Shown here piece by piece: positions 1 to 64,000 of a DNA stretch of 64,000 nt (positions within the stretch are counted from its first letter, which is position 1; every line of letters begins with the position of its first letter). The stretch is taken from contig JAXGZF010000012.1 in assembly GCA_040771865.1 (NCBI GenBank), forward strand, positions 1 through 64,000, given 5' to 3'. Both the position numbers and the translations under genes were made by a program. Below the pieces are notes generated by a model that was not told the origin of the DNA, made no database searches, and saw nothing but the letters and a program-made list of their open reading frames with translations. Origin of the DNA: Desulfobacterales bacterium (GTDB taxonomy: Bacteria; Desulfobacterota; Desulfobacteria; Desulfobacterales; UBA2245).

Positions 1-1011
1 TACGGAGATAATTCAGATGACGATACTGAAGTAATAACGATCAATTACACAATGAACAATATTGTGAATGCGGTCGTTGTTAGCGACGCATCGGTGGGAT
101 ATGACATAAACATGGCCAGCGATGCCGCAGTTGCTGACGCCGTTGCGCTTGTACTCGATGGCGTAAATGGATTCTCTGCAACGGTAGAAAGTGATTGGTA
201 TGTGGTTGTTGAGGGAGATGACGGAAACAAGTGCAATATAGATTCAATTGCATTCTCTGGAGACGACGGTGGGTTAAATATCATCATTAATAATGGCGCG
301 GCGCCGGTTCTTCAGGCTGATGTTGCTCAGGAAAGCACGCTTACCGTGGTTGGAACCGCAACAGTCGGTGAGACGTATAACCTGACGGTCACCTTGAAGG
401 ACGGTACTGAAATCATCGCCGATGAATATGAGTCTGTTGGTGGTGAAACTGAAGCCCAGATTGCTGCAGCAATCGCTACAAACTTCAATGCGGTTGCGCC
501 TGCTGGTACTGTTAACGCAGTCGATAACGGTGACGGAACTATTACGTTAGACGATGAAAATGCGGATGACGGTGGTTTCACTGTAACCAACTTCTCAGCA
601 TCCGGCGCCTTTGGTGGCTCCGGCGCTTCCGGTGATCCGGACCCGGCAGCAGATGGCTTGGCATCCGCCGACATCATCACCGACTTCAATCAGAACGGCG
701 ATGATGTTATCTCCCTGGGTCTGGCTGCCGGCATTGGCGGCGTGAGCGGCAACATTGACTTTGCGGCTGCGCAGGCGAGCTATGGTGATGCCTATACAGC
801 TGCCAGTGGCGCCCTTGGCGGGAATGTGATCTACTTTTTCACCTCCATCGAGGCTGATGCAGCTTATGCGGCCACCGCGGACGAGGTGAACGAGGGTGAC
901 ACTGTGGGCTTGTTGTTCTTCGATGCCGACAACAATGGCACTCCTGACGGTGTAATTGCCCTGATCGGTGTCGATGGGTCCATGTTCGCTGCCGGTGACA
1001 TCATTGCCTAA
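1..1011 (+). CDS. C-terminal part of a large acidic secreted surface protein (S-layer/RTX-type T1SS substrate); 5'-truncated by the window
   Basis: Frame is open from base 1 (YGDNSDDDTEVITINYTMNN...). Very rich in D/A/G/T. C-terminus 'ADIITDFNQNGDDVISLG...LLFFDADNNGTPDGVIALIGV...DIIA' resembles T1SS-secreted proteins. Followed by a terminator and sapC-like genes. Confidence 0.7.
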   Translation, partial: YGDNSDDDTEVITINYTMNNIVNAVVVSDASVGYDINMASDAAVADAVALVLDGVNGFSATVESDWYVVVEGDDGNKCNIDSIAFSGDDGGLNIIINNGAAPVLQADVAQESTLTVVGTATVGETYNLTVTLKDGTEIIADEYESVGGETEAQIAAAIATNFNAVAPAGTVNAVDNGDGTITLDDENADDGGFTVTNFSASGAFGGSGASGDPDPAADGLASADIITDFNQNGDDVISLGLAAGIGGVSGNIDFAAAQASYGDAYTAASGALGGNVIYFFTSIEADAAYAATADEVNEGDTVGLLFFDADNNGTPDGVIALIGVDGSMFAAGDIIA

Positions 1012-1068
1012 TTAACCTCAACCAGCCTGCCTGAGTTGGCGGCAGGCTTGACCAGAAACAGTAAAACA

Positions 1069-1108
1069 AAAGCCCCCGGCTTCGAAGTAAAAAGAAGCCG
1101 GGGGCTTT
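1069..1108 (+). terminator. Strong hairpin, probable intrinsic terminator after the surface-protein gene
   Basis: AAAGCCCCCGGCTTC (1069-1083) pairs perfectly with GAAGCCGGGGGCTTT (1094-1108). A second small hairpin lies at 1024-1048. Confidence 0.8.
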
Positions 1109-1136
1109 ATCATTCAGCTTCAATACCTGAAACGTC

Positions 1137-1943
1137 ATGACGCACCCATTTTTACTGCTTGATGCCAAACAGCACCGGCAACACGGCTGGAAGCGGTCGA
1201 CGGATTTTAGATTTTCCCAGGCCCACGCCTGGGCGCCCCTGCTGGTTGCCGAAATATCCCGCGCACTGGCCGTCTTTCCGATGGCGTTCGTTCGGCCTTC
1301 CGCAGGTGAATATCAACTGGTGGCGCTGCTGGGAATGCACAAGGGACATAACCTCTTTGTCGACAGCGCCGGAAAATGGATCGGGGATTATATTCCCAGC
1401 CACTATCGCGCCTACCCCTTCAGCATGATCGAGACCTTGCAGGGCGACAAGCGTGTTTACGGGTTGGGATTTTACCAGCGCAGCGGTCTCTACCGGGAAA
1501 GTCCGAACCCGGAGCAGGGGGAGGAACGCTTTTTTGACGATGAAGGCAAACTTCAGCCCTTCATGGAAAAATTACTGACCTTTCTGAAGGCCACGACGGT
1601 CAGCCACCGGCAGACCCAGACCGCGGTCGGTGCGCTGGCGCAGGCCGGTTTGCTGATACCGTGGCACCTGCCTGCCGAAGAACCGCAAGCGGACCAGCCT
1701 CCGTTGCAGGGGCTTTACCGCATCGACGAAAAAGCCCTGACCGCCCTCAAGGGACCCGCTCTGGAGACCCTGCACCGGGCCGGCGCCTTGGCAATCGCCT
1801 ACGGTCAGCTGTTCTCCGTGTCCCGCATCAATCTGCTGCGGACCCTGCTCAAGCTAAAACAGCCCGCCCCGCCGCCGACCGGACTCGACCTCGAAAAACT
1901 CTTCGACAAAAAGGACGATATCTTCAAATTCGGCGAAATCTAA
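1137..1943 (+). CDS. SapC family protein (paralogue 1)
   Basis: Motifs 'APLLVAEI..FPMAF', 'NLFVD..GKW.GDYIP..YRAYPF' and 'GALAIAYGQLFS' are typical of SapC-like proteins. Confidence 0.85.
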   Translation: MTHPFLLLDAKQHRQHGWKRSTDFRFSQAHAWAPLLVAEISRALAVFPMAFVRPSAGEYQLVALLGMHKGHNLFVDSAGKWIGDYIPSHYRAYPFSMIETLQGDKRVYGLGFYQRSGLYRESPNPEQGEERFFDDEGKLQPFMEKLLTFLKATTVSHRQTQTAVGALAQAGLLIPWHLPAEEPQADQPPLQGLYRIDEKALTALKGPALETLHRAGALAIAYGQLFSVSRINLLRTLLKLKQPAPPPTGLDLEKLFDKKDDIFKFGEI

Positions 1944-1946
1944 AGA

Positions 1947-2054
1947 GGGGGACGTTGTTGACAAAGTGAACTTACGTTGTTTTCTTCCTCCTTACCCCGC
2001 TTACACCCCCAGGTGGCGCGCAGTTTTTAAGGCGAGCCGACATCCTTCCGTCAA
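1947..2054 (+). repeat. 108-bp direct repeat copy 1, starting with the 27-bp RAYT-associated repeat
   Basis: Matches 2746-2853 with 6 mismatches by manual alignment. Begins GGGGGACGTTGTTGACAAAGTGAACTTA, 3 nt after the sapC1 stop. Confidence 0.95.
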
Positions 2055-2096
2055 GAAAGAATTGGGAACGCGCCAAAAGACAAAGAACAAAAAGGT

Positions 2097-2124
2097 TAGA
2101 CTTCCATCCGAAATCTGGTATATT
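2097..2124 (+). promoter_or_regulatory. Possible sigma70 promoter for the TA pair
   Basis: TAGACT-16 nt-TATATT with an extended -10 (TGn at 2116-2118). Confidence 0.3.
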
Positions 2125-2234
2125 TTAGTCAATAAATTACGCCGTTGAAATCGGTCTTGCAATGAAAGGGACGCAAGAGACCATGACGTTGATTCAGCCG
2201 TTTTGCGAATCAACAATATTGCGAGGAGCATCGA

Positions 2235-2471
2235 ATGCCAACGGTGTTCAGGGTTGGCCCCTATCGATTCTTTTTTTATGCCGGTGATCGCGATGAACCT
2301 TACCACATTCATGTCGAACGCGATGAAAATGTGGCAAAGTACTGGTTGGATCCAATCCATCTTCAGAACAGCGGCGGATTTAATCGTTTTGAATTAAAGC
2401 AAATTCACAGCATTATTGAGAAAAATCAGGAGTTGCTCATAGAGGCATGGCATGAATATTTTGGCCTTTGA
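2235..2471 (+). CDS. DUF4160 family protein, putative type II toxin
   Basis: 'MPTVFRVGPYRFFFYAGDRDEPYHIHV...AKYWL...IEAWHEYF'; GAGGAG RBS upstream; overlaps the DUF2442 gene. Confidence 0.85.
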   Translation: MPTVFRVGPYRFFFYAGDRDEPYHIHVERDENVAKYWLDPIHLQNSGGFNRFELKQIHSIIEKNQELLIEAWHEYFGL

Positions 2472-2760
2472 GATCAAAATTCCCCTTGCCGTCGATGTCC
2501 ATTTGACTGATGATACCTTGACGGTTGATCTCAGTGATGGACGCACCATTTCGGTTCCATTGGTTTGGTATCCCCGTCTTGATCACGCCAGTTCGGAGGA
2601 GCGCCTGAATTGGAGGTTTATCGGAAAAGGTCAAGGCATCCACTGGGAGGATTTAGACGAAGACATAAGCGTCGAGGGCCTGATTGCAGGCAAACCCTCC
2701 GCCGAGAGCAAAACATCCCTCAAAAAATGGCTTCAGGGCAGAACTGGGGGACGTTGTTGA
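2452..2760 (+). CDS. DUF2442 family protein, putative antitoxin
   Basis: 'LTVDLSDGRTISVPLVWYPRL..AS.EER.NW..IG.GQGIHWEDLDEDISVEGL'. The stop TGA lies inside the downstream repeat. Confidence 0.85.
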   Translation: MNILAFEIKIPLAVDVHLTDDTLTVDLSDGRTISVPLVWYPRLDHASSEERLNWRFIGKGQGIHWEDLDEDISVEGLIAGKPSAESKTSLKKWLQGRTGGRC

Positions 2761-2985
2761 CAAAGTGAACTTACTTTGTTTTCTTCCTCCTTACCCCGCC
2801 TTCACTCCCAGGTGGGACGCAGTTTTTAAGGCGAGCCGACATCCTTCCGTCAATGATTTTTCAAATCGCCGATGTGAAGACTTCCAGCCGTCTGGCGGTA
2901 TCGGTCAGAGAAACACAAAAACCGCCGTTCGGCTCGGCGGCCGGCAATGCATTTGCTTAAGTTCATTTAGTCAACAACGTCCCCC
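2746..2985. mobile_element. 240-bp non-autonomous element (MITE/REPIN-like) bounded by inverted copies of the 27-bp repeat
   Basis: Left end GGGGGACGTTGTTGACAAAGTGAACTTA (2746-2773); right end TAAGTTCATTTAGTCAACAACGTCCCCC (2958-2985). The interior contains a transposase 3' remnant. Confidence 0.8.
2843..2945 (-). pseudogene. Decayed fragment of the RAYT C-terminal HTH coding region
   Basis: Minus-strand translation AAEPNGGFCVSLTDTARRLEVFTSAI*KIIDGR versus intact AVELTEDFGLSMAETARQLGVSISAIRKIIERR: 16/33 identical, internal stop at 2861-2863. Confidence 0.85.
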
Positions 2986-3132
2986 TCCCCGGTTCGTCCT
3001 TTACATATTCGTCATGCCGTGGTAAGAACCCCAAACCATGGGAAGAGTTTCAACCCCTGAGACATATTATCGGGCATGAAAAATTCCATTTTTGCCAATC
3101 ATTAACCAAACTGACAAAGGAGGAATACAAGC

Positions 3133-3378
3133 ATGAACATATTATTGATTGAAAAACTAGGCGCCGTATCCATGAGAAATGGAATGGTCCGCATACAGTG
3201 CATCGCCACCGGCGCGGACGGGCAGGACCAGATCACCGGCGAGCTGGTGATTCCGGCGGTTCAGTACGGCATGGTAGCCGGCGGCATGTACGCCGCGGGC
3301 AAGCAGCTTAAGGAGAAAATCGAGCAGGCCCGCGCTGCCCAGGAAGAAAGCAAGGCTTCCGATAAATCCCTTCAGTAG
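3133..3378 (+). CDS. Small hypothetical protein of the surface/SapC locus
   Basis: Strong AAGGAGG RBS, 81 aa, co-oriented with the sapC genes. Confidence 0.75.
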   Translation: MNILLIEKLGAVSMRNGMVRIQCIATGADGQDQITGELVIPAVQYGMVAGGMYAAGKQLKEKIEQARAAQEESKASDKSLQ

Positions 3379-3382
3379 CATT

Positions 3383-3407
3383 GGGGGACGTTGTTGACTA
3401 AGTGAAC
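3383..3407 (+). repeat. 27-bp RAYT-associated repeat copy
   Basis: GGGGGACGTTGTTGACTAAGTGAAC, 4 nt after the 3378 stop. Confidence 0.9.
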
Positions 3408-3450
3408 CAGCGTCTGCGTTGTGATCTCCGTCCGGTTTTCCTGCGAAACC

Positions 3451-3597
3451 GGGTCGTTGTTGACTGAGTGAATTTTTTATCGAGACAACGTGGAGACTCC
3501 ATTTGTCTGTCTGTTTCCGCCAGCGTAAGGCCTATATCGCCGGTCTGCTCGGCAGCGCTCAATGTGCTTGTAAGTTCATTTAGTCAACAACGTCCCC
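3451..3597. mobile_element. 147-bp non-autonomous element bounded by inverted repeat copies, containing a second transposase 3' remnant
   Basis: GGGTCGTTGTTGACTGAGTGAA (from 3451) ... TAAGTTCATTTAGTCAACAACGTCCCC (3571-3597). The minus-strand interior reads AAEQTGDIGLTLAETDRQ/GVST, with a 1-nt frameshift relative to the transposase. Confidence 0.75.
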
Positions 3598-4558
3598 TTC
3601 TTTCGATGATTTTGCGGATCGCCGATATGGAAACTCCCAGCTGTCTGGCTGTTTCCGCCATGGAAAGACCGAAGTCTTCGGTCAGTTCGACGGCCAACCT
3701 TGACCGAACGGCGGAAACGCTGCGGCGACGGCTGCCGGAGGTCAAAAGGATTTCCTTCATCCCTTCGTCCCGGCAAACCCCGAGGACACGTTGCCGAGCT
3801 CTGTCGATCCTTTCGATCAGCGGCAATTGGCGCTTGATTTTTTGCTCCGTCTCAGCAAGCACTGCCTCGACGAACTCGCCGCTGCCAAGGATTCGCTCGT
3901 CGCTTCTTTCGAATGAGCCGGAACTGCGCGATGCCTTGACGGCCGACCAGCCTCCCATGGACCGGATCAAACCGCCGCCCACCAATTCGGGGCGCCTTCC
4001 CTGCGCGATTCCTTTCTGCACAAAGTCCCTGTAGGCATTTCGGGCTTCATTTTCCAGTTTCCCGAAGCACCTGAGCACATAGCCGGCATCCTGCCATGGC
4101 GTTTGATTGTTGCCCATAATGCAGGAATGTCCGCACCAGGGATGGCGGTCCAGTTCGGCCATCGATGCCACGATGCCGGCCCGCAAAGGATTTAAATGAA
4201 TATATCGAACCAATTCCGTGAAATAGGCATTCTCTTGACATATGATGGATTTGTAGCGATTCTGAAAAAGGTGGCCGCAGCGCTGGCGGCGGCGATTGAA
4301 TGATACGGCGTAGCCGGTCAGAAAGCGCCTCATGAAAACAGGCAAGCCCTCGGGCCCGCTGCGAAGCAGAATATGGGCATGATTGTTCATCAGCGCCCAG
4401 GCGAAAATGGAAGTGGCCGTAGAAAGCGCGAGATCTCCCATTCGGGTTCGGAAATCATCCCGGTCCTTATCGTTGCACACGATGTCTCTGCGCTCGATTC
4501 CCCGAAGGATGACGTGATGCAGGGTTCCGGGCGCATCGAGTCGCGGGCCTCTGGGCAT
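3584..4558 (-). CDS. HUH/Y1 tyrosine transposase, REP-associated (RAYT/TnpA-REP type), with C-terminal HTH
   Basis: 'MPRGPRLDAPGTLHHVILRGIERR', HUH motif 'LMNNHAHILL', 'GHLFQNRYKS', 'YIHLNP.RAG' and a C-terminal HTH. Start taken at ATG 4558. The stop lies inside a repeat. Confidence 0.9.
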   Translation of the reverse strand: MPRGPRLDAPGTLHHVILRGIERRDIVCNDKDRDDFRTRMGDLALSTATSIFAWALMNNHAHILLRSGPEGLPVFMRRFLTGYAVSFNRRRQRCGHLFQNRYKSIICQENAYFTELVRYIHLNPLRAGIVASMAELDRHPWCGHSCIMGNNQTPWQDAGYVLRCFGKLENEARNAYRDFVQKGIAQGRRPELVGGGLIRSMGGWSAVKASRSSGSFERSDERILGSGEFVEAVLAETEQKIKRQLPLIERIDRARQRVLGVCRDEGMKEILLTSGSRRRSVSAVRSRLAVELTEDFGLSMAETARQLGVSISAIRKIIERRGRC

Positions 4559-4602
4559 CTGGTTGCCTTGTTTGGGTGGCCTTGTTTTGAAGGAATGGTG
4601 AA

Positions 4603-4631
4603 ACAATACGCGCTTTAGTTCAATTAGTCAA
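4603..4631 (-). promoter_or_regulatory. Putative sigma70 promoter of the transposase, with its -35 inside the repeat
   Basis: Minus strand TTGACT (4631-4626), 17 nt, TATTGT (4608-4603). Confidence 0.55.
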
Positions 4632-4641
4632 CAACGTCCCC
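4616..4641 (-). repeat. 27-bp RAYT-associated repeat copy upstream of the transposase
   Basis: Reverse complement reads GGGGACGTTGTTGACTAATTGAACTA. Confidence 0.9.
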
Positions 4642-4648
4642 AAAAGAA

Positions 4649-4677
4649 TTGACGCATGCTTTTTTATTTTATAAAGT
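4649..4677 (+). promoter_or_regulatory. Possible sigma70 promoter for the downstream hypothetical gene and sapC2
   Basis: TTGACG-17 nt-TAAAGT in an AT-rich context. Confidence 0.4.
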
Positions 4678-4806
4678 AGTAATTCGAAGTGGTTCTGAAA
4701 CATCGAAACGAGTTGGTTTCGCAATTTTGAAGGCGATCCCTTAATAGGTCATGAGTAAAACGTTTTTACGGGCCGTTGACGGTCCCAGCGGAAAGATCAA
4801 ACCTGA

Positions 4807-5313
4807 ATGACGCCCACTCTTCTGCAACGTCTGACCACCGTCTACATCCCTACCGAGGACCGGATCCGCATTTCGGCCGAAGACAACAAGGGCCGGGTCG
4901 TCGTGTTATGGCTGACGCAACGCCTTCTGAAGCGGCTTGTTCCCGCTCTCGTCGAATGGCATGAAAAGCGCATGGGAAATTCCATCGGAGCCGATGTTCG
5001 GCAGAGTTTTGCGCAAATCAGCGCCGTAAGCTGCCTGGCGCCCCAGCCGCCCGTTGATTCGGAAGCATCCATCGATGCGGGTGCGATCGAATCGATCGAT
5101 ATCAAGCGCGGGGTCGATGGCGTACGCCTGGTGTTCAAGACCTGCCGCTTCGAACCGGCGGAAGTGGCGTTAGGCGAGTTGATGCTCCGGCAATGGCTCG
5201 ACATCGTCTATCGCATCTGCGTAATGGCCGAATGGACGAGCATCCCGTGGCCGTCATGGCTGCAGGAGTCTTGTTGTGCGGGACAATCCGAAGGAAGAAG
5301 GGTTCTTCATTGA
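4807..5313 (+). CDS. Hypothetical protein of the SapC/T1SS locus
   Basis: 168-aa ORF 'LQRLTTVYIPTEDRIRI...VLWLTQRLLKRLVP', co-oriented with the locus. Confidence 0.7.
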   Translation: MTPTLLQRLTTVYIPTEDRIRISAEDNKGRVVVLWLTQRLLKRLVPALVEWHEKRMGNSIGADVRQSFAQISAVSCLAPQPPVDSEASIDAGAIESIDIKRGVDGVRLVFKTCRFEPAEVALGELMLRQWLDIVYRICVMAEWTSIPWPSWLQESCCAGQSEGRRVLH

Positions 5314-5475
5314 AAAAAGGTCGTTATTGCGGAAAACGGTTCTTTTACTGTGGACATCCCCAAAAAATGTATTATACGTATGCTTGCTGAATTACTTAGT
5401 ATAATTTCCTTTTTTTATAAAGAGCGGCATGGATTGTTTTCATAATAACGAGGAGAAACAGAAAGGATAGGTTCA

Positions 5476-6201
5476 ATGGCGCAAAACATTTACCAGAAGC
5501 CCATTTATTTAAACTCTGTCAATCACAAGTTCGTGAAGGTGGCGCCTGTCAGCAATTACAAGTTTGCCCGGGAATCGAACTCTGCCTTGATCGTCGGCAA
5601 TGATTTTCAGGAAGCGGCGAAGTGTTTTCCAGTGGTTTTCACAAAGGACCCGGAAGGCGCCATAGTTCCTGTTGCCATTCTGGGTTTGAAGAATAACGAG
5701 AACCTTTTTGTCGATGAAAACGGCGTGTGGCGTGTCGGCACATACGTTCCCGCCTATTTTCGCCGTTACCCCTTTATTTTGGCCAAAAGCGCCGATCAAG
5801 ACGGCCGGTTTTCGGTGTGCGTGGATTCCGGGTATGAGGGATTCGGCAGCGAAGAGGGCATGCAGCTTTTCGACGGGGAAGGCAATCAGACCGAGGAATT
5901 TAAAAAGGCGATCGAGCTGTTGCGCGTTTACCAGGCCCAGTTTGACCATACCCGGAACCTGATCAAGATTCTGGATGAATATGGGCTCTTCAAGGAAGTG
6001 GCGGCAACCATCACGCTGCCGGAGGGAGAAAAGATCGGTTTGGGCGGTCTGCTGATGGTCAATGAAGAGGCGATGCTCAAGATGGAAGACGAGAAGATTC
6101 TCCGACTTTTCCGGCCCGGCTACTTCGGATTGATTTATGCCCATCTTTCCTCTTTGACCAATTTCCGTGCATTGATGGCGATCGCAAATGAAAGAAAATA
6201 A
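5476..6201 (+). CDS. SapC family protein (paralogue 2)
   Basis: 'FPVVF...PVAILGL..NENLFVD..G.W...YVPAYFRRYPFILA...LIYAHLSSL.NF'. Confidence 0.9.
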   Translation: MAQNIYQKPIYLNSVNHKFVKVAPVSNYKFARESNSALIVGNDFQEAAKCFPVVFTKDPEGAIVPVAILGLKNNENLFVDENGVWRVGTYVPAYFRRYPFILAKSADQDGRFSVCVDSGYEGFGSEEGMQLFDGEGNQTEEFKKAIELLRVYQAQFDHTRNLIKILDEYGLFKEVAATITLPEGEKIGLGGLLMVNEEAMLKMEDEKILRLFRPGYFGLIYAHLSSLTNFRALMAIANERK

Positions 6202-6206
6202 AAAAA

Positions 6207-6234
6207 GGGGGGCGTTGTTGACGAAGTGAACTTA
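6207..6234 (+). repeat. 27-bp RAYT-associated repeat copy (solo)
   Basis: GGGGGGCGTTGTTGACGAAGTGAACTTA, 5 nt after the sapC2 stop. Confidence 0.85.
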
Positions 6235-6458
6235 TGCAGTTGACCCCCTTGCTCCGACTCTCTCTTTGCGGTCTGCGCATGGGTCGCCCTGCTTTTGGCG
6301 AATATGGCGGCGCAAACACACGGGATTTTCGGGCGCTTTCGGACATTACTTCTTGCCAAAAAGGGCCAATCCTGATAGAAAATTTCCGGTCATGCGTCCG
6401 CAGCCGAAGGATGCATGACCGGTTGCTTCTGATTCAATCAAAATGAAGGAGAAAAGCC

Positions 6459-7178
6459 TTGTTCGCAAATGCTAAACCGCTGGATAAAAAGGTTCATCAA
6501 CATTTAAAATTTTCGCCGGCCAAGGGCTACCAGTTTGCCGAGGATATCCCCGCATCAGTCCTCAGCCATCTGGAGATGGCTGCGGCTTCGAGGTATTATC
6601 CTATTGTTTTTTTAACCGGGGGAGACAACAATCCCTGCATGCCGCATGCGCTGCTGACCCTGAAGCAGAAAAAAAACGCCTTTGTCACGGATGACGGCGT
6701 CTGGGCCGCGGGGTATATTCCCATGCACATTCAGCGCTATCCATTTATTCTGGGCCGGGCGGCCAAGCAAAAGAACTATGTCGTGATGATCGATGAGAAC
6801 GCGCCTCAATTTCAGAGCGATAAAGGGGTCCCTTTGTTTGACGACACAGGGGAGGCCACCGATTTTCTGAAGAATACAATCGCCTTTCTGGAGAAGTACA
6901 TCAAGGATCTTGAAATCACCCGACTTCTGGTTCAGGAAATCGACAAGAGCGGGCTGCTGATGCCGATGAAGGCCAAAGACGGCCCGAAGGGCGAGGCAAA
7001 GATTCTGAAGGGTTTCCAAACCATCGATGCGCAAAAAATGCTCAAACTCGATGACGCCACGCTGGCCGGATGGGTTCGCAAGGGCATCATGCCCATGATT
7101 CACGCCCATCTGACCTCCTTGGCCAATTTCAACGACCTGGCGAAATTGCAGGGTCTGAAACCGCCGTTTAGGGCCTAA
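6459..7178 (+). CDS. SapC family protein (paralogue 3)
   Basis: TTG start with AAGGAG RBS; 'YPIVF...YIPMHIQRYPFIL...IHAHLTSLANF'. Confidence 0.88.
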   Translation: MFANAKPLDKKVHQHLKFSPAKGYQFAEDIPASVLSHLEMAAASRYYPIVFLTGGDNNPCMPHALLTLKQKKNAFVTDDGVWAAGYIPMHIQRYPFILGRAAKQKNYVVMIDENAPQFQSDKGVPLFDDTGEATDFLKNTIAFLEKYIKDLEITRLLVQEIDKSGLLMPMKAKDGPKGEAKILKGFQTIDAQKMLKLDDATLAGWVRKGIMPMIHAHLTSLANFNDLAKLQGLKPPFRA

Positions 7179-7452
7179 CGGTTTCGGTCGGCTCAAAGGG
7201 AACGAAGCGGCTGATTTATTCGGGCCGTTTGATTTGTTTGCCGCCGCCGCGGCGTCCTGAGTCCAAGCTTTTCAGATTTCGAGTTTTATCGGGTTCATCC
7301 GGTTTCAGCGGACCTTGAACAGAGGGAAAGGCCGAACGTCCTTTCCCTCTGTTCGTAGACGGTCGGATTGGGCGATAGAAAACGGTTTGCAATGGCCCTG
7401 TTTTGAATTGAAACGGAGTTCGGCGCCGACAACCGCGCTGAAGTTAAAATCC

Positions 7453-7851
7453 ATGAATCCAGACACGGCCTTTGAACGTTGGTTCGAATCCATGCCGGTC
7501 GCGCATCGCGGCCAGTTGTGTCTGCTCTTTTTCTTTCTGACGGGGGAGCGGACCGATGATTTTTTTCTGTCGGACGAGGAGGCCCTGCGACGCTTTTCCC
7601 TGTTCTGCACCCGGCCCGATTTTCCGGTGCGCCGGGTTGCCCGGCTGCTGCTGATCCGGGCGGTTTTCAGTTTTGTTCTGCGGACCGAGGATGTTGAGCG
7701 GTTTCTGGAACTCATGCCCGGTTCCATGCGTTCGGAGGCCGTTCCGATCGAAGGCTTCCAGTGGCTGCGCACGCTCAGGGCCTGGGACCGGCTCTGCAAG
7801 ACCGGACTGTCCGACGAAAGCCTCTACAGATGGCTGGAATCGATTCAATGA
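7453..7851 (+). CDS. Hypothetical protein
   Basis: ORF translationally coupled (ATGA overlap) to the next gene. Start is uncertain. Confidence 0.55.
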   Translation: MNPDTAFERWFESMPVAHRGQLCLLFFFLTGERTDDFFLSDEEALRRFSLFCTRPDFPVRRVARLLLIRAVFSFVLRTEDVERFLELMPGSMRSEAVPIEGFQWLRTLRAWDRLCKTGLSDESLYRWLESIQ

Positions 7852-8783
7852 ATCAAAATTACTGCCCCGATGTCTTTGCAGTGCTGGTGACGTACAATCC
7901 CGACAGGCAGGTGCTCAGTGCAACGCTGAGGGCTGTATGGGATCAGGTGGCAAAGGTCATTATTGTGGACAATGCTTCCTCGGATTTTCCATTGGACGTG
8001 CTTGGCATGCATGAGGGCCGGCGTTCCGCGGAACTGCATCTGGTCCGGCTCGAAAAGAATCTGGGAATCGCCGCTGGTCTGAATGTCGGCATTCGGCAAT
8101 CCATTGCGCGGGGTGCGGAATTGGTGCTGCTTCTGGATCAGGATAGCCAGGCTGCGCCGGATATGGCGGCCAGGCTGCGATGCGCATACGACGCTCTTCG
8201 GCGTAAAAATGTCCGCGTGGCGGCTCTTGGGCCCCGTTACTGCGACCCGGACGGCGGGGCATTGTCGGGTTTTGTCCGTGTCGGGCGCGCGTGTTTCGTT
8301 CGTCGGGAGCGCGACCGGAACGGCGAGGCCGTGGAAGCGGATTTTCTGCTTTCCTCCGGATCCCTGCTTCCGGTTGAGGCCCTCTGTCGGACGGGGTTGA
8401 TGGATGAGGGCCTTTTTGTCGACCGTGTGGACATGGAATGGTGCTTTCGCGCCAAATTCCTGGGGTTTCGGATTTTTGGCGTCGGCGATGCATTCATGAC
8501 CCATGCGTTAGGTGACCGGCGCAAAGTGATCCGGTTTTTTCGCAATCGAACCGTTCCGTTCCACAAGCCGTTCCGGTATTATTATATTTTTCGCAACAGC
8601 CTGCTTCTGTATCGCCGCGCTTACATGCCCTTGGGCTGGAAGATCGCGAACGCGTTCCTTTGTCTGAAAACCGCGGTCTTTTTCGGGCTGGCGGGGGAAA
8701 ACCCCCTCGCCTGCCTGAAAATGATGGGGCTTGGCATTCTTGACGGTCTGAGGGGCGTTTCCGGAAAAAGCGACCGGTTTTGA
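7848..8783 (+). CDS. GT2 glycosyltransferase, rhamnosyltransferase-like
   Basis: 'VLVTYNP', 'IVDNAS', 'NLGIAAGLN.G', 'LLLDQDS', 'SSGSL', 'MDEGLFVD.VD.EWCFRA', 'RYYYIFRN'. Confidence 0.9.
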   Translation: MNQNYCPDVFAVLVTYNPDRQVLSATLRAVWDQVAKVIIVDNASSDFPLDVLGMHEGRRSAELHLVRLEKNLGIAAGLNVGIRQSIARGAELVLLLDQDSQAAPDMAARLRCAYDALRRKNVRVAALGPRYCDPDGGALSGFVRVGRACFVRRERDRNGEAVEADFLLSSGSLLPVEALCRTGLMDEGLFVDRVDMEWCFRAKFLGFRIFGVGDAFMTHALGDRRKVIRFFRNRTVPFHKPFRYYYIFRNSLLLYRRAYMPLGWKIANAFLCLKTAVFFGLAGENPLACLKMMGLGILDGLRGVSGKSDRF

Positions 8784-8917
8784 TTTTGGATCGGTAAATG
8801 ATTTATCCTTATTGAGCTTTCTGCTCCTGCCGAGTAAAAAGAATCAAGGACGAGGTTAAAAAAGGAGTATTAAAATATTGTGATGGGGTGTCGGGAGATG
8901 GCTGGAAGGTCATTGCG

Positions 8918-9640
8918 ATGATCAGTTTCTGCATTGCCACATGTAATGGCGGAGCTTATATCAAGCAACAGCTGGAATCCATTTTAAGTCAATTGAGCGG
9001 GAACGATGAGGTAATCGTTTCTGATGACAGCTCGACGGATGATACAATTGAAATTGTCAATTCACTCAATGATCATCGCATCAAGCTTTTTATGGATCAA
9101 AAATACGGAACCCCGATACAAAATTTTGAAAATGCGCTCAGGCACGCCAGTGGAGATATCATTTTCCTGTCCGATCAAGATGACGTCGCGTTGCCGGGAA
9201 AGGTCGATGCAATGACGGCCGCGTTAAGATTGGCCAATCTTGTGGTATCGGACTGCAAGGTCGTTGACGCTCAACTTGACACGCTTCACGAATCTTTTTT
9301 TTTATTTCGAAATTCCGGGCCCGGTTTATTGAAGAATCTCATAAAAAATACCTATCTTGGCTGCTGCATGGCTTTTGACCGAAAGGTGCTTGATGCCGCC
9401 CTCCCTTTTCCGCAAGGCATTCCGATGCATGACTGGTGGATTGGCCTGGTGGGGGAACGGGTGGGCAAGTGCATCTTTATTCAGGAACCATTGACGCTTT
9501 ATAGAAGACATGGCGGCAACGCATCTCCTGCTGCTGAAAAGTCTTCCGCCTCAATCGCGACAAAGCTCAGGTGGAGGTATTGCCTGGTGAAAGGTTTAAT
9601 TCAAAAAAGAACACAGCTGCGTTGGATTTCGCGGTGCTGA
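8918..9640 (+). CDS. GT2 glycosyltransferase
   Basis: 'IATCNG..YI.QQL.SIL.Q', 'SDDSSTD', 'FLSDQDD', 'HDWWI', 'YRRHG.N'. Confidence 0.9.
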   Translation: MISFCIATCNGGAYIKQQLESILSQLSGNDEVIVSDDSSTDDTIEIVNSLNDHRIKLFMDQKYGTPIQNFENALRHASGDIIFLSDQDDVALPGKVDAMTAALRLANLVVSDCKVVDAQLDTLHESFFLFRNSGPGLLKNLIKNTYLGCCMAFDRKVLDAALPFPQGIPMHDWWIGLVGERVGKCIFIQEPLTLYRRHGGNASPAAEKSSASIATKLRWRYCLVKGLIQKRTQLRWISRC

Positions 9641-10392
9641 AGATATCAATTATCACCGTTGTACTGAATAACAGCAAATGCGTTGAGGATTGCATTCAAA
9701 GTGTGATCGGGCAGACCTATCCTGACGTGGAATACATTGTTGTGGATGGCGGATCGCATGATGGAACGCTTGATATCATTAAGAAATATAATGACAAGAT
9801 AGCCAGATGGATCAGCGAACCTGACCGGGGCATCTATGATGCAATGAACAAGGGCATTAAACTATCGTCGGGCGATATCGTAGGGATTTTGAATTCGGAT
9901 GATTTTTATGTCCGCAATGACGTTCTGAGCGACGTTATGAAGGAGTTTTCCGAGAAAAAAGTTGATTCCGTATTTGCCGATTTGCTTTATGTGAATCGAA
10001 ACAATACCGACAGGGTCGTCCGTTATTACAGGTCGTCTCGCTTCGCGCCCAGTAAATTTGCCTGTGGGTGGATGCCCGCACACCCCACTTTTTTTGTCAG
10101 GAGATCATGCTACGAAAAGTACGGGTTATATAAGACGGATTATAAAATCGCCGCCGATTACGAGCTTTTGGTCCGGTTTCTCGGCAGGTTTCATCTTTCA
10201 TACGCTTACCTGCCCAAAGTCATCATCAAAATGAGGAGCGGCGGCATCAGCACGGCAGGCCTCAAGAGCAACTGGATATTGAACAGGGAGATCATAAGGG
10301 CCTGTGAAGAAAATGGCATCAAAACGAACATTTTCAAAGTGTTTTCAAAATATCTTGTCAAGTTCTTGCAGCTTTTTGAGCGGCCCGAGTAA
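9634..10392 (+). CDS. GT2 glycosyltransferase (WcaE-like)
   Basis: 'KISIITVV', 'VDGGS.DGT', 'SEPDRGIYDAMNKG', 'LNSDD', 'HPTFF', 'IAADYE'. GTG start overlaps the previous stop. Confidence 0.9.
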   Translation: MLKISIITVVLNNSKCVEDCIQSVIGQTYPDVEYIVVDGGSHDGTLDIIKKYNDKIARWISEPDRGIYDAMNKGIKLSSGDIVGILNSDDFYVRNDVLSDVMKEFSEKKVDSVFADLLYVNRNNTDRVVRYYRSSRFAPSKFACGWMPAHPTFFVRRSCYEKYGLYKTDYKIAADYELLVRFLGRFHLSYAYLPKVIIKMRSGGISTAGLKSNWILNREIIRACEENGIKTNIFKVFSKYLVKFLQLFERPE

Positions 10393-10400
10393 ATGAGGCC

Positions 10401-11408
10401 TTGATGAAGCAAGATATGCGCATCCTGGTTACCGGCGCGACAGGCGCGGTTGGACCGCGCGTGGTTGCAGCGCTTGTTGAATCCGGATTCAGGGTGCGCA
10501 CCTTCTCTCTGGATCCGCCGCCGCCGGGCCGATGGCCGGAAGGAGTGGATACGCGAAGCGGCGACATCACCGATTCCGTTGCCGTTGAATCGGCGATGCA
10601 GGGCGTCGATGCCGTCGTCCATATGGCCGCGCGACTTCACATTGCCGCCCCACTCCCAGAGCTTTGCTCCAGTTGCGAACGGATCAATGTCGGCGGTACG
10701 TCCAACGTCGTGGAGGCAGCCCGTCAGGCGGGCGTCGGAAGACTGGTCTTTTTAAGCACGATCGCCGTCTACGGCGCGTCTAACAGGAGCATTTTGACGG
10801 AGGATTCCACACCCCTTCCCGATTCGCTATACGCGCAAACCAAGCTTGATGCAGAGCGGATCATTCTGGCGGCCGCGCGTTCGGATGGAAGGCCTTTGGG
10901 AACGGTGCTGCGCTTGGGCGCTGTTTACGGCGCCGGGATCAAGGGAAACTACCGGCGGCTCTTGCTGGCCCTGGCGAAGGGCCGTTTCGTTTCCATCGGC
11001 CCGGGAACCAATCGTCGCACCCTTGTGTACGACAGGGATGTGGCCCGCGCGATCCTGCTGGCTTTACGGCACTCCAACGCCGCAGGCGGGGTCTTTAACG
11101 TCACGGACGGGCAATTCCACTCCATGAAGGCCATCATCGAAACTCTCTGCAATGCTCTTGGTCGAAGACCGCCGCGTCTGACGCTGCCCGCAGGTCCCGT
11201 TCGCGGCCTGGCGGGCTTTATTGAGGATGTCGCCCAGATTTTGGGTTTTCGTTCGCCCATCATGCGGTCTGTGATCGATAAGTACATAGAAGACGCGGCC
11301 GTGGATGGCCGGAAATTTTGCACACAGATCGGCTTTGCTCCAAAATATGACCTGGCGGCGGGCTGGCGGGAGACGGTGGATGAAATGAGGCTCTCAGGAG
11401 ACCTGTGA
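10401..11408 (+). CDS. NAD-dependent epimerase/dehydratase
   Basis: 'ILVTGATGAVG' Rossmann motif and YxxxK 'YAQTK'. Confidence 0.9.
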   Translation: MMKQDMRILVTGATGAVGPRVVAALVESGFRVRTFSLDPPPPGRWPEGVDTRSGDITDSVAVESAMQGVDAVVHMAARLHIAAPLPELCSSCERINVGGTSNVVEAARQAGVGRLVFLSTIAVYGASNRSILTEDSTPLPDSLYAQTKLDAERIILAAARSDGRPLGTVLRLGAVYGAGIKGNYRRLLLALAKGRFVSIGPGTNRRTLVYDRDVARAILLALRHSNAAGGVFNVTDGQFHSMKAIIETLCNALGRRPPRLTLPAGPVRGLAGFIEDVAQILGFRSPIMRSVIDKYIEDAAVDGRKFCTQIGFAPKYDLAAGWRETVDEMRLSGDL

Positions 11409-11499
11409 CTCAAGATTCGGCTCTCTGTCTTGAATCAACCTCCATGGTCGCTCAACACCGGATCGCCCTGCGTCGTCTGGCTGCATTTTTTTGCCGCCC

Positions 11500-12666
11500 T
11501 TACAAATTCCGGCTTCCAGCAACAAATGCCCGTTTGAACCAAAGCCAGAAGGACAGCGTGGCGCCGCCGGAAATCAGCGACATCACGCCGATGGCGGTGA
11601 TCTTGTCCGTCCAGTTCAGGGATATGATCCACATGGACAGGGCCCCGAGCATCATGAAGCTGAAGACAATCAGCGAGGAGGCGGTTCCGGAATCCCGGTC
11701 GATCTGTTCCAGAATCAGGTTGTTGCTGGGCGGGCGGCTCAATCCGTAGAAAAAGGCCATGACTCCCATGGGAAGGGCCAGGCTCCAGGGACCGTCGCGG
11801 CTGCCTGCCGTCAGCCAGGTTCCCGCGGCCAGAATGCCGACAAATCCGAAGGTGATGAGCCGTTCCGACGCAACATGGTGGGACAGGCGGGCGAAGGACC
11901 AAGAACCCGCCATCAGGGCTACCGCATTGAAGGCGAAAAAATAGCCGAAGGCCTGTTCGCTCAGTTTGAAACCGGAAATGTAGATGCTTGAGGAACTCGC
12001 GATAAAGGCGAACAGCGGCAGAGCCATGATGGCCATGGCCAGATTGAAACTGATGAAACGGCGGTTGCGAAACAGACGGACATAGCTTTCCAGAATTTGA
12101 GCGTCGCCCGCGTTGAAAATCTTGAGCGGCTCCGCCATTTGCCATACGCCCACAAAGGCGATTAATCCCAGTCCCGCCTGAACGGCAAAGATCCAGGGCC
12201 AGGAAAAAAAGGTCATGATCCATCCGCCGATGACCGGCGCCATCATCGGCGCCAGGGCCATGATGACGGCGATGTAGGCGATCACCCGCTCGCGCTGGCG
12301 GACGTCGAAAAGATCCTTGCAGATCGCCATGGAAAGGGCCGAAGCCGAGGCTGCGCCGACAGCCTGAAGGGCTCTGAAGCCGATCATCATTTCAACCCCG
12401 GACGACCCGGCGCACATCAGGCTGGCCGCCATGTAAATGCCGATGCCGGCCATCAGGGGGCGTCTTCTTCCGAACCGGTCCGAGATCGGGCCGTATGCCA
12501 GCAGAGACACGCAATAGGCGATAAAAAAAACGATCAGCGTCAGGTTGACCATCACCAGCGGCTGATTCCAGATTTTCTGCAGAAGCGGCAGGGCGGGCAG
12601 GTACATGTCGGTGGACAGCGCCGGAAAGGCGGCCAGCAAAGCGATCAGGGAGATTGTTTTTTTCAT
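11500..12666 (-). CDS. Bcr/CflA family MFS drug efflux transporter
   Basis: 'STDMYLPALP', 'GPISDRFGRRR', multiple TM segments. Confidence 0.92.
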   Translation of the reverse strand: MKKTISLIALLAAFPALSTDMYLPALPLLQKIWNQPLVMVNLTLIVFFIAYCVSLLAYGPISDRFGRRRPLMAGIGIYMAASLMCAGSSGVEMMIGFRALQAVGAASASALSMAICKDLFDVRQRERVIAYIAVIMALAPMMAPVIGGWIMTFFSWPWIFAVQAGLGLIAFVGVWQMAEPLKIFNAGDAQILESYVRLFRNRRFISFNLAMAIMALPLFAFIASSSSIYISGFKLSEQAFGYFFAFNAVALMAGSWSFARLSHHVASERLITFGFVGILAAGTWLTAGSRDGPWSLALPMGVMAFFYGLSRPPSNNLILEQIDRDSGTASSLIVFSFMMLGALSMWIISLNWTDKITAIGVMSLISGGATLSFWLWFKRAFVAGSRNL

Positions 12667-12801
12667 GCGGTTCCGTGATGACGCCACGCCGTGCCAGAAA
12701 AATAAAAGCCGCGCCGATGCGGATGCGTTTGCGCGGCTGAAACCATCATCAATGGGCTGTTCGAAGATCCTTCACTGCCGGATCCGGCAGTGAAGGGAGC
12801 G

Positions 12802-13248
12802 TTAAAGGGAGTTGATGATCATCTTGAGCTCTTTGATCAGCTCCTTGTTGTCCTTGAGAAATTCGATGCCGAGACCCGCTGTCGAAACGCGGGCTATTCT
12901 GCCGGTAATCTTGACGGGTACCGGGTACCGGGGCACCATGAAGGAAAGCGATATGGTTTCTCCGACCGGAAAAAGGTTATGGGTTTCGATAAACACGCCT
13001 CCGGCGCTGATGTCCTTGATAAAATCGCGAAAACAACGATCCCTGACGGCATAATCCACAGTCATGAAGTAAGGCTTTCGGGCATATTGACGCTGGCCTC
13101 CCTGCGGATCGGAAGCCGGAATTTCTTCTTCTTCCGCCGGCGCAAGCAATCCGTCATCGATCATCTCCAGCAGGCGCAGCTGCTGATCGGGTTGCATCGA
13201 TTTGATCTTGTTGATCAACTGTTCGACAACCGGAATTGTGGAATCCAT
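12802..13248 (-). CDS. PilZ domain protein
   Basis: RxxxR 'RQYAR' and DxSxxG 'DISAGG'; 'GLGIEF'. Confidence 0.88.
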   Translation of the reverse strand: MDSTIPVVEQLINKIKSMQPDQQLRLLEMIDDGLLAPAEEEEIPASDPQGGQRQYARKPYFMTVDYAVRDRCFRDFIKDISAGGVFIETHNLFPVGETISLSFMVPRYPVPVKITGRIARVSTAGLGIEFLKDNKELIKELKMIINSL

Positions 13249-13607
13249 TGTTTTCAGTCTCCCAGAGGAATGAATTATTGATATCATACACTAAAAAAAA
13301 ATTTGTTTTCTGTCAAAGAAAATCTATACTGTTTCATTTTTCCGAGCGTCGTAATTTCGTCTGCCTCATTAACACGCCGGATTTTGGAATAGTTTCTGAA
13401 TCGGCCCGAAGGTTCGGCCGGATTTTGCGGTTTCCGGTTTTGTTTTGATCAAAGGCCGAAAATAGCATATCGTTTATACACGCGTCAGCATATCAGTCAT
13501 CAGGGGTAGAAGGCTGCATCCGGCTCTTTAGATTGTCTTGCGCTTCAGGAACGGGCGGTTTTGAAGAGACGCCGAATATGGAATTGGGGAATTTGAAAAT
13601 AACTCCG

Positions 13608-15350
13608 ATGCGCTTCGGAGTGTTTTTTTGTTTCTGGCTGTTCGTTTTTCCGGCAACGGTCCTGGCTCAGGTGGAGCTGGAGGTGTCCGGCGTTGAAGGA
13701 AAAATTCTGGATAACGTCGAGGCGGCTCTGACCTTCCCATCCGGGCTGATTCAGGACAAAAAGGTGAATCTCCGGTGGCTGGAGCGTTTCCAGAAGACGG
13801 TTCCGAAGAAGGTTGCTTCCGCGCTGGAGCCTTTCGGCTATTACGAGTCTCAAACCACCACGGCCCTCACGGCGCTTTCCGAGAATCACTACCGCCTCAG
13901 CGTCCGGATTGATTCCGGTGCGCCGGTGAGAATACGGTCGGTCCGGGTTGATCTTCAGGGCGAGGGGGCGGGAAAAAAAGCGCTGGCGGAGCTGGCCGGC
14001 AGGTTTCCCCTTAAAACCGGCGACATTCTGAACCAGGAGGCCTATGAGGGCGCCAAATCCCGAGTTCGAGCCCGTGCCGTCGATCTGGGCTTTCTTGCCG
14101 CGGAGTACAGGGTTCACGAGATCAGAATTCACCGGGCCGAGCGCTGGGCCGAGATCGAACTGACGCTGGACACCGGCCCTGAGTTTCGGTTTGGTCCGGT
14201 GAGTTTTCAGGGGGCCCCTGCCTATCCGGAAGCGTTTCTGAAGAGATACCAGTCCTTTAAAACCGGGGATGTTTTTTCCTACGCCAGACTTGCTGAGACC
14301 CAGATGCAGCTTCTGGATTCGGACCGTTTCAAGGACGTTTCCGTTGTTGCGCGGGAAGATGCGGCTGTGGACCGGCAGGTTCCCATCGATGTGAACCTGA
14401 CCCCTTCGGCCAGAATCAGGCTGCGGCCGGGGATAGGCTACGGCACGGACACCGGGGCGAGGTTTTCGCTTCGCTACAAGGATCTGGACGTTTTTGAACT
14501 GGGCCATGAACTGACCGCCGATCTGCTCTTAGCCGAGCTGAAACAGACCGTTACGGCTGCATACATTATTCCGGACGCGCGGGATCTTCGGACCTATTCG
14601 GCCGTGCGGGCCGGCAGCATTCAGGAAGACCTCGACACCTACGAGACCCGGTCGTTATTTGTCGAGGTCGAGCATGTCCGGAATCTGGGCCGGGGACAGC
14701 TTGCATCGGTCTTTGTCCGTCTTCTGGAAGAAAATTCCAAGATCGGCGAGGTCGAGGATTTCGATTCCCGTATGCTTCTTCCGGGTGCGCGGTATTCCCG
14801 GCGCGGTTATCCGAGTCTCGTCCGTCCGAGAAAAGGATATTACTTTGGGCTTGAGGTTCGAGGCGCCCATGAAAACCTGGGGTCGGATACGAATCTTTTT
14901 CAGTGTCTGGCCTCAGGCAATTTTCTGATGCCCCTGCCGGGACGGTTTTCCCTGTTTGCCAGGTTCGAGGGCGCGGCCACGCTCTACGATGATCCGTTTT
15001 CATCTTTTCCCGCATCCCTGCGTTTTTTTGCCGGCGGAGACCAGAGTGTTCGGGGTTATGCGTATCAGTCCCTCGGGCCGAAGTCCGGCCAGGAGGTTGT
15101 CGGCGGCAAACACCTGGCTGTCGGCAGTCTGGAAATCGAGCACGCTGTCGGAAAGGACTGGGGCGTGGCTGTTTTCTATGATGCCGGAAATGCCTTTGAT
15201 TCGCCGTCCGAAATGGACCTGGCCCAAGGTGCGGGCATCGGCATCAGATACTATACGATGATCGGACCGATTAAAATCGATCTGGCCCGCCAGATGGATC
15301 GCGAGGATCCTTCATACCGGTTGCATGTGAGCATGGGGTTCGGATGGTAA
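13608..15350 (+). CDS. tamA: Autotransporter assembly factor TamA (Omp85 family)
   Basis: Signal peptide, POTRA-like region, 'GIGYGTDTG', 'RFFAGGDQSVRGY', C-terminal W. Adjacent to tamB. Start uncertain (13578 possible). Confidence 0.9.
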   Translation: MRFGVFFCFWLFVFPATVLAQVELEVSGVEGKILDNVEAALTFPSGLIQDKKVNLRWLERFQKTVPKKVASALEPFGYYESQTTTALTALSENHYRLSVRIDSGAPVRIRSVRVDLQGEGAGKKALAELAGRFPLKTGDILNQEAYEGAKSRVRARAVDLGFLAAEYRVHEIRIHRAERWAEIELTLDTGPEFRFGPVSFQGAPAYPEAFLKRYQSFKTGDVFSYARLAETQMQLLDSDRFKDVSVVAREDAAVDRQVPIDVNLTPSARIRLRPGIGYGTDTGARFSLRYKDLDVFELGHELTADLLLAELKQTVTAAYIIPDARDLRTYSAVRAGSIQEDLDTYETRSLFVEVEHVRNLGRGQLASVFVRLLEENSKIGEVEDFDSRMLLPGARYSRRGYPSLVRPRKGYYFGLEVRGAHENLGSDTNLFQCLASGNFLMPLPGRFSLFARFEGAATLYDDPFSSFPASLRFFAGGDQSVRGYAYQSLGPKSGQEVVGGKHLAVGSLEIEHAVGKDWGVAVFYDAGNAFDSPSEMDLAQGAGIGIRYYTMIGPIKIDLARQMDREDPSYRLHVSMGFGW

Positions 15351-18300
15351 AACGCATCGCAATCATCACGGCGGCATTGACGCTGCTTGCTGCCGCGGGC
15401 GCGGGAATCGGTCTGCGCTGGGTATTCGGAACGTCCCGGGGTTTGTTCTGGGTCATGGAAACCTTGTCCCGGTTGACGTCCGTTCAAATCAGCGCCGAAC
15501 ACATCGACGGCTGTCTGGGGTGTGAAACGATCGGTCTGAAAGCCCTTCGCGTCAAATGGCCCGGCGGATCGGCGATGGTCGATTCGGCGGGCCTGCGCTG
15601 GACTCCGGCAGACCTGATCAGAGGCCGCCTGCATATCGATTCGATAGACCTGAACAGGGTTGCGGTGAAGCTGCCGAAGACCCGAAAAACCGAATCGTCC
15701 GGATTTGCGTGGCCGAAAGCGACGGGGCCCGCCCTGCGCCTCGAGGCCGATATTCGAAGCCTGAAAATTTCTGAATTGGATCTGGAAACCGACGGACAAC
15801 CGGTTCGAGTGGACGATTTTTCCGCAAGACTGTCCTGGAAGCAGGGAGTGCTTTCCGCCGTCGATCTCGTGGCCGGAATGCCGGAGGTTCAGGTCAGGGG
15901 CCAGATCGCGGCGGGATTTGTGAAGCCCGCTCTGGATCTGAAGGCAAAGACTGTTTTGAGCCGTCCTGTTGCCGGTTTCGATGCCTTTTTGATTGATGCG
16001 AAAATCAAGGAGGGCGAAAAAACCGGCGCCTTTCCGGGCGCCTTGAATCTGATCGCCATCGCCGATGATGTCTCGAAAATGAAGGTTTCCGCCGAGCTGT
16101 CCCTCCTGGAAAACGGCCTTGAAATATTCGAGGCCCGGATCACCCGCCCTGGCGAGGGAACCATCGGAATTCAGGGAAAGCTCGACTGGGATCCCCTGTA
16201 TCTCGACATGCGGGCCGGAATCAGGGATCTGAACCTTTTCCCGGAAACCGGGGTGGTCACGGCTCTCAACGGCACGCTTGAGGTTCAGGGCGCTCCTTCC
16301 TCCTGGCGGGGGCATTTTTCGCTTCAGAACCAGGTCGAAAGCTGGCGCCGGGCCGAGGCGTCCGCCGGTTTTACCGGAAGCCTTTCCCAGATCACCCTGA
16401 CGGATGTAAAGGGGCGCTGGCTGGATGGAACCCTGGCCGGATCACTTGCCGTTGACTGGAATCGGCGAAGGGTGGAAACGGTTCTGAAAGGTCGGAATCT
16501 GGATCCTTCCGGGGCCGCATCCCGGTGGAACGGCCGGGTGAACCTGGATCTTTCCGGTTATCTGGTTCAGCCCGAAAGCGGACCGGTGCAGGCAGAAATT
16601 CAGGCAAAGCTTCTTGAAAGCGTGTTTATGGGCAAAAGCCTGACCGGCACGGTGGATGCCAGAATCGACGGCGACCGGGTCGATATTCGGCAGCTGGATG
16701 CATCGGGAGAAGGGTTTCGAGTATCTGCGGCCGGAAAACTCGATGAACGTCTAAACCTGAATATTCGTCTCGACGATCTCGGCCTGTGGGTTGAGGAGGC
16801 CCGGGGAAAGGTCGTCGCCGATGGATGGATCCGGCGCCTGAATGAGTGGATCGGCGGCGAGTTTCGTGCCCGGGGCGAGGCTCTTTTTTTTCAGGGGCTT
16901 TCGATCGACTCCCTGTCTCTGACCGCAGGGCGTGCCGATCCCCGCGGCGGTTTCACGCTGAAGGCCGGTGCCGCAAATATCCTCTATCGGAAAAACCGCC
17001 TTGAATCCTGCGAGCTCGGGCTGAAGGGCCAGCTTGAAGACCACCGCGGCAACCTGAACCTCAGGTGGCCGGCCGGAAACCTGAGGTTGAAGGCGGCGGG
17101 CGGTTTTCAAGACCGGGCCTGGTCCGGCTATGTCCATGATCTCTCGCTTCGGGGCGCGGTCCTGGGGGACTGGGCCCTTGAGGACCCGGTGAAAATACGT
17201 GCCGGTGCAACGGAGGTTTCTGTTTCCCGGACCCGTCTTTTGAGTTCAGGCCGCGAATCGGCGGTGCTGGACGGAACGTATTCGCGTTTATCCGGGCAGG
17301 GCTTTGTGAATCTGAAATGGCAGGATCTGAATCTTGCCCGTCTGGACGCCTGGGCGGCGCCGTTATCGGTTGGGGGAAAAAGTTCGGGAGCGTTTCATGG
17401 AACCCTGAAACCCGAAGGCAATTCGAGGATGGAGGGCGCCCTGGAGGCATCGGGAACCCTTGCCGCGGAAAAGTTTCCTTCGTCGGCATTCAGCGCTTCG
17501 GCTCAAATCCGCTGGAATGAGGAGGGGCTTGCGGCCGGAACCCGGATTCGCCTGGGGGAAGGCATGGAAATGACGGCCGGTTTCACCGGCCCGGCGCCGA
17601 CGGGTTTTGAGCCTCCCGAACAGGTGCGGATCGACGTCCGCTGGCAGGGCGTCGATCTTTCCATGGCCCGGCCCTGGCTTTCCGAGGCATTTGATGCCGA
17701 GGGACGGCTGTCCGGGGATATCTCGGGAACCTGGTTTTCGAATCAGGTACTGGATCTGAGCGGAAACGCGGCGCTCGAAGCAGGCCGCATTTCGTTTACC
17801 GCACCCGAGGCCGGAATCATCTCGGCGGAACTTCAGACCGCCCGGCTCAACTGGCAGTGGCGTAAGGATCATTTGAGCGGCGATATCCAGTTGACGCTGG
17901 CGGATTACGGTCATGCCCGGGCCGGTTTTCAAATACCGGTTCCAGCCGCTGTTCCGGTCCGGTTCAACGCCGATCTGCCGTTTGAGGCGACCCTTTCCTG
18001 CGGGATGAAGGAGCAGGGAATTCTAAGCGCCATTTTCCCCGGCCTGATTCAGGAAAGCCAGGGGGATCTGAACCTGAATGCGGAAATCGGCGGCACCCTT
18101 GAATCTCCGAAATATTTCGGAGTTTTTGAACTGGATCATGCCGGCGCTTATTTTCCGGCAGCCGGAATTCAAATCCAGGACGCCGGTCTTAAATCCCGGT
18201 TTTCAGAAGACCGCCTTGTGATCGAATCTCTGTTTCTGTCGTCGGGCAAGGGGCGGCTTCAGGGCGAGGGTGAGGTTCGGCTGGATCACTGGCGCATCGG

Positions 18301-19246
18301 TGACTACCGGTTTCAAATTTCGGGCGACAATTTTCAGGCCGTCAATCTTCCCGAGCTTCAACTTCGGGTCAAGCCCGACCTTCGGGTTCATGGAACCGTC
18401 GAAAAGGTGAATATCGAAGGCGAGGTGACGGTTGCCGATGCGCTGGTCTCCGAGCGCCGGACCGAGGCGCCGGTAGTTGTGAGCGAGGACGCGCAGATCG
18501 TCGATGAAACGCTTTTCCCGGAAGAACGGATACCCCTCGACATCGAGGCGAAAGTCAAAGTGATTCTGGGTGATCATGTTCTGGTCAAGGCAGCCGGGGT
18601 GGATGCGAGGCTGAACGGAAATGCGATCGTGGCGATTCAGGGGACGGACGATATCACGGCGACCGGAGAGATCAGCGTGGCGAAGGGAGCCTATGCCGCT
18701 TACGGTGTCAAGCTCAATATCGAGCGGGGCAGGGTGATTTTTGCAGGGCCGATGGATCAGGCGGCATTGGACGTGCTGGCCATCAGAACCGTCGGCGAGG
18801 TTCGGGCCGGGGTCCTGGTCTCAGGAACCGCCCGGAAGCCGGTGGTCAAGCTGTATTCCAGTCCGGCCATGTCCGACACGGACGTGCTGGCCTATGTGGT
18901 TCTGGGTCGTCCCATAGGACAGAACGGGGGCCAGATTGATCTGCTCATGGCGGCTGCACGGGCCCTGCTTTCGAAGGGCGAGTCGGCGGCATTTCAGGAC
19001 CGTCTTCAGCGGCGCCTGGGCTTGGATGTGATCGAGATTCAGGGCGGAAGCGGGGATGTCGCCGCCTCCATGGTCACCGTCGGAAAGTATCTCAGTCCGA
19101 AACTCTATATCAGCCTCGGTCATGCCCTGTTTACGGGCGCCAATGAGTTCCGCGTGCGCTATTCCATTTCCGAGTCCTGGGAGGCGGAATCTAATTTCGG
19201 CACCCAGAGCGGGGCGGATCTGTTTTACAAGGTTGAATTCAAATGA
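15344..19246 (+). CDS. tamB: Translocation/assembly module TamB
   Basis: 1300 aa with an N-terminal anchor and C-terminal 'VGKYLSPKLYIS...GADLFYKVEF'. Overlaps tamA. Confidence 0.9.
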   Translation: MVKRIAIITAALTLLAAAGAGIGLRWVFGTSRGLFWVMETLSRLTSVQISAEHIDGCLGCETIGLKALRVKWPGGSAMVDSAGLRWTPADLIRGRLHIDSIDLNRVAVKLPKTRKTESSGFAWPKATGPALRLEADIRSLKISELDLETDGQPVRVDDFSARLSWKQGVLSAVDLVAGMPEVQVRGQIAAGFVKPALDLKAKTVLSRPVAGFDAFLIDAKIKEGEKTGAFPGALNLIAIADDVSKMKVSAELSLLENGLEIFEARITRPGEGTIGIQGKLDWDPLYLDMRAGIRDLNLFPETGVVTALNGTLEVQGAPSSWRGHFSLQNQVESWRRAEASAGFTGSLSQITLTDVKGRWLDGTLAGSLAVDWNRRRVETVLKGRNLDPSGAASRWNGRVNLDLSGYLVQPESGPVQAEIQAKLLESVFMGKSLTGTVDARIDGDRVDIRQLDASGEGFRVSAAGKLDERLNLNIRLDDLGLWVEEARGKVVADGWIRRLNEWIGGEFRARGEALFFQGLSIDSLSLTAGRADPRGGFTLKAGAANILYRKNRLESCELGLKGQLEDHRGNLNLRWPAGNLRLKAAGGFQDRAWSGYVHDLSLRGAVLGDWALEDPVKIRAGATEVSVSRTRLLSSGRESAVLDGTYSRLSGQGFVNLKWQDLNLARLDAWAAPLSVGGKSSGAFHGTLKPEGNSRMEGALEASGTLAAEKFPSSAFSASAQIRWNEEGLAAGTRIRLGEGMEMTAGFTGPAPTGFEPPEQVRIDVRWQGVDLSMARPWLSEAFDAEGRLSGDISGTWFSNQVLDLSGNAALEAGRISFTAPEAGIISAELQTARLNWQWRKDHLSGDIQLTLADYGHARAGFQIPVPAAVPVRFNADLPFEATLSCGMKEQGILSAIFPGLIQESQGDLNLNAEIGGTLESPKYFGVFELDHAGAYFPAAGIQIQDAGLKSRFSEDRLVIESLFLSSGKGRLQGEGEVRLDHWRIGDYRFQISGDNFQAVNLPELQLRVKPDLRVHGTVEKVNIEGEVTVADALVSERRTEAPVVVSEDAQIVDETLFPEERIPLDIEAKVKVILGDHVLVKAAGVDARLNGNAIVAIQGTDDITATGEISVAKGAYAAYGVKLNIERGRVIFAGPMDQAALDVLAIRTVGEVRAGVLVSGTARKPVVKLYSSPAMSDTDVLAYVVLGRPIGQNGGQIDLLMAAARALLSKGESAAFQDRLQRRLGLDVIEIQGGSGDVAASMVTVGKYLSPKLYISLGHALFTGANEFRVRYSISESWEAESNFGTQSGADLFYKVEFK

Positions 19247-19259
19247 CGCTTTTCGATTG

Positions 19260-20051
19260 CTATGGCCGCATCTGATACAGGGTCAGCAGAATTTCGACTA
19301 AAATGAGAACGACAATGTACCATTCCACTCGAAGGGAACGCCGGTTCTGCAGGAGGGACAGCAGGGTCGCGGCGGTTCGGGAGATCAGATCCAGTTTGCG
19401 TTCGATGGCAAGGTTGCGTTCGCTGAGTTCATATTCATCGGCCAGCCGGGCGTACAGTCTTTCAAGTTCCGGATAATACCAGAGAAGTTCCGGTTTTTCG
19501 GTCACCTGAACGCGGGCGACCATGCGTCCCTGTATGGAAAGCGTGTCTCCGATATGGCGTATCAGGGCCCGGCTTCCGGGTCCTGGACGGCCAGAACGCT
19601 GAAGGGTTTCCGCCAGGGGTTCGATGCGGCCGAAGCCGGCGTCCACGCTGGTTTCGTAAAAATCAAGAACCACGCTCTTGGCCAGGGCCTCGGCGACGAG
19701 CTGAAGCCGCTCGATGCTCAGGCTGCGTAAAACAGCCACGCCGGCGTCGATTCCCTCCTCCGCGGATTCATCCGTCTTCAGAACGATCTCTTCGGTGTGA
19801 ACGGACTCATAGGGTCTTGTGGTCAGCGGCTTCAGCAGTTCCAGAAAGCGCTTTTCCAGATCCTCGGAAAGGCCGAAAAAAACCGTGACGCCGTATCGGA
19901 ACAGTGCTGCGCAGCCGGTGCCGGTTTCCACGACCAGGGGGTTGGCGGCCAAGCGCCGGTTTTTTTCAAAATCACGCAGGTCGAGGCGTTCGCCGAGAAG
20001 CACGGCCTTGACCCGCATTGTATCGGCTTTTTCAAAGGGGTTGTCGGTCAT
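19260..20051 (-). CDS. RMD1/DUF155 family protein
   Basis: 'LFRYGVTVFFG', 'KPELLW..PELERLY..L.DEYEL.ER', 'RVEWYIVVLILVEI'. Confidence 0.85.
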   Translation of the reverse strand: MTDNPFEKADTMRVKAVLLGERLDLRDFEKNRRLAANPLVVETGTGCAALFRYGVTVFFGLSEDLEKRFLELLKPLTTRPYESVHTEEIVLKTDESAEEGIDAGVAVLRSLSIERLQLVAEALAKSVVLDFYETSVDAGFGRIEPLAETLQRSGRPGPGSRALIRHIGDTLSIQGRMVARVQVTEKPELLWYYPELERLYARLADEYELSERNLAIERKLDLISRTAATLLSLLQNRRSLRVEWYIVVLILVEILLTLYQMRP

Positions 20052-20205
20052 CGTTTTTCCGTCTGCAAAAAAATACGGTTGCAATGTCCGATAGATATAA
20101 TAGGAATATCTTGCAGCGTCAACCGCCCGGAAGTAAAATCATCCAGGCATTTTCAAAGGGGCGCGTACCCCTTGCATGCCGCGATGTTCGAAAAAGGAGG
20201 ATTTG

Positions 20206-20829
20206 ATGGACACGCACTCAACGATCTGTTTTCTGGGGGCTTCGGTACTGCTGACCCTGGCGCCCGGTCCGGACAATATTTTTGTGGTGACCCAGGGCAT
20301 TTCCCGGGGCAGGAAAGCGGCCGTCATAACAGCCCTGGGCATGTGCAGCGGCCTCAGCGTTCATACTACGGCGGCGGCCCTGGGAATTTCAGCGATTTTT
20401 TATTCATCGGCGCTGGCCTTCTGCGCGGTGAAATATGCCGGAGCGGCCTACCTGATGTATCTGGCCTGGAAGGCGATTCAGGACCGCAACGCCTTGAAAT
20501 TAAACAATACCGTTAACCGGCTGAGCGGATTTGCCCTGTTCCGGCGCGGTTTTATCATGAACACGCTCAATCCCAAGGTGGCTCTGTTCTTTCTGGCGTT
20601 TCTGCCCCAGTTTGTCTCCGGAAACTCGCAGCATGTCGTGATGGAAATGATTTTTCTGGGACTGATCTTCATGGTTCAGTCGGTGGTGATTTTTACCGCC
20701 ATCGGCGTGCTTTCGGGACAGATTGGAAATTATCTGTTAAAAAAACCAAGACTTGCAAGAAAGTTTTCATGGGCGACGGCGGGGATTTTCGCCGCGATCG
20801 GAGTTCGTCTGGCGCTGGCCGAGAGGTAA
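20206..20829 (+). CDS. LysE/RhtB family amino-acid exporter
   Basis: 'PGPDN', 'KYAGAAYL.YL', 'LNPKVALFFLAFLPQF'; AGGAGG RBS. Confidence 0.92.
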   Translation: MDTHSTICFLGASVLLTLAPGPDNIFVVTQGISRGRKAAVITALGMCSGLSVHTTAAALGISAIFYSSALAFCAVKYAGAAYLMYLAWKAIQDRNALKLNNTVNRLSGFALFRRGFIMNTLNPKVALFFLAFLPQFVSGNSQHVVMEMIFLGLIFMVQSVVIFTAIGVLSGQIGNYLLKKPRLARKFSWATAGIFAAIGVRLALAER

Positions 20830-20908
20830 TTCTGAAAACCTGCGCCTGAGGCTGTCATTTGCTATCGGTTTGCACATATGTTCTGAACATTTTACCAGGA
20901 GGGTTTCG

Positions 20909-21631
20909 ATGAACAACGACCGAGGCGGCATCGGTTCCGCGTTTGTTTTAGGAGTACTTCTGTGCGTTGGCCTGGCGCTGCTGGGATATTTTGTTTCCGG
21001 CGGCATCATTCGAATCCGGGCATTGGACCGGACGGTGGAGGTCAAGGGACTTTCCGAGCGGGAGGTTCCTGCCGACATCGCCATATGGCCGATCCGGTTC
21101 AACGAGGCGGATAACGATCTGAACCTTCTTTTTTTGACCCTGGAGCAGAAAAACGCCGCCATCGAGGCGTTTCTCAAGAAGCGCGGATTCAAGGAAGATG
21201 AGATTTCCATCTCGGCGCCGGCGATTCAGGACCGGCAGGCTCAGGGATATTCGGACGCCCAGATCAAGTTTCGATATTCGGGCGCTTCGACCCTGACGGT
21301 TTACACCCGGAACGTCGATTCCGTACGAAATGCCATGAAGGATATGGTGGAACTGGGCAAGCAGGGCATTGCCATCGCCGGACAGGACTACGATGCGAAA
21401 ACCGAATACCTGTTTACCCGGTTGAACGACATCAAGCCGGAAATGGTGGAAGAGGCCACCAAGAACGCCCGGCTTGTGGCTGAAAAATTTGCCAGGGATT
21501 CGCAAAGCGGGCTTGGAAAAATCAAGCGGGCCGTTCAGGGACAGTTTTCCATCGACGACCGGGACAGCAACACCCCTCATATCAAGAAGGTGCGGGTGGT
21601 TTCGACTTTGGAATATTATCTGACCGATTAG
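20909..21631 (+). CDS. SIMPL (DUF541) domain protein
   Basis: N-terminal TM segment, 'VEVKGLSEREV.AD.AIWP', 'A.QGQFSI.DRD...KKVRVV'. Confidence 0.85.
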   Translation: MNNDRGGIGSAFVLGVLLCVGLALLGYFVSGGIIRIRALDRTVEVKGLSEREVPADIAIWPIRFNEADNDLNLLFLTLEQKNAAIEAFLKKRGFKEDEISISAPAIQDRQAQGYSDAQIKFRYSGASTLTVYTRNVDSVRNAMKDMVELGKQGIAIAGQDYDAKTEYLFTRLNDIKPEMVEEATKNARLVAEKFARDSQSGLGKIKRAVQGQFSIDDRDSNTPHIKKVRVVSTLEYYLTD

Positions 21632-21690
21632 CGGATTGCCGAAAAACCGCGTTTTGCCGTCTTTGTCATTTGTAACTGTTCGGAGGATCG

Positions 21691-23697
21691 ATGGAATCAA
21701 CCCGCTCCAAGGGCTGCGGAAAAAGCCCTTCTGCATTGCTGATCGCCGTTCTGCTGGCAGTCATGACCCTGGCGGCTTACTGGCCGGTCAGGGGACACGA
21801 TTTTCTGGACTACGATGACGATCTTTATGTAACCGCCAACCGCCATGTCCGTCAGGGACTGACCTGGGATAACGTTTCCTGGGCGTTTCGTGCCGGCCAT
21901 GCCAAGAACTGGCATCCTGTGGCCTGGATTTCCCACATGGCCGACGTCGAGCTCTTCGGCATGGAGGCAGGGGCGCATCATTGGATCAATGTGGCGTTTC
22001 ATGTCCTCAACGTTCTGCTTCTGTTTTATTTTCTGCGCAAGACAACGGGTTTTATGTGGCGCAGCGCTTTTGTGGCGGCGTTTTTTGCCCTGCATCCTCT
22101 GCATGTGGAGTCCGTGGCATGGATCGCCGAGCGGAAGGATCTGCTCTGCGCGTTTTTCTGGATACTGACCATGATCGCTTATGCCGAGTATGCCCGGCGG
22201 CCGGGATTGCGGCGGTACGGGGCGGTGGTTGCCTTCTTCATTCTGGCCCTGATGTCCAAGCCCATGGCGGTAACCCTGCCCTTTGCGCTGATTCTGGTGG
22301 ATCTCTGGCCCCTGCAACGCTTTTCATTTCAGGATCCGGGCCGCGGATTTTCCTGGCGTCTTCTGCGGGAAAAGGTTCCCCTGATGGGTCTTTCGGCGGC
22401 ATCCTGCCTGATTACCTATCTGGTGCAGGAAAGCGGGGGGGCTGTCGGAACCCTCGGCGCTTATCCGCTTGGCGGGCGGTTTGCCAATGCGCTGGTTTCC
22501 TACGTCCGGTACATGGCAAAGATGTTTATGCCCGCGGATCTTACGGTGTTTTATCCGTATTCCGAACAGATTTCCGCATGGCAGACGGCCGGCGCGGCAA
22601 TATTTCTCATCGCCATTACCCTTTCGGCGGCGCTTTTGATCAAACGGCGGCCATGGTTCGCCTCAGGCTGGTTCTGGTATCTCGGAACCTTGGTTCCGGT
22701 GATCGGACTGGTCCAGATTGGCTTGCAGTCCCATGCGGACCGGTATACCTACATTCCGCTGATCGGGCTTTTTGTCATTCCGGTCTGGGCGGTGTCGGAA
22801 TTTTCGAAGAATCGCCCCTTTCTGAGAAACCTGTCTTTTGCAGCAGGTCTGGCCGCAGTGGCGCTGCTCGGTTTCTCAAGCTATTGTCAAACCGCTTACT
22901 GGAAGGACACGCGGACGCTTTTTACGCGCGCCCTGGCGGTCACCGAAAACAACTTCGTGGCCCACAACGCCCTGGGCCTCATCGAGGCCCGCAAGGGCAA
23001 CCGGGCTGAGGCTGCGGCGCATTATCAACAATCCCTGAAGGCCAAACCGGACTACGCCTCCGCCCATAACAATCTTGGACTGGTCCTGGCCGAACAGGGC
23101 ATGACCGAGCAGGCGGTTTTTCACTTTAACGAGGTCGTTCGCAATGATTCGAAATTCAGCAGGGCGCATAACAATCTGGGGGCCGCCCTCATGCGGCAGA
23201 ATAAAATCGACGAGGCCATGGTCCAATTCCGGCGTGCGATCGACATGGATCCGGAATTTCCGGAAGCCCATAACAATTTGGGAAACGCTTTGGTCAAAAA
23301 AGGAAAAATCTATGAGGCCATTGAGAACTACCGCCGGGCCGTGAAGATTGAGCCATCGCTGGTCATGTCCCATTACAATCTGGGTAACGCCCTGGCGGCG
23401 GCGGGCGATCTGGGCGGGGCTCTTGGCGCATATTTCGAGACCCTTCGATTGGATCCGGATTTTACAAGGGTTCACAACAACCTGGGTACGGTTCTGGCGC
23501 GCAAGGGTGATTTTGAAGGGGCCGTTAAACACTTCCAGCTGGCGGTTCAATATTTTCCGAAGGATGCATCGGCCCGGAAGAATCTTGAAAAAGCGCTGAA
23601 GATCAGGGAAAGTCAGGATAAGCCTGAAATGATCGGATCCAAAACAGAGCGAGTCCATCCATCCGATGAGAACCGGGTAAGAACCGGGGACCCATAA
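21691..23697 (+). CDS. TMTC-like GT-C membrane glycosyltransferase with C-terminal TPR repeats
   Basis: 'F.DYDD..YV..N', 'HPLHVESVAWIAERKD', 'ADRYTYIP' and repeated 'AHNNLG' TPRs. Confidence 0.85.
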   Translation: MESTRSKGCGKSPSALLIAVLLAVMTLAAYWPVRGHDFLDYDDDLYVTANRHVRQGLTWDNVSWAFRAGHAKNWHPVAWISHMADVELFGMEAGAHHWINVAFHVLNVLLLFYFLRKTTGFMWRSAFVAAFFALHPLHVESVAWIAERKDLLCAFFWILTMIAYAEYARRPGLRRYGAVVAFFILALMSKPMAVTLPFALILVDLWPLQRFSFQDPGRGFSWRLLREKVPLMGLSAASCLITYLVQESGGAVGTLGAYPLGGRFANALVSYVRYMAKMFMPADLTVFYPYSEQISAWQTAGAAIFLIAITLSAALLIKRRPWFASGWFWYLGTLVPVIGLVQIGLQSHADRYTYIPLIGLFVIPVWAVSEFSKNRPFLRNLSFAAGLAAVALLGFSSYCQTAYWKDTRTLFTRALAVTENNFVAHNALGLIEARKGNRAEAAAHYQQSLKAKPDYASAHNNLGLVLAEQGMTEQAVFHFNEVVRNDSKFSRAHNNLGAALMRQNKIDEAMVQFRRAIDMDPEFPEAHNNLGNALVKKGKIYEAIENYRRAVKIEPSLVMSHYNLGNALAAAGDLGGALGAYFETLRLDPDFTRVHNNLGTVLARKGDFEGAVKHFQLAVQYFPKDASARKNLEKALKIRESQDKPEMIGSKTERVHPSDENRVRTGDP

Positions 23698-23832
23698 GCT
23701 TGCCGGAACACAGAGCGTCCTTGACAAAATTCCCCGGCTTCGGTACTTGGCGGATCAGGACCGATTTTGCGGGGCCGTGCGGGCTTCTCTGCAAATGGGC
23801 CAGATTCAAACAGACAGCGAACGGAGGCCGGA

Positions 23833-25635
23833 GTGGCAAATAAACAGCTGATGATGGGAAATGAGGCCATTGCCCGGGGGCTGATTGAAAACGGATGCGC
23901 CATGGCGACCTCCTATCCGGGTACGCCGGCATCCGAAATTCTGTCGTCCACGGCCGAAATCGAGAAAGAATTCAAAACCGGCATGCATGTTCAGTGGTCG
24001 GTCAACGAAAAGGTGGCCTTGGAAATCGCGTATGCCGGCTGCCAGGCCGGGTTGCGGACTGCGGTGAGCATGAAGCAGGTGGGGCTGAACGTGGCTTTGG
24101 ATCCTCTGATGAGCGCGGCCTACATGGGTGCAAAAGGCGGTTTTGTCGTGATCAGCGCGGATGACCCCGGCCCGCATTCTTCCCAGACCGAGCAGGACAG
24201 CCGCCTCATGGCCATGGCGGCCCGAATTCCGGTTCTGGATCCGGACTCTCCCCGGCAGGCAAAAGAAATGGTCGGGGCGGCCTTTCAGATTTCCGAGGCA
24301 TTCGGCATTCCCGTCATGCTGCGGCCCACCACAAGGGTCTGCCATGCCCGCCAGGATGTCGCGCCCGGCGAGGCCATGAACCTGAAAAGGCAGCCCGCGT
24401 TTGAAAAAGACCCGGCCCGCTGGGCCGCCACTCCGAAGTTCCGTCTGAAACTGCACGGGGACCTGGAGAAGAAACTGTCCGAAATTGCGGCCTACGCGCC
24501 GACCGTGCCGGTGAGGTTGAATGCCGGATTCCAAAGGCGCGCAAGGGCCGTGGTTGCGTCCGGCGTGGCTGCGGCCCATCTCAAGGAGATCGCATTCGAT
24601 CCGGGCCTGGAGGATCGGTTCGACCTGTATCAGGTGCTTCAGCCGTTTCCCCTGCATGCGGAATTCATCGAAGAAATGGGGCATTATGACGCGGTGCTGG
24701 TGATCGAGGAAACCGAACCGGTGATTGAAATGCAGCTGGCCGACCGAAGACGTGTTCAGGGAAAACTTTTCGGGCCTGTGTCCCGGGTCGGAGAGCTTCT
24801 GCCGGAAGGAATCGAATCCATTGTTAAGGGATTCTGCGAAATTCCTTCAAATCCGCGCACGGCCCCTGCCGGCGGAAGACGTCCGACCCTGTGTGCGGGA
24901 TGTCCGCACCGGGCGAGCTTTTTCGCCATTAAAAAAGCCGCTCCCCACGGAATCTATACCGGCGATATCGGCTGCTACACCCTGGGGCTCAACCTCGGAG
25001 CCGTGGACACCGTGCTGTGCATGGGCGCGGCCATCAGCCAGGCCGCCGGGTTTTACCACGCATACAAAAGCGCGGAAAAACCGCCGGACATCGTGGCCGC
25101 CATCGGGGACTCGACCTTTTTCCATGCCGGCGTTCCGGCCCTGATCGACGCGAAGGCCCAGAATGCAGGCATTGCGCTGGTGATTCTGGACAACCGGACA
25201 ACGGCCATGACCGGCGGCCAGCCCACACCGGCGTCCCAATGCGGCGCAACGGGCAGGGCGCTGTCTCCGGTCGCGATCGAACCGCTGGTAAAAGGCTGCG
25301 GTGTAGAATTCTGCAGGACCGTGGATCCGTATCGGGTCGATGAAACCATCGAAGCGCTCAAAGATGCCCTGAAATTCTGCCGCACAAACGGGCCGGCCGT
25401 GGTGGTGGCTCGAAGATCCTGCCTGCTCGAGCGCGGGCCGGAGGCGGAAGCTGAAAGAGTCCGGATTCCGGTGATTGTGTCGGATGCCTGCGACGGCTGC
25501 GGATACTGCATCAAACATTTCGAGTGTCCGGCACTTGTAATGTACGAAAAAAGGGTTTCAATAGATCCTGCGGCCTGCACCCAATGCGGGGTCTGCCTGA
25601 GCGTATGCCCCAAACACTGCATCTGTCCGGCTTGA
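23833..25635 (+). CDS. iorA: Indolepyruvate:ferredoxin oxidoreductase alpha subunit
   Basis: 'GNEAIARG', 'YPGTP.SE', 'NEKVA', 'SSQTEQD', 'LCAGCPHR', 'GDIGCY', 'IGDSTFFH' and a C-terminal 2x[4Fe-4S] domain. Confidence 0.92.
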   Translation: MANKQLMMGNEAIARGLIENGCAMATSYPGTPASEILSSTAEIEKEFKTGMHVQWSVNEKVALEIAYAGCQAGLRTAVSMKQVGLNVALDPLMSAAYMGAKGGFVVISADDPGPHSSQTEQDSRLMAMAARIPVLDPDSPRQAKEMVGAAFQISEAFGIPVMLRPTTRVCHARQDVAPGEAMNLKRQPAFEKDPARWAATPKFRLKLHGDLEKKLSEIAAYAPTVPVRLNAGFQRRARAVVASGVAAAHLKEIAFDPGLEDRFDLYQVLQPFPLHAEFIEEMGHYDAVLVIEETEPVIEMQLADRRRVQGKLFGPVSRVGELLPEGIESIVKGFCEIPSNPRTAPAGGRRPTLCAGCPHRASFFAIKKAAPHGIYTGDIGCYTLGLNLGAVDTVLCMGAAISQAAGFYHAYKSAEKPPDIVAAIGDSTFFHAGVPALIDAKAQNAGIALVILDNRTTAMTGGQPTPASQCGATGRALSPVAIEPLVKGCGVEFCRTVDPYRVDETIEALKDALKFCRTNGPAVVVARRSCLLERGPEAEAERVRIPVIVSDACDGCGYCIKHFECPALVMYEKRVSIDPAACTQCGVCLSVCPKHCICPA

Positions 25636-25663
25636 TTCCGGGCGCATCGAAGGAGAAGCAATC

Positions 25664-26227
25664 ATGAATCAATCGGCGGACCAGCAGATTATCGTCAGCG
25701 GGCTGGGAGGGCAGGGCGTGCTTCTGGTTTCCCGCGTCCTGGCCGAATGCGCCATGATGAAAGGGCTGCCGGTTCTGACCTCCGAGGACCACGGCATGGC
25801 ACAGCGAGGCGGAACGGTTGTTTCCCATATCAAGGTGGGCCGGTTTTCAAGTCCTCTGATCCGTCCGGATCAGGCCGCCGGCATGATTGTCCTGGCCTCC
25901 GAGAACCTTCCCCTTCATTACCATTTTGTCGGACCCGGCGGGTGGATAGCATTCAACAGCGCGGCTTCGGGCGGGAATTACCGCGACCGGAACCTGTTTG
26001 TCGTGGATGCCGATGTGCTGTGTCGGAGAATCGGCCAGCCCCGGGCACTGAATATGGTCATGCTGGGGTTTGTGCTGGGAAAATCAGGCCGGAACGAATT
26101 TTCTACCGCTTTTTTCTGCACCATGGCGGACGTGCGCGCCGCGGTTCGTGAGCGATTGCCTGAAAAACTTGCGTCAGCGGCGATTCCGGCTCTGGAATGC
26201 GGATATGAGGCGGCGATCGGGAGTTAA
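25664..26227 (+). CDS. iorB: Indolepyruvate oxidoreductase beta subunit
   Basis: 'GLGGQG', 'HGMAQRGG.V', 'NMVMLG'; follows iorA. Confidence 0.88.
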   Translation: MNQSADQQIIVSGLGGQGVLLVSRVLAECAMMKGLPVLTSEDHGMAQRGGTVVSHIKVGRFSSPLIRPDQAAGMIVLASENLPLHYHFVGPGGWIAFNSAASGGNYRDRNLFVVDADVLCRRIGQPRALNMVMLGFVLGKSGRNEFSTAFFCTMADVRAAVRERLPEKLASAAIPALECGYEAAIGS

Positions 26228-26240
26228 AATCCCTTCCGCC

Positions 26241-27239
26241 TTATCCACCCACGGACGACATGATGGCGCCCACCTGATGCCATCTGTCGGTTTCCACCTG
26301 ATGATTTTTCGGTTTCATGCGCACCGCCGCCTTGAAGATTTCCGCCAGATCCTCATCCAGAAGTCCCTTGCGTAATGCGGCCCGAATATCCAGGAACTTG
26401 TCGGAAAACAGGCAGGGCCGAAGCTGGCCGCTTGCCGTCAGGCGAAGCCGGTTGCAGCAATGGCAGAAACGGTGGCTGATCGCGCCGATAATGCCGATCT
26501 GGCCCATGGCGCCTTCAAACCGGAAGCGGTCCGCAGGGCCGTCGGAAGCCTCGTGGGGCACGGGAATCAATTGGCCCAGAACCTGAATGCGGTTCATGAT
26601 TCCCTCGACCGGAAGATGCTGGGCGAATGTCGTTCTGGACGAGCCGACCGGCATGTACTCGATGAACCGGACATGAAACGGGTATTGGAAGGACAGTCCG
26701 GCCAGATCGGCCAGTTCTTCGTCATTGATGCCGTTTAAGGCCACCACGTTGATCTTGATGGGTGAAAACCCCATTTCATGGGCAAGAAGAATGGCCTCCC
26801 AGACGTCGTCGAACCGGTCAAATCCCGTGATATTGTGAAATTTCCGGGAATCGAGCGTGTCCAGGCTGATGTTGAGCCGTCGAATGCCCGCGTTTCTGAT
26901 CTCGGAAAGATAGTTTTTGAGCATCACCCCGTTGGTGGTCAGGGAGATGTCGGAAAGCCCCTGAATCTCAGTCAACCCGTACAGAAAATCAATGACGCTC
27001 CTGCGCACCAGAGGTTCTCCCCCGGTGACGCGAACCTTGCTGACGCCCAGGCGCGCAGCGATTCTCACCAGCCTCAGAAATTCCTCGTGGCGCAGCACCT
27101 CCGAATGCCTCAGCATGGCGATGCTGTTCGCCGGACGGCAGTAGACGCACCGCAGGTTGCAGCGGTCCGTGACGGACAGGCGCAGGTAGTTGATGGGACG
27201 CTGAAAATCGTCGATCAGTTGTTCTGTGTTCAGGAGCAT
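26241..27239 (-). CDS. moaA: GTP 3',8-cyclase (molybdenum cofactor biosynthesis)
   Basis: 'YLRLSVTDRCNLRCVYC', 'FC..CNRLRLTA.G.L.PCL', C-terminal GG. Confidence 0.96.
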   Translation of the reverse strand: MLLNTEQLIDDFQRPINYLRLSVTDRCNLRCVYCRPANSIAMLRHSEVLRHEEFLRLVRIAARLGVSKVRVTGGEPLVRRSVIDFLYGLTEIQGLSDISLTTNGVMLKNYLSEIRNAGIRRLNISLDTLDSRKFHNITGFDRFDDVWEAILLAHEMGFSPIKINVVALNGINDEELADLAGLSFQYPFHVRFIEYMPVGSSRTTFAQHLPVEGIMNRIQVLGQLIPVPHEASDGPADRFRFEGAMGQIGIIGAISHRFCHCCNRLRLTASGQLRPCLFSDKFLDIRAALRKGLLDEDLAEIFKAAVRMKPKNHQVETDRWHQVGAIMSSVGG

Positions 27240-27414
27240 GAACCCTCTTCGTTATTCAGGTAAACTGGTTTTTCAGACCCGCGAAGTCTGGTTATTCAAA
27301 CCTCATTTTTCAAAAATGTCAAGGCTCATGCCGTTTATTTATGTCAAATTTGACCCAAAAAGCGAACCGGCCTGAAATCGCGCCGATTATATTGCCAATT
27401 AAAATATTAAATCA

Positions 27415-27443
27415 TTGACTATCTCATAATATATATGTAAAAT
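27415..27443 (+). promoter_or_regulatory. Near-consensus sigma70 promoter upstream of the KamA-family gene
   Basis: TTGACT (27415-27420), 17 nt, TAAAAT (27438-27443). Confidence 0.65.
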
Positions 27444-27596
27444 TATAACCATTCAAGCATGATGATTTCTGAAAAAATCTCCGGCGCCCGAGACGCCCCA
27501 TCCGTTTGCATTGCTGTGTTGATGCCGCTTTTATCTTTTTGATTTCCGGGTGATTGCTGATTCAGGGCGCCCATGCAGGGAAAAGGGAGGAAGGTT

Positions 27597-28988
27597 ATGA
27601 CCCATTATAAAACAAAGATTGACCCGAAAAAATTTACCCCGTATTCCCAGCGCAATATGCATCGAATCGAGCCGCTGAAAAATTTGTCGAAAGATGAGAT
27701 GCTGAATATTAAGGCGGCTGCTGCGGTTTTTCCGTTTCGCGTGAACAATTATGTGATTGAGGAACTGATCGACTGGAACCGGATTCCGAAGGACCCGATT
27801 TATCAGATGACCTTTCCTCAGCCGGGCATGCTCGAACCCGAGGATCTGGACCGAATGAAAAATCTTCTGAGAAAAAAAGCCTCCAAAGCGGCGGCGTTGA
27901 ACGCGGCCAGGGAAATTCAGGCCGGATTGAATCCCCATCCTGCGGGCCAGATGAAATTAAACGTTCCCTCGCTTCACGGGAAAAGGCTCAACGGCATGCA
28001 GCACAAATACGATGAAACCGTACTCTTTTTTCCCAGTCAGGGGCAGACCTGCCACGCCTATTGCACCTACTGCTTCCGGTGGGCGCAATTTGTCGGCGTT
28101 GATTCGCTCCGGTTCGCATCCAGTGAGATCGAGTCTCTGGTGAACTATCTCGAGGCGCATCCGGAAGTCACCGATGTGCTGTTTACCGGCGGGGATCCTT
28201 TGACGATGAGTGCCCGCCTGCTGGAAAGTTACGTAAATCCGCTGCTCAAGGCCCGGCCCGGAGGGCTTAAGACCATCCGGTTCGGTACCAAGTCGCTTGC
28301 TTACTGGCCCTACCGGTTTGTGACCGACAGGGATGCCGACGACCTGATGCGGATTTTAGAAAAGATCGTGCAAAACGGTTTTCACCTGGCCGTCATGGCG
28401 CATTTTTCGCATTTCCGGGAACTGGAAACGCCGGCGGTCGCGGCGGCGCTGCAAAGACTTCGCGGTGCCGGCGCGGTGATCCGATGTCAGGCGCCGCTGA
28501 TCCGGCACGTCAACGACGATTCCGGAATCTGGTCCCGCATGTGGGAGACCGAGGTCAGACTCGGCGCGGTTCCTTATTACATGTTCGTCGAAAGAGACAC
28601 CGGTCCGAAAAACTATTTCGGCGTTCCCCTGGTCAGGGCCCACGAGATTTATACAGAGGCATTTCGCAGGGTGTCCGGTCTGTGCCGAACGGTGCGCGGA
28701 CCTTCCATGTCCGCCACGCCCGGAAAGGTGCTGGTCGACGGAGTGACCCGAATTCACGGGCAGAGGGTTCTGGCGCTGAAGTTTGTCCAGGGCCGGGATT
28801 CAAGATGGGTCAATCGAATCTTTTTTGCGGCCTATGACGAAACAGCCGAATGGCTCGATGAGCTCAGGCCCGCGTTTGAACAGGAAAAATTCTTTTTTGA
28901 AGTTGCGCCGGACATGCGTTTCAGGACCCTGACGCCGCCTGGAAAAATTCGCGGTTCCCATTCAGACCGGTTTTCGGAAGCGGTCTGA
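27597..28988 (+). CDS. KamA family radical SAM protein (lysine 2,3-aminomutase-like)
   Basis: 'HKY..TVL', CxxxCxxC 'CHAYCTYCFR', 'TGGDP', 'PYYMF'. Confidence 0.88.
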   Translation: MTHYKTKIDPKKFTPYSQRNMHRIEPLKNLSKDEMLNIKAAAAVFPFRVNNYVIEELIDWNRIPKDPIYQMTFPQPGMLEPEDLDRMKNLLRKKASKAAALNAAREIQAGLNPHPAGQMKLNVPSLHGKRLNGMQHKYDETVLFFPSQGQTCHAYCTYCFRWAQFVGVDSLRFASSEIESLVNYLEAHPEVTDVLFTGGDPLTMSARLLESYVNPLLKARPGGLKTIRFGTKSLAYWPYRFVTDRDADDLMRILEKIVQNGFHLAVMAHFSHFRELETPAVAAALQRLRGAGAVIRCQAPLIRHVNDDSGIWSRMWETEVRLGAVPYYMFVERDTGPKNYFGVPLVRAHEIYTEAFRRVSGLCRTVRGPSMSATPGKVLVDGVTRIHGQRVLALKFVQGRDSRWVNRIFFAAYDETAEWLDELRPAFEQEKFFFEVAPDMRFRTLTPPGKIRGSHSDRFSEAV

Positions 28989-29045
28989 AGCCATGGGTTG
29001 TCAAGGATGCCGAATTCCGATTGAAGCCGTCCGTTTTTCTTCGAA

Positions 29046-29936
29046 TTACCGGTTCTGAAACGCCCGAATCGTTCCGTTGATCGCGTTTTTAATCTCACGG
29101 GATTTTGAATGGATCATTATGCATCCGTATCTGAGGTTTTTTCCCATCAGGTCCGGATAATGTTTGATGCTGGTTTTCAGCTTCATTCCATTGGATCTCA
29201 CCTTGCAAAAGAGATTGCCCTCCTTGCCGATCACCCGTGTTTCTCCTTTTTTTACCGCATCCAGAAAGGCCCTGCGTGTCGGGGCGCACGCAGCGAAGTT
29301 AACCACCTTGCCGAGCTGATGCAGGGTGTGACCGTCGCTGCCGCCGGTGATCGCCTTGGACAGGTTTAAGCCCAGAACGGCGCACTGCAGATTCCATTTT
29401 TTAAGATTTTCCGAATTGATCGCTTCCACGCCGTCGGCCATGGCAAACAGCTCGCTGCGCCGCTCCATGGAAAACTGCAGGTTGCATACGCCGGTATAGG
29501 CCGCGGAATAAGGGTGGGGAAAGATGATGACGGTCTCGAAACGTCTGGCCCTTTGAATGATTTCTTCCATTTCCAGATCGATCGAGCTCATCAGGTCGGA
29601 CCCCATGTACGGGGCGATGTCCCAGAGATAAAATTTTTCGAGATCCGCGAGCCGGTAAAAGTAGATCAGCAGGTGCGACCCTTCCCGGGCGGTGACCTCG
29701 ATGCCCGGAATGTTGAGAACGTCCGGGTATGCGTCCATCTCAACCGCGCCCTGAATATCGTTGTGGTCGGTCATTGCCACGCCGATGCCGAGTGCGCGCG
29801 CCTGGTCCGCAATCTCTGGTATGGTGTTGGCGCCGTCGGAATGCCGGGAGTGAAAATGCAGATCCACCACCGTGTTGTTCCGGGTCAGTTCGGGAAGATC
29901 GGGTTTTCCAAATTCAATGCGAAAAGAATTGTCCAT
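29046..29936 (-). CDS. PHP domain phosphoesterase
   Basis: 'DLHFHSRHSDG', 'TDHN', 'GIEV', 'HPY', 'GGSDGH'. Confidence 0.88.
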   Translation of the reverse strand: MDNSFRIEFGKPDLPELTRNNTVVDLHFHSRHSDGANTIPEIADQARALGIGVAMTDHNDIQGAVEMDAYPDVLNIPGIEVTAREGSHLLIYFYRLADLEKFYLWDIAPYMGSDLMSSIDLEMEEIIQRARRFETVIIFPHPYSAAYTGVCNLQFSMERRSELFAMADGVEAINSENLKKWNLQCAVLGLNLSKAITGGSDGHTLHQLGKVVNFAACAPTRRAFLDAVKKGETRVIGKEGNLFCKVRSNGMKLKTSIKHYPDLMGKNLRYGCIMIHSKSREIKNAINGTIRAFQNR

Positions 29937-30004
29937 GGATCCTTGTCTGTTCGATTCCCTTCGGCGAATGCATATCAGGGCGCAGGGGGAACTGTTTTTT
30001 AATT

Positions 30005-31546
30005 TTAATCCTTATAAACCTTATTTTTAAAATATTCCAGAATAACCTGACACAATCCCGGAATCGTATAGGATTTTGCGATGATATGAACATCGAATCC
30101 AAGTTCCCGGGCCGTATCGGCGGTGATCGGGCCGATACATGCCACGGCGACTCCCCGCATCAGCTCCTGCCGCCTGTCATCGGGCAGCATCGCGTGGAAA
30201 TTTCTGACGGTCGACGAACTGGTGAAGGTGACCATGTCTACCGTCCCTTCCGTCAACCGGTCCGCCAGCATTTCCGCATTTTCCACAACCGGACGGGTCT
30301 GGTAGACGGGAATTTCATCGACCCGGGCACCCATCTTTTCGAGTTCCAAGGGAAGTACGGGACGCGCCTCGGCCGCCCTGGGAAGCAGAATGCGCTTTCC
30401 GGAAACCGGCTGACCGGCAAAGGCCTCGACCACCGACTCGGCCCGGTAGGTTTTCGGAACAATGTCGGTGTTCAAACCGAAGTCCAGAAGACGCTGGGCA
30501 GTTGCCGGTCCGATGCAGGCCGTTTTTACGGCGCCCAGGGACCGGACGTCTCGGCCGGACGCAAACAGCCGCTGAAAGAAAAAGTGGACGCCGTTGACGC
30601 TGGTGAAGACCAGCCAGGCATATTCGGCCAGATTGTCGAGGGCCGTATCCAGCAAGCTCCAGTCTTCCGGAGGAGCGATCTCGATGGTGGGGCATTCCAG
30701 GCATTCGGCACCCATATTCGAGAGGGATTCGACCAGATCGCTGGCCTGTTCCCGGGCCCGGGTGACAATGATGGTTCTGCCGAACAGGGGGCGGGTTTCG
30801 AACCACTGCATGGTCCGGCGAAGGTTGACCACCTTGCCGACCACGGTAATGGCCGGCGCCTTGAGGCCAGCCTTTCGGACGCGTTCCACGATGTCGGCCA
30901 AAGTTCCGGTAACGGTCTGCTGCTGAAGCGTGGTGCCCCATCGGACCAGGGCCACGGGAGTGCCCGGCGGCATTCCGTTTTCCTGCAGCCGGCCGACGAT
31001 GTTGGGGAGATTCTTGACGCCCATGAGAAAAACGAGCGTGCCGATACCCCTGGCCAGAGATGCCCAGTTGATGCTGGATTTTTCCTTGGCCGGGTTCTCA
31101 TGGCCGGTGATGAATGCCAGGGTGGAGGTGAAATCCCGGTGGGTCAGGGGAATACCGGCATAGGCCGGGGCCGCGATGGCCGACGTGACGCCCGGCACCA
31201 CCTCAAAACCGATGCCGGCTTGAATCAAAGCCTCGGCCTCCTCTCCGCCGCGACCGAATATAAAAGGATCTCCGCCTTTCAGGCGGGTGACGATCCGGCC
31301 GCCCAATGCTTTTTCCACGATCAGGGCGTTGATGCCGTCCTGGGGCAGGGTATGATCGCCCCCTTTTTTCCCCACATAGATCAGTTCGGCGTCCCTGCGG
31401 GCAAATTTCAGCAGGCCGGGCGATGCCAGATAATCATAAATGACCACATCGGCCAGTGCGATGCATTCCCGGCCCTTGACCGTAATGAGCCCCGGATCGC
31501 CGGGACCGGCGCCGACCAGATAAACCTTGCCTTTACTCGTTGTCAT
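30005..31546 (-). CDS. cobA: Bifunctional uroporphyrinogen-III C-methyltransferase / uroporphyrinogen-III synthase (CobA-HemD)
   Basis: 'VYLVGAGPGDPGLIT', 'RLKGGDPFIFGRGGEE', and a HemD half with 'FTSVNGV' and 'FTSSSTV'. Confidence 0.95.
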   Translation of the reverse strand: MTTSKGKVYLVGAGPGDPGLITVKGRECIALADVVIYDYLASPGLLKFARRDAELIYVGKKGGDHTLPQDGINALIVEKALGGRIVTRLKGGDPFIFGRGGEEAEALIQAGIGFEVVPGVTSAIAAPAYAGIPLTHRDFTSTLAFITGHENPAKEKSSINWASLARGIGTLVFLMGVKNLPNIVGRLQENGMPPGTPVALVRWGTTLQQQTVTGTLADIVERVRKAGLKAPAITVVGKVVNLRRTMQWFETRPLFGRTIIVTRAREQASDLVESLSNMGAECLECPTIEIAPPEDWSLLDTALDNLAEYAWLVFTSVNGVHFFFQRLFASGRDVRSLGAVKTACIGPATAQRLLDFGLNTDIVPKTYRAESVVEAFAGQPVSGKRILLPRAAEARPVLPLELEKMGARVDEIPVYQTRPVVENAEMLADRLTEGTVDMVTFTSSSTVRNFHAMLPDDRRQELMRGVAVACIGPITADTARELGFDVHIIAKSYTIPGLCQVILEYFKNKVYKD

Positions 31547-32474
31547 GGTTCATGGCTTTCAGAGTATCCAATAAGGGTTGGGCTCCCATGGACAGCAACT
31601 TTTCTGCAAGTTCGATGCCAAGACTTTCCGATGATTCGGCAGGTCCGGACACCCGGGTCCGGATTACCTGTGCGCCGTCCAGATCCGCGACCATTCCGTG
31701 CAGGAGGAGCGTTCCGTTTTCGATTTTTCCATGTGCGGCAATGGGAACCTGGCATCCCCCTTCCAGACGTCTCAGAAATGCCCGCTCTCCAAGAACCACC
31801 TGCCGCGTTTCCGGATGGTTCAGGGAATGAACCAGAGGCGCCACTCTGGGGTCGTTTTCCCGCATTTCAATGCACAGGGCCCCCTGGCCGACCGCGGGCA
31901 GCATGATGCTTTCATCCAGGTATTCGGTGATCCGGTTTTCAAAATTCAGGCGTTTCACCCCGGCCGCAGCCAGAATGATGGCATCGAGACCGCCGGTTTC
32001 CAGTTTTTTCAGACGGGTGTCAAGATTCCCACGCAAAGTGACGATCGAAACATCCGGACGGATATGCTTGAGCTGGGCCGCGCGTCTTAAACTGCTCGTT
32101 CCGATGCATGCTCCCAGGGGCAGCTCGCTTAAGGTCAGGCCCTCTCCGGAAATTAGTGCATCGCAGGGTGTTTCCCGCTCCGGAACCGCGCCGATGCAAA
32201 GTCCGTCAGGGATTTCGGCCGGCATGTCCTTCATGCTGTGAACGGCCAGGTCGACGTGTTTCTCCAGTATGGCCTGTTCGATCTCCTTGACGAACAGCCC
32301 CTTTCCGCCGACTTTTGCCAGCGGTACATCCAGAATCTTATCTCCCCTGGTTTTGATGATCACCAGTTCGGCGCTCAGGCCGGTATAGATTGCCTCCAGT
32401 CTGGATTTAACCCAGTTGGCCTGCCACAGGGCCAGCTGGCTTCCCCGGGTTCCGATCTTGATATGTGTTTCCAT
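31533..32474 (-). CDS. hemC: Hydroxymethylbilane synthase
   Basis: 'IGTRGSQLALWQ', 'GGKGLFVKE', 'AVHSMKD', 'LRGNLDTRL', 'GGCQVP'. Confidence 0.97.
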   Translation of the reverse strand: METHIKIGTRGSQLALWQANWVKSRLEAIYTGLSAELVIIKTRGDKILDVPLAKVGGKGLFVKEIEQAILEKHVDLAVHSMKDMPAEIPDGLCIGAVPERETPCDALISGEGLTLSELPLGACIGTSSLRRAAQLKHIRPDVSIVTLRGNLDTRLKKLETGGLDAIILAAAGVKRLNFENRITEYLDESIMLPAVGQGALCIEMRENDPRVAPLVHSLNHPETRQVVLGERAFLRRLEGGCQVPIAAHGKIENGTLLLHGMVADLDGAQVIRTRVSGPAESSESLGIELAEKLLSMGAQPLLDTLKAMNHDNE

Positions 32475-32698
32475 CAGTGTTTACAACTCGCACACGTTGA
32501 CGCGCTGCAACCCGCGCAGGCGGATGCAGTCGATTTAACCGTTTGACCGCCTTTTCCCTTGCTGACAAATCCGCATGCAGACATCGTCCGGGTGAGGTCT
32601 CTGCTTTGACATTTCGGACATTCCGGTTCGTAATTCCCCGTGACCAGGCATTCGAAGTCCCTTCCGCATGCATTGCATCGGTATTCATAAATCGGCAT
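32474..32698 (-). CDS. FmdB family zinc-ribbon protein
   Basis: 'MPIYEYRC..CG..FE...CPKC.S' with a Cys-rich tail. Confidence 0.9.
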   Translation of the reverse strand: MPIYEYRCNACGRDFECLVTGNYEPECPKCQSRDLTRTMSACGFVSKGKGGQTVKSTASACAGCSASTCASCKH

Positions 32699-32850
32699 GT
32701 TTCACTCCTTTAACGCCTCTTTTCCTGAAAATAATCCAGATTACCTACACCGAATCGGGCCGGAAGAAAACCCTAAAATGCAGGCCGGCGCGAAGGCCCC
32801 GATGCATCCTGCTGAGCGGAAGGAGATGCTGAACCGATGCCATTGGGTTT

Positions 32851-34188
32851 TCATGAACCAGATATATCCTGGGGCGTTTCTGCCGGCTCGAGGTCCGGAA
32901 TTTTTTTCAGATCGTCCTGACAGTCCCGACCCAGATCGGCGGCGCGCTTCAGGGCATCGCGGGCCTCTTCATAGCGTTGCTGATTCAGGCATACCCGGCC
33001 CAGACGCTCCCAGAAAAGACCGTTTTCCGGTGAAATGCGAACACTTTGCCGGCAGAATAGTGCGGCGATTTCCGGATCCTTGTTCTCTTGGTTTAAAAGC
33101 GCTCCCAGGGCCGACAGGGACTCGGCATCGTTGGGGTTCTTTTTAGCTGCGGTGCGATAGGCGTTCACGGCGGCCTCAAACCTTCCATCCAGAACGCAGG
33201 CTTCCGCCAGATAACGGCTGGCCGGCGCTGAATCGGAGTTTCGCCGCAGGGCCTTTTCGAAACAATCGATGGCTTCTTCGGTTCTTTTCAGCTCCAGGAA
33301 GGTTCGTCCCAGCTGAAAGGCCGTCTCGAACACGCCGTTGCCTAGGCGCTCCGCCAGAAGGAAAAATTCCAGTGATTTTTCATAGGATTTCTGTAAATAA
33401 TGCACCAGGCCGCAGTTGTAAGCGGCCATCATTTCGGCGGCATCCAGGTCAAGGGCGGTACGGAATTCCTCAAGCGCCTTGTCCAGCTCTCCCAGAACCG
33501 CGTAGCAGACGCCCAGGGAATTGTGAACATTGACATTGCCCGGATCCATTGATAGAGCGCGTTTGAATTCGTCAATGGCGCCCTGAATATTTCCGTCCTG
33601 ATAATGCCTGTCTCCGCTGATATTCAGGCTGACCGCATCAAAACATGTCGTGCTGTCCGGGCCGAAAAATTCGGCGTGAAACACGGCCTTGCGCGCATTT
33701 TCCAGTATCTCCATTCCGGAATAGTTCAGGGTCGGGAATTGTGCGATTCCGATGGTGATGGAATGCTGTTTCTGAACGGAAACGGCATTTCGAATGGCTT
33801 TGGCAATTTGTTCACACGTTTTCGGGTTTTTTTTCGGAAAAAAGCATCCGATCCATCCAGGAGCGATTCGGCCGCACAGGCCGTTTTGGGCTTCGCAGAC
33901 GGTTTCCGCTGCTTCGGCCGCCTGCCGGAAGAAATCGACACAGTCTGCCGATTGCGGATCAAAATCATCCACGCGGATTGCCATGGCGCTGAAACGCTTT
34001 ACCTTTCGAAGACGATCCACGGCGGTCTGAGTAAAACACGTATCCAAAGGCATTTCTATGGATTTTCGAGGTTCCGTGCAATCCACGTTAAAAGGCCGGT
34101 ATCCGGACTGCGCTTTTCCGGTTTGAAACAGCAGAAACTGCCCGGCCGCGCCTCGGCTTCCGGACAAACCGCGCTGATTTTCCGTCAT
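32851..34188 (-). CDS. Degenerate GGDEF-like domain plus TPR repeat protein
   Basis: 'AIRVDDF', 'TIGIAQFP', 'ARKAVFHA' suggest a cyclase-like fold without the GGDEF motif, followed by TPRs. ATGA overlap with the selA stop. Confidence 0.75.
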   Translation of the reverse strand: MTENQRGLSGSRGAAGQFLLFQTGKAQSGYRPFNVDCTEPRKSIEMPLDTCFTQTAVDRLRKVKRFSAMAIRVDDFDPQSADCVDFFRQAAEAAETVCEAQNGLCGRIAPGWIGCFFPKKNPKTCEQIAKAIRNAVSVQKQHSITIGIAQFPTLNYSGMEILENARKAVFHAEFFGPDSTTCFDAVSLNISGDRHYQDGNIQGAIDEFKRALSMDPGNVNVHNSLGVCYAVLGELDKALEEFRTALDLDAAEMMAAYNCGLVHYLQKSYEKSLEFFLLAERLGNGVFETAFQLGRTFLELKRTEEAIDCFEKALRRNSDSAPASRYLAEACVLDGRFEAAVNAYRTAAKKNPNDAESLSALGALLNQENKDPEIAALFCRQSVRISPENGLFWERLGRVCLNQQRYEEARDALKRAADLGRDCQDDLKKIPDLEPAETPQDISGS

Positions 34189-35612
34189 GGTTCGTTCCTC
34201 CTCAAAGCCTTTTCCACGGCGTCTCTGATGAGCGCCAGCTCTTCGTCCTGCACGGTTCTCAAATCCATCATCCATATATCCTCCTCGATTCTTCCGATGA
34301 CGGGCGGATTGCCGAGACGCATTCGTTTTTCAAAGGCGTTGACCGGCATTCCCGTGATGCGAATGCCGACGCATCGGCTCGGCAGTTCTTCCAGAGGAAA
34401 GGCGCCGCCGCCAACCCGGGAGGCCCGGTCGCAGAGACTGAGCTGAAGCCTCGAATCGCCGATGGCCTGCAATATTTCGTGAAGTTGTTGTGCACGGGCG
34501 CGGATCGTATCGATCGGGCATGTCAGCATGCGCAGCGTCGGAATCTCGGTTAAGGCCTTGGATTTATTCCGGTACAGTCTCAGGGTGCTTTCCAGTGCCG
34601 CCAGGGTCAGCTTGTCGATGCGAAGGGCCCGGGTCAGCGAATTTTTTTTGATCTCTTCCAGCAGACTTGCCCTGCCTACGATGATGCCCGCCTGGGGGCC
34701 TCCGAGCAGCTTGTCTCCGCTGAAGGTCACCAGGTCTGCGCCGTCGGAGATGGACTGCTGAACCGTGGGTTCGGGTCTCATGCCGTATTTTGAAAAATCG
34801 ATCAGGGTTCCGCTTCCCAGATCTTCCATGACCGGCAGCCGGTATGCCTTGCCCAGCGCCACGAGTTCCTTGAGGGAAACCGAGGCGGTGAAGCCCACTA
34901 CCGCGTAATTGCTGGTATGGACCTTGAGCACCAGGGCGGTTTCACTGTCAATGGCCAGTTCATAATCCTTGAGATGGGTGCGGTTGGTGGTGCCGACCTC
35001 CTTGAGAATGCCCCCGCTTTTGGCCATTACGTCCGGTATTCTGAAAGCGCCGCCGATTTCCACCAGTTCGCCCCGGGAAACGATGACGTTTTTGCCCCTG
35101 GCTAGGGTATCCAGGCACAGAAGCACCGCTCCGGCGTTGTTGTTGACCGCCATGGCGGCTTCGGAGCCGGAAAGCTCGCAAAGAATCTCTTCCACGGCGC
35201 TGTAGCGCGATCCGCGTTTGCCGGAGGAAAGATCGAACTCAAGATTTGAATAATGGGCGGCAACGGTTGCCATATTGGCGACCGCGTCCCGGCACAGCAG
35301 AGAGCGTCCCATATTGGTGTGCAGGACCACTCCGGTGGCGTTGATCGTGCGCACCAGTCTGGGTTTCATGGCCTCATGCGCGATGTTCCGAACGCTTTGA
35401 AGAATGCCTTCGTCGGTGAGATCCGCTTCGGATATCCGCTTCTGACCCGAAAGAATATCGGCCCTGAGGCCGGCGACGGTCTTCCGGCCGCATTGAAGGC
35501 GTACGGAGCGGGGAATATCGCGGAAAAAATCTTCTTTTTCCATCAAATCCAGTATGTGATCGATGCCCGGCAGCCGCTTCAGCAATAAATGATCTTTTTC
35601 ATCGACGCTCAT
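34185..35612 (-). CDS. selA: L-seryl-tRNA(Sec) selenium transferase
   Basis: 'INATGVVLHTNMGR', 'VNNNAGAV', 'SRGELVEIGG.FRIPDV', 'EVGTTNRTH', 'FSGDKLLGGPQAG'. Confidence 0.97.
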   Translation of the reverse strand: MSVDEKDHLLLKRLPGIDHILDLMEKEDFFRDIPRSVRLQCGRKTVAGLRADILSGQKRISEADLTDEGILQSVRNIAHEAMKPRLVRTINATGVVLHTNMGRSLLCRDAVANMATVAAHYSNLEFDLSSGKRGSRYSAVEEILCELSGSEAAMAVNNNAGAVLLCLDTLARGKNVIVSRGELVEIGGAFRIPDVMAKSGGILKEVGTTNRTHLKDYELAIDSETALVLKVHTSNYAVVGFTASVSLKELVALGKAYRLPVMEDLGSGTLIDFSKYGMRPEPTVQQSISDGADLVTFSGDKLLGGPQAGIIVGRASLLEEIKKNSLTRALRIDKLTLAALESTLRLYRNKSKALTEIPTLRMLTCPIDTIRARAQQLHEILQAIGDSRLQLSLCDRASRVGGGAFPLEELPSRCVGIRITGMPVNAFEKRMRLGNPPVIGRIEEDIWMMDLRTVQDEELALIRDAVEKALRRNEP

Positions 35613-35653
35613 AAATTTATCTTTTATCGTTTCAAGCCTTTCGTGAAGCGCTT

Positions 35654-36991
35654 TCAGCGTGTTAACGCCAGCAGTTCTCCGGGTATCAGGTCCACCAGTT
35701 CGGCAAACTTTTCTATATTGCAGCCGATCTTTTCCAGATGCTGTCGAAGATTCTGCGTATCCGCGGGCTGGGTTTTGAGCGTGGGGTCGAATCCTCCGGC
35801 CAGCAAATTGGCCATATGAACGATATTGACCAGTTTGTCGTGGCGTCCGGCAAGCTGCGGGGCGTGATGGCATCGGATCGCTTCCTGAAGCGTTTCTGGA
35901 AGCATCCATGATTTGGCCAGCCAGCTTCCGGCCTCGCAATGATCGATGCCGAAGAGCTCTTTTTCAACCTTCTCGGCCGGCAGCCCTGTTTTATGAATTG
36001 TTCGATAAAAAATTGGATGGCTGGATGCCACGCACTGATCCAGCACCACCTTTCCGATGTCATGGAGCAGTCCAGCGATATAGGCGGTGATGGGATCCGC
36101 CTGACCGGTATGGTGCGCCAGTTCTTCGGAAATGACGGCAACGGCCAGAGCATGATAATACAATCCTCCCTTGCACAGTGAATATCCCTGGCTGGGTGGA
36201 GAGAACTGATCCTCAACGCAGACCGAAATCACAAGCTTGGAAAACTCGTTCCATCCCAGCAGAATAAGTGCCTGAACAATGGATTCAACGGGTGTGTTAT
36301 GGAAAAACAGCGATGAGTTGCACAGTTTTAAGGTTTTTGCGCTCAATACCTGGTCTTTCTGAACCTCCGTGGCCACGGTCCGCAAATCGCAGGCGTCTTC
36401 ACCAAAGTGCCTGAGAATTTTGAGCGCAATCTGAGGAATGGGCCGAAGTGTTTCCATGATCCGAATGATCCGGTCACGAGTGATTATGCAGACGTTTCCC
36501 TGAGCCGGACTTGTTTGAAGAAAAGCCGGTTCGATGCTGCTGTTTCCGTTTTGCATGTTCAGCGTCAGCCGCCGGGTGATATAGCCGCCGGTTTCGGATT
36601 TTTCAACCGGAATTCGGGCGTTTTTGAGAAAGGCGTTTACGGCTTCAACCGTGCGGCCGCCGATATCCAGACGAAGGTCGATTTTATTGACCGGACCGAT
36701 GATGGCGCCGCCCGCGATGCAGGCTTTCAGGCTCTCGGGTTGAATTCCGGCTTTCAAAAAATGGTTCAGCAGAATCGGAAGTCCCGTTGTGGCGTAGCGT
36801 TCGGGCTGGCATTTTCCAGCCGCCTGTGTCGAATCGGGAAGGAGCAGATGGATCATTCCGCTCATTGCGGCTTCCGGAGCATGCAGGGTCACGCCGACGC
36901 AGGTTCCCAGAAGGGCGTACGCCTCAGTCGGCTGGGATTTGTCGACATACAGACTTCCAGCGGCAACATGAAATGAGTTCAGATTCACCAT
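35654..36991 (-). CDS. CheD-HDOD fusion protein
   Basis: N-terminal CheD motifs 'LGTCVGV' and 'HLLLP'; C-terminal HDOD motifs 'DQVLSAKTLKLCNS' and 'AGLLHDIGK'. Confidence 0.85.
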   Translation of the reverse strand: MVNLNSFHVAAGSLYVDKSQPTEAYALLGTCVGVTLHAPEAAMSGMIHLLLPDSTQAAGKCQPERYATTGLPILLNHFLKAGIQPESLKACIAGGAIIGPVNKIDLRLDIGGRTVEAVNAFLKNARIPVEKSETGGYITRRLTLNMQNGNSSIEPAFLQTSPAQGNVCIITRDRIIRIMETLRPIPQIALKILRHFGEDACDLRTVATEVQKDQVLSAKTLKLCNSSLFFHNTPVESIVQALILLGWNEFSKLVISVCVEDQFSPPSQGYSLCKGGLYYHALAVAVISEELAHHTGQADPITAYIAGLLHDIGKVVLDQCVASSHPIFYRTIHKTGLPAEKVEKELFGIDHCEAGSWLAKSWMLPETLQEAIRCHHAPQLAGRHDKLVNIVHMANLLAGGFDPTLKTQPADTQNLRQHLEKIGCNIEKFAELVDLIPGELLALTR

Positions 36992-37315
36992 GATCTTTAT
37001 GAAATACGGCCCGTTAATCAGATTAAAGTATCTTCATAGCATTTTAATTATAAAAATTTCAATAGATTTATAGGCTTGTGGAAGGGGGGGCTAATTTTAG
37101 CCGTTGCGGCTGCACGCCAAAGCCGCGTTAAAATTTTCTTTCCGGACAGGGCGAACTGGGTTATGTAAGGCGCATGAAACGATGATTCCGCCTATCAGGC
37201 GGATCCGGCAAGTTGACCGGTCCGGCCAAGATTTTTGCTGTGTCGTCGATACCGGCCGGCGCCGACAGGAGATTCAAACCGGACGGTTTAATGTTTTATA
37301 CGCACGAGGTGTCAT

Positions 37316-38068
37316 ATGCGACGAGCTTCGGAATATATCGTGTTTCCCCTGGATGTGGCTTCGGCTCGGGAGGCGGAAACCTGGGTCGAGATGCTTTCCC
37401 CCCATGTGGGAATGTTCAAGGTCGGTCTGGAGCTCTTTGTCGAGTCCGGGCCGGAAATTATCAGGATGATTCGAAGAGCCGGTGCGGCCCGGATTTTTCT
37501 GGATTTGAAGCTTCACGACATACCGGTAACGGTTTGCAGAACCATGGAGCGGATTGCGAATCTGGGGGTTGACCTGACGACGGTTCACTGCGGAGAGTCT
37601 CCGGCCATGCTTAAGGCCGCGGTTCAGGGCGGGGCAGGCAAGGTGGGCGTTCTTGGGGTCACGGTTTTAACCAGTGTTTCGGGTTCGGATATCCGTCAGG
37701 CCGGATTTGAACCCGCTTATGCGGACAATATACTTGAACTGGTGATAAAACGGGCCGCCATGGCGCAGACGGCCGGATGCGCAGGCGTGGTCTGCTCGGC
37801 GCTGGAAGTCGGGTCGATCAAGAAGCGCCTTGGGCCGGAATTTATCGCCGTGACGCCGGGTATCCGTCCCTCGTGGCAGGCGGGAGCCGATGATCAGAAG
37901 CGTCTTGCAACGCCCGAAGAGGCCGTTCAGAACGGTTCGGATTATCTGGTGATCGGAAGGCCCATTCGGAATGCCGAAGATCCGGTCAAGGCGGCTGTTC
38001 GAATCGCATCGGAAATTCAGGCCGCATTGCCGGCAACAGGCCGGGTTCAGGGACAAAGCTGCCGGTAA
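37316..38068 (+). CDS. pyrF: Orotidine-5'-phosphate decarboxylase
   Basis: 'FKVGLEL', 'FLDLKLHDIP.TV', 'VTVLTS', 'TPGIRP', 'DQKR'. Confidence 0.96.
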   Translation: MRRASEYIVFPLDVASAREAETWVEMLSPHVGMFKVGLELFVESGPEIIRMIRRAGAARIFLDLKLHDIPVTVCRTMERIANLGVDLTTVHCGESPAMLKAAVQGGAGKVGVLGVTVLTSVSGSDIRQAGFEPAYADNILELVIKRAAMAQTAGCAGVVCSALEVGSIKKRLGPEFIAVTPGIRPSWQAGADDQKRLATPEEAVQNGSDYLVIGRPIRNAEDPVKAAVRIASEIQAALPATGRVQGQSCR

Positions 38069-38208
38069 AAACAGAGACCTGCGATGAGAACCGCCAGAAC
38101 AACGATCAGAATGAGTTGATCAGGGCTGAATTCTTTCATGTTTTTCGGGCGGTTTTGCGGTCAATTCGAATCAGGCGTTTCCCGCAAAACCGTTTGCCTG
38201 AGATGCGG

Positions 38209-39426
38209 TCAGATTCTATCCAGGCCGAAGGCGTTGTGGAGCACCCGTACGGCAAGCTCGGCGTACTTTTCTTCAATGACGCAGGATATCCTGATTTCGG
38301 ATGTGCTGATCATCAGGATATTGATGTTTTCCTTCGCAAGGGCGGTAAACATTTTGGAAGCCACTCCCGAATGGTTTCGCATGCCAACGCCGGTCACCGA
38401 GACCTTGGCGATGTTTTCGTCGCCTATTACCGATTCCGCGCCGATTTCTTCGGCCACCTTCCGTTCGATATCCATGGCCTGCTGAAAATCCGCCTTGGAC
38501 ACGGTAAAGGTGAGATCGGTCAGGCCTTCGGAACGGGTGTTCTGAATGATCATATCGACGAGAATGCCGGCATCGGCGATGGGCGTAAAAATTCTGGAAG
38601 CGATTCCGGGCTTGTCCTGCACTCTTGTCAGAGTGATTCTGGCATCCTTCTTGTTATAGGTCACGCCGGTAACCACCAGCTTTTCCATTTCGGCATCCGT
38701 GCTGACAACCATCGTCCCTTCCTCCTCGCTGAATGATGATCGGACATGAACCGGTACATTGTATTTTTTTGCAAATTCCACGGATCGAATTTGAAGCACC
38801 TTGGCGCCCAGACTTGCCATTTCCATCATTTCGTCATAGGTGATTCGGGACAGTTTCCGGGCGGTTTTGCAGATGTTCGGATCCGCCGTGTACACTCCGT
38901 CCACGTCGGTGTATATTTCGCAGCTGTCCGCCTTGATGGCCGAGGCAATGGCCACGGCCGTGGTGTCGGATCCCCCCCGTCCCAGGGTGGTGATGTTGCC
39001 GTTGGCGTCACAGCCCTGAAAGCCGGCGACCACGACGATTTTTCGCTCGGAGAGCAGCTTCTGAATACGGGTCGCATCGATTTCGTGTATCCGGGCGTTT
39101 CCATAGGTCTGATCCGTAAGAACCCGCGCCTGAAATCCGAGCAGCGACTGGGCCGGAAGGTTCATCGCATTCAGTACCATGGTGAGCAGGGCGGCGGTCG
39201 TCTGCTCGCCGGTCGCCAGCAGAACGTCCAGTTCGCGTTTGGTCGGATTCGGACTGGCCTGATGCGCCAACTCGATGATTTTGTCGGTCACCCCCGCCAT
39301 GGCGGAGAGCACGACCACCACATCATTTCCAGCTTCAAAGATTCTGGCCACCCGCCGGGCCACATTGCGGATCCTGTCGAGATCGGCGACCGAGGTTCCC
39401 CCGTATTTCTGAACAATCAGGCTCAT
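38209..39426 (-). CDS. lysC: Aspartate kinase
   Basis: 'VQKYGGTSV', 'TTLGRGGSDTTAV', 'YTDVDGVYTADP' and ACT domains. Confidence 0.96.
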   Translation of the reverse strand: MSLIVQKYGGTSVADLDRIRNVARRVARIFEAGNDVVVVLSAMAGVTDKIIELAHQASPNPTKRELDVLLATGEQTTAALLTMVLNAMNLPAQSLLGFQARVLTDQTYGNARIHEIDATRIQKLLSERKIVVVAGFQGCDANGNITTLGRGGSDTTAVAIASAIKADSCEIYTDVDGVYTADPNICKTARKLSRITYDEMMEMASLGAKVLQIRSVEFAKKYNVPVHVRSSFSEEEGTMVVSTDAEMEKLVVTGVTYNKKDARITLTRVQDKPGIASRIFTPIADAGILVDMIIQNTRSEGLTDLTFTVSKADFQQAMDIERKVAEEIGAESVIGDENIAKVSVTGVGMRNHSGVASKMFTALAKENINILMISTSEIRISCVIEEKYAELAVRVLHNAFGLDRI

Positions 39427-39456
39427 TGTCCCCCCGCATTCTGAATTTTTACTGTG

Positions 39457-39939
39457 TTAAATGATCTGGCAAGGATCGAAATTCTTTAACAGATTTTGCG
39501 CGTCAAGTCCATATCCTGTTAGAAGGATTTTTCTGGACGTCTCCGACAGAATTTCGAAGCGAACCTCCAGATAATCTTTCAGAAAGTTCGAACTGAGCCG
39601 TTCGGCCCATTCGATGGCCAGAACGGAATCGGGGCGGATGAGTTCGGCCAGTTCGGTATCTTCAAATTCAAATGCATCTTCGATGCGGTACAGATCCACA
39701 TGAAACAGGCGCAGGCGGCCGGGGTATTCGTTGATCAATGTAAATGTGGGACTGGTGACGTAATAATCTTCAGGGACCTGAAGGCCGCGGGCCAGTCCCT
39801 GAACAAAGGCGGTTTTTCCGCTTCCCAGATCGCCGATCAGGGCCAGAACCAGTCCGGACTTGATGTGTTTTCCGATGGTTTCGGCCAGATGCAGGGTTTC
39901 AGAAAGGTCTTCGGCAATGATGCAGAGAGATTGGCTCAT
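39457..39939 (-). CDS. tsaE: tRNA t6A biosynthesis ATPase
   Basis: 'GDLGSGKT', 'SPTFTLINEY', 'HVDLYR', 'IEWAE'. Confidence 0.95.
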   Translation of the reverse strand: MSQSLCIIAEDLSETLHLAETIGKHIKSGLVLALIGDLGSGKTAFVQGLARGLQVPEDYYVTSPTFTLINEYPGRLRLFHVDLYRIEDAFEFEDTELAELIRPDSVLAIEWAERLSSNFLKDYLEVRFEILSETSRKILLTGYGLDAQNLLKNFDPCQII

Positions 39940-40379
39940 AATGCTTTTTCGATGATCTGCATCAGCTCCCGGCTTTTTTGTTCCATCTCAAAAGCCCGGG
40001 TTTCATCCTTTTCATGGTCGTAGCCAAAAATGTGGAGGATGCCGTGGATCAGAAGTTCATTAAACCGTTTTTCGAGGGTGGTTTCCTGATCATCCGCCTC
40101 TTTCTGCGCAGTATCCGCCGATATGACCACATCCCCGAGAAGTTCGGGAGAAATATCGGAAAACTCGCCCTCCCGCATCGGAAAGGCAATGACGTTGGTC
40201 GGACCCTGACGGTTGAGATACCGAAGGTTTAGTTCGGCGATCTGTGAATCATCGACGATCACGATGGACAGCTCACCTTCGGGGCACTCCAAGGCGTTTA
40301 AGATGGCCCTGGCTGTCCGTCGTATCTTCCTTAGGGGCATTTTGTGCCTGTTTTGCCGGTTGTCGATCAGTACTTGCAT
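39936..40379 (-). CDS. ybeY: rRNA maturation RNase YbeY
   Basis: 'LN.RY....PTNVIAF', 'LGDVVIS', 'HGILHIFGYDH'. Confidence 0.95.
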   Translation of the reverse strand: MQVLIDNRQNRHKMPLRKIRRTARAILNALECPEGELSIVIVDDSQIAELNLRYLNRQGPTNVIAFPMREGEFSDISPELLGDVVISADTAQKEADDQETTLEKRFNELLIHGILHIFGYDHEKDETRAFEMEQKSRELMQIIEKAL

Positions 40380-42654
40380 CTTTGGGCTTTCCGTTGGCCG
40401 GCGTCTGAGGCTCGGCATATTCGATCCGGTGGTGGTAGATGCCGTTGAGAATCTTGTTGAAGCTCTGGGCGATGTTGTGAAGGTCTTTCAGCGTCAGTTC
40501 GCAATCGTCCAGCTGCCCGTCGGCAAAGATCTTGTTGATCAGGTTCTGGACCAGCCCCTGGATTCTGGACGGGGTCGGATTTTCAAGGGTCCGCGAGGCG
40601 GCTTCAACCACATCGGCCAGCATGACAAGTCCGGCCTCCTTGGTCTGGGGTCTGGGGCCGGGATACCGGAAATCATCGATTTTCACGGAATCATCGCCTT
40701 TGAGCTTTTTGGCCTTTTCATAGAAAAAGCGAATCAGGCTGGTGCCGTGGTGCTGACGGATGGTGTCGATGATCATTCGGCCGAGCCTGTTTTCCGTGGC
40801 CATTTCCACACCGTTTTTGACATGGGCGATCAGAATGAGGGCCGACATGGAAGGCGCCAGCTTGTCGTGCCGGTTGATGCCATCGAATTGGTTTTCGACA
40901 AAATAAAGCGGTTTTTTGATTTTGCCGATGTCATGATAATAGCCGCAGACCTTGGCGAGAATCGGATTGGCGCCGATGGCCGAAGCGGCCGCCTCTACCA
41001 TGGACCCGATCACCATGCTGTGATGATAGGTTCCCGGCGCTTCGATCATGAGTCTGCGCAGAATGGGTCTGTCCAGGTTCGCCAGTTCCAGCAGGGTGAT
41101 GTCCGTTGTATATCCGAAGGCGATCTCCACCAGGGGTGCAAGCCCGGCGGTGACAATGCCGGCGCCCAGTCCGCCTAAAAACGCAAAAGCCCAGTCCCAC
41201 AGCATTTTCAGGCCGCCGACTTCAGCCAGATAGATATTGATTGCCGTCACCAGCACGAGGTTGAGAAACCCGAGCCTGACCCCTGCGCCGATAAAGACCT
41301 TGCGTTCGCGGCAGTCCCGTATCCAGTAGGCCGCCATGGTGCTGCTGAGCAGAAAATAGAGAAATATCTCAAACTTGTTTTGAAACAGGACGGCGCCGCA
41401 GACGGACAGCGCCATGGAAAAGGGAATGGCGATTGAAAGCCCGAGGAACAGACAGACCGTCATGGAGGCGGCAGCCATCGGAATGCCGTAGTACAGGGAT
41501 CTGGCCGGAAAAGGAATAGCGGTGCCCTGAGTCAGTGCATCGGACAGGCCCACCGATATTCGGGCAAGAAACACGAAAGCGATCAGTACCGTGGAAATGA
41601 AGATCAGATTGCGGTTGGGGTCTCTTGAAAACCGGGGTTCGTTTTGAAGATGCATGATATAGATGATCACCAGAAGGCATAAAATGATCGTTACCGAGCC
41701 GAGGCTGCTCAAGACGACCTGCTTTTGGCGGGTGCGGTCCTGAAGCGTTTGCAGTTTCAGGCGCTGAAGTTCGGTAACGCGTTCGCCTTCCCGGATCAGC
41801 ATTTCTCCGGCCTTTATCTGGTAAAGGATGGGCTTTACCTCTTCGGCGGCCGTTTTTCTGCGATCCTCGGTTTCGCTCCGGTTCAAGGTGATGTTGGGCT
41901 GAATCAGGTTCTGAGTGAATTCGATGATTAATTTTTGCAGTCCCTGGTTTAGGCCGACCAGATAAGGCAGACCGATCGTTTGGACCATGGATTTCGCCTG
42001 ATCCAGACCGTAGAAATTTTTTGGATTCTGAACGACGGTTTCGGTTTTGGACGACAGATCCCGAAGGATCATTCCCATTTCGGATTCTTTGATGAGGATT
42101 TCCTTGCTGGATACGACGCCGTTTTTCATGATTTCCATTAAAATTCTGATAATCAGGCGATCGATTTCCGGGGAAAATTTTTCTGCTTCAAGAAGGCGGT
42201 AGGCGTCCCGATCTATGGGAATGCCCAAGCCGACTTCAAATTCCTCCTTCATGGCCCATATCATTTCGGATACCGAAGCCGCCTGTACCGCTTCTTCCTG
42301 AACCTCGGCTGAGGCCTGTTCGATAGCAATGCGAATATCCTCAAAGACCTGGTTGACCTGTCGGCTGATTTTTCCGGCCAGAGCTGTGTTGTGGTCGTAT
42401 ACCGTCATCTGCGTATCGATCATCTGGCGACGTCTGGCTTCGGTTGCCGGCTGGTCTTCGATAAAAAAATCAAACGGCGCCTTGATGTTGCGTTCCGCAA
42501 TATCGCCGACCTTGTATGATTGTCTGGGAATGACCAGGTTGGGGTAGAGTATGAGCGCAAACACGGCGGTGACCAGAACCAGGATCACCCATCGTGCGGT
42601 TTGGGAAGAAATCAGAAGCCTGTGGATTGATAATTTGTTTTTATCACCGCTCAT
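40273..42654 (-). CDS. 7TM-HD membrane phosphohydrolase (PgpH-like)
   Basis: Extracytoplasmic region, 7 TM segments, 'APGTYHHS', 'YYHDIGK', 'QHHGT', 'LADVVEAASR'; phoH-HD-ybeY synteny. Confidence 0.93.
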   Translation of the reverse strand: MSGDKNKLSIHRLLISSQTARWVILVLVTAVFALILYPNLVIPRQSYKVGDIAERNIKAPFDFFIEDQPATEARRRQMIDTQMTVYDHNTALAGKISRQVNQVFEDIRIAIEQASAEVQEEAVQAASVSEMIWAMKEEFEVGLGIPIDRDAYRLLEAEKFSPEIDRLIIRILMEIMKNGVVSSKEILIKESEMGMILRDLSSKTETVVQNPKNFYGLDQAKSMVQTIGLPYLVGLNQGLQKLIIEFTQNLIQPNITLNRSETEDRRKTAAEEVKPILYQIKAGEMLIREGERVTELQRLKLQTLQDRTRQKQVVLSSLGSVTIILCLLVIIYIMHLQNEPRFSRDPNRNLIFISTVLIAFVFLARISVGLSDALTQGTAIPFPARSLYYGIPMAAASMTVCLFLGLSIAIPFSMALSVCGAVLFQNKFEIFLYFLLSSTMAAYWIRDCRERKVFIGAGVRLGFLNLVLVTAINIYLAEVGGLKMLWDWAFAFLGGLGAGIVTAGLAPLVEIAFGYTTDITLLELANLDRPILRRLMIEAPGTYHHSMVIGSMVEAAASAIGANPILAKVCGYYHDIGKIKKPLYFVENQFDGINRHDKLAPSMSALILIAHVKNGVEMATENRLGRMIIDTIRQHHGTSLIRFFYEKAKKLKGDDSVKIDDFRYPGPRPQTKEAGLVMLADVVEAASRTLENPTPSRIQGLVQNLINKIFADGQLDDCELTLKDLHNIAQSFNKILNGIYHHRIEYAEPQTPANGKPKDASTDRQPAKQAQNAPKEDTTDSQGHLKRLGVPRR

Positions 42655-42852
42655 GGTTCAAATTCTGAAGCGGGCTCAAACGCTGGCGTAATAGAGGATC
42701 GGAATCTGAAATGCGGCATCAAACCAGTGCCTCGCATGAGCAAGACAGCGGCAGCCGCACGAAGCATTCCAAGCCCGTACCGGTTGATCGGAATGAGTTC
42801 AAAAACGGTTGCCTCGCGGCGGATTCCGTTTACAGCCTGTCGCGGGTAACCG

Positions 42853-43830
42853 TCAATTTTTGCCGTCTGCTTCATATTCCTCATAGGCTTTGATAATTTT
42901 CTGAACCAGATGATGACGCACCACATCGGTTTTTGAAAAAAATACGAATTGGATGCCGGGGACTTCCTGAAGTATTTTTTTGGCTTCAACCAGGCCCGAT
43001 GTTTTTTGCGCGGGCAGATCGATCTGAGTGATGTCGCCGGTGATGACCGCCTTGGAGCTGAATCCGATACGGGTCAGAAACATTTTCATCTGTTCGGAAG
43101 TCGTATTCTGGGCCTCGTCCAGTATGACAAAAGAATCGTTGAGAGTACGGCCCCGCATGAACGCCAGGGGTGCCACCTCAATTACGCCCTGCTGCAGAAG
43201 GGCCGAAACCTTTTCGAAACGAATCATGTCGTGCAGGGCGTCGTAAAGAGGCCTGAGATACGGGTCGACCTTTTCGGAAAGGTCGCCGGGAAGAAACCCC
43301 AGCGCCTCTCCGGCTTCCACAGCCGGGCGGGTGAGGATGATACGGTTGACGATTTTTTTTGAAAGCGCCGCCACCGCCATGGCCATGGCCAGATAGGTTT
43401 TTCCGGTTCCCGCTGGTCCGATGCCGAATACAATGTCAAAGCGCCGCATCGCATCGATGTATTCCTTCTGACTCGGGCTTTTGGGCGCAATGGCCTGCTT
43501 CTTGGCGGTAATGTAGACCGTATCCAGAAAAATCTTTTTCAGATCAATGCGATCATCGCCGCTGAGCAGCCGTACCGCATAATCAATATCATTGGGATAT
43601 AATGGATAGCCGGCTTCGATCAGCCCGTAAAGCTGGTTCAATACCAGCTCCGCCAGCCGCACGGTAATGGGATCTCCGGACAGAAACACCGTGTTGCCAC
43701 GGGCATGAATGCCGATTTCAAGAGCATCCGAAATTCTCTGCAGATGGCTGTTGCGCTCTCCGAACAACTGCCGGGTCAGCTGAATATCCGGAAATTCCAA
43801 TTGTGATTGCGTCGAATCCGAATGGCTCAT
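42853..43830 (-). CDS. phoH: PhoH family protein
   Basis: 'GPAGTGKTYLA', 'RPAVEAGE.LGFLPG', 'MRGRTL', 'DEAQN'. Confidence 0.95.
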   Translation of the reverse strand: MSHSDSTQSQLEFPDIQLTRQLFGERNSHLQRISDALEIGIHARGNTVFLSGDPITVRLAELVLNQLYGLIEAGYPLYPNDIDYAVRLLSGDDRIDLKKIFLDTVYITAKKQAIAPKSPSQKEYIDAMRRFDIVFGIGPAGTGKTYLAMAMAVAALSKKIVNRIILTRPAVEAGEALGFLPGDLSEKVDPYLRPLYDALHDMIRFEKVSALLQQGVIEVAPLAFMRGRTLNDSFVILDEAQNTTSEQMKMFLTRIGFSSKAVITGDITQIDLPAQKTSGLVEAKKILQEVPGIQFVFFSKTDVVRHHLVQKIIKAYEEYEADGKN

Positions 43831-44087
43831 CAATTTTCCGTATAAGTTAGAGTTCGATTCCACTGGATTATTCAATATCCTCATATCATACCTTTTTCAA
43901 CGAATGCAAACGCCATTTGGCAGGCGCACAGGTCGGAAAAATTGCTTGACTCCGCCCTGACGCTCTGTTAATGGGTTACAAATCATTCTTTAAAAATCAA
44001 ATGGTTAGATGAAACCTTCGCTGCGGAGTCGTTATTTTGAAAAATTGCCCTTTCACCGGGTCTCATAAAACAGGATGAAGGTGCGCC

Positions 44088-44609
44088 ATGAATCTGCTTG
44101 ACATCGTCATCATCGTTATTCTGGGCTATTGTCTTGTCCGGGGCATATTCAGGGGATTGATCAAAGAGGTTTCCGGCATCATCGGGGTTCTAGGCGGTTT
44201 TTATGTAGCTTACAGCTATTATCAAAAACTGGCCCATTTCCTGGCACAGTGGATCAGCGACACATCTATTCAGAATATTTTAAGTTTCCTGCTGCTGTTC
44301 TGCGCTGTATTGATCATCGTCAGTATTGTCGGCATCGTCGTCAAGTATCTGCTCAACATTGCCTTCCTTGGATGGACGGATCGCATCACGGGCGCGGGCT
44401 TCGGCATTCTCAAGGGCGTTCTGATTTCCTGTGTGATCATATTTTCCTTGACGGCTTTTCTGCCCAAAGGGGCGCCGATTATCAAAGAGTCTTTATTGGC
44501 GCCTTATGCGACCCGGGTGTCGGAAACGATGGCCAGGGTGGTTCCCAAAGAGCTTAAAGAGCAGATTGCCGTTAAGATAGGAGAGTTGAAAAAGGTTTGG
44601 AAAAATTAA
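44088..44609 (+). CDS. cvpA: CvpA family membrane protein
   Basis: 'MNLLDIVI...RGIFRGLIKE', 'DRITGAGFG..KG'. Confidence 0.9.
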   Translation: MNLLDIVIIVILGYCLVRGIFRGLIKEVSGIIGVLGGFYVAYSYYQKLAHFLAQWISDTSIQNILSFLLLFCAVLIIVSIVGIVVKYLLNIAFLGWTDRITGAGFGILKGVLISCVIIFSLTAFLPKGAPIIKESLLAPYATRVSETMARVVPKELKEQIAVKIGELKKVWKN

Positions 44610-45397
44610 AGGCCAGCGGTGATTGTTATGGGATAGGACCGCTTTTCGAATTGGTAAAAGCCTTGAGAGGGAAGGACGGATGCCCCTGGGACAGGAAGCA
44701 AACCCCTCAGACCATGGTCCGGTATCTGGTCGAAGAGGTTTACGAACTGCTGGATGCCGTTGAATCCGGGGATTTTGAGCATATTCGCGAAGAACTCGGC
44801 GATGTTCTGTTCCTGATTGTTTTTCTGGTCCATTTGTTTGAAGAACAGGGGCGGTTCGGTTTGCAGGGCGTAGTCGAGGGAAGTTCACAAAAGATGATTC
44901 GCCGGCATCCCCATGTTTTTGGAAACGACCGGGTTGCGAGCGCCGACGAGGTGAAACAACGCTGGCACGAGATCAAAAAGACGGAAAAGCATCCGGGTGT
45001 CGTGTCGGTTCTGGACTCGGTACCCTCCCGTCTTCCCGCGTTGTTGCGGGCCAGTCAGATTTCCGAGCGGGCCGCCCGGTCGGGTTTTGACTGGGACGAT
45101 ATTTCCGGAGTCATGCATAAGGTTGAAGAGGAGTGGAACGAGTTAAAAGCCGAACTGAGCGGGCCGCCATCGGATAAGGCCGGCGAGGAATACGGTGATG
45201 TTCTTTTTGCTCTGGTCAATGTAGCCCGCTTTGCCAATATCCATCCTGAAACCGCTTTGAGCGGCGCGATCAGAAAATTTGAAAAACGATTCAAATATCT
45301 CGAAAAACAGGTATTCGAGAGCGGAAAACCCATGGCTTCCTTTACGGCCGGGCAGCTGGACCAATTGTGGGAAGCGGCCAAAGGCCGGGTTGGATAA
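44597..45397 (+). CDS. mazG: Nucleoside triphosphate pyrophosphohydrolase MazG
   Basis: 'LR..DGCPWDRKQT', 'EELGDVL', 'RRHPHVFG', 'GFDW', 'EEYGD'. Confidence 0.95.
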   Translation: MEKLKASGDCYGIGPLFELVKALRGKDGCPWDRKQTPQTMVRYLVEEVYELLDAVESGDFEHIREELGDVLFLIVFLVHLFEEQGRFGLQGVVEGSSQKMIRRHPHVFGNDRVASADEVKQRWHEIKKTEKHPGVVSVLDSVPSRLPALLRASQISERAARSGFDWDDISGVMHKVEEEWNELKAELSGPPSDKAGEEYGDVLFALVNVARFANIHPETALSGAIRKFEKRFKYLEKQVFESGKPMASFTAGQLDQLWEAAKGRVG

Positions 45398-45448
45398 TCC
45401 GCTATTGATGGGTGAAGAGATCGCTCAACGAATCTGATGATGTCGAAT

Positions 45449-46075
45449 ATGATAGCAATTGTTGATTATGAAGCAGGCAATTTAACCAGTGTGGCGCGCG
45501 CCGTGGCCCACATCGGGTATCGGTGCGCGGTGACGCAGAATATCGATGAGATTCAAAACGCGGATCGCATTATTTTCCCCGGGGTCGGAGCCGCCGGAGC
45601 GGCCATGGAAAGCCTCAGGAGACTTGGCCTTCATCATGCACTTGCCCGGGCGTTTGCTGAAGGAAAACCCATTCTGGGCATATGCCTGGGAACTCAGATC
45701 ATCATGGGGTTCAGTGAGGAGGATCAGACATCCTGTCTGGGCCTGATTCCGGGAACGGTGCGCGCATTTCAATATATTTTCGATTCGGACGGAAGCCGGC
45801 TGAAAATTCCCCACATGGGGTGGAACAGCATTCAGGTCCGATCCGGGCATCCGGTGCTGGCCGATGTGCGCGATGCCGATGAATTCTATTTTGTACACGG
45901 GTATTATCCGGATCCAGACGAGGGCCGTCATGCATTGGCGCTGACCGAATACGGTTTGAACTTCGCTTCGGTGATCGGTGAGCGGAATCTGATTGCCACC
46001 CAGTTCCATCCTGAAAAAAGCGGAAGACCCGGTTTGAAAATTCTTGAGAATTTCTGCAAGTGGGCACCATGCTAA
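45449..46075 (+). CDS. hisH: Imidazole glycerol phosphate synthase glutaminase subunit
   Basis: 'DYEAGNL.SV', 'PGVG', 'GICLG.Q', 'PHMGWN', 'QFHPEKS'. Confidence 0.95.
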
Positions 46076-46848
46076 GCAAGCGCATCATACCCTGTCTGGA
46101 CGTGCGGGAAGGAAAAACCACCAAGGGGGTCAGGTTCGAGGACAATGTGGACATCGGTGATCCCGTTGATATGGCTCGTTTCTATTATGAAAGCGGGGCC
46201 GATGAACTGGTTTTCTATGATATTACGGCTTCCCATGAAAAACGTGGCATCATGATTGATGTGGTTCGAAGGGTGGCCGAAACCATATTTATTCCGTTTT
46301 CGGTGGGCGGGGGAATCGGATCGGTGGAGGACATGCGTCAGGTGCTTCTGGCCGGCGCCGAGAAGGTCAGCGTCAATTCCGCCGCGGTGAGAGATCCCCG
46401 GATCATCTCCCAGGGCGCCAGAATCTTTGGGAACCAGTGCATCGTTCTGGGAATGGATGCCAAAAAGGTCGAAAAGACCCGGAAGACACCTTCCGGTTAT
46501 GAGATCGTTATCGATGGCGGACGGGTTTATACCGGTCTGGATGCCCTGCAATGGGCGCAAAAGGCGCAGGAGCTCGGAGCAGGCGAGATCTGCCTCAATT
46601 CCATTGATGCAGATGGCACCCAGGACGGTTACGAGCTGCAGTTGACCGAAATGATTTCAACCAGTGTGGATATTCCTGTCATTGCTTCAGGCGGTGCCGG
46701 CGTTCCGGAACATCTTCTTAAAGCACTCACTCAGGGCAGGGCCGATGCGGTCCTGATCGCATCCATGGTCCACCTCGGCACTTACAGCATTGCCGAGATC
46801 AAATCCTTTCTGAGCGCCGGAGGAGTCAAGGTGCGAAGCAGTTGGTAG
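46069..46848 (+). CDS. hisF: Imidazole glycerol phosphate synthase cyclase subunit
   Basis: 'KRIIPCLDV', 'GADEL.F.DITAS', 'SIDADGT', 'PVIASGGAG'. Confidence 0.96.
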
Positions 46849-46937
46849 AAACGCAATATTTAAGTCTGTTTTAATTCATAACGGATTTTTCCGGACGTGA
46901 AAATCCGTTTAACGCAGGATCGAGCTGGGAGGCTTGT

Positions 46938-47720
46938 GTGAAAAAAACAGGATTAACTCTATTCATGGGAATACTGGTTCTGGCGTTTTTGACAGGATGC
47001 GAGGACAAGAAGCCTTCGAATGCCGCCAGACCTGACGGACACCCCGATATGCAGACGGCGGCGACTTCGCCGCGGATTAAGGGACCCGTTCTGCAGGTCC
47101 TGGAGGCGGGCAGCTTTACCTATATCGAGGTTCAGACTGATGCGGGCGGAGTTTGGGTGGCGGCGCCTCAGTTCGAGGTTCAGACGGGTGCTGAGGTTGT
47201 TGTTCCGGAGGGAAGATTGATGGTTGATTTTTACAGCAAAAGGTTGAACCGGACTTTTGAGAGGGTGTTTTTTGTCGCCGGAGTGTTGACTGAAGCCGAT
47301 GTGGCCGGAGCAGCCGGGGCGATCACCGCGCCGGCGATGTCCAGGACTTCCAAAATGCCTTCAATTCCCGATATGAATGGTGCCGGTTCCCCGTCGTCTG
47401 TCGATTGCTCGGGCGTTGAAAGAATTCAAGGGGGACAGACCATCAGCGAATTGTTCACCGGGAAACAGGACTTTATCGGCAAGCCGGTCAGACTTCGGGC
47501 AAGGGTCATCAAATTCACTCCGAACATTATGGGCAAAAACTGGTTCCATGTTCAGGACGGCAGTGGTTCGGACAAGGATCTGACAGTCATCAGCCAGGAT
47601 TCCGCTGAGGTGGGCGATGCGGTCGTGGTCAGTGGAACCCTGGTTGCGGACAAGGATTTCGGTATTGGTCGCGTTTACGAGCTGGCCGTGGAAGATGGAA
47701 AGGTAGAGAAGGAAAATTAA
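46938..47720 (+). CDS. Lipoprotein, probably with OB-fold-like domains
   Basis: Lipobox 'LTGC'; 'GSFTYIEV...VWVA', 'IMGKNWFHVQDGSG', 'DKDFG'. Confidence 0.7.
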   Translation: MKKTGLTLFMGILVLAFLTGCEDKKPSNAARPDGHPDMQTAATSPRIKGPVLQVLEAGSFTYIEVQTDAGGVWVAAPQFEVQTGAEVVVPEGRLMVDFYSKRLNRTFERVFFVAGVLTEADVAGAAGAITAPAMSRTSKMPSIPDMNGAGSPSSVDCSGVERIQGGQTISELFTGKQDFIGKPVRLRARVIKFTPNIMGKNWFHVQDGSGSDKDLTVISQDSAEVGDAVVVSGTLVADKDFGIGRVYELAVEDGKVEKEN

Positions 47721-47764
47721 ACCGCCCGCGTTCTTGACCGCAACTGTTTGCATTTCAAACTAGC

Positions 47765-48301
47765 CTATTGGTTTAGACCGTATTTTAAAGCCTCGCGGGT
47801 TTTTGCGTGTGTTGTATAAAAAGCCCGAATGAAGTGCAGATGGCTGTCAAAGGCGATGTCCGGCAGTGCATGCGCCTGAAAGCAGGCCGCTTCGGAAGCG
47901 TCGTCACCTGGCTGCATCCGGCCGGTATAGCGCCTGACCAGGAAACCGATCAGAACGACTGTATGGTAATCCGGGCTTGGATTCGCGGTTACGCCCAGCA
48001 GCCGCTCTATTTGTCCGCAAAGGCCGGTTTCTTCCTTTAGTTCCCTCAGGGCAGCCTGCTCCGGCGTTTCACCGAGTTCCATGAAACCGCCGGGAAGACA
48101 CCACAAGCCCTTTTGGGGTTCGACGCTTCGTTTGACCAGAAGAATCCGGTCTTTTTCATCCGCGACCACCAAGCAGGTGGCGGGAATCGGATTTTCATAC
48201 AAAGGCTGCCGGCAGAATTCGCAGTATAAACGAACACACCCTTCAAAAAATTTTTCTGAAAGCCGCTTCCCGCAATAGAGACAGAACTTTTTGGGGCGCA
48301 T
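47765..48301 (-). CDS. NUDIX hydrolase with N-terminal zinc ribbon
   Basis: 'FC.YCG...C..C', Nudix box 'PGGFMELGETPEQAALRELKEETG'. Confidence 0.93.
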   Translation of the reverse strand: MRPKKFCLYCGKRLSEKFFEGCVRLYCEFCRQPLYENPIPATCLVVADEKDRILLVKRSVEPQKGLWCLPGGFMELGETPEQAALRELKEETGLCGQIERLLGVTANPSPDYHTVVLIGFLVRRYTGRMQPGDDASEAACFQAHALPDIAFDSHLHFIRAFYTTHAKTREALKYGLNQ

Positions 48302-48303
48302 GG

Positions 48304-49599
48304 TTAATCGTCGAATTTTCCCTTCGGTCCTTTATCAGATTGAATATTCCTGGCGCGCTGCGCAATTTTTTCAGGAGTCCATTCCTGCGGGTTTTCCAGC
48401 CGGCCTGCCTTGGGGCCCGGATCGCAGCCGCCGGCCTCGCAGATCGCCTGAATGGCCAGGGGCGCCGTATCCCCGGAATTAAAGACGCTTATGATCATGT
48501 TGTATACAAAATCTTCAACGCGCCGGGCCATGCGCTCCCGAATTTCCACCGGCTGGCCCAACAGTCTGTTTTCAAAGGGCAGGTTGAGTTTCTTGTAGTC
48601 GCCAGCCTTGTATTTTTTGGATGCGGCATAGGCTTTCATTTCGGCCCAGACTTCTTCGCTCACGCCCTGATTCCTGACCTTGATAAATTCGCCGTTTGCA
48701 TCCATAAAGGCGTTTCCGTAATCATTGACCTCAAGACCCCAGGAGATCATTTGAAGCGCGGTAGCCACATTGGCCTTGGTGGTCCGCGTCTGAGAGGCAA
48801 TGGCTCTGAGCCGGTCGGAGTTGTTTCCCGATGTTCCGTGCTGAGCTCCGGAAATACCGTATCTGGCTAGAGCTGCATGGATGTTTGCGGTGAGTTCCAC
48901 CTGAATTCCCTGGTCGTTTGCCTCGATGCCGTGTGTGGTTCCGTTGTTCAGAGCAATCCAGTCCGGAAAGATATCGTGCGCATTGAGTCCCTGAATGAGA
49001 AACAGAGCCTCTTCAACCGTGCTGAGGCCTTCCTTGCCCTTGATTTCTCCAACCTCGGTTTCAAGACCCGCCCATGAAGGAACGCAGGGATTTAATGCGA
49101 TATTGGCCAGCAGATTCTGATCGTCTGGCATATGAGAAGCGTCGATGGCGATCGAGGTGAGTCCCGCTTCAAACAGAGTCGGAATTTCGATCTTGGCCGG
49201 GGCAATGTCGGTCTGGGCCTTGATTCCGTAATGATCGGCATGAATGGCGACCGGTACGGTGATGTTCAGTTCATTGCACAGATTGTCCACGATTCTGGCG
49301 ATATTCCAGTAATTGACTGCGCAATAGGCACTGGCCCCGCCTTCCGACCTTGCAATCTCGATCATGATGGCGGCGTTGGCCCGCTGAGCCGCCTGTAGCG
49401 CGCCTTTTATGACAAAGTAGTTTCTGCCGTTGGCGGCGATGGCTATCGTTTTGCCTTTGTTGATCATGGCCCGATCGATAAATTTGCCGCTGACGATCAG
49501 CGCTTTTGAATTGGGGAAAAGTTTGACCACGTTGGGAGGACGGCCGATCTGAAGGGCACGTTCAAAATCCGGTTGCTTGTGAGTATTTCTTTCCGACAT
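48304..49599 (-). CDS. Class II fructose-bisphosphate aldolase
   Basis: 'HADH', 'IDAS', 'ETEVGEI', 'NGTTHG', 'QHGTSG', 'KANVATA'. Confidence 0.88.
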   Translation of the reverse strand: MSERNTHKQPDFERALQIGRPPNVVKLFPNSKALIVSGKFIDRAMINKGKTIAIAANGRNYFVIKGALQAAQRANAAIMIEIARSEGGASAYCAVNYWNIARIVDNLCNELNITVPVAIHADHYGIKAQTDIAPAKIEIPTLFEAGLTSIAIDASHMPDDQNLLANIALNPCVPSWAGLETEVGEIKGKEGLSTVEEALFLIQGLNAHDIFPDWIALNNGTTHGIEANDQGIQVELTANIHAALARYGISGAQHGTSGNNSDRLRAIASQTRTTKANVATALQMISWGLEVNDYGNAFMDANGEFIKVRNQGVSEEVWAEMKAYAASKKYKAGDYKKLNLPFENRLLGQPVEIRERMARRVEDFVYNMIISVFNSGDTAPLAIQAICEAGGCDPGPKAGRLENPQEWTPEKIAQRARNIQSDKGPKGKFDD

Positions 49600-49919
49600 G
49601 GTTAAAACCTCCTTTTATTTTGAGAGGGAATCTCATCCGTCGGATTCCTTGAAACAGGGCGTCGTGTTTTTGCCGTCCGAAGCCCATAGTCGACCCGACA
49701 CATCCGATGGTTGATATTTTTGGCCGCCTGAAATAACTTCGAAACAAGGCGGCATTCTTTTCAAGCTGTTTTAATATAAAAGAGCCACAGTGCAAATTCA
49801 ACAAGATTGTGGAAACAGGCGCATTCCAGGATGCCTCAAAACGGTGTAAGAATCGTTCGGGCTGAAGCGGCAGGTTGCGCAATACAGTTATGGTCCGTAT
49901 CCGGAAAGGAGGTTTGATT

Positions 49920-50318
49920 TTGAACAAAAAGATTATTCACACCCCAAAAGCGCCGGAGGCCGTCGGCCCGTATTCTCAAGCCGTTCGGGCGGGGAATTTT
50001 GTTTTTGTTTCCGGACAGATTCCGGTGGATCCGGCAACGGGAACCCCGGTTTCAGGAGACATAAAAGTCCAGACCCGCCAAGCGATTTACAATCTTTCGG
50101 CAATATTGGCTGCCGCCGGCGGCGGTCTTTCCGATGTGGTCAAAACAACGGTTTACCTGGGTTCAATGGATGATTTCTCCGCGATGAATATGACTTACGC
50201 AGAGTTTTTTGGTGCCCAGGCTCCAGCCCGCGCCTGTGTAGAGGTGTCTCGCCTTCCCAGAGGCGTGAGCCTTGAGATTGATGCCGTTGCGTTTATTCGA
50301 TCTGCTTCAGATGGCTGA
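49920..50318 (+). CDS. RidA family enamine deaminase
   Basis: '[11 protein letters not shown]', 'SGQIP', 'VVKTTV', 'PARACV.V..LP'; TTG start with AGGAGG RBS. Confidence 0.92.
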
Positions 50319-50480
50319 AAACGGGCGTCTTCCCGATTTCCGGAATGAAACGTCCGAATTGCACGACTGAGAAAAATGAATGCCGGATGCGCTTTCTGCA
50401 GGCGATCCGGCATCAAAATTTGAAATCATAGCGGTCGGCGCCGCTATTCATGGGGCTTCGCCCGGGACAAGCCATTTCAC

Positions 50481-50768
50481 TTATCCATAGTAGTAAGCCC
50501 TGTATTCGGTCTTCTCTCCCAGCATTGCATCGATCTGTTCCTGAAGTTCGTTGCGTTCTCTGCTTCCGGCCCATCGTTTCCAGTCTTCAAGGGATTGCCA
50601 GGTTCCGATGACCAGGTACTCGGTGGGGTTGTCGGCGCCCCTGAGCGTTTCGCCGGTGATGTACCCCGGCTGGTTCATTGCGCTGTTTCTCAACTGCCGT
50701 AAGATCGGCAGCAACGATTTTGACTTATGTTCCGGAACGATCCGCTTGATAAGAACCTTGATTGCCAT
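50481..50768 (-). CDS. Antibiotic biosynthesis monooxygenase (ABM) family protein
   Basis: 'QPGYITGETL...YLVIGTWQS.EDW..W'; AGGAGG RBS. Confidence 0.85.
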   Translation of the reverse strand: MAIKVLIKRIVPEHKSKSLLPILRQLRNSAMNQPGYITGETLRGADNPTEYLVIGTWQSLEDWKRWAGSRERNELQEQIDAMLGEKTEYRAYYYG

Positions 50769-51482
50769 GAAAACCTCCTTTTCTGTTGCTGAGTTTTGAA
50801 TAAACCGAACGGTTTGTAAATTGCTGACCTGAGCAAAATTCAATCCAAAGCTTGACAAGATCGGTTGATCGACATGGGCTGATGATGGTCGGCTCGGTTT
50901 TGATTCAACCAAATGAAGGCACCTGACCACCTGACCGCAGTGTGCACTTGGTTCACAATACAAAAAACAAGTTATTAAACGTCTTTGGTACGTCCGCCGT
51001 CTGTACAGAACAGCATTGTCGAAAAAAGAATGAAAGAAGACGGGTAAGGCTGAAAATCTATTTTACTAACTCAATATAAAAAGGATCGTAACCTTGTGTC
51101 AAGGAAAAACAGGGGAAATGATCCGGTTCCGAAAAGCATGTTCTCAATGATGGAAACAGAATGATATCAGCGGATCGATTTTAACTTCGAACAAGACAAT
51201 CCGGGGAAACAATGATTTGACAATATAAACAGGTTGTGTAAATTGAGCGCCATGTCGGTGCATTTAAGAATCTGTTAGGGCGAGCTGCTCTCAGCGTTTC
51301 TTTTTCCTTCAGGAGTGATTTCGGGTTAAGCTGCTGTTTCCAAGAGCAAATGTTCATGAGCGGACGGGCTTTGACTTGAGGAAGACAAAACGGCAATTGC
51401 ATCGCCATACCGGTTTCTTCGGGCCAGGGTTCTTCCAATGTGTGCGGTTTCTGATAAAAGCTTACAGGGGCGTCGAGTGGGT

Positions 51483-53384
51483 ATGATAAAAAGGATGATG
51501 CTAATCATGGTGGCGCTTTTCTGCGCCTGCGGCCCAAAGCCCTTGATCGAGCGAACTGTGCAGGACGATTCTGATGCGCTTTTTTTTAAGGCGGATGAGT
51601 CTTTTCGAAATCAATCGCATGATAAAGCCCTGTCCGGCTTTCAGGAATATATGAGCCGTTTTCCGGGTGGAAAACGGGCGCCGGATGCGCTCATGAAAAT
51701 CGGGGCTATTCATTCCTCCAGAAAAAAGTATTCGGAAGCACGCAACAGCTATCAGCGCCTTATGGACGCCTATCCCGCAAGCTCCCTTGTTCCGGACGCC
51801 TTTGTGGCGCGACTGTATACCTTCTACCAGGAGGGACAATACAAAATCGTGATCGAGGAAGCCGGAAAGTCGTCGCTTCAGACATTTCCCGCCCTGCAGC
51901 TGTTACGATTATTCACACTTAAGGGCGATTCCTATGCCGCTCTGGGCGAATGCTCAGATGCGGTTTTGTATTACAGCCAGGCTTATGAAATGGCGCAGGG
52001 CGCTGAAAAGGAAGTGATTGCATCCAAGGTTCAGAGTTCGGTGATTCAGCTCAGCTCTCCGGAAATTCAGTCGGTTCTCAAGGAGATTAAACCGCCCTAT
52101 GTAACGGGTTTGCTGTGGTACCAACAGGCCATGAATGAGGCTGCGCAGGGCAGGTTTGACGAAGCATCGGCATGGCTTCAGCAGCTCTTGGATGCGATGC
52201 CCGATCATCCTCTGGCTGAAGACGCCCGCAGGCGGGCTGTCGAATATGCCGCACCTTCCCGGTTCGATCGGCGCACGGTGGGATGTCTGCTCCCTTTAAG
52301 CGGCCGGTACCGGGTTTACGGGGAAGGGGTGCTTAAGGGAATTCAGCTGGCTCTGAGCCGCTATGGGATTTTGAGAAATTCGGAAATCAAAGTGCTGATT
52401 CAGGATACCGGATCGGATCCGTCTATGGCGGTGGCGGGAGTGCGGAAACTGGTCGAACAAAAGGCGGCGGTCATTATCGGCCCGCTGGTAACGGCCGATG
52501 CGGCTGCGCCCGAAGCTCAAAAGTGCGGCATTCCGATCATTGTCCTGACTCAGAAGGAAAACGTCACCGGAATCGGAGATTATGTTTTTCGAAACTTTTT
52601 AACGCCCGGCATGCAGGTTGAGCAAGCGTTGGAGTATGCCGTTCAGACGCTGGGGCTCAAGCGATTTGCAATCATGTATCCCGATGAAAAATACGGCAAA
52701 ATATTTACGGGCCTTTTTGGGGATGCGGTGATCGCTTATGGGGGATCTCTCTGCTGTGTGGAATCCTATTCTCCGAATCAAACCGATTTTGCAGATGTGA
52801 TTAAAAAACTCGCCGGAACAGCCCGCCGGATAGCTCAGCGACTCAAACCGACGGAGTCGGTTCTTGCCGGCGGCATGACCGTGGACGGTTCGATCGTGGA
52901 GAAGCCGGCAGTTGATTTCGATGCCCTTTTTATTCCCGATGCGCTGAAAAATGTTGAATTAATTCTTCCCCAGCTGGCCTACCATGATGTTGAAGGCATG
53001 TATCTGATCGGCACCAATCTCTGGCACCATTCTGAGCTGGTGAAAACCTGTCAGCAGTTCATTCAGCAGGCCATTATTCCGGATGGGTTTTTTTCGGAAA
53101 GCCAGAACCCTGATGTTCAGGATTTTGTCCGTATCTTTGAAGATACCTTTGGCGAAAAGCCCGGCTTTGTAGAGGCAGTCAGTTATGATACGGCCGTCAT
53201 GCTGTTTCAGTTGCTTCACCGCGGGGTTGATTCACGAAGCGCTTTGCGGGACGAACTGATCCGTATTCGAGATTTTCCGGGAATAACCGGAAAAACCAGT
53301 TTCACCGAGAGTGGTGATGCGCTGAAAAAGCTCTATCTGCTGCGTGTAAGGGGAGACAGATTCGTCGAAATCAGCCGGCCGTAG
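51483..53384 (+). CDS. LpoA-like lipoprotein (TPR plus periplasmic binding-protein fold)
   Basis: Lipoprotein-like signal, TPRs, 'VGCLLPLSG', 'IIGPL', 'DFDALFIPD'. Confidence 0.8.
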   Translation: MIKRMMLIMVALFCACGPKPLIERTVQDDSDALFFKADESFRNQSHDKALSGFQEYMSRFPGGKRAPDALMKIGAIHSSRKKYSEARNSYQRLMDAYPASSLVPDAFVARLYTFYQEGQYKIVIEEAGKSSLQTFPALQLLRLFTLKGDSYAALGECSDAVLYYSQAYEMAQGAEKEVIASKVQSSVIQLSSPEIQSVLKEIKPPYVTGLLWYQQAMNEAAQGRFDEASAWLQQLLDAMPDHPLAEDARRRAVEYAAPSRFDRRTVGCLLPLSGRYRVYGEGVLKGIQLALSRYGILRNSEIKVLIQDTGSDPSMAVAGVRKLVEQKAAVIIGPLVTADAAAPEAQKCGIPIIVLTQKENVTGIGDYVFRNFLTPGMQVEQALEYAVQTLGLKRFAIMYPDEKYGKIFTGLFGDAVIAYGGSLCCVESYSPNQTDFADVIKKLAGTARRIAQRLKPTESVLAGGMTVDGSIVEKPAVDFDALFIPDALKNVELILPQLAYHDVEGMYLIGTNLWHHSELVKTCQQFIQQAIIPDGFFSESQNPDVQDFVRIFEDTFGEKPGFVEAVSYDTAVMLFQLLHRGVDSRSALRDELIRIRDFPGITGKTSFTESGDALKKLYLLRVRGDRFVEISRP

Positions 53385-53423
53385 CCGGCGCATTTTCCGC
53401 CTGACGGGCGCATACAAATTTTC

Positions 53424-54737
53424 ATGAATTTTGCCTATTCTGTTTATTTAGCATTGAGTACGGCCGTTTTTTTGGTCCTGTACCCTTTTGCCCGGATTTG
53501 CCTGATGTTGACCGGCCGGTTCGGAAGGGGGTTTTCCGAGCGTATGGGAAGGTACCGGCCTGAGAAGCCGGTCAGAGTTGCCGGCCGGACGCCGCGCATA
53601 TGGATCCATGCCGTATCCGTGGGTGAGATCGGCGTGGCTCAGCCGATCATCGATGCCCTGAAAACCCAGATGCCCGAATGTGCCATAATCCTTTCCACAT
53701 CCACCGATCACGGAAAAGCCGTGGCCGATGAATGCGTCCGCTCAGTCGATGCGTGCGTTTATGCGCCGGTGGATTTTATCCTGTGCGTACGTCGCGCCTT
53801 GTCCGCATTTCGTCCCGATATTCTGGTGTGTCTGGAAACCGAAATTTGGCCGAACTGGATCATTCAGGCTGCTCGAAGCGGCATTCGGACCGCTTTGGTC
53901 AATGGAAGGGTTTCGTCAAGATCCATTCAAAGATATTTGAAAATCCGCCCTCTCATGCGTTATGTTCTGGAGCATATCGACGGATTCAGCATGATCAGCC
54001 GGGTGGATTCGGATCGTATTGTTCAGATGGGGGCGCGGACGCGGCGGGTCAGGGTTTCCGGCAATGCAAAGTATGACCGGCTTCTTTCGCGCGCCTTACC
54101 TGAGATGCTGGAAGGGCAGAAAAAGCTGTATCGAGTTTCCGATCAGCCGGTTTTTGTGGCAGGCAGCATTCGAGGACAGGAACCTGAGATGCTGATGAAT
54201 GCCTGTGACCGGATTCGAAAAAGATTTCCGGAACTTCTGGTGATTCTGGCGCCCCGGCATATCCATCGGGCAAAGGAGATTCGGGCCATGATTCAGGCCA
54301 GGGGAGTTGCCTGTCAGCTTCGAACCGAGCTTGCCGCCGATCCGAGAACGGCCCCGGTGGTGGTTGTGGACACCATCGGAGAACTTCAGACCTTGTACGG
54401 AATGGCGAGCGTGGTTTTTTGCGGAGGCAGCCTGGTCGCCCTGGGCGGGCAGAACGTTCTGGAAGCCGCAATTTGGGCAAAGCCCGTCATCTATGGGCCC
54501 TTTATGGAGGATTTCCAGGATGCCCGGGATCTGCTTTGCCGATGGCGGGCATCCATCGAGGTGGAGGATTGGCATCAGCTTTCCGAAAAGCTTATGAGCC
54601 TGCTGGAAAATCCTCAGGAAGCGCGTCGTATCGGCCAAAGCGCCAGACAGGCCGTTTTGTCTGTCGATGGGGCCGCCCAAAGACATGCAGCGGTGATTGT
54701 GCAACTGTTGAATGAAAAACAAAAAATCCGGAGTTGA
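53424..54737 (+). CDS. waaA: 3-deoxy-D-manno-octulosonic acid transferase
   Basis: 'IWIHAVSVGE', 'ETEIWPN', 'GNAKYD', 'APRH', 'DTIGEL', 'GGQNVLEAA'. Confidence 0.94.
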   Translation: MNFAYSVYLALSTAVFLVLYPFARICLMLTGRFGRGFSERMGRYRPEKPVRVAGRTPRIWIHAVSVGEIGVAQPIIDALKTQMPECAIILSTSTDHGKAVADECVRSVDACVYAPVDFILCVRRALSAFRPDILVCLETEIWPNWIIQAARSGIRTALVNGRVSSRSIQRYLKIRPLMRYVLEHIDGFSMISRVDSDRIVQMGARTRRVRVSGNAKYDRLLSRALPEMLEGQKKLYRVSDQPVFVAGSIRGQEPEMLMNACDRIRKRFPELLVILAPRHIHRAKEIRAMIQARGVACQLRTELAADPRTAPVVVVDTIGELQTLYGMASVVFCGGSLVALGGQNVLEAAIWAKPVIYGPFMEDFQDARDLLCRWRASIEVEDWHQLSEKLMSLLENPQEARRIGQSARQAVLSVDGAAQRHAAVIVQLLNEKQKIRS

Positions 54738-54797
54738 CTTCGACCTGGAATTCACCTTTTCCGGCGTTTGAACGTTCGGCCGAATCGTTTTTCCAGG

Positions 54798-56141
54798 TCA
54801 GGCCTGCCTTGCGTTTATCAAACACTCCTGTCCGGTTGTTTCCAGAACGCTGAGCCAGAGCGTTCCATTCGGATTGACCTGCTTGCGTTTTCCCGCCGAA
54901 GCATTCATGGGGATATGGACAAAATGGTTGTTCCAGTGTCCGACCAGAAGCTGTGTTTTCCCGGCCATTCCTGCATGGACCGCGTTTCGTCCCAGAAACG
55001 AGCAGAAGACATTGTCACCGGCATTGGCTGGCAGGCTTCGAATCATATAGCTTGGATCGATATATTTCAAAGAGATATCGATGCCTTTTTTCTTGAAATA
55101 GTCAGAGATCTCTTCTTTTAACAACCACCCGATGTCGTTCAGCCGGATGTTTCCGGAGGCATCCTTTTGTTGCTCAACGTCTTTGAAAAATTTCTGCCCG
55201 GCGCCTTCGGCCACCACGATCACGGCATGACCGCGGAGTTTCAAGCGGTTTTCCAGAGCCTGAAGAAGTCCGTTCGGTCCGCGCAGGTCAAAATCCACCT
55301 CGGGAATGAGTACGAAGTTTGCATCCTGCTGGGCCAGAGCGGCCGTGGCTGCGATAAAGCCCGAATGACGCCCCATCAGCTTGATCAGTCCGATGCCGTT
55401 GGGGTAGCCTTCTGATTCATTGTGTGCGCCCTCAATCGCCTGCGTGGCCACATCCACGGCCGTGTCAAATCCAAAAGATCGAGAAACCATGTAAATGTCG
55501 TTGTCTATGGTTTTCGGGATGCCGACGACGCTGATTTTGAGGCCTCTTTCCTGAATCGATTCGGAAATTTTCAGAGCAGCCATCAAGGTTCCGTCTCCGC
55601 CGATCATGAACAGAATTCCGATGTTCATACGCTCCAGGCAATCGATGATTTCCTCGATGGGCTGCGGACCCCGTGAGGATCCTAAAATCGAGCCCCCCAT
55701 GTCCAGAATATTGACCACGGAGGCGGGCTTCAGATCCATGATATCGTGACCGTAGCGTGGAATGAATCCCTGAAGGCCGTAACGTATGCCGTAAATATTG
55801 TGGACTCCGTAGCCATGATACAGCTGGAGAACGATGGAACGGATGATGCCGTTGAGCCCGGGACAAAGCCCTCCGCAGGTAACCAGAGCGCATCTGAGCT
55901 TGCTTGGATCAAAATAGATGCGGTTCCGGGGACCGGCCAGCTCAAAGGTCGGCACTGCTTCGTCGGCCTGAAATTTGCGGGCAATGGTGCTCAGGTCCAC
56001 ATCGATCAATATTCGATCGTTGTCCGAAACATACAGATCTTCGTCGCATTTCTGCAATCCTCTGCTCAGCGGCGATGGAATCTTGGCCTCGCCGAGTGAC
56101 GAAATTTTCGTTTCCAGCGAATCATGATTAGGTATGTCCAT
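54798..56141 (-). CDS. 6-phosphofructokinase (PfkA family, probably ATP-dependent)
   Basis: 'TCGGLCPGLN', 'IGGDGT', 'PKTIDND', 'LMGR.SG'. Confidence 0.92.
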   Translation of the reverse strand: MDIPNHDSLETKISSLGEAKIPSPLSRGLQKCDEDLYVSDNDRILIDVDLSTIARKFQADEAVPTFELAGPRNRIYFDPSKLRCALVTCGGLCPGLNGIIRSIVLQLYHGYGVHNIYGIRYGLQGFIPRYGHDIMDLKPASVVNILDMGGSILGSSRGPQPIEEIIDCLERMNIGILFMIGGDGTLMAALKISESIQERGLKISVVGIPKTIDNDIYMVSRSFGFDTAVDVATQAIEGAHNESEGYPNGIGLIKLMGRHSGFIAATAALAQQDANFVLIPEVDFDLRGPNGLLQALENRLKLRGHAVIVVAEGAGQKFFKDVEQQKDASGNIRLNDIGWLLKEEISDYFKKKGIDISLKYIDPSYMIRSLPANAGDNVFCSFLGRNAVHAGMAGKTQLLVGHWNNHFVHIPMNASAGKRKQVNPNGTLWLSVLETTGQECLINARQA

Positions 56142-56180
56142 GAGGTCCTCTCCTTTGAAAAGGTTCGAAGTTTTCCGGTG

Positions 56181-57161
56181 TCAGGGGGTTGAACCGTTAA
56201 ACTTGAATTCACCTTTGCCAAGGATATCGTGCAGGTGAAGAATACCCATGACCTGCCCGGAAAAACTGGTGATCGGCAGTACCGTAATCTGGTATTGTTC
56301 CATCATGTTCAGCGCGTCATAAGCCGGAATGTCGGGGCCGAGGGTACGCGGATTTTGCGTCATGACCTCCTCGACGTACATCTCGTAGATCGGTTTTTTC
56401 TTGGCGATGCATCGCCGAATGTCGCCGTCGGTAATGATGCCGGCCAGCGCATGATCGGCCCTGGTTACCAGGGTGACTCCCATTTCCATGCGGTCGATCT
56501 CCCGAATCGCCTCATCCATGCGACAGCCTTCCATAACGAAGGGAACCTCATGGCCGGTGAGCATGATGTCCTTTACCTTGCTGCTCAGCCGCTGACCCAG
56601 AATGCCGCCCGGGTGAATTTTTTTGAAGTCGCTGGTGTTGAAATGCCTTTTATTGATCAGGACCACGGCCAGCGCATCTCCCATGGCCAGCATGGCGGTT
56701 GTGCTGGCGGTCGGGGCAAGCCCCAGGGGGCAGGCTTCGCGTTCCACGCCGACATCAATGACGATGTCGCTGTTTTTGGCCAGAGTGGAGCAAGGGTTTC
56801 CGGTAAAGGCGATGATGGTGCATCCGATCACGCGTATGCTGGGCAGCAGCAGGTTGAGCTCGTCGGTTTCCCCGCTGTTGGAAAGCGCAAGAAAGATGTC
56901 GTCCGGACAGACGATGCCCAGATCGCCGTGCATGGCTTCGACCGGATGCAGAAAGACCGAGCGGGTGCCCGTGCTGTTGAGAGTGGCGGCGATTTTCCGG
57001 CCGACGATGCCCGATTTTCCGATTCCTCCGATAATAATTCTGCCCTTGCAGTTATAAATCAGGTCCACCATCTCGACAAAACAATGATCGATCCGCTCGA
57101 TAAGCCTCAAAATTCCTTCCGCTTCGATTCTAAGAACATCAGCGGCCTGCTGAATCATCAT
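56181..57161 (-). CDS. kdsD: Arabinose-5-phosphate isomerase (KpsF/GutQ family, SIS plus CBS domains)
   Basis: 'GIGKSG', 'HGDLG', 'SNSGET', 'EACPLGLAPTASTT', 'HPGG', 'TDGDIRR'. Confidence 0.93.
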   Translation of the reverse strand: MMIQQAADVLRIEAEGILRLIERIDHCFVEMVDLIYNCKGRIIIGGIGKSGIVGRKIAATLNSTGTRSVFLHPVEAMHGDLGIVCPDDIFLALSNSGETDELNLLLPSIRVIGCTIIAFTGNPCSTLAKNSDIVIDVGVEREACPLGLAPTASTTAMLAMGDALAVVLINKRHFNTSDFKKIHPGGILGQRLSSKVKDIMLTGHEVPFVMEGCRMDEAIREIDRMEMGVTLVTRADHALAGIITDGDIRRCIAKKKPIYEMYVEEVMTQNPRTLGPDIPAYDALNMMEQYQITVLPITSFSGQVMGILHLHDILGKGEFKFNGSTP

Positions 57162-57589
57162 AACGCTTTTATTCCAATTCTGATCTGTATGTATAGCGTC
57201 TAATGCGCTCTGGTTTTATTGAAATCAAACTGTAATTGATTAATCTGCCAATTTTTGCGGCAAAAATCAAGATGACTTTTCAATCGGTTTCGGACAGCTC
57301 CTATAGAGCTTTACTTCATTACAGATCATATCCCTTTCCGCCTTACAAAATAGATAATTCAGATACATATCCTTATATAAATTGATAAAATCTTTTGATT
57401 TTGATATGTTTAAGATTAATGAAGATATCGTAAAACATTCAATTTCAAGGCGTCGCAAACTCAGACGAGTGGTGCCAAGGCAGAAATAAAGCTTTCAATA
57501 CTTAAGGTCAATGACCAGCATCATTCATGCGGCATGACATAAAGGCAGATCTCGCGCTCATATCAACCTTTTGGGAAAGGAGGCAGGTT

Positions 57590-58309
57590 ATGGCGGAAAA
57601 GCCGAAGGTGGGTTGTGCGCGTCCGACCGGCGGGCTGGTCGGACAGCCGGAGGCAAAACAGGAACAGCAGACATCGCAACCAGCAAAGGAGGTGAGAACC
57701 ATGATACAGGTAGGAAAACCAGCCCCTGATTTCGTCGCGCCTGCATATCACAAAGGGGAGTTCACATCCGTTAAGTTGTCCGAGCATCTGGGCAAGTGGG
57801 TTGTTCTGTGCTTTTATCCCGGCGATTTCACATTTGTCTGAGCGACTGAAATATCGGCGGTCGCCGATAATTATAAGAAATTCCAAGACCTTGGCGTTGT
57901 ACTGTTTTCGATGAGCGTGGACAGCATTTTTGTACACAAGATGTGGAACGATCATGAACTGTCCAAGATGGTCAAGGGGGGCGTTCCCTTCCCGATGCTT
58001 TCAGACGCGGGCGGAAAAGTCGGAACCGCTTATGGCGTATATGATGAAGGTGCAGGGGTTGAGAACCGAGGCAGATTTATTATCGATCCGGATGGCATTA
58101 TCCAGGCATTCGAGGTTCTCACGCCGCCGGTGGGCAGACACGTGTCCGAAACCATCCGGCAGATCCAGGCCTATCAGCATGTGAGAAACAGCAAAGGGAC
58201 CGAGGCAACCCCATCAGGATGGAAGCCCGGCAAAATGACCCTCAAACCTGGCCCGGAACTTGTGGGCAGGGTGTGGGAAGTCTGGAAAACAAGCATGGAG
58301 GCCGACTAG
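57590..58309 (+). CDS. prxU: Selenocysteine-containing peroxiredoxin (AhpC/PrxU type); in-frame TGA at 57839-57841 read as Sec
   Basis: ORFs 57527-57841 and 57911-58309 share a frame. Read-through gives '[14 protein letters not shown]', with U at the peroxidatic Cys position. A SECIS-like hairpin follows and selA is in the window. Confidence 0.92.
57852..57869 (+). promoter_or_regulatory. Bacterial SECIS-like element
   Basis: TATCGGC-GGTC-GCCGATA: perfect 7-bp stem with a G-led loop, 17 nt downstream of the TGA. Confidence 0.8.
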
Positions 58310-58375
58310 TCCTGCTGTCAAATTCGGTATGCACGTCTTGCTGATGACTGACCAAGAAATAATGATATACAATGG

Positions 58376-58421
58376 ACGGCGGTTTGGAAGAAATGATTTA
58401 TTCTAACCCGCCGTTTTTTTT
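58376..58421 (+). terminator. Intrinsic terminator between the convergent prxU and sbcC genes
   Basis: ACGGCGG...CCGCCGT stem followed by a T-run. Confidence 0.7.
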
Positions 58422-58428
58422 ATCTAAT

Positions 58429-61400
58429 CTAAACTGACCGTGACGGTCTGCCGGGCTGGATTTTTCCCTTGCAGCCCGGGCCGGATATCAGGCTTCTTCC
58501 TCCTGTTTGCGGTGTAACCTGGATGCGAGTGCCGATTCGCTCCCTGATGGCCGGTACGTGCGAAATGACACCGATTATCTTGCCATCCTGCTGCAGGCCC
58601 GCAAGCGTTTCGAGCGCCGTGTCCAATGCTTCCTCGTCCAGCGATCCAAAGCCTTCATCCAGGAACAGGGAATCGACCCGGACATTTTTGCTGGCCGTTT
58701 GAGACAGGCCAAGCGCCAGCGACAGGCTGACGATGAAGCTTTCGCCGCCGGAGAGATTCTGGGTGGACCGAACCTCTCCGGCCTGATAGTTGTCGATGAC
58801 ATTGAGTTCCAGAGGCTGAACATCGTCCCGGATCAGCAGGTAACGGTCGGTCATTTTCCGTAACTGCCGGTTGGCGTGGCCGACCATCATTTCAAAGGTC
58901 AACCCCTGAGCAAAGTTTCGGTATTTCTTCCCGTCGGCCGAACCAATGAGTTCATGGAGCAAATCCCATCGTGCGCTTTCCTTCTTTTGCGCTTCAATGG
59001 CCAAAGCCCGTTCCCGCTGCTTTTGTTTCAGATTCTCGTTGTCCTTGAGTTTCTGTCGAATGCCCCAGATCTCCTGCTGAAGCGCTTTCTGGTCGGCTGC
59101 CAGCAGCGTCAGCGCCTGATGGATTTCGTCCCGGGGTTGATCCGTAATCCGCCTCCGACGCTCGGCTTCCAGCAAGTTTATCTTGTCCTGTTCCCTGGAC
59201 GTCAGTTCGGTTTTCTCGTCGGCCAGCTTCTGGGCATGCTGCGCCAGGGTTTTACGCTCGTCCTCCGGCAGGCATGCGGCCCTAAAGTTTTCTTCGTCGG
59301 TAAACCCAGATTTTTTGATTCGCATCAGGAATGCTTCTTCAGCCGGCTTCAGCTGCGCGGACCGTTCAGTTATCGATTTGCCCAGCCCTTCGATTCTGAA
59401 TTTCAGCTGACCGAGTTTCTGTGCCGCCGTATTCAGTTTTTGGCGGGATGCTTCCAGATCGTTTTCAGCAGCCTCAACAGCTGTCGAAAGACGGAGTTCT
59501 TCATCATCAGGGTTTTTATCGCCGAATATTTCGCGCCGCTTTTGACTCAGGGCCTCTTGTTCGCGGAGCAGGTCATTGAACAGTTTGCGTTGTTTCATGA
59601 TCTCTTCGTTGGACTTATGAATCTGTTCAGCCTGATGGCGTGTCTGACTCTCCAGCGCGGTAATGGTGTGATCCAGTTCCGACTTTTTTTTCTGACGCGA
59701 AACCCACTGGTCACGGTGGTCTATCAGCCGGGCCTGAATCTGATCCAGAGTCTCGAACGTTACGGCTTGTACCCCATAAGCAGAAACATCCTGCCGCAAT
59801 ATTTCCAAGGACTTCTCCTGCTGTGACCGTAGCGACTCAACCTCCTTGCCGAGCCTTTCAATCAGCTGCCCGTTGAGATCCTTGTTGTGAAAAGCGGTCT
59901 GCGTCTCGCGTTCCGCCCGTGCAACCGTTTCTCTGGCTTTTTCCAGCGATTCGCGCAGTTTGATTGTTTCCTTTTCAGCGTTTTCGGCGGTTTGTACGAT
60001 TCGGGTTGCGTGATCCAGTTTTGCCGCATTTTCATTCCCAAGCCTTTCCAGTTTATCGTTCAGATTCGGATCGGCGGCATCAAGGGGGAGGTCGGAGCAG
60101 GCCCGGCGAATCAGGTCGTTCGATTCCGCAATTTTCTCGGAATGCTCCTTCTGGCTGGAATCGACTTGCTCAAGGTCTTTTTCCACTCTGGCCTGTTTAA
60201 CCTTCAATCCGGAAACAGCGTTATTCGCTGCTTTCAAGTCGGCTCTGACCCGGCCAAGCCGTTGCCGGGTTTCATCCGGAACCGGGATGTTGCCATCAGC
60301 GAACGGGTGTTCCTTGGCGCCGCACAGCGGGCAGGCTTCGCCATCCTGAAGCTGGCGTCTGGCTTCCTTGAAATCCTCGATTTTCTTCAGCAGGGATAGC
60401 TGTGTTTCCAGCAGGCCCATTTCCTTCTCCAGAGAAACCTGCTTCTCAACCTGAATTCGAAGTTGCGCGGTCAGGCTTGAATTTTCGGCAACAAGCGCTT
60501 CATGGCGTTTTCCCGTCTGATCAAGAACCTGCCTTGATTTTGCAAGGGACCGCGCCGCCTCGCGGACCTGGGCAAAAAGAGATTTCTGCGTTGTCAGAGA
60601 CAATACGCAATTGCGCCAGTCTGACAGTTCTCTGCCGTTCAGAATGCCCTTGATCTCCACCTGCTTTCGCGACAGTTTGCCTTGATCGTCGTCCAAGCCG
60701 CGTTTCAGGGCTTCCAGATTTTCAGACAGCTTTTTCCATGTCCGTGTGGATGCTGCCGACTGCTCCTCGGCCGCATCACGCTCCTTGAGCTTGCCGATCA
60801 GCTGTGCATGAAGGTTTTTCAGGGCTTCGACTTGACCCCGAATTCCTGCCAGGCGTTCGATCAGCCCTTCGTCGGCCTTTGTTTCTTCGAGCTGCTTTTG
60901 CAATGCTTCGAGGGCTTTTTGTCTGCCGTTCAGATCGGCGCAGTCTTTACCCTGTCTGGAGCGGAGTGCTTCAAAAGATTTTTCGTATTCGGAAATGGAA
61001 TTGAAAGCCTCCTGGACGCGCGCATTTTGTTCCCGGATTTTCAGATCCAGTTCTCTTGTCAGGCGGATGACCGGTACTGCTTCTTTTTGCTCGGACTTTC
61101 TTTGATCGAGCTGCCCGCCGGCTGTTTTCACGGCGCCGTTTGTCTCCTTTTCAACCGCTTCGAGAGCGGGAAATAATTTCAAGCAGTCGCCGAGATTCCC
61201 CTGGTCGGCCTCCTGCTCTCTCCGGAGCGACGTCAGTGCGGCGTATTCGCCAGCCAGTTCAAGTGCCTGAACGGCTTGCCTGAGTTTTTCCTGCTCGGGA
61301 GCGAACGCTTCTTGTCGGGCATATAGATCCTGCTTCTGGAGCTGAAGGAGCTTTAAGTCTTCTTCAAGACGGGAGATTCCGTCAATCCAGGAAAGCGCCT

Positions 61401-62130
61401 GGTTCTTCAGGACGATCTTCCGGCTCAGCTCTGTATCCTGTTCGGTTTTCTGCGCCAGGCTGATGTTGAGCAGTTGCTCATCTTCTGGGCTCAAAAGCTG
61501 TATGCCGGCGAGTTCGGACTGCAGCGCATCGAGCTTTTTTCGTTCCTCGGAACGGCGTTCATGAACGCGCATGGATATCCGGCTGTAAATCTCCGTCCCG
61601 GTGATTTGCTCCAGGATCGGCGCCCGTTCATCGGGACCAGCCTGCAGAAATACCGCAAAACTCCCCTGGGCAAGCAGCATGGAGCGGGTAAACCGATCAA
61701 AGTCCATGCCGGTGGCTGTTTCAATCTGCTCGGCAACGCCTCGAATTTTTGCCTCGAAAATTCGTCCGGAATCGGCATCGGCAATTTCATGCCTCGGCGC
61801 CTGCAGCTCTCCGTCGGGTTTTTTGCGCGCCCGGTGTTGACTCCAGTGGCATCGGAAACGGCCTGCCTGAGTTTCAAATGTCACCTCGGCATAGCACTCA
61901 CCGGTCTGGCGGGACATGAGCTCGTTCCCGCCTTTGTTGATCCTGCTGAGGCGGGGTGTGCGCCCATAGAGCGCCAGACAGATGGCATCAAGGATGGTGG
62001 TCTTGCCTGAACCGGTCGGACCGGTAATGGCAAAAATGCCGTCCGAGGCAAAGGCCGGGTGCGTAAGGTCAATCTCCCATTCGCCAACCAGTGAGTTCAG
62101 GTTTTTGAAACGTACCTGCAAAATCCGCAT
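58429..62130 (-). CDS. sbcC: SbcC/Rad50-like SMC ATPase
   Basis: Walker A 'GPTGSGKT', coiled coils, zinc hook 'CPLCG', signature 'LSGGE', Walker B 'LFLDEGFG'. Confidence 0.96.
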   Translation of the reverse strand: MRILQVRFKNLNSLVGEWEIDLTHPAFASDGIFAITGPTGSGKTTILDAICLALYGRTPRLSRINKGGNELMSRQTGECYAEVTFETQAGRFRCHWSQHRARKKPDGELQAPRHEIADADSGRIFEAKIRGVAEQIETATGMDFDRFTRSMLLAQGSFAVFLQAGPDERAPILEQITGTEIYSRISMRVHERRSEERKKLDALQSELAGIQLLSPEDEQLLNISLAQKTEQDTELSRKIVLKNQALSWIDGISRLEEDLKLLQLQKQDLYARQEAFAPEQEKLRQAVQALELAGEYAALTSLRREQEADQGNLGDCLKLFPALEAVEKETNGAVKTAGGQLDQRKSEQKEAVPVIRLTRELDLKIREQNARVQEAFNSISEYEKSFEALRSRQGKDCADLNGRQKALEALQKQLEETKADEGLIERLAGIRGQVEALKNLHAQLIGKLKERDAAEEQSAASTRTWKKLSENLEALKRGLDDDQGKLSRKQVEIKGILNGRELSDWRNCVLSLTTQKSLFAQVREAARSLAKSRQVLDQTGKRHEALVAENSSLTAQLRIQVEKQVSLEKEMGLLETQLSLLKKIEDFKEARRQLQDGEACPLCGAKEHPFADGNIPVPDETRQRLGRVRADLKAANNAVSGLKVKQARVEKDLEQVDSSQKEHSEKIAESNDLIRRACSDLPLDAADPNLNDKLERLGNENAAKLDHATRIVQTAENAEKETIKLRESLEKARETVARAERETQTAFHNKDLNGQLIERLGKEVESLRSQQEKSLEILRQDVSAYGVQAVTFETLDQIQARLIDHRDQWVSRQKKKSELDHTITALESQTRHQAEQIHKSNEEIMKQRKLFNDLLREQEALSQKRREIFGDKNPDDEELRLSTAVEAAENDLEASRQKLNTAAQKLGQLKFRIEGLGKSITERSAQLKPAEEAFLMRIKKSGFTDEENFRAACLPEDERKTLAQHAQKLADEKTELTSREQDKINLLEAERRRRITDQPRDEIHQALTLLAADQKALQQEIWGIRQKLKDNENLKQKQRERALAIEAQKKESARWDLLHELIGSADGKKYRNFAQGLTFEMMVGHANRQLRKMTDRYLLIRDDVQPLELNVIDNYQAGEVRSTQNLSGGESFIVSLSLALGLSQTASKNVRVDSLFLDEGFGSLDEEALDTALETLAGLQQDGKIIGVISHVPAIRERIGTRIQVTPQTGGRSLISGPGCKGKIQPGRPSRSV

Positions 62131-62141
62131 CAGCCGCCTCT

Positions 62142-63371
62142 CTATTCTGCCCGGGAATCGTCTTCATTGAGAGACATGACGACTTCCTGATGGGCGCGAA
62201 GCAAATCCGGCCTCTGAGCTTCCGGCACTTCGTGAACCGTCATGCAGCGCTCGAATACCTCGTTGACGTTCAGGTCATAGAGCGTTTCATTGTCGTGGAA
62301 CTGATTGAGAACCCGATCGATGATCCGGTTGTTCTTCACGCGCAGAATTTCCATTTCCGAGCCGGAAACGAGCGCATCCAGCCGTTCGCGTAAATCGCCG
62401 ATGACCTCATCGCCTTCGTAAACGACTTCGAGCCAGGCCTGAGAACCTGTGGCCGACAGTTCAAGAATTCTGGCCGACAGTATGTCCCAGTCGCCCTTGA
62501 CGCGCTCGATTTTTTGAAAAACGGGCGCCTTGACAAGCCGGACATCGGCTTCGGCGCCGGAAAAATCGACCAGACAGACGCTTTTTTCCTGCTTTGCTTC
62601 CCCAAATCCCATGGGCAGAGGGGAGCCACTGTAGCGCATCAGATCGGAATTATTGACTTTCTGCGGAACATGAAGATGGCCAAGGGCCAGATAATCCAGG
62701 CCGTCAGGGAAAATTCCGGCTGAGACATGGGCCAGGGAGCCGATATAGAGTTCCCGGACGCCGTCCCCATCGACGGTTTGTCCACCGCTGGTGAAAAGAT
62801 GCCCCATGGCGATGATGGGGACCTCGGCGCCCAGCTTCGCGCGCTTCTGCCCGGCCAGAGCGGCCGCCTCGGCATAGTGGCGGCGGATGCCTTCGATCAG
62901 CTTTCGCTCCTTGTCTTCTATTGTCTCACCGGCTTCAACCATCCGGATATCGCGGTCTCGAAGGTATGGGACGGCACAGACGATCAGTTCCGCGGAACCA
63001 TCGCTCGTTCTGAGGACAAGAACCTCGTCTTCCAGATTGTCGGAGACACTGCCGATCACGTGAACATTGAGCGCCTTGAGCAACTCCCTGGGCGCAGCGA
63101 GAAATGAAGGAGAATCGTGATTGCCCGCAATGACCACAACATGACGGCAGGGCGAGGCCGCGATGCGTGATAAGAACCGGTAATAAAGCTCCTGCGCAAG
63201 ATTGCTCGGGGAACTGGTGTCGAATATATCGCCCGCGACCAGCAGAGCATCGACCTTTTCCTGGTGAATTGTGTCTGCCAACCAGCTTAGAAAGGCCGCG
63301 AACTCCTTGTAACGCTTTCGGCCACACAGGGTCCGCCCAATATGCCAGTCAGATGTGTGAAGAATTTTCAT
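62142..63371 (-). CDS. sbcD: SbcD/Mre11-like nuclease
   Basis: 'LHTSDWHIG', 'AGDIFD', 'GNHDS', 'ALGHLH', 'YSGSP'. Confidence 0.96.
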   Translation of the reverse strand: MKILHTSDWHIGRTLCGRKRYKEFAAFLSWLADTIHQEKVDALLVAGDIFDTSSPSNLAQELYYRFLSRIAASPCRHVVVIAGNHDSPSFLAAPRELLKALNVHVIGSVSDNLEDEVLVLRTSDGSAELIVCAVPYLRDRDIRMVEAGETIEDKERKLIEGIRRHYAEAAALAGQKRAKLGAEVPIIAMGHLFTSGGQTVDGDGVRELYIGSLAHVSAGIFPDGLDYLALGHLHVPQKVNNSDLMRYSGSPLPMGFGEAKQEKSVCLVDFSGAEADVRLVKAPVFQKIERVKGDWDILSARILELSATGSQAWLEVVYEGDEVIGDLRERLDALVSGSEMEILRVKNNRIIDRVLNQFHDNETLYDLNVNEVFERCMTVHEVPEAQRPDLLRAHQEVVMSLNEDDSRAE

Positions 63372-63581
63372 TCGGAAAACAGATCCTTCATCGCAACTCC
63401 TTTTTTTTAACTTCGAAACACACGAAAAACACGAACCGTTTCATACGGCAAACGTCCTGGTAATAGAATCAAGCTGCGTCGTGTAAGTTGATTGCCAGTC
63501 GGTTGAGCGGAATCGGTTTGTTTTCAACTGTTCGAGGACTCGTGCATTGTTCGCGCCGAAACCCTGTTGACTCGGGTAAAA

Positions 63582-63628
63582 AGAAAACCCGTCGTTTCGA
63601 AGAATGATCTCGAAGAGACGGGTTTTCT
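63582..63628 (-). terminator. Hairpin, probable terminator for the upstream minus-strand gene
   Basis: AGAAAACCCGTC pairs with GACGGGTTTTCT, followed by a T-run on the minus strand. Confidence 0.65.
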
Positions 63629-63796
63629 GCTTTATTTTTGGGACGGTGCCCATCAATTTTGCACAGCAGGTTGCCTAATAATACAAACCATTTCGGGCGT
63701 CCGGCTGGAATAAAAAAATTCAGGCTTCTGTTGTCAGCAAGCGCGATACCGGATAAAAACTTCGTCAACCTTGCCGTTGTGCTCAATAACTTAGTA

Positions 63797-64000
63797 TTAC
63801 TTGGCCGTTTCCTTTGCCTCGCCTGCCGCTTCCTGGGCGGGAGCTACAGCTTCTTTGGCCACTTCAACGGCCTTCTCAACAGCTGCACCCGCGGCTTCCT
63901 GTGTGGCGGTCGCCGCTTCCTGGGTTACTTGCGCTGCCTTCTCAACAGCTGCGCCCGCTGCTTCCTGAGTGGCGGTCGCCGCTTCCTGAGTTGCTTCCGT
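63797..64000 (-). CDS. C-terminus of an Ala/Glu/Thr-rich repeat protein (truncated by the window; not in the ORF track)
   Basis: Minus-strand frame is open from 64000: TEATQEAATATQEAAGAAVEKAAQVTQEAATATQEAAGAAVEKAVEVAKEAVAPAQEAAGEAKETAK*. Confidence 0.75.
   Translation of the reverse strand, partial: TEATQEAATATQEAAGAAVEKAAQVTQEAATATQEAAGAAVEKAVEVAKEAVAPAQEAAGEAKETAK

Follow-up and report, generated by a model that had tools for sequence, protein, structure and literature searches.

A probable TIRtron with clustered offspring copies around a putative toxin–antitoxin pair at a SapC locus of a Desulfobacterales bacterium

Copies of a short repeat surround a transposase gene and a pair of small genes at a SapC locus of a Desulfobacterales bacterium, which raises the question of whether the repeats are recombination sites delimiting gene-carrying cassettes, as a preliminary description proposed, or the ends of a transposable element and its derivatives. 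The locus is situated in the 64,000-nt stretch of DNA analyzed here (hereafter, the window). Our analysis favors the latter: the locus probably consists of one TIRtron together with its non-autonomous copies, the element and most of the copies being old and vertically inherited, and the putative toxin–antitoxin (TA) pair merely lies between two of them.

Repeat copies and genes of the locus

The repeat is approximately 26 nt long and starts with GGGGACGTTGTTGAC. A pattern search of the window allowing at most 3 mismatches identified seven copies, at 1948 (+), 2747 (+), 2984 (−), 3384 (+), 3597 (−), 4641 (−), and 6208 (+), and none of 100 shuffled sequences contained a match. A degenerate eighth copy (3450–3475, + strand) mismatches at 5 of 26 positions; the earlier count of eight thus comprises seven clear copies and this one, and the starts given with it were off by one base. 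When the search was extended to the whole assembly (2,984,333 bases in 13 contigs, 98% complete), the same seven copies were recovered at up to 3 mismatches and only these eight at up to 5, all within 4.3 kb, which bears out the earlier observation that the repeat occurs nowhere else in the window; allowing 6 mismatches added two unconvincing matches on other contigs. Such clustering is not predicted by plain local hopping and fits cargo capture better than the reading favored here.

No target-site duplication is visible at the repeats, as had been noted: the sequences on either side differ, and only the inverted repetition continues for another 3 nt. In the folding test, the minimum free energy was 0 for three of six single copies, and only one of six folded better than its own shuffles, owing to its flank. 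Additionally, inspection of the window sequence revealed no GTAG tag in the repeats. Their interpretation as REP/REPIN-type units was abandoned because single copies form no hairpins; they would instead be the terminal inverted repeats (TIRs) of a TIRtron.

The gene map agreed with the layout described earlier (sapC run, TA genes, transposase). A first SapC gene (1137–1943) precedes overlapping ORFs for DUF4160 (2235–2471, + strand; Pfam 9e-18) and DUF2442 (2452–2760, + strand; Pfam 1e-23), which together span 2235–2760 (+) and which we take to be a putative toxin–antitoxin-like pair; the DUF2442 stop codon falls within repeat 2747–2772. An 81-aa ORF (3133–3378, + strand), located between the doublets D2 and D3 described below, gave no match to a known family in Pfam or NCBIfam and is, judging by its conservation, a real gene (dN/dS 0.03 relative to a second strain). 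The transposase gene is followed by a 168-aa ORF (4807–5313) and by the second and third SapC genes (5476–6201 and 6459–7178).

The transposase and its derivatives

The TIRYT-type Y1/HUH transposase gene (3584–4558, − strand) encodes 324 aa from the ATG at 4558, which is likely the true start; the listed ORF extends to a TTG at 4606, and homologs align from residue 17. Motifs read from the translation were HUH (HAH) and Y---NP (YIHLNP), and the protein has a C-terminal helix-turn-helix (HTH). Pfam returned Y1_Tnp (2.4e-9) and weak HTH matches, and the sole NCBIfam match was REP_Tyr_transpos, with 61 bits, under the cut-off of 80. These matches and motifs uphold the earlier placement of the enzyme among HUH/Y1 transposases of the RAYT (TnpA_REP) branch. 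A PDB sequence search with the protein gave no match, which leaves Pfam and NCBIfam as the basis of the fold assignment. More than 8000 homologs were retrieved, named 'RayT' or 'transposase' in the source.

The gene-5′ terminal inverted repeat (LE; 4616–4641, − strand) is situated 57 nt upstream of the ATG, as in relatives. At the other end, the last codons and the stop lie inside repeat copy 3572–3597, which belongs to doublet D3 and stands in for the gene's own 3′ repeat. Because the gene abuts D3, the window transposase has no canonical 3′ repeat of its own, a feature that speaks against the TIRtron reading.

Doublet D3 (3384–3597) is composed of repeat 3384–3409 (+), the degenerate copy 3450–3475 (+), a remnant (3491–3556) matching the transposase 3′ end (73% over 67 nt, E 8e-9), and repeat 3572–3597 (−). 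Doublet D2 (2747–2984) comprises repeat 2747–2772 (+), segment X (2773–2844), a remnant (2845–2942) matching the transposase gene at 3598–3695 (71% over 98 nt, E 2.4e-14), and repeat 2959–2984 (−); its single strand folds via repeat–repeat pairing (z = −6). Judging from these sequence matches, D2 and D3 are MITE-like internal-deletion derivatives that kept part of the 3′ end of the transposase gene, which replaces the earlier notion of short spacers and mini-elements. D1 (1948–2054, + strand) consists of repeat 1948–1973 and segment X and forms a 108-nt direct repeat of 2746–2853 with 94% identity. Its alignment to D2 (92.6% over 81 nt, E 1.5e-26) showed nothing significant past that stretch, and we tentatively place a decayed partner repeat near 2119–2142. 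A solo repeat detected by pattern search (6208–6233, + strand) directly follows the second SapC stop codon, and 6234–6458 has no similarity to D2 or the transposase gene.

When oriented by the transposase remnants, D2, D3, and the full transposase gene run in the same chromosomal direction; in terms of the gene's own polarity, the TA pair flanks D2 on the 3′ side and the transposase flanks D3 on the 5′ side. The preliminary description had presented two blocks, A and B, as one architecture in opposite orientations. The repeat geometry follows that pattern, but the spacer remnants orient all units alike, so the blocks are not mirror images, nor are they equivalent units.

Comparison with a second strain and with related genomes

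A metagenome contig represents a second, 94% identical strain in which the locus is colinear, with the same layout. Its intact transposase gene (dS 0.175, dN/dS 0.18, similar to the neighboring genes) and the shared layout identify the element as an old resident. In this strain, 8 nt are inserted at the outer edge of the solo repeat at 6208. The swapped cargo or empty sites anticipated across strains did not appear, layout and cargo being the same at a dS of ~0.18.

In contrast to the adjoining 3.7 kb, which diverge by ~6% from this contig, the segment 1941–2866 containing the TA pair differs at 0 of 926 positions. It starts at breakpoint 1941 and ends just past the point where the 108-nt repeat occurs for the second time, as expected of a site-directed event, an observation that counts against the favored reading. 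In run X6, the TA unitig (2184–2711) showed 0 differences at a depth of 40, exceeding the 27.8 of the diverged strain, which must therefore share it; in run X8, the TA block differed at 14 of 750 positions compared to ~5.8% in the flanks. Strains appear to have exchanged the TA pair recently. The proposal of gene-carrying cassettes between recombination sites is thus sustained as to the separate history of the TA-bearing block, whereas the cargo is invariant between the two strains.

The joint 4202-GG-1941 was present in three of four runs, from three studies, and in the metagenome contig, which terminates 9 nt beyond it; a 34-nt tandem repeat joint, 1974-1941, occurred in one run. The breakpoint common to both (1941–1947, + strand) is located 7 nt beyond the GGGG end of the repeat at 1948 and coincides with the stop codon (TAA) of the first SapC gene. 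The far end of the former joint, placed from contigs and sequence at 4196–4202 inside the transposase gene, lies in the catalytic-tyrosine codon; the + strand there looks similar to the repeat's inner end, perhaps by coincidence. These population data are unitig-type contigs assembled from the four runs, with sides of just 30–36 nt at the joint. Among these contigs, which drop rare forms, neither the foreseen single-repeat TA circle junction (2773-1941) nor a 799-nt skip marking an empty site was found. Together with the invariant layout, this makes a dedicated cassette system unlikely.

Of 150 further genomes from the order, 22 encode a homolog that is full-length and at least 55% identical; at least three repeat-core matches occurred in 16 of these 22 compared to 14 of the remaining 128 (hand tallies). 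Inverted repeats ~1.05 kb apart flank the ~320-aa gene at seven loci (G011, G012, G094, G104 twice, G141, G146), and a repeat is found on one side of it at four further loci (G059, G075, G127, G144), in line with the suggested association of the repeat with this transposase clade. Genomes bear several paralogs of the family, with up to 15 matches in one genome of the order, and other paralogs in the same genome as the window transposase have their own GGGG-headed inverted repeats.

Alternative explanations and related systems

A transposase-driven system of cassette or cargo capture, with the repeats as recombination sites, is possible but unlikely. We doubt that a unit between two direct same-strand copies is excised as a one-repeat circle and re-inserted at another repeat, and it is equally doubtful that TA pairs and other small genes are thereby shuffled at surface-structure loci. 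TA-type genes do lie between direct copies, both in the window and in four other genomes of different families, and TA/defense-type genes recur between copies in other genomes, the raw count being 8 of 21 gene-bearing intervals in six genomes. These include DUF2281+PIN and PIN (G019), HicAB (G069), DUF4258/DUF2283 and DUF5615 (G141), and an NTase pair, ParE, and AbiEi/Eii (G144). This recurrence is not predicted by local hopping and fits cargo better. Three repeat clusters are situated in surface-polysaccharide or S-layer loci, G144 bears a tandemly duplicated 980-nt TA+repeat unit whose junction falls 5 nt beyond the repeat, and the identity block, bounded by the 108-nt repeat, and the X8 divergence also agree with capture. 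Arrays are co-oriented (7/7 in G141:C70, 3/3 in G069), but co-orientation and intergenic placement are expected regardless for strand-specific Y1 elements. Likewise, plain tandem gene duplication yields some direct copies (e.g., an epimerase pair in G141), and in G009 the copies are dispersed, the four inspected being gene-less doublets or close pairs. Near the 80 closest DUF2442 loci of other species, the repeat gave 1 core match versus 3 for a control pattern, a result that does not favor capture. The constant layout and the missing circle and skip junctions weigh against capture as well.

The identity block and odd joints might also be assembly artifacts, due to strain switching at the 108-nt repeat and false junctions, with nothing having moved. 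A rise in identity from 94% to 100% at a repeat edge, the contig end just past the joint, and the short-sided unitigs would suit this explanation, but the same two extra letters recur across three runs and an independently assembled contig, the X6 unitig is shared by the diverged strain, and the G144 duplication lies within a 490-kb contig, which renders it rather improbable. It is scarcely conceivable that a TIRtron lies beside integron gene cassettes, with attC sites bounding the TA pair and the small ORFs: TA pairs are frequent integron cargo, but the genome's best integrase match was below the family cut-off (85 bits vs 265), no R''...R' core pair was found in 1801–6600 on either strand (0.66 expected from shuffles), and each gene is followed immediately by the TIR. 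The enzyme branch, the inverted doublets, and the vertically inherited transposase gene under purifying selection would fit a classical REP/REPIN-RAYT system, in which a domesticated single-copy RAYT spreads short palindromic REPs as inverted doublets, the REPtron (RAYT/TnpA_REP with REP and REPIN) reportedly treated by Nunvar 2010 and by Bertels and Rainey 2011. However, the hairpins and GTAG tag are missing, just eight copies occupy one locus, the protein is 324 aa long and ends in an HTH, and genomes contain several paralogs of the family; lacking the defining hairpin and copy-number features, this candidate was rejected as highly improbable.

Under the TIRtron reading, a TIRYT-type Y1/HUH ssDNA transposase gene (TnpA_REP subclass 2.1, C-terminal HTH) bounded by ~26-nt TIRs would have produced two or three MITE-like doublets and one solo repeat, co-oriented and each occupying the intergenic gap directly downstream of a gene in a variable SapC/surface-protein locus. 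The enzyme, whose action on these repeats we propose, would recognize them and nick one strand a few bases beyond the GGGG end. Local spread would follow from strand-specific insertion of Y1 elements beside sequences resembling their own ends, and the same nicking may occasionally duplicate or exchange adjoining DNA, which would account for the exchanged TA block and the metagenome junctions.

According to the published TIRtron description, TIRs share GGGGWSAS and TIR families occur as singles, dimers, and groups (Di Nocera, De Gregorio, Rocco 2013, PMC3733652), and TnpA_REP subclass 2.1 with HTH corresponds to TIRYT (Quentin et al. 2018, PMC6006769). As far as the cited passages go, our locus resembles subgroup 2.1.2 in its ~320-aa RAYT-like Y1 gene with HUH, Y---NP, and HTH tail, its non-palindromic, GGGG-headed terminal inverted repeats, the upstream repeat tens of bases from the start codon, the downstream repeat overlapping the gene end, and the extra copies as singles, dimers, and groups. 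In contrast to those passages, the head here, GGGGACGT, agrees with GGGGWSAS at only 6 of 8 positions (a point against the favored reading), all copies lie in one 4.3-kb locus, dimers have long spacers (166–186 nt) retaining a transposase remnant, genes including the TA pair lie between copies, and the metagenome junctions show a recurrent break 5–7 nt outside the repeat, apparently undescribed there for TIRtrons. REPtrons (Corneloup 2021, PMC8266576) share the enzyme superfamily and branch, inverted doublets as non-autonomous unit, extragenic copies behind genes, and a vertically inherited transposase gene; unlike them, our locus has no hairpin or GTAG tag, tens of times fewer copies, and a longer, HTH-bearing protein with several paralogs per genome. 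IS200/IS605 elements (IS608, ISDra2; 'peel and paste') have the same Y1 HUH chemistry without target duplication, cleave some bases beyond the recognized end, and insert strand-specifically, which would explain the co-oriented copies. They differ in that directly oriented sub-terminal hairpins take the place of inverted repeats, their TnpA measures ~150 aa, and identical copies are numerous. IS91/ISCR/Helitron-type elements, known for one-ended rolling-circle capture, are comparable only in how they work, with one fixed end at the enzyme site, a variable far end, and tandem or circular junctions with neighboring genes (here the 1941–4202 segment and the G144 TA unit); their enzymes belong to other HUH families, of the Y2 or Rep-helicase type. 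In picocyanobacteria, a TnpA_REP-type gene likewise accompanies one recurring small-gene class, the prochlorosins, of different gene class, host, and subfamily; the preprint proposes that TnpA_REP drives prochlorosin diversification, and a later note by its authors calls the causal link unproven (Laurenceau et al., bioRxiv 10.1101/2020.03.09.984088).

TIRtrons have been described before, but as mobile elements they have received little study. The present locus is suggestive of a gene-mobilizing side of the TIRtron, which may consist of occasional repeat-associated copying of neighboring DNA.

The repeat family and its gene surroundings

A pattern search of the window recovered seven copies of the repeat at three mismatches or fewer, at positions 1948 (+), 2747 (+), 2984 (−), 3384 (+), 3597 (−), 4641 (−) and 6208 (+), and a match occurred in none of 100 shuffled sequences, which bears out the 26–27-nt repeat of the preliminary description. 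An eighth, degenerate copy was located at 3450–3475 (+). The genome-wide search called for in that description placed all eight copies within 4.3 kb of the organism's own genome, and no further copy was found at five mismatches or fewer in the whole assembly (2,984,333 bases, 13 contigs).

The gene map of the window, which is the start of contig C12, likewise agrees with the earlier account. It begins with the C-terminal portion of a large protein without a recognised family (1–1011), which lies upstream of SapC and had no Pfam match, and comprises three SapC-family genes (1137–1943, 5476–6201 and 6459–7178), an overlapping DUF4160/DUF2442 gene pair (2235–2760; a putative toxin–antitoxin pair, here called the TA pair), two ORFs of no family (3133–3378 and 4807–5313) and the Y1_Tnp transposase gene on the minus strand (3584–4606). 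Five successive intergenic gaps behind genes each contain one repeat element, and REP-like repeats are known to sit in such gaps. At the corresponding place in a genome of the same genus, G001 (locus L024, G001:C32:56000-74000), a 1051-aa protein is accompanied by a single SapC gene. Because the number of SapC genes (three versus one) and the adjoining glycosyltransferases differ between the two genomes, we consider this a highly variable surface locus. G001 was rejected as an empty-site reference, since the shared DNA is confined to window positions 7448–7877 (86%) and the locus is too diverged.

A TIRtron and its miniature derivatives

The transposase matched Pfam PF01797 (2.4e-9) and NCBIfam REP_Tyr_transpos (8.7e-17; 61 bits, under the equivalog cut-off of 80), and its translation contains HAH (HuH motif) and YIHLNP (class-2 tyrosine motif, Y---NP). 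At its C-terminus, residues 301–336 of the listed ORF matched HTH_23 (4.9e-4) and Sigma70_r4_2 (7.6e-5), both below the Pfam cut-offs, while the closest homolog (71%), found in the relative G144, matches HTH_23 and Bac_DnaA_C. The true start is probably the ATG at 4558, giving a protein of 324 aa, since homologs align from residue 17; upstream of this ATG we considered a candidate promoter (TTGACT, 17 nt, TATTGT) in which the TTGAC of the repeat would serve as the −35 box. A PDB sequence search with the transposase gave 0 matches.

Di Nocera et al. (2013, PMC3733652) use the name TIRtron for a RAYT-like gene situated between long inverted repeats and call the enzyme it encodes a TIRYT; in that account many TIRtron repeats share GGGGWSAS, and the families of terminal inverted repeats (TIRs) occur as singles, dimers and groups. 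The head GGGG[AT][CG]A[CG] holds for the majority of TIRs, not for all (PMC3733652, PMC6006769), and most TIRYTs fall in TnpA_REP subclass 2.1, characterized by long proteins with an HTH tail (Bac_DnaA_C, HTH_23 or HTH_28) and the Y---NP motif (Quentin et al. 2018, PMC6006769). The window protein resembles these enzymes in its Y1 HUH core, its HAH and YIHLNP motifs, its 324-aa length and its weak C-terminal HTH matches, and its gene is bounded by terminal inverted repeats without hairpins. The window repeat (GGGGACGT), however, conforms to the head at 6 of 8 positions, falling short of GGGGWSAS at two; the TIRs of own-genome paralogs conform at 8/8 (GGGGTCAG, contig C9) and 7/8 positions.

The outer repeat pair at 3384 (+) and 4641 (−) is 93% complementary over 27 nt, and the repeat that meets the 3′ end of the window's transposase gene has direct rather than inverted orientation. 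In relatives, the 15-nt repeat head GGGGACGTTGTTGAC flanks transposase homologs in inverted orientation, approximately 1.05 kb apart, with the upstream repeat about 60–100 nt before the start codon and the downstream repeat overlapping the gene end. Both sides of the homolog carry the repeat in seven loci (G011:C615, G012:C38, G094:C525, G104:C214, G141:C69, G146:C7 and L030/L035) and one side only in four more. By hand tally, the clade with at least 55% identity to the transposase is present in 22 of the 150 other genomes of the order; at least three repeat-head matches (at most one mismatch) were found in 16 of these 22 and in 14 of the remaining 128, a comparison between kin genomes that are not independent, so no statistical test was applied. 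Single head matches carry no meaning, since a reversed control pattern gave 0–4 matches per genome. The co-occurrence of repeat and transposase clade expected in the preliminary description is thus seen elsewhere in the order.

Two other classes were weighed against these features. Because single copies do not fold, the repeats are not REP hairpins: folded as DNA, three of six copies had a minimum free energy of 0 (range 0 to −5 kcal/mol), and five of the six were no better than shuffles, the one exception owing its fold to its flank. REP units carry a GTAG (or CGTC) tag; GTAG was absent at both repeat ends, and the REP/REPIN-RAYT class was rejected on the missing stem-loop and tag and on the concentration of eight copies in 4.3 kb instead of genome-wide dispersal, although 15 dispersed copies do occur in the relative G009. 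The IS200/IS605 family, with sub-terminal hairpins in direct orientation and near-identical multiple copies, was also rejected, given the lack of hairpins, a protein of 324 aa versus approximately 150 aa for TnpA, and paralogs that are at most 47% identical. The enzyme is a TIRYT, the repeats are the ends of its own element, and the locus is a TIRtron with its repeat family, a kind of element already known and little studied.

The transposase family is common in the order, with matches at E ≤ 1e-20 in 95 of 151 genomes and a maximum of 15 per genome, and the own-genome paralogs (33–47% identity) have GGGG-headed inverted repeats of their own. Immediately beyond the inverted repeat of one paralog (C3:28474-29433), eight tandem units of about 17 nt ending in GGGGACGG are located upstream of the gene (C3, ~29,450–29,600), and the repeats of G141 are likewise trailed by runs of 7-nt units (GTCAGAG/GTCGGAG); small tandem end-duplications seem typical of TIRYT elements. 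In locus L039 of G144 (G144:C10:38000-50000), a search at three mismatches or fewer gave no 3′ repeat for the closest homolog, and the AhpC/TSA gene adjoining its 3′ end is broken into two ORFs (5237–5749 of that locus).

The doublets of the window derive from the TIRtron. Over 98 nt, the doublet D2 (2747–2984) matches the 3′ end of the transposase gene at 71% identity (E 2.4e-14), and the doublet D3 (3384–3597) does so over 67 nt at 73% (E 8e-9), which makes both MITE-like internal-deletion derivatives. D1 (1948–2054) duplicates the initial 108 nt of D2 (94% identity); BLAST gave nothing significant beyond 2054, and a decayed partner repeat near 2119–2142, matched by eye, is a guess. The full transposase gene lacks a separate 3′ repeat and takes its final four codons and stop from the D3 repeat. 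Since the minus strand carries the full gene as well as the remnants, all units are oriented alike, and blocks A (1947–2985) and B (4641–3383), earlier read as a single architecture in opposite orientations, are not mirror images. D2 has the TA pair on its gene-3′ side, whereas D3 has the transposase on its gene-5′ side.

Genes between repeat copies in relatives

Excluding doublets and transposase units, annotation covered 21 intervals that contain genes between adjacent repeat copies, drawn from six genomes, the window included. TA-type Pfam families occurred in 8 of the 21, a raw count from which the background density of TA genes is not subtracted: DUF4160/DUF2442 in the window, DUF2281 with PIN and a further PIN in G019, HicAB in G069, DUF4258/DUF2283 and DUF5615 in G141, and a DUF6036/AbiEii-like pair and ParE with AbiEi/AbiEii in G144. 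Several of these DUF pairs are putative TA systems. The remaining 13 intervals contained epimerases, transporters, an AAA_15 and GmrSD pair, an MscS channel or nothing named. Three repeat clusters (the window, G141 and G069) are situated in surface-polysaccharide or S-layer loci, and copy orientation is identical in 7/7 copies of G141:C70 and 3/3 of G069. In G144, a 980-nt unit composed of a TA-like pair and a repeat is present as a tandem duplicate with 759 nt identical, the second copy being interrupted by an IS66 and the duplication junction lying 5 nt outside the GGGG end of the repeat.

Other loci argue against a fixed bond between TA genes and repeat. The 80 closest DUF2442 loci of other species (61–86% identity, 2.5 kb on each side) gave one repeat-head match versus three for the control pattern; the four copies inspected in G009 are gene-less doublets or close pairs; and two G141 copies stem from plain tandem gene duplication. 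Exact repeats of at least 16 nt were found in 23 of the 80 DUF2442 loci, few of them flanking the TA pair and none related to the window repeat. Other metagenome loci with the exact repeat (L045–L047, L052–L056) have it once or as one doublet, next to genes that are unrelated, and none has the TA block; L052, L054 and L055 are one gene with the match inside an ORF, probably by chance.

Further arrangements were also observed. In L042 (G069:C135; 2351–2440 and 3853–3940), two direct repeat copies are each followed by a segment of roughly 60 nt with inverted ends that stands in opposite orientations at the two sites, as would be expected if it could invert or were an independent small foldback element. 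In L027 (G025:C6:1-11000; 379–4361), an ATPase (AAA_15) and an endonuclease of GmrSD type, which resemble a defence gene pair, are enclosed by two outward-facing repeat variants. An unrelated CRISPR-like array (~35-nt repeats, 72-nt period) lies near a DUF2442 homolog of a Campylobacterales MAG (L081, 493–745).

Strain variation, junctions and possible gene mobilisation

A metagenome contig from a second strain (loci L048–L051; 4717 bases compared) is colinear with window positions 6629–1941 at 94% identity with all blocks in place. Its transposase is intact (dS 0.175, dN/dS 0.18), with neighbours at similar dN/dS (168-aa ORF 0.17, SapC 0.20, 81-aa ORF 0.03), so the element is an old, selected resident and the layout of the locus is old. 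Within it, positions 1941–2866, comprising D1, the TA pair, the repeat at 2747 and the second of the two 108-nt copies, show 0/926 differences between the strains, versus about 6% in the adjoining 3.7 kb. In sequencing run X6, the TA unitig has no differences at depth 40, with the diverged strain at depth 27.8, and in run X8 the TA block differs at 14 of 750 positions versus approximately 5.8% in the flanks; from these values the identity block does not look like a chimera. The common ancestor of the TA block is therefore more recent than that of the flanking sequence. At window position 2679, one X6 contig matches rightwards (the DUF2442 end and the repeat), but its preceding 255 nt do not resemble the window and may represent another gene before the same repeat or a recombination break. 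At 1930–1947, run X3 contains another allele of the SapC gene at 1137–1943, with its stop three codons sooner, that reaches the repeat through different outer letters (TAAATAT...), so this gene/repeat junction varies between strains.

Junctions were searched in the Logan contigs of four public runs from four studies; neither the stretches of the window left uncovered in some runs nor the small-share runs X9–X22 weigh for or against any reading. In three of the four runs, position 4202 is joined back to 1941 through the two letters GG (one contig each, depth 5.4–5.9, sides of 30–36 nt), and the second-strain metagenome contig ends with the identical joint, giving four data sets in all. Position 1941 coincides with the stop of the first SapC gene and lies 7 nt outside the GGGG of the repeat at 1948, an offset paralleled by the 5 nt at the G144 duplication; 4202 falls in the catalytic tyrosine codon of the transposase gene, where the plus strand is similar to the inner repeat end, possibly by chance. 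One run also contained a joint 1974–1941, a tandem copy of the 34-nt repeat unit. These junctions have in common a break just outside a repeat, and the 4202-GG-1941 joint may reflect a tandem duplication, possibly of the same locus, a circle or a second copy. Five further joints (3414–3504, 4192–4305, 4230–4374, X3 3072–1948 and X6 2985–3465), seen in single runs with low identity or short sides, were discarded and are read as paralog or repeat cross-matches.

The preliminary description had treated the repeats as recombination sites delimiting cassettes, with circles bearing a single-repeat junction and empty sites among its expectations. No TA-circle or empty-site joint (2773–1941, or a 799-nt skip) was listed in the contigs of the four runs, which is weak evidence because such contigs drop rare forms; the same cargo in the same layout in two strains at 94% identity counts against cassettes. 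Integron cassettes, that is, attC-bounded genes served by an IntI integrase, are not supported, as the best TIGR02249 score in the genome is 85 bits versus a cut-off of 265 and 0 attC-like R″/R′ core pairs were found in 1801–6600, with 0.66 expected by chance. A composite or cargo transposon would place cargo plus ends in a second context, for which the joining of 1941 to 4202 in four data sets would be a candidate but may be a duplication of the same locus; DUF2442 relatives elsewhere stand without the repeat. The cassette system is thus not demonstrated, and its strongest form is disfavoured.

For the TIRtron itself, we propose that the transposase would bind the repeat, perhaps via its HTH, and would nick one strand 5–7 nt outside this sequence. 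Co-oriented local clusters would arise from strand-specific insertion close to the element's own ends, a behaviour of Y1 elements of the IS200/IS605 family, and occasional aberrant events starting from the nick could copy or exchange neighbouring DNA. A gene-mobilising side activity of this kind is a live possibility to which we assign a rather low probability. Equally tentative is the specific form in which a TIRYT nick 5–7 nt outside the GGGG end would lead to one-ended, rolling-circle-like copying, or to circles, of inward DNA ending at look-alike sites. Should the cargo reading prove wrong, this would be an ordinary TIRtron in decay that sits, together with its miniature copies, in a variable surface-protein region. 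If one-ended copying does take place, it would yield tandem or transferable units of a repeat and neighbouring genes, which would account for why several families of the order have surface-structure loci with TA and defence genes lodged between co-oriented repeats and for the identity of the TA block in strains 6% apart, and would show how a supposedly immobile RAYT relative captures genes. The reports returned by our literature search know TIRtrons from sequence only, and none describing their movement or activity was found among them. The break outside the repeat, the recently exchanged gene block and the duplicated TA unit in a relative are hints, from natural populations, of activity at defined positions, and they make the cleavage site and a possible gene-mobilising role of these elements directly testable.
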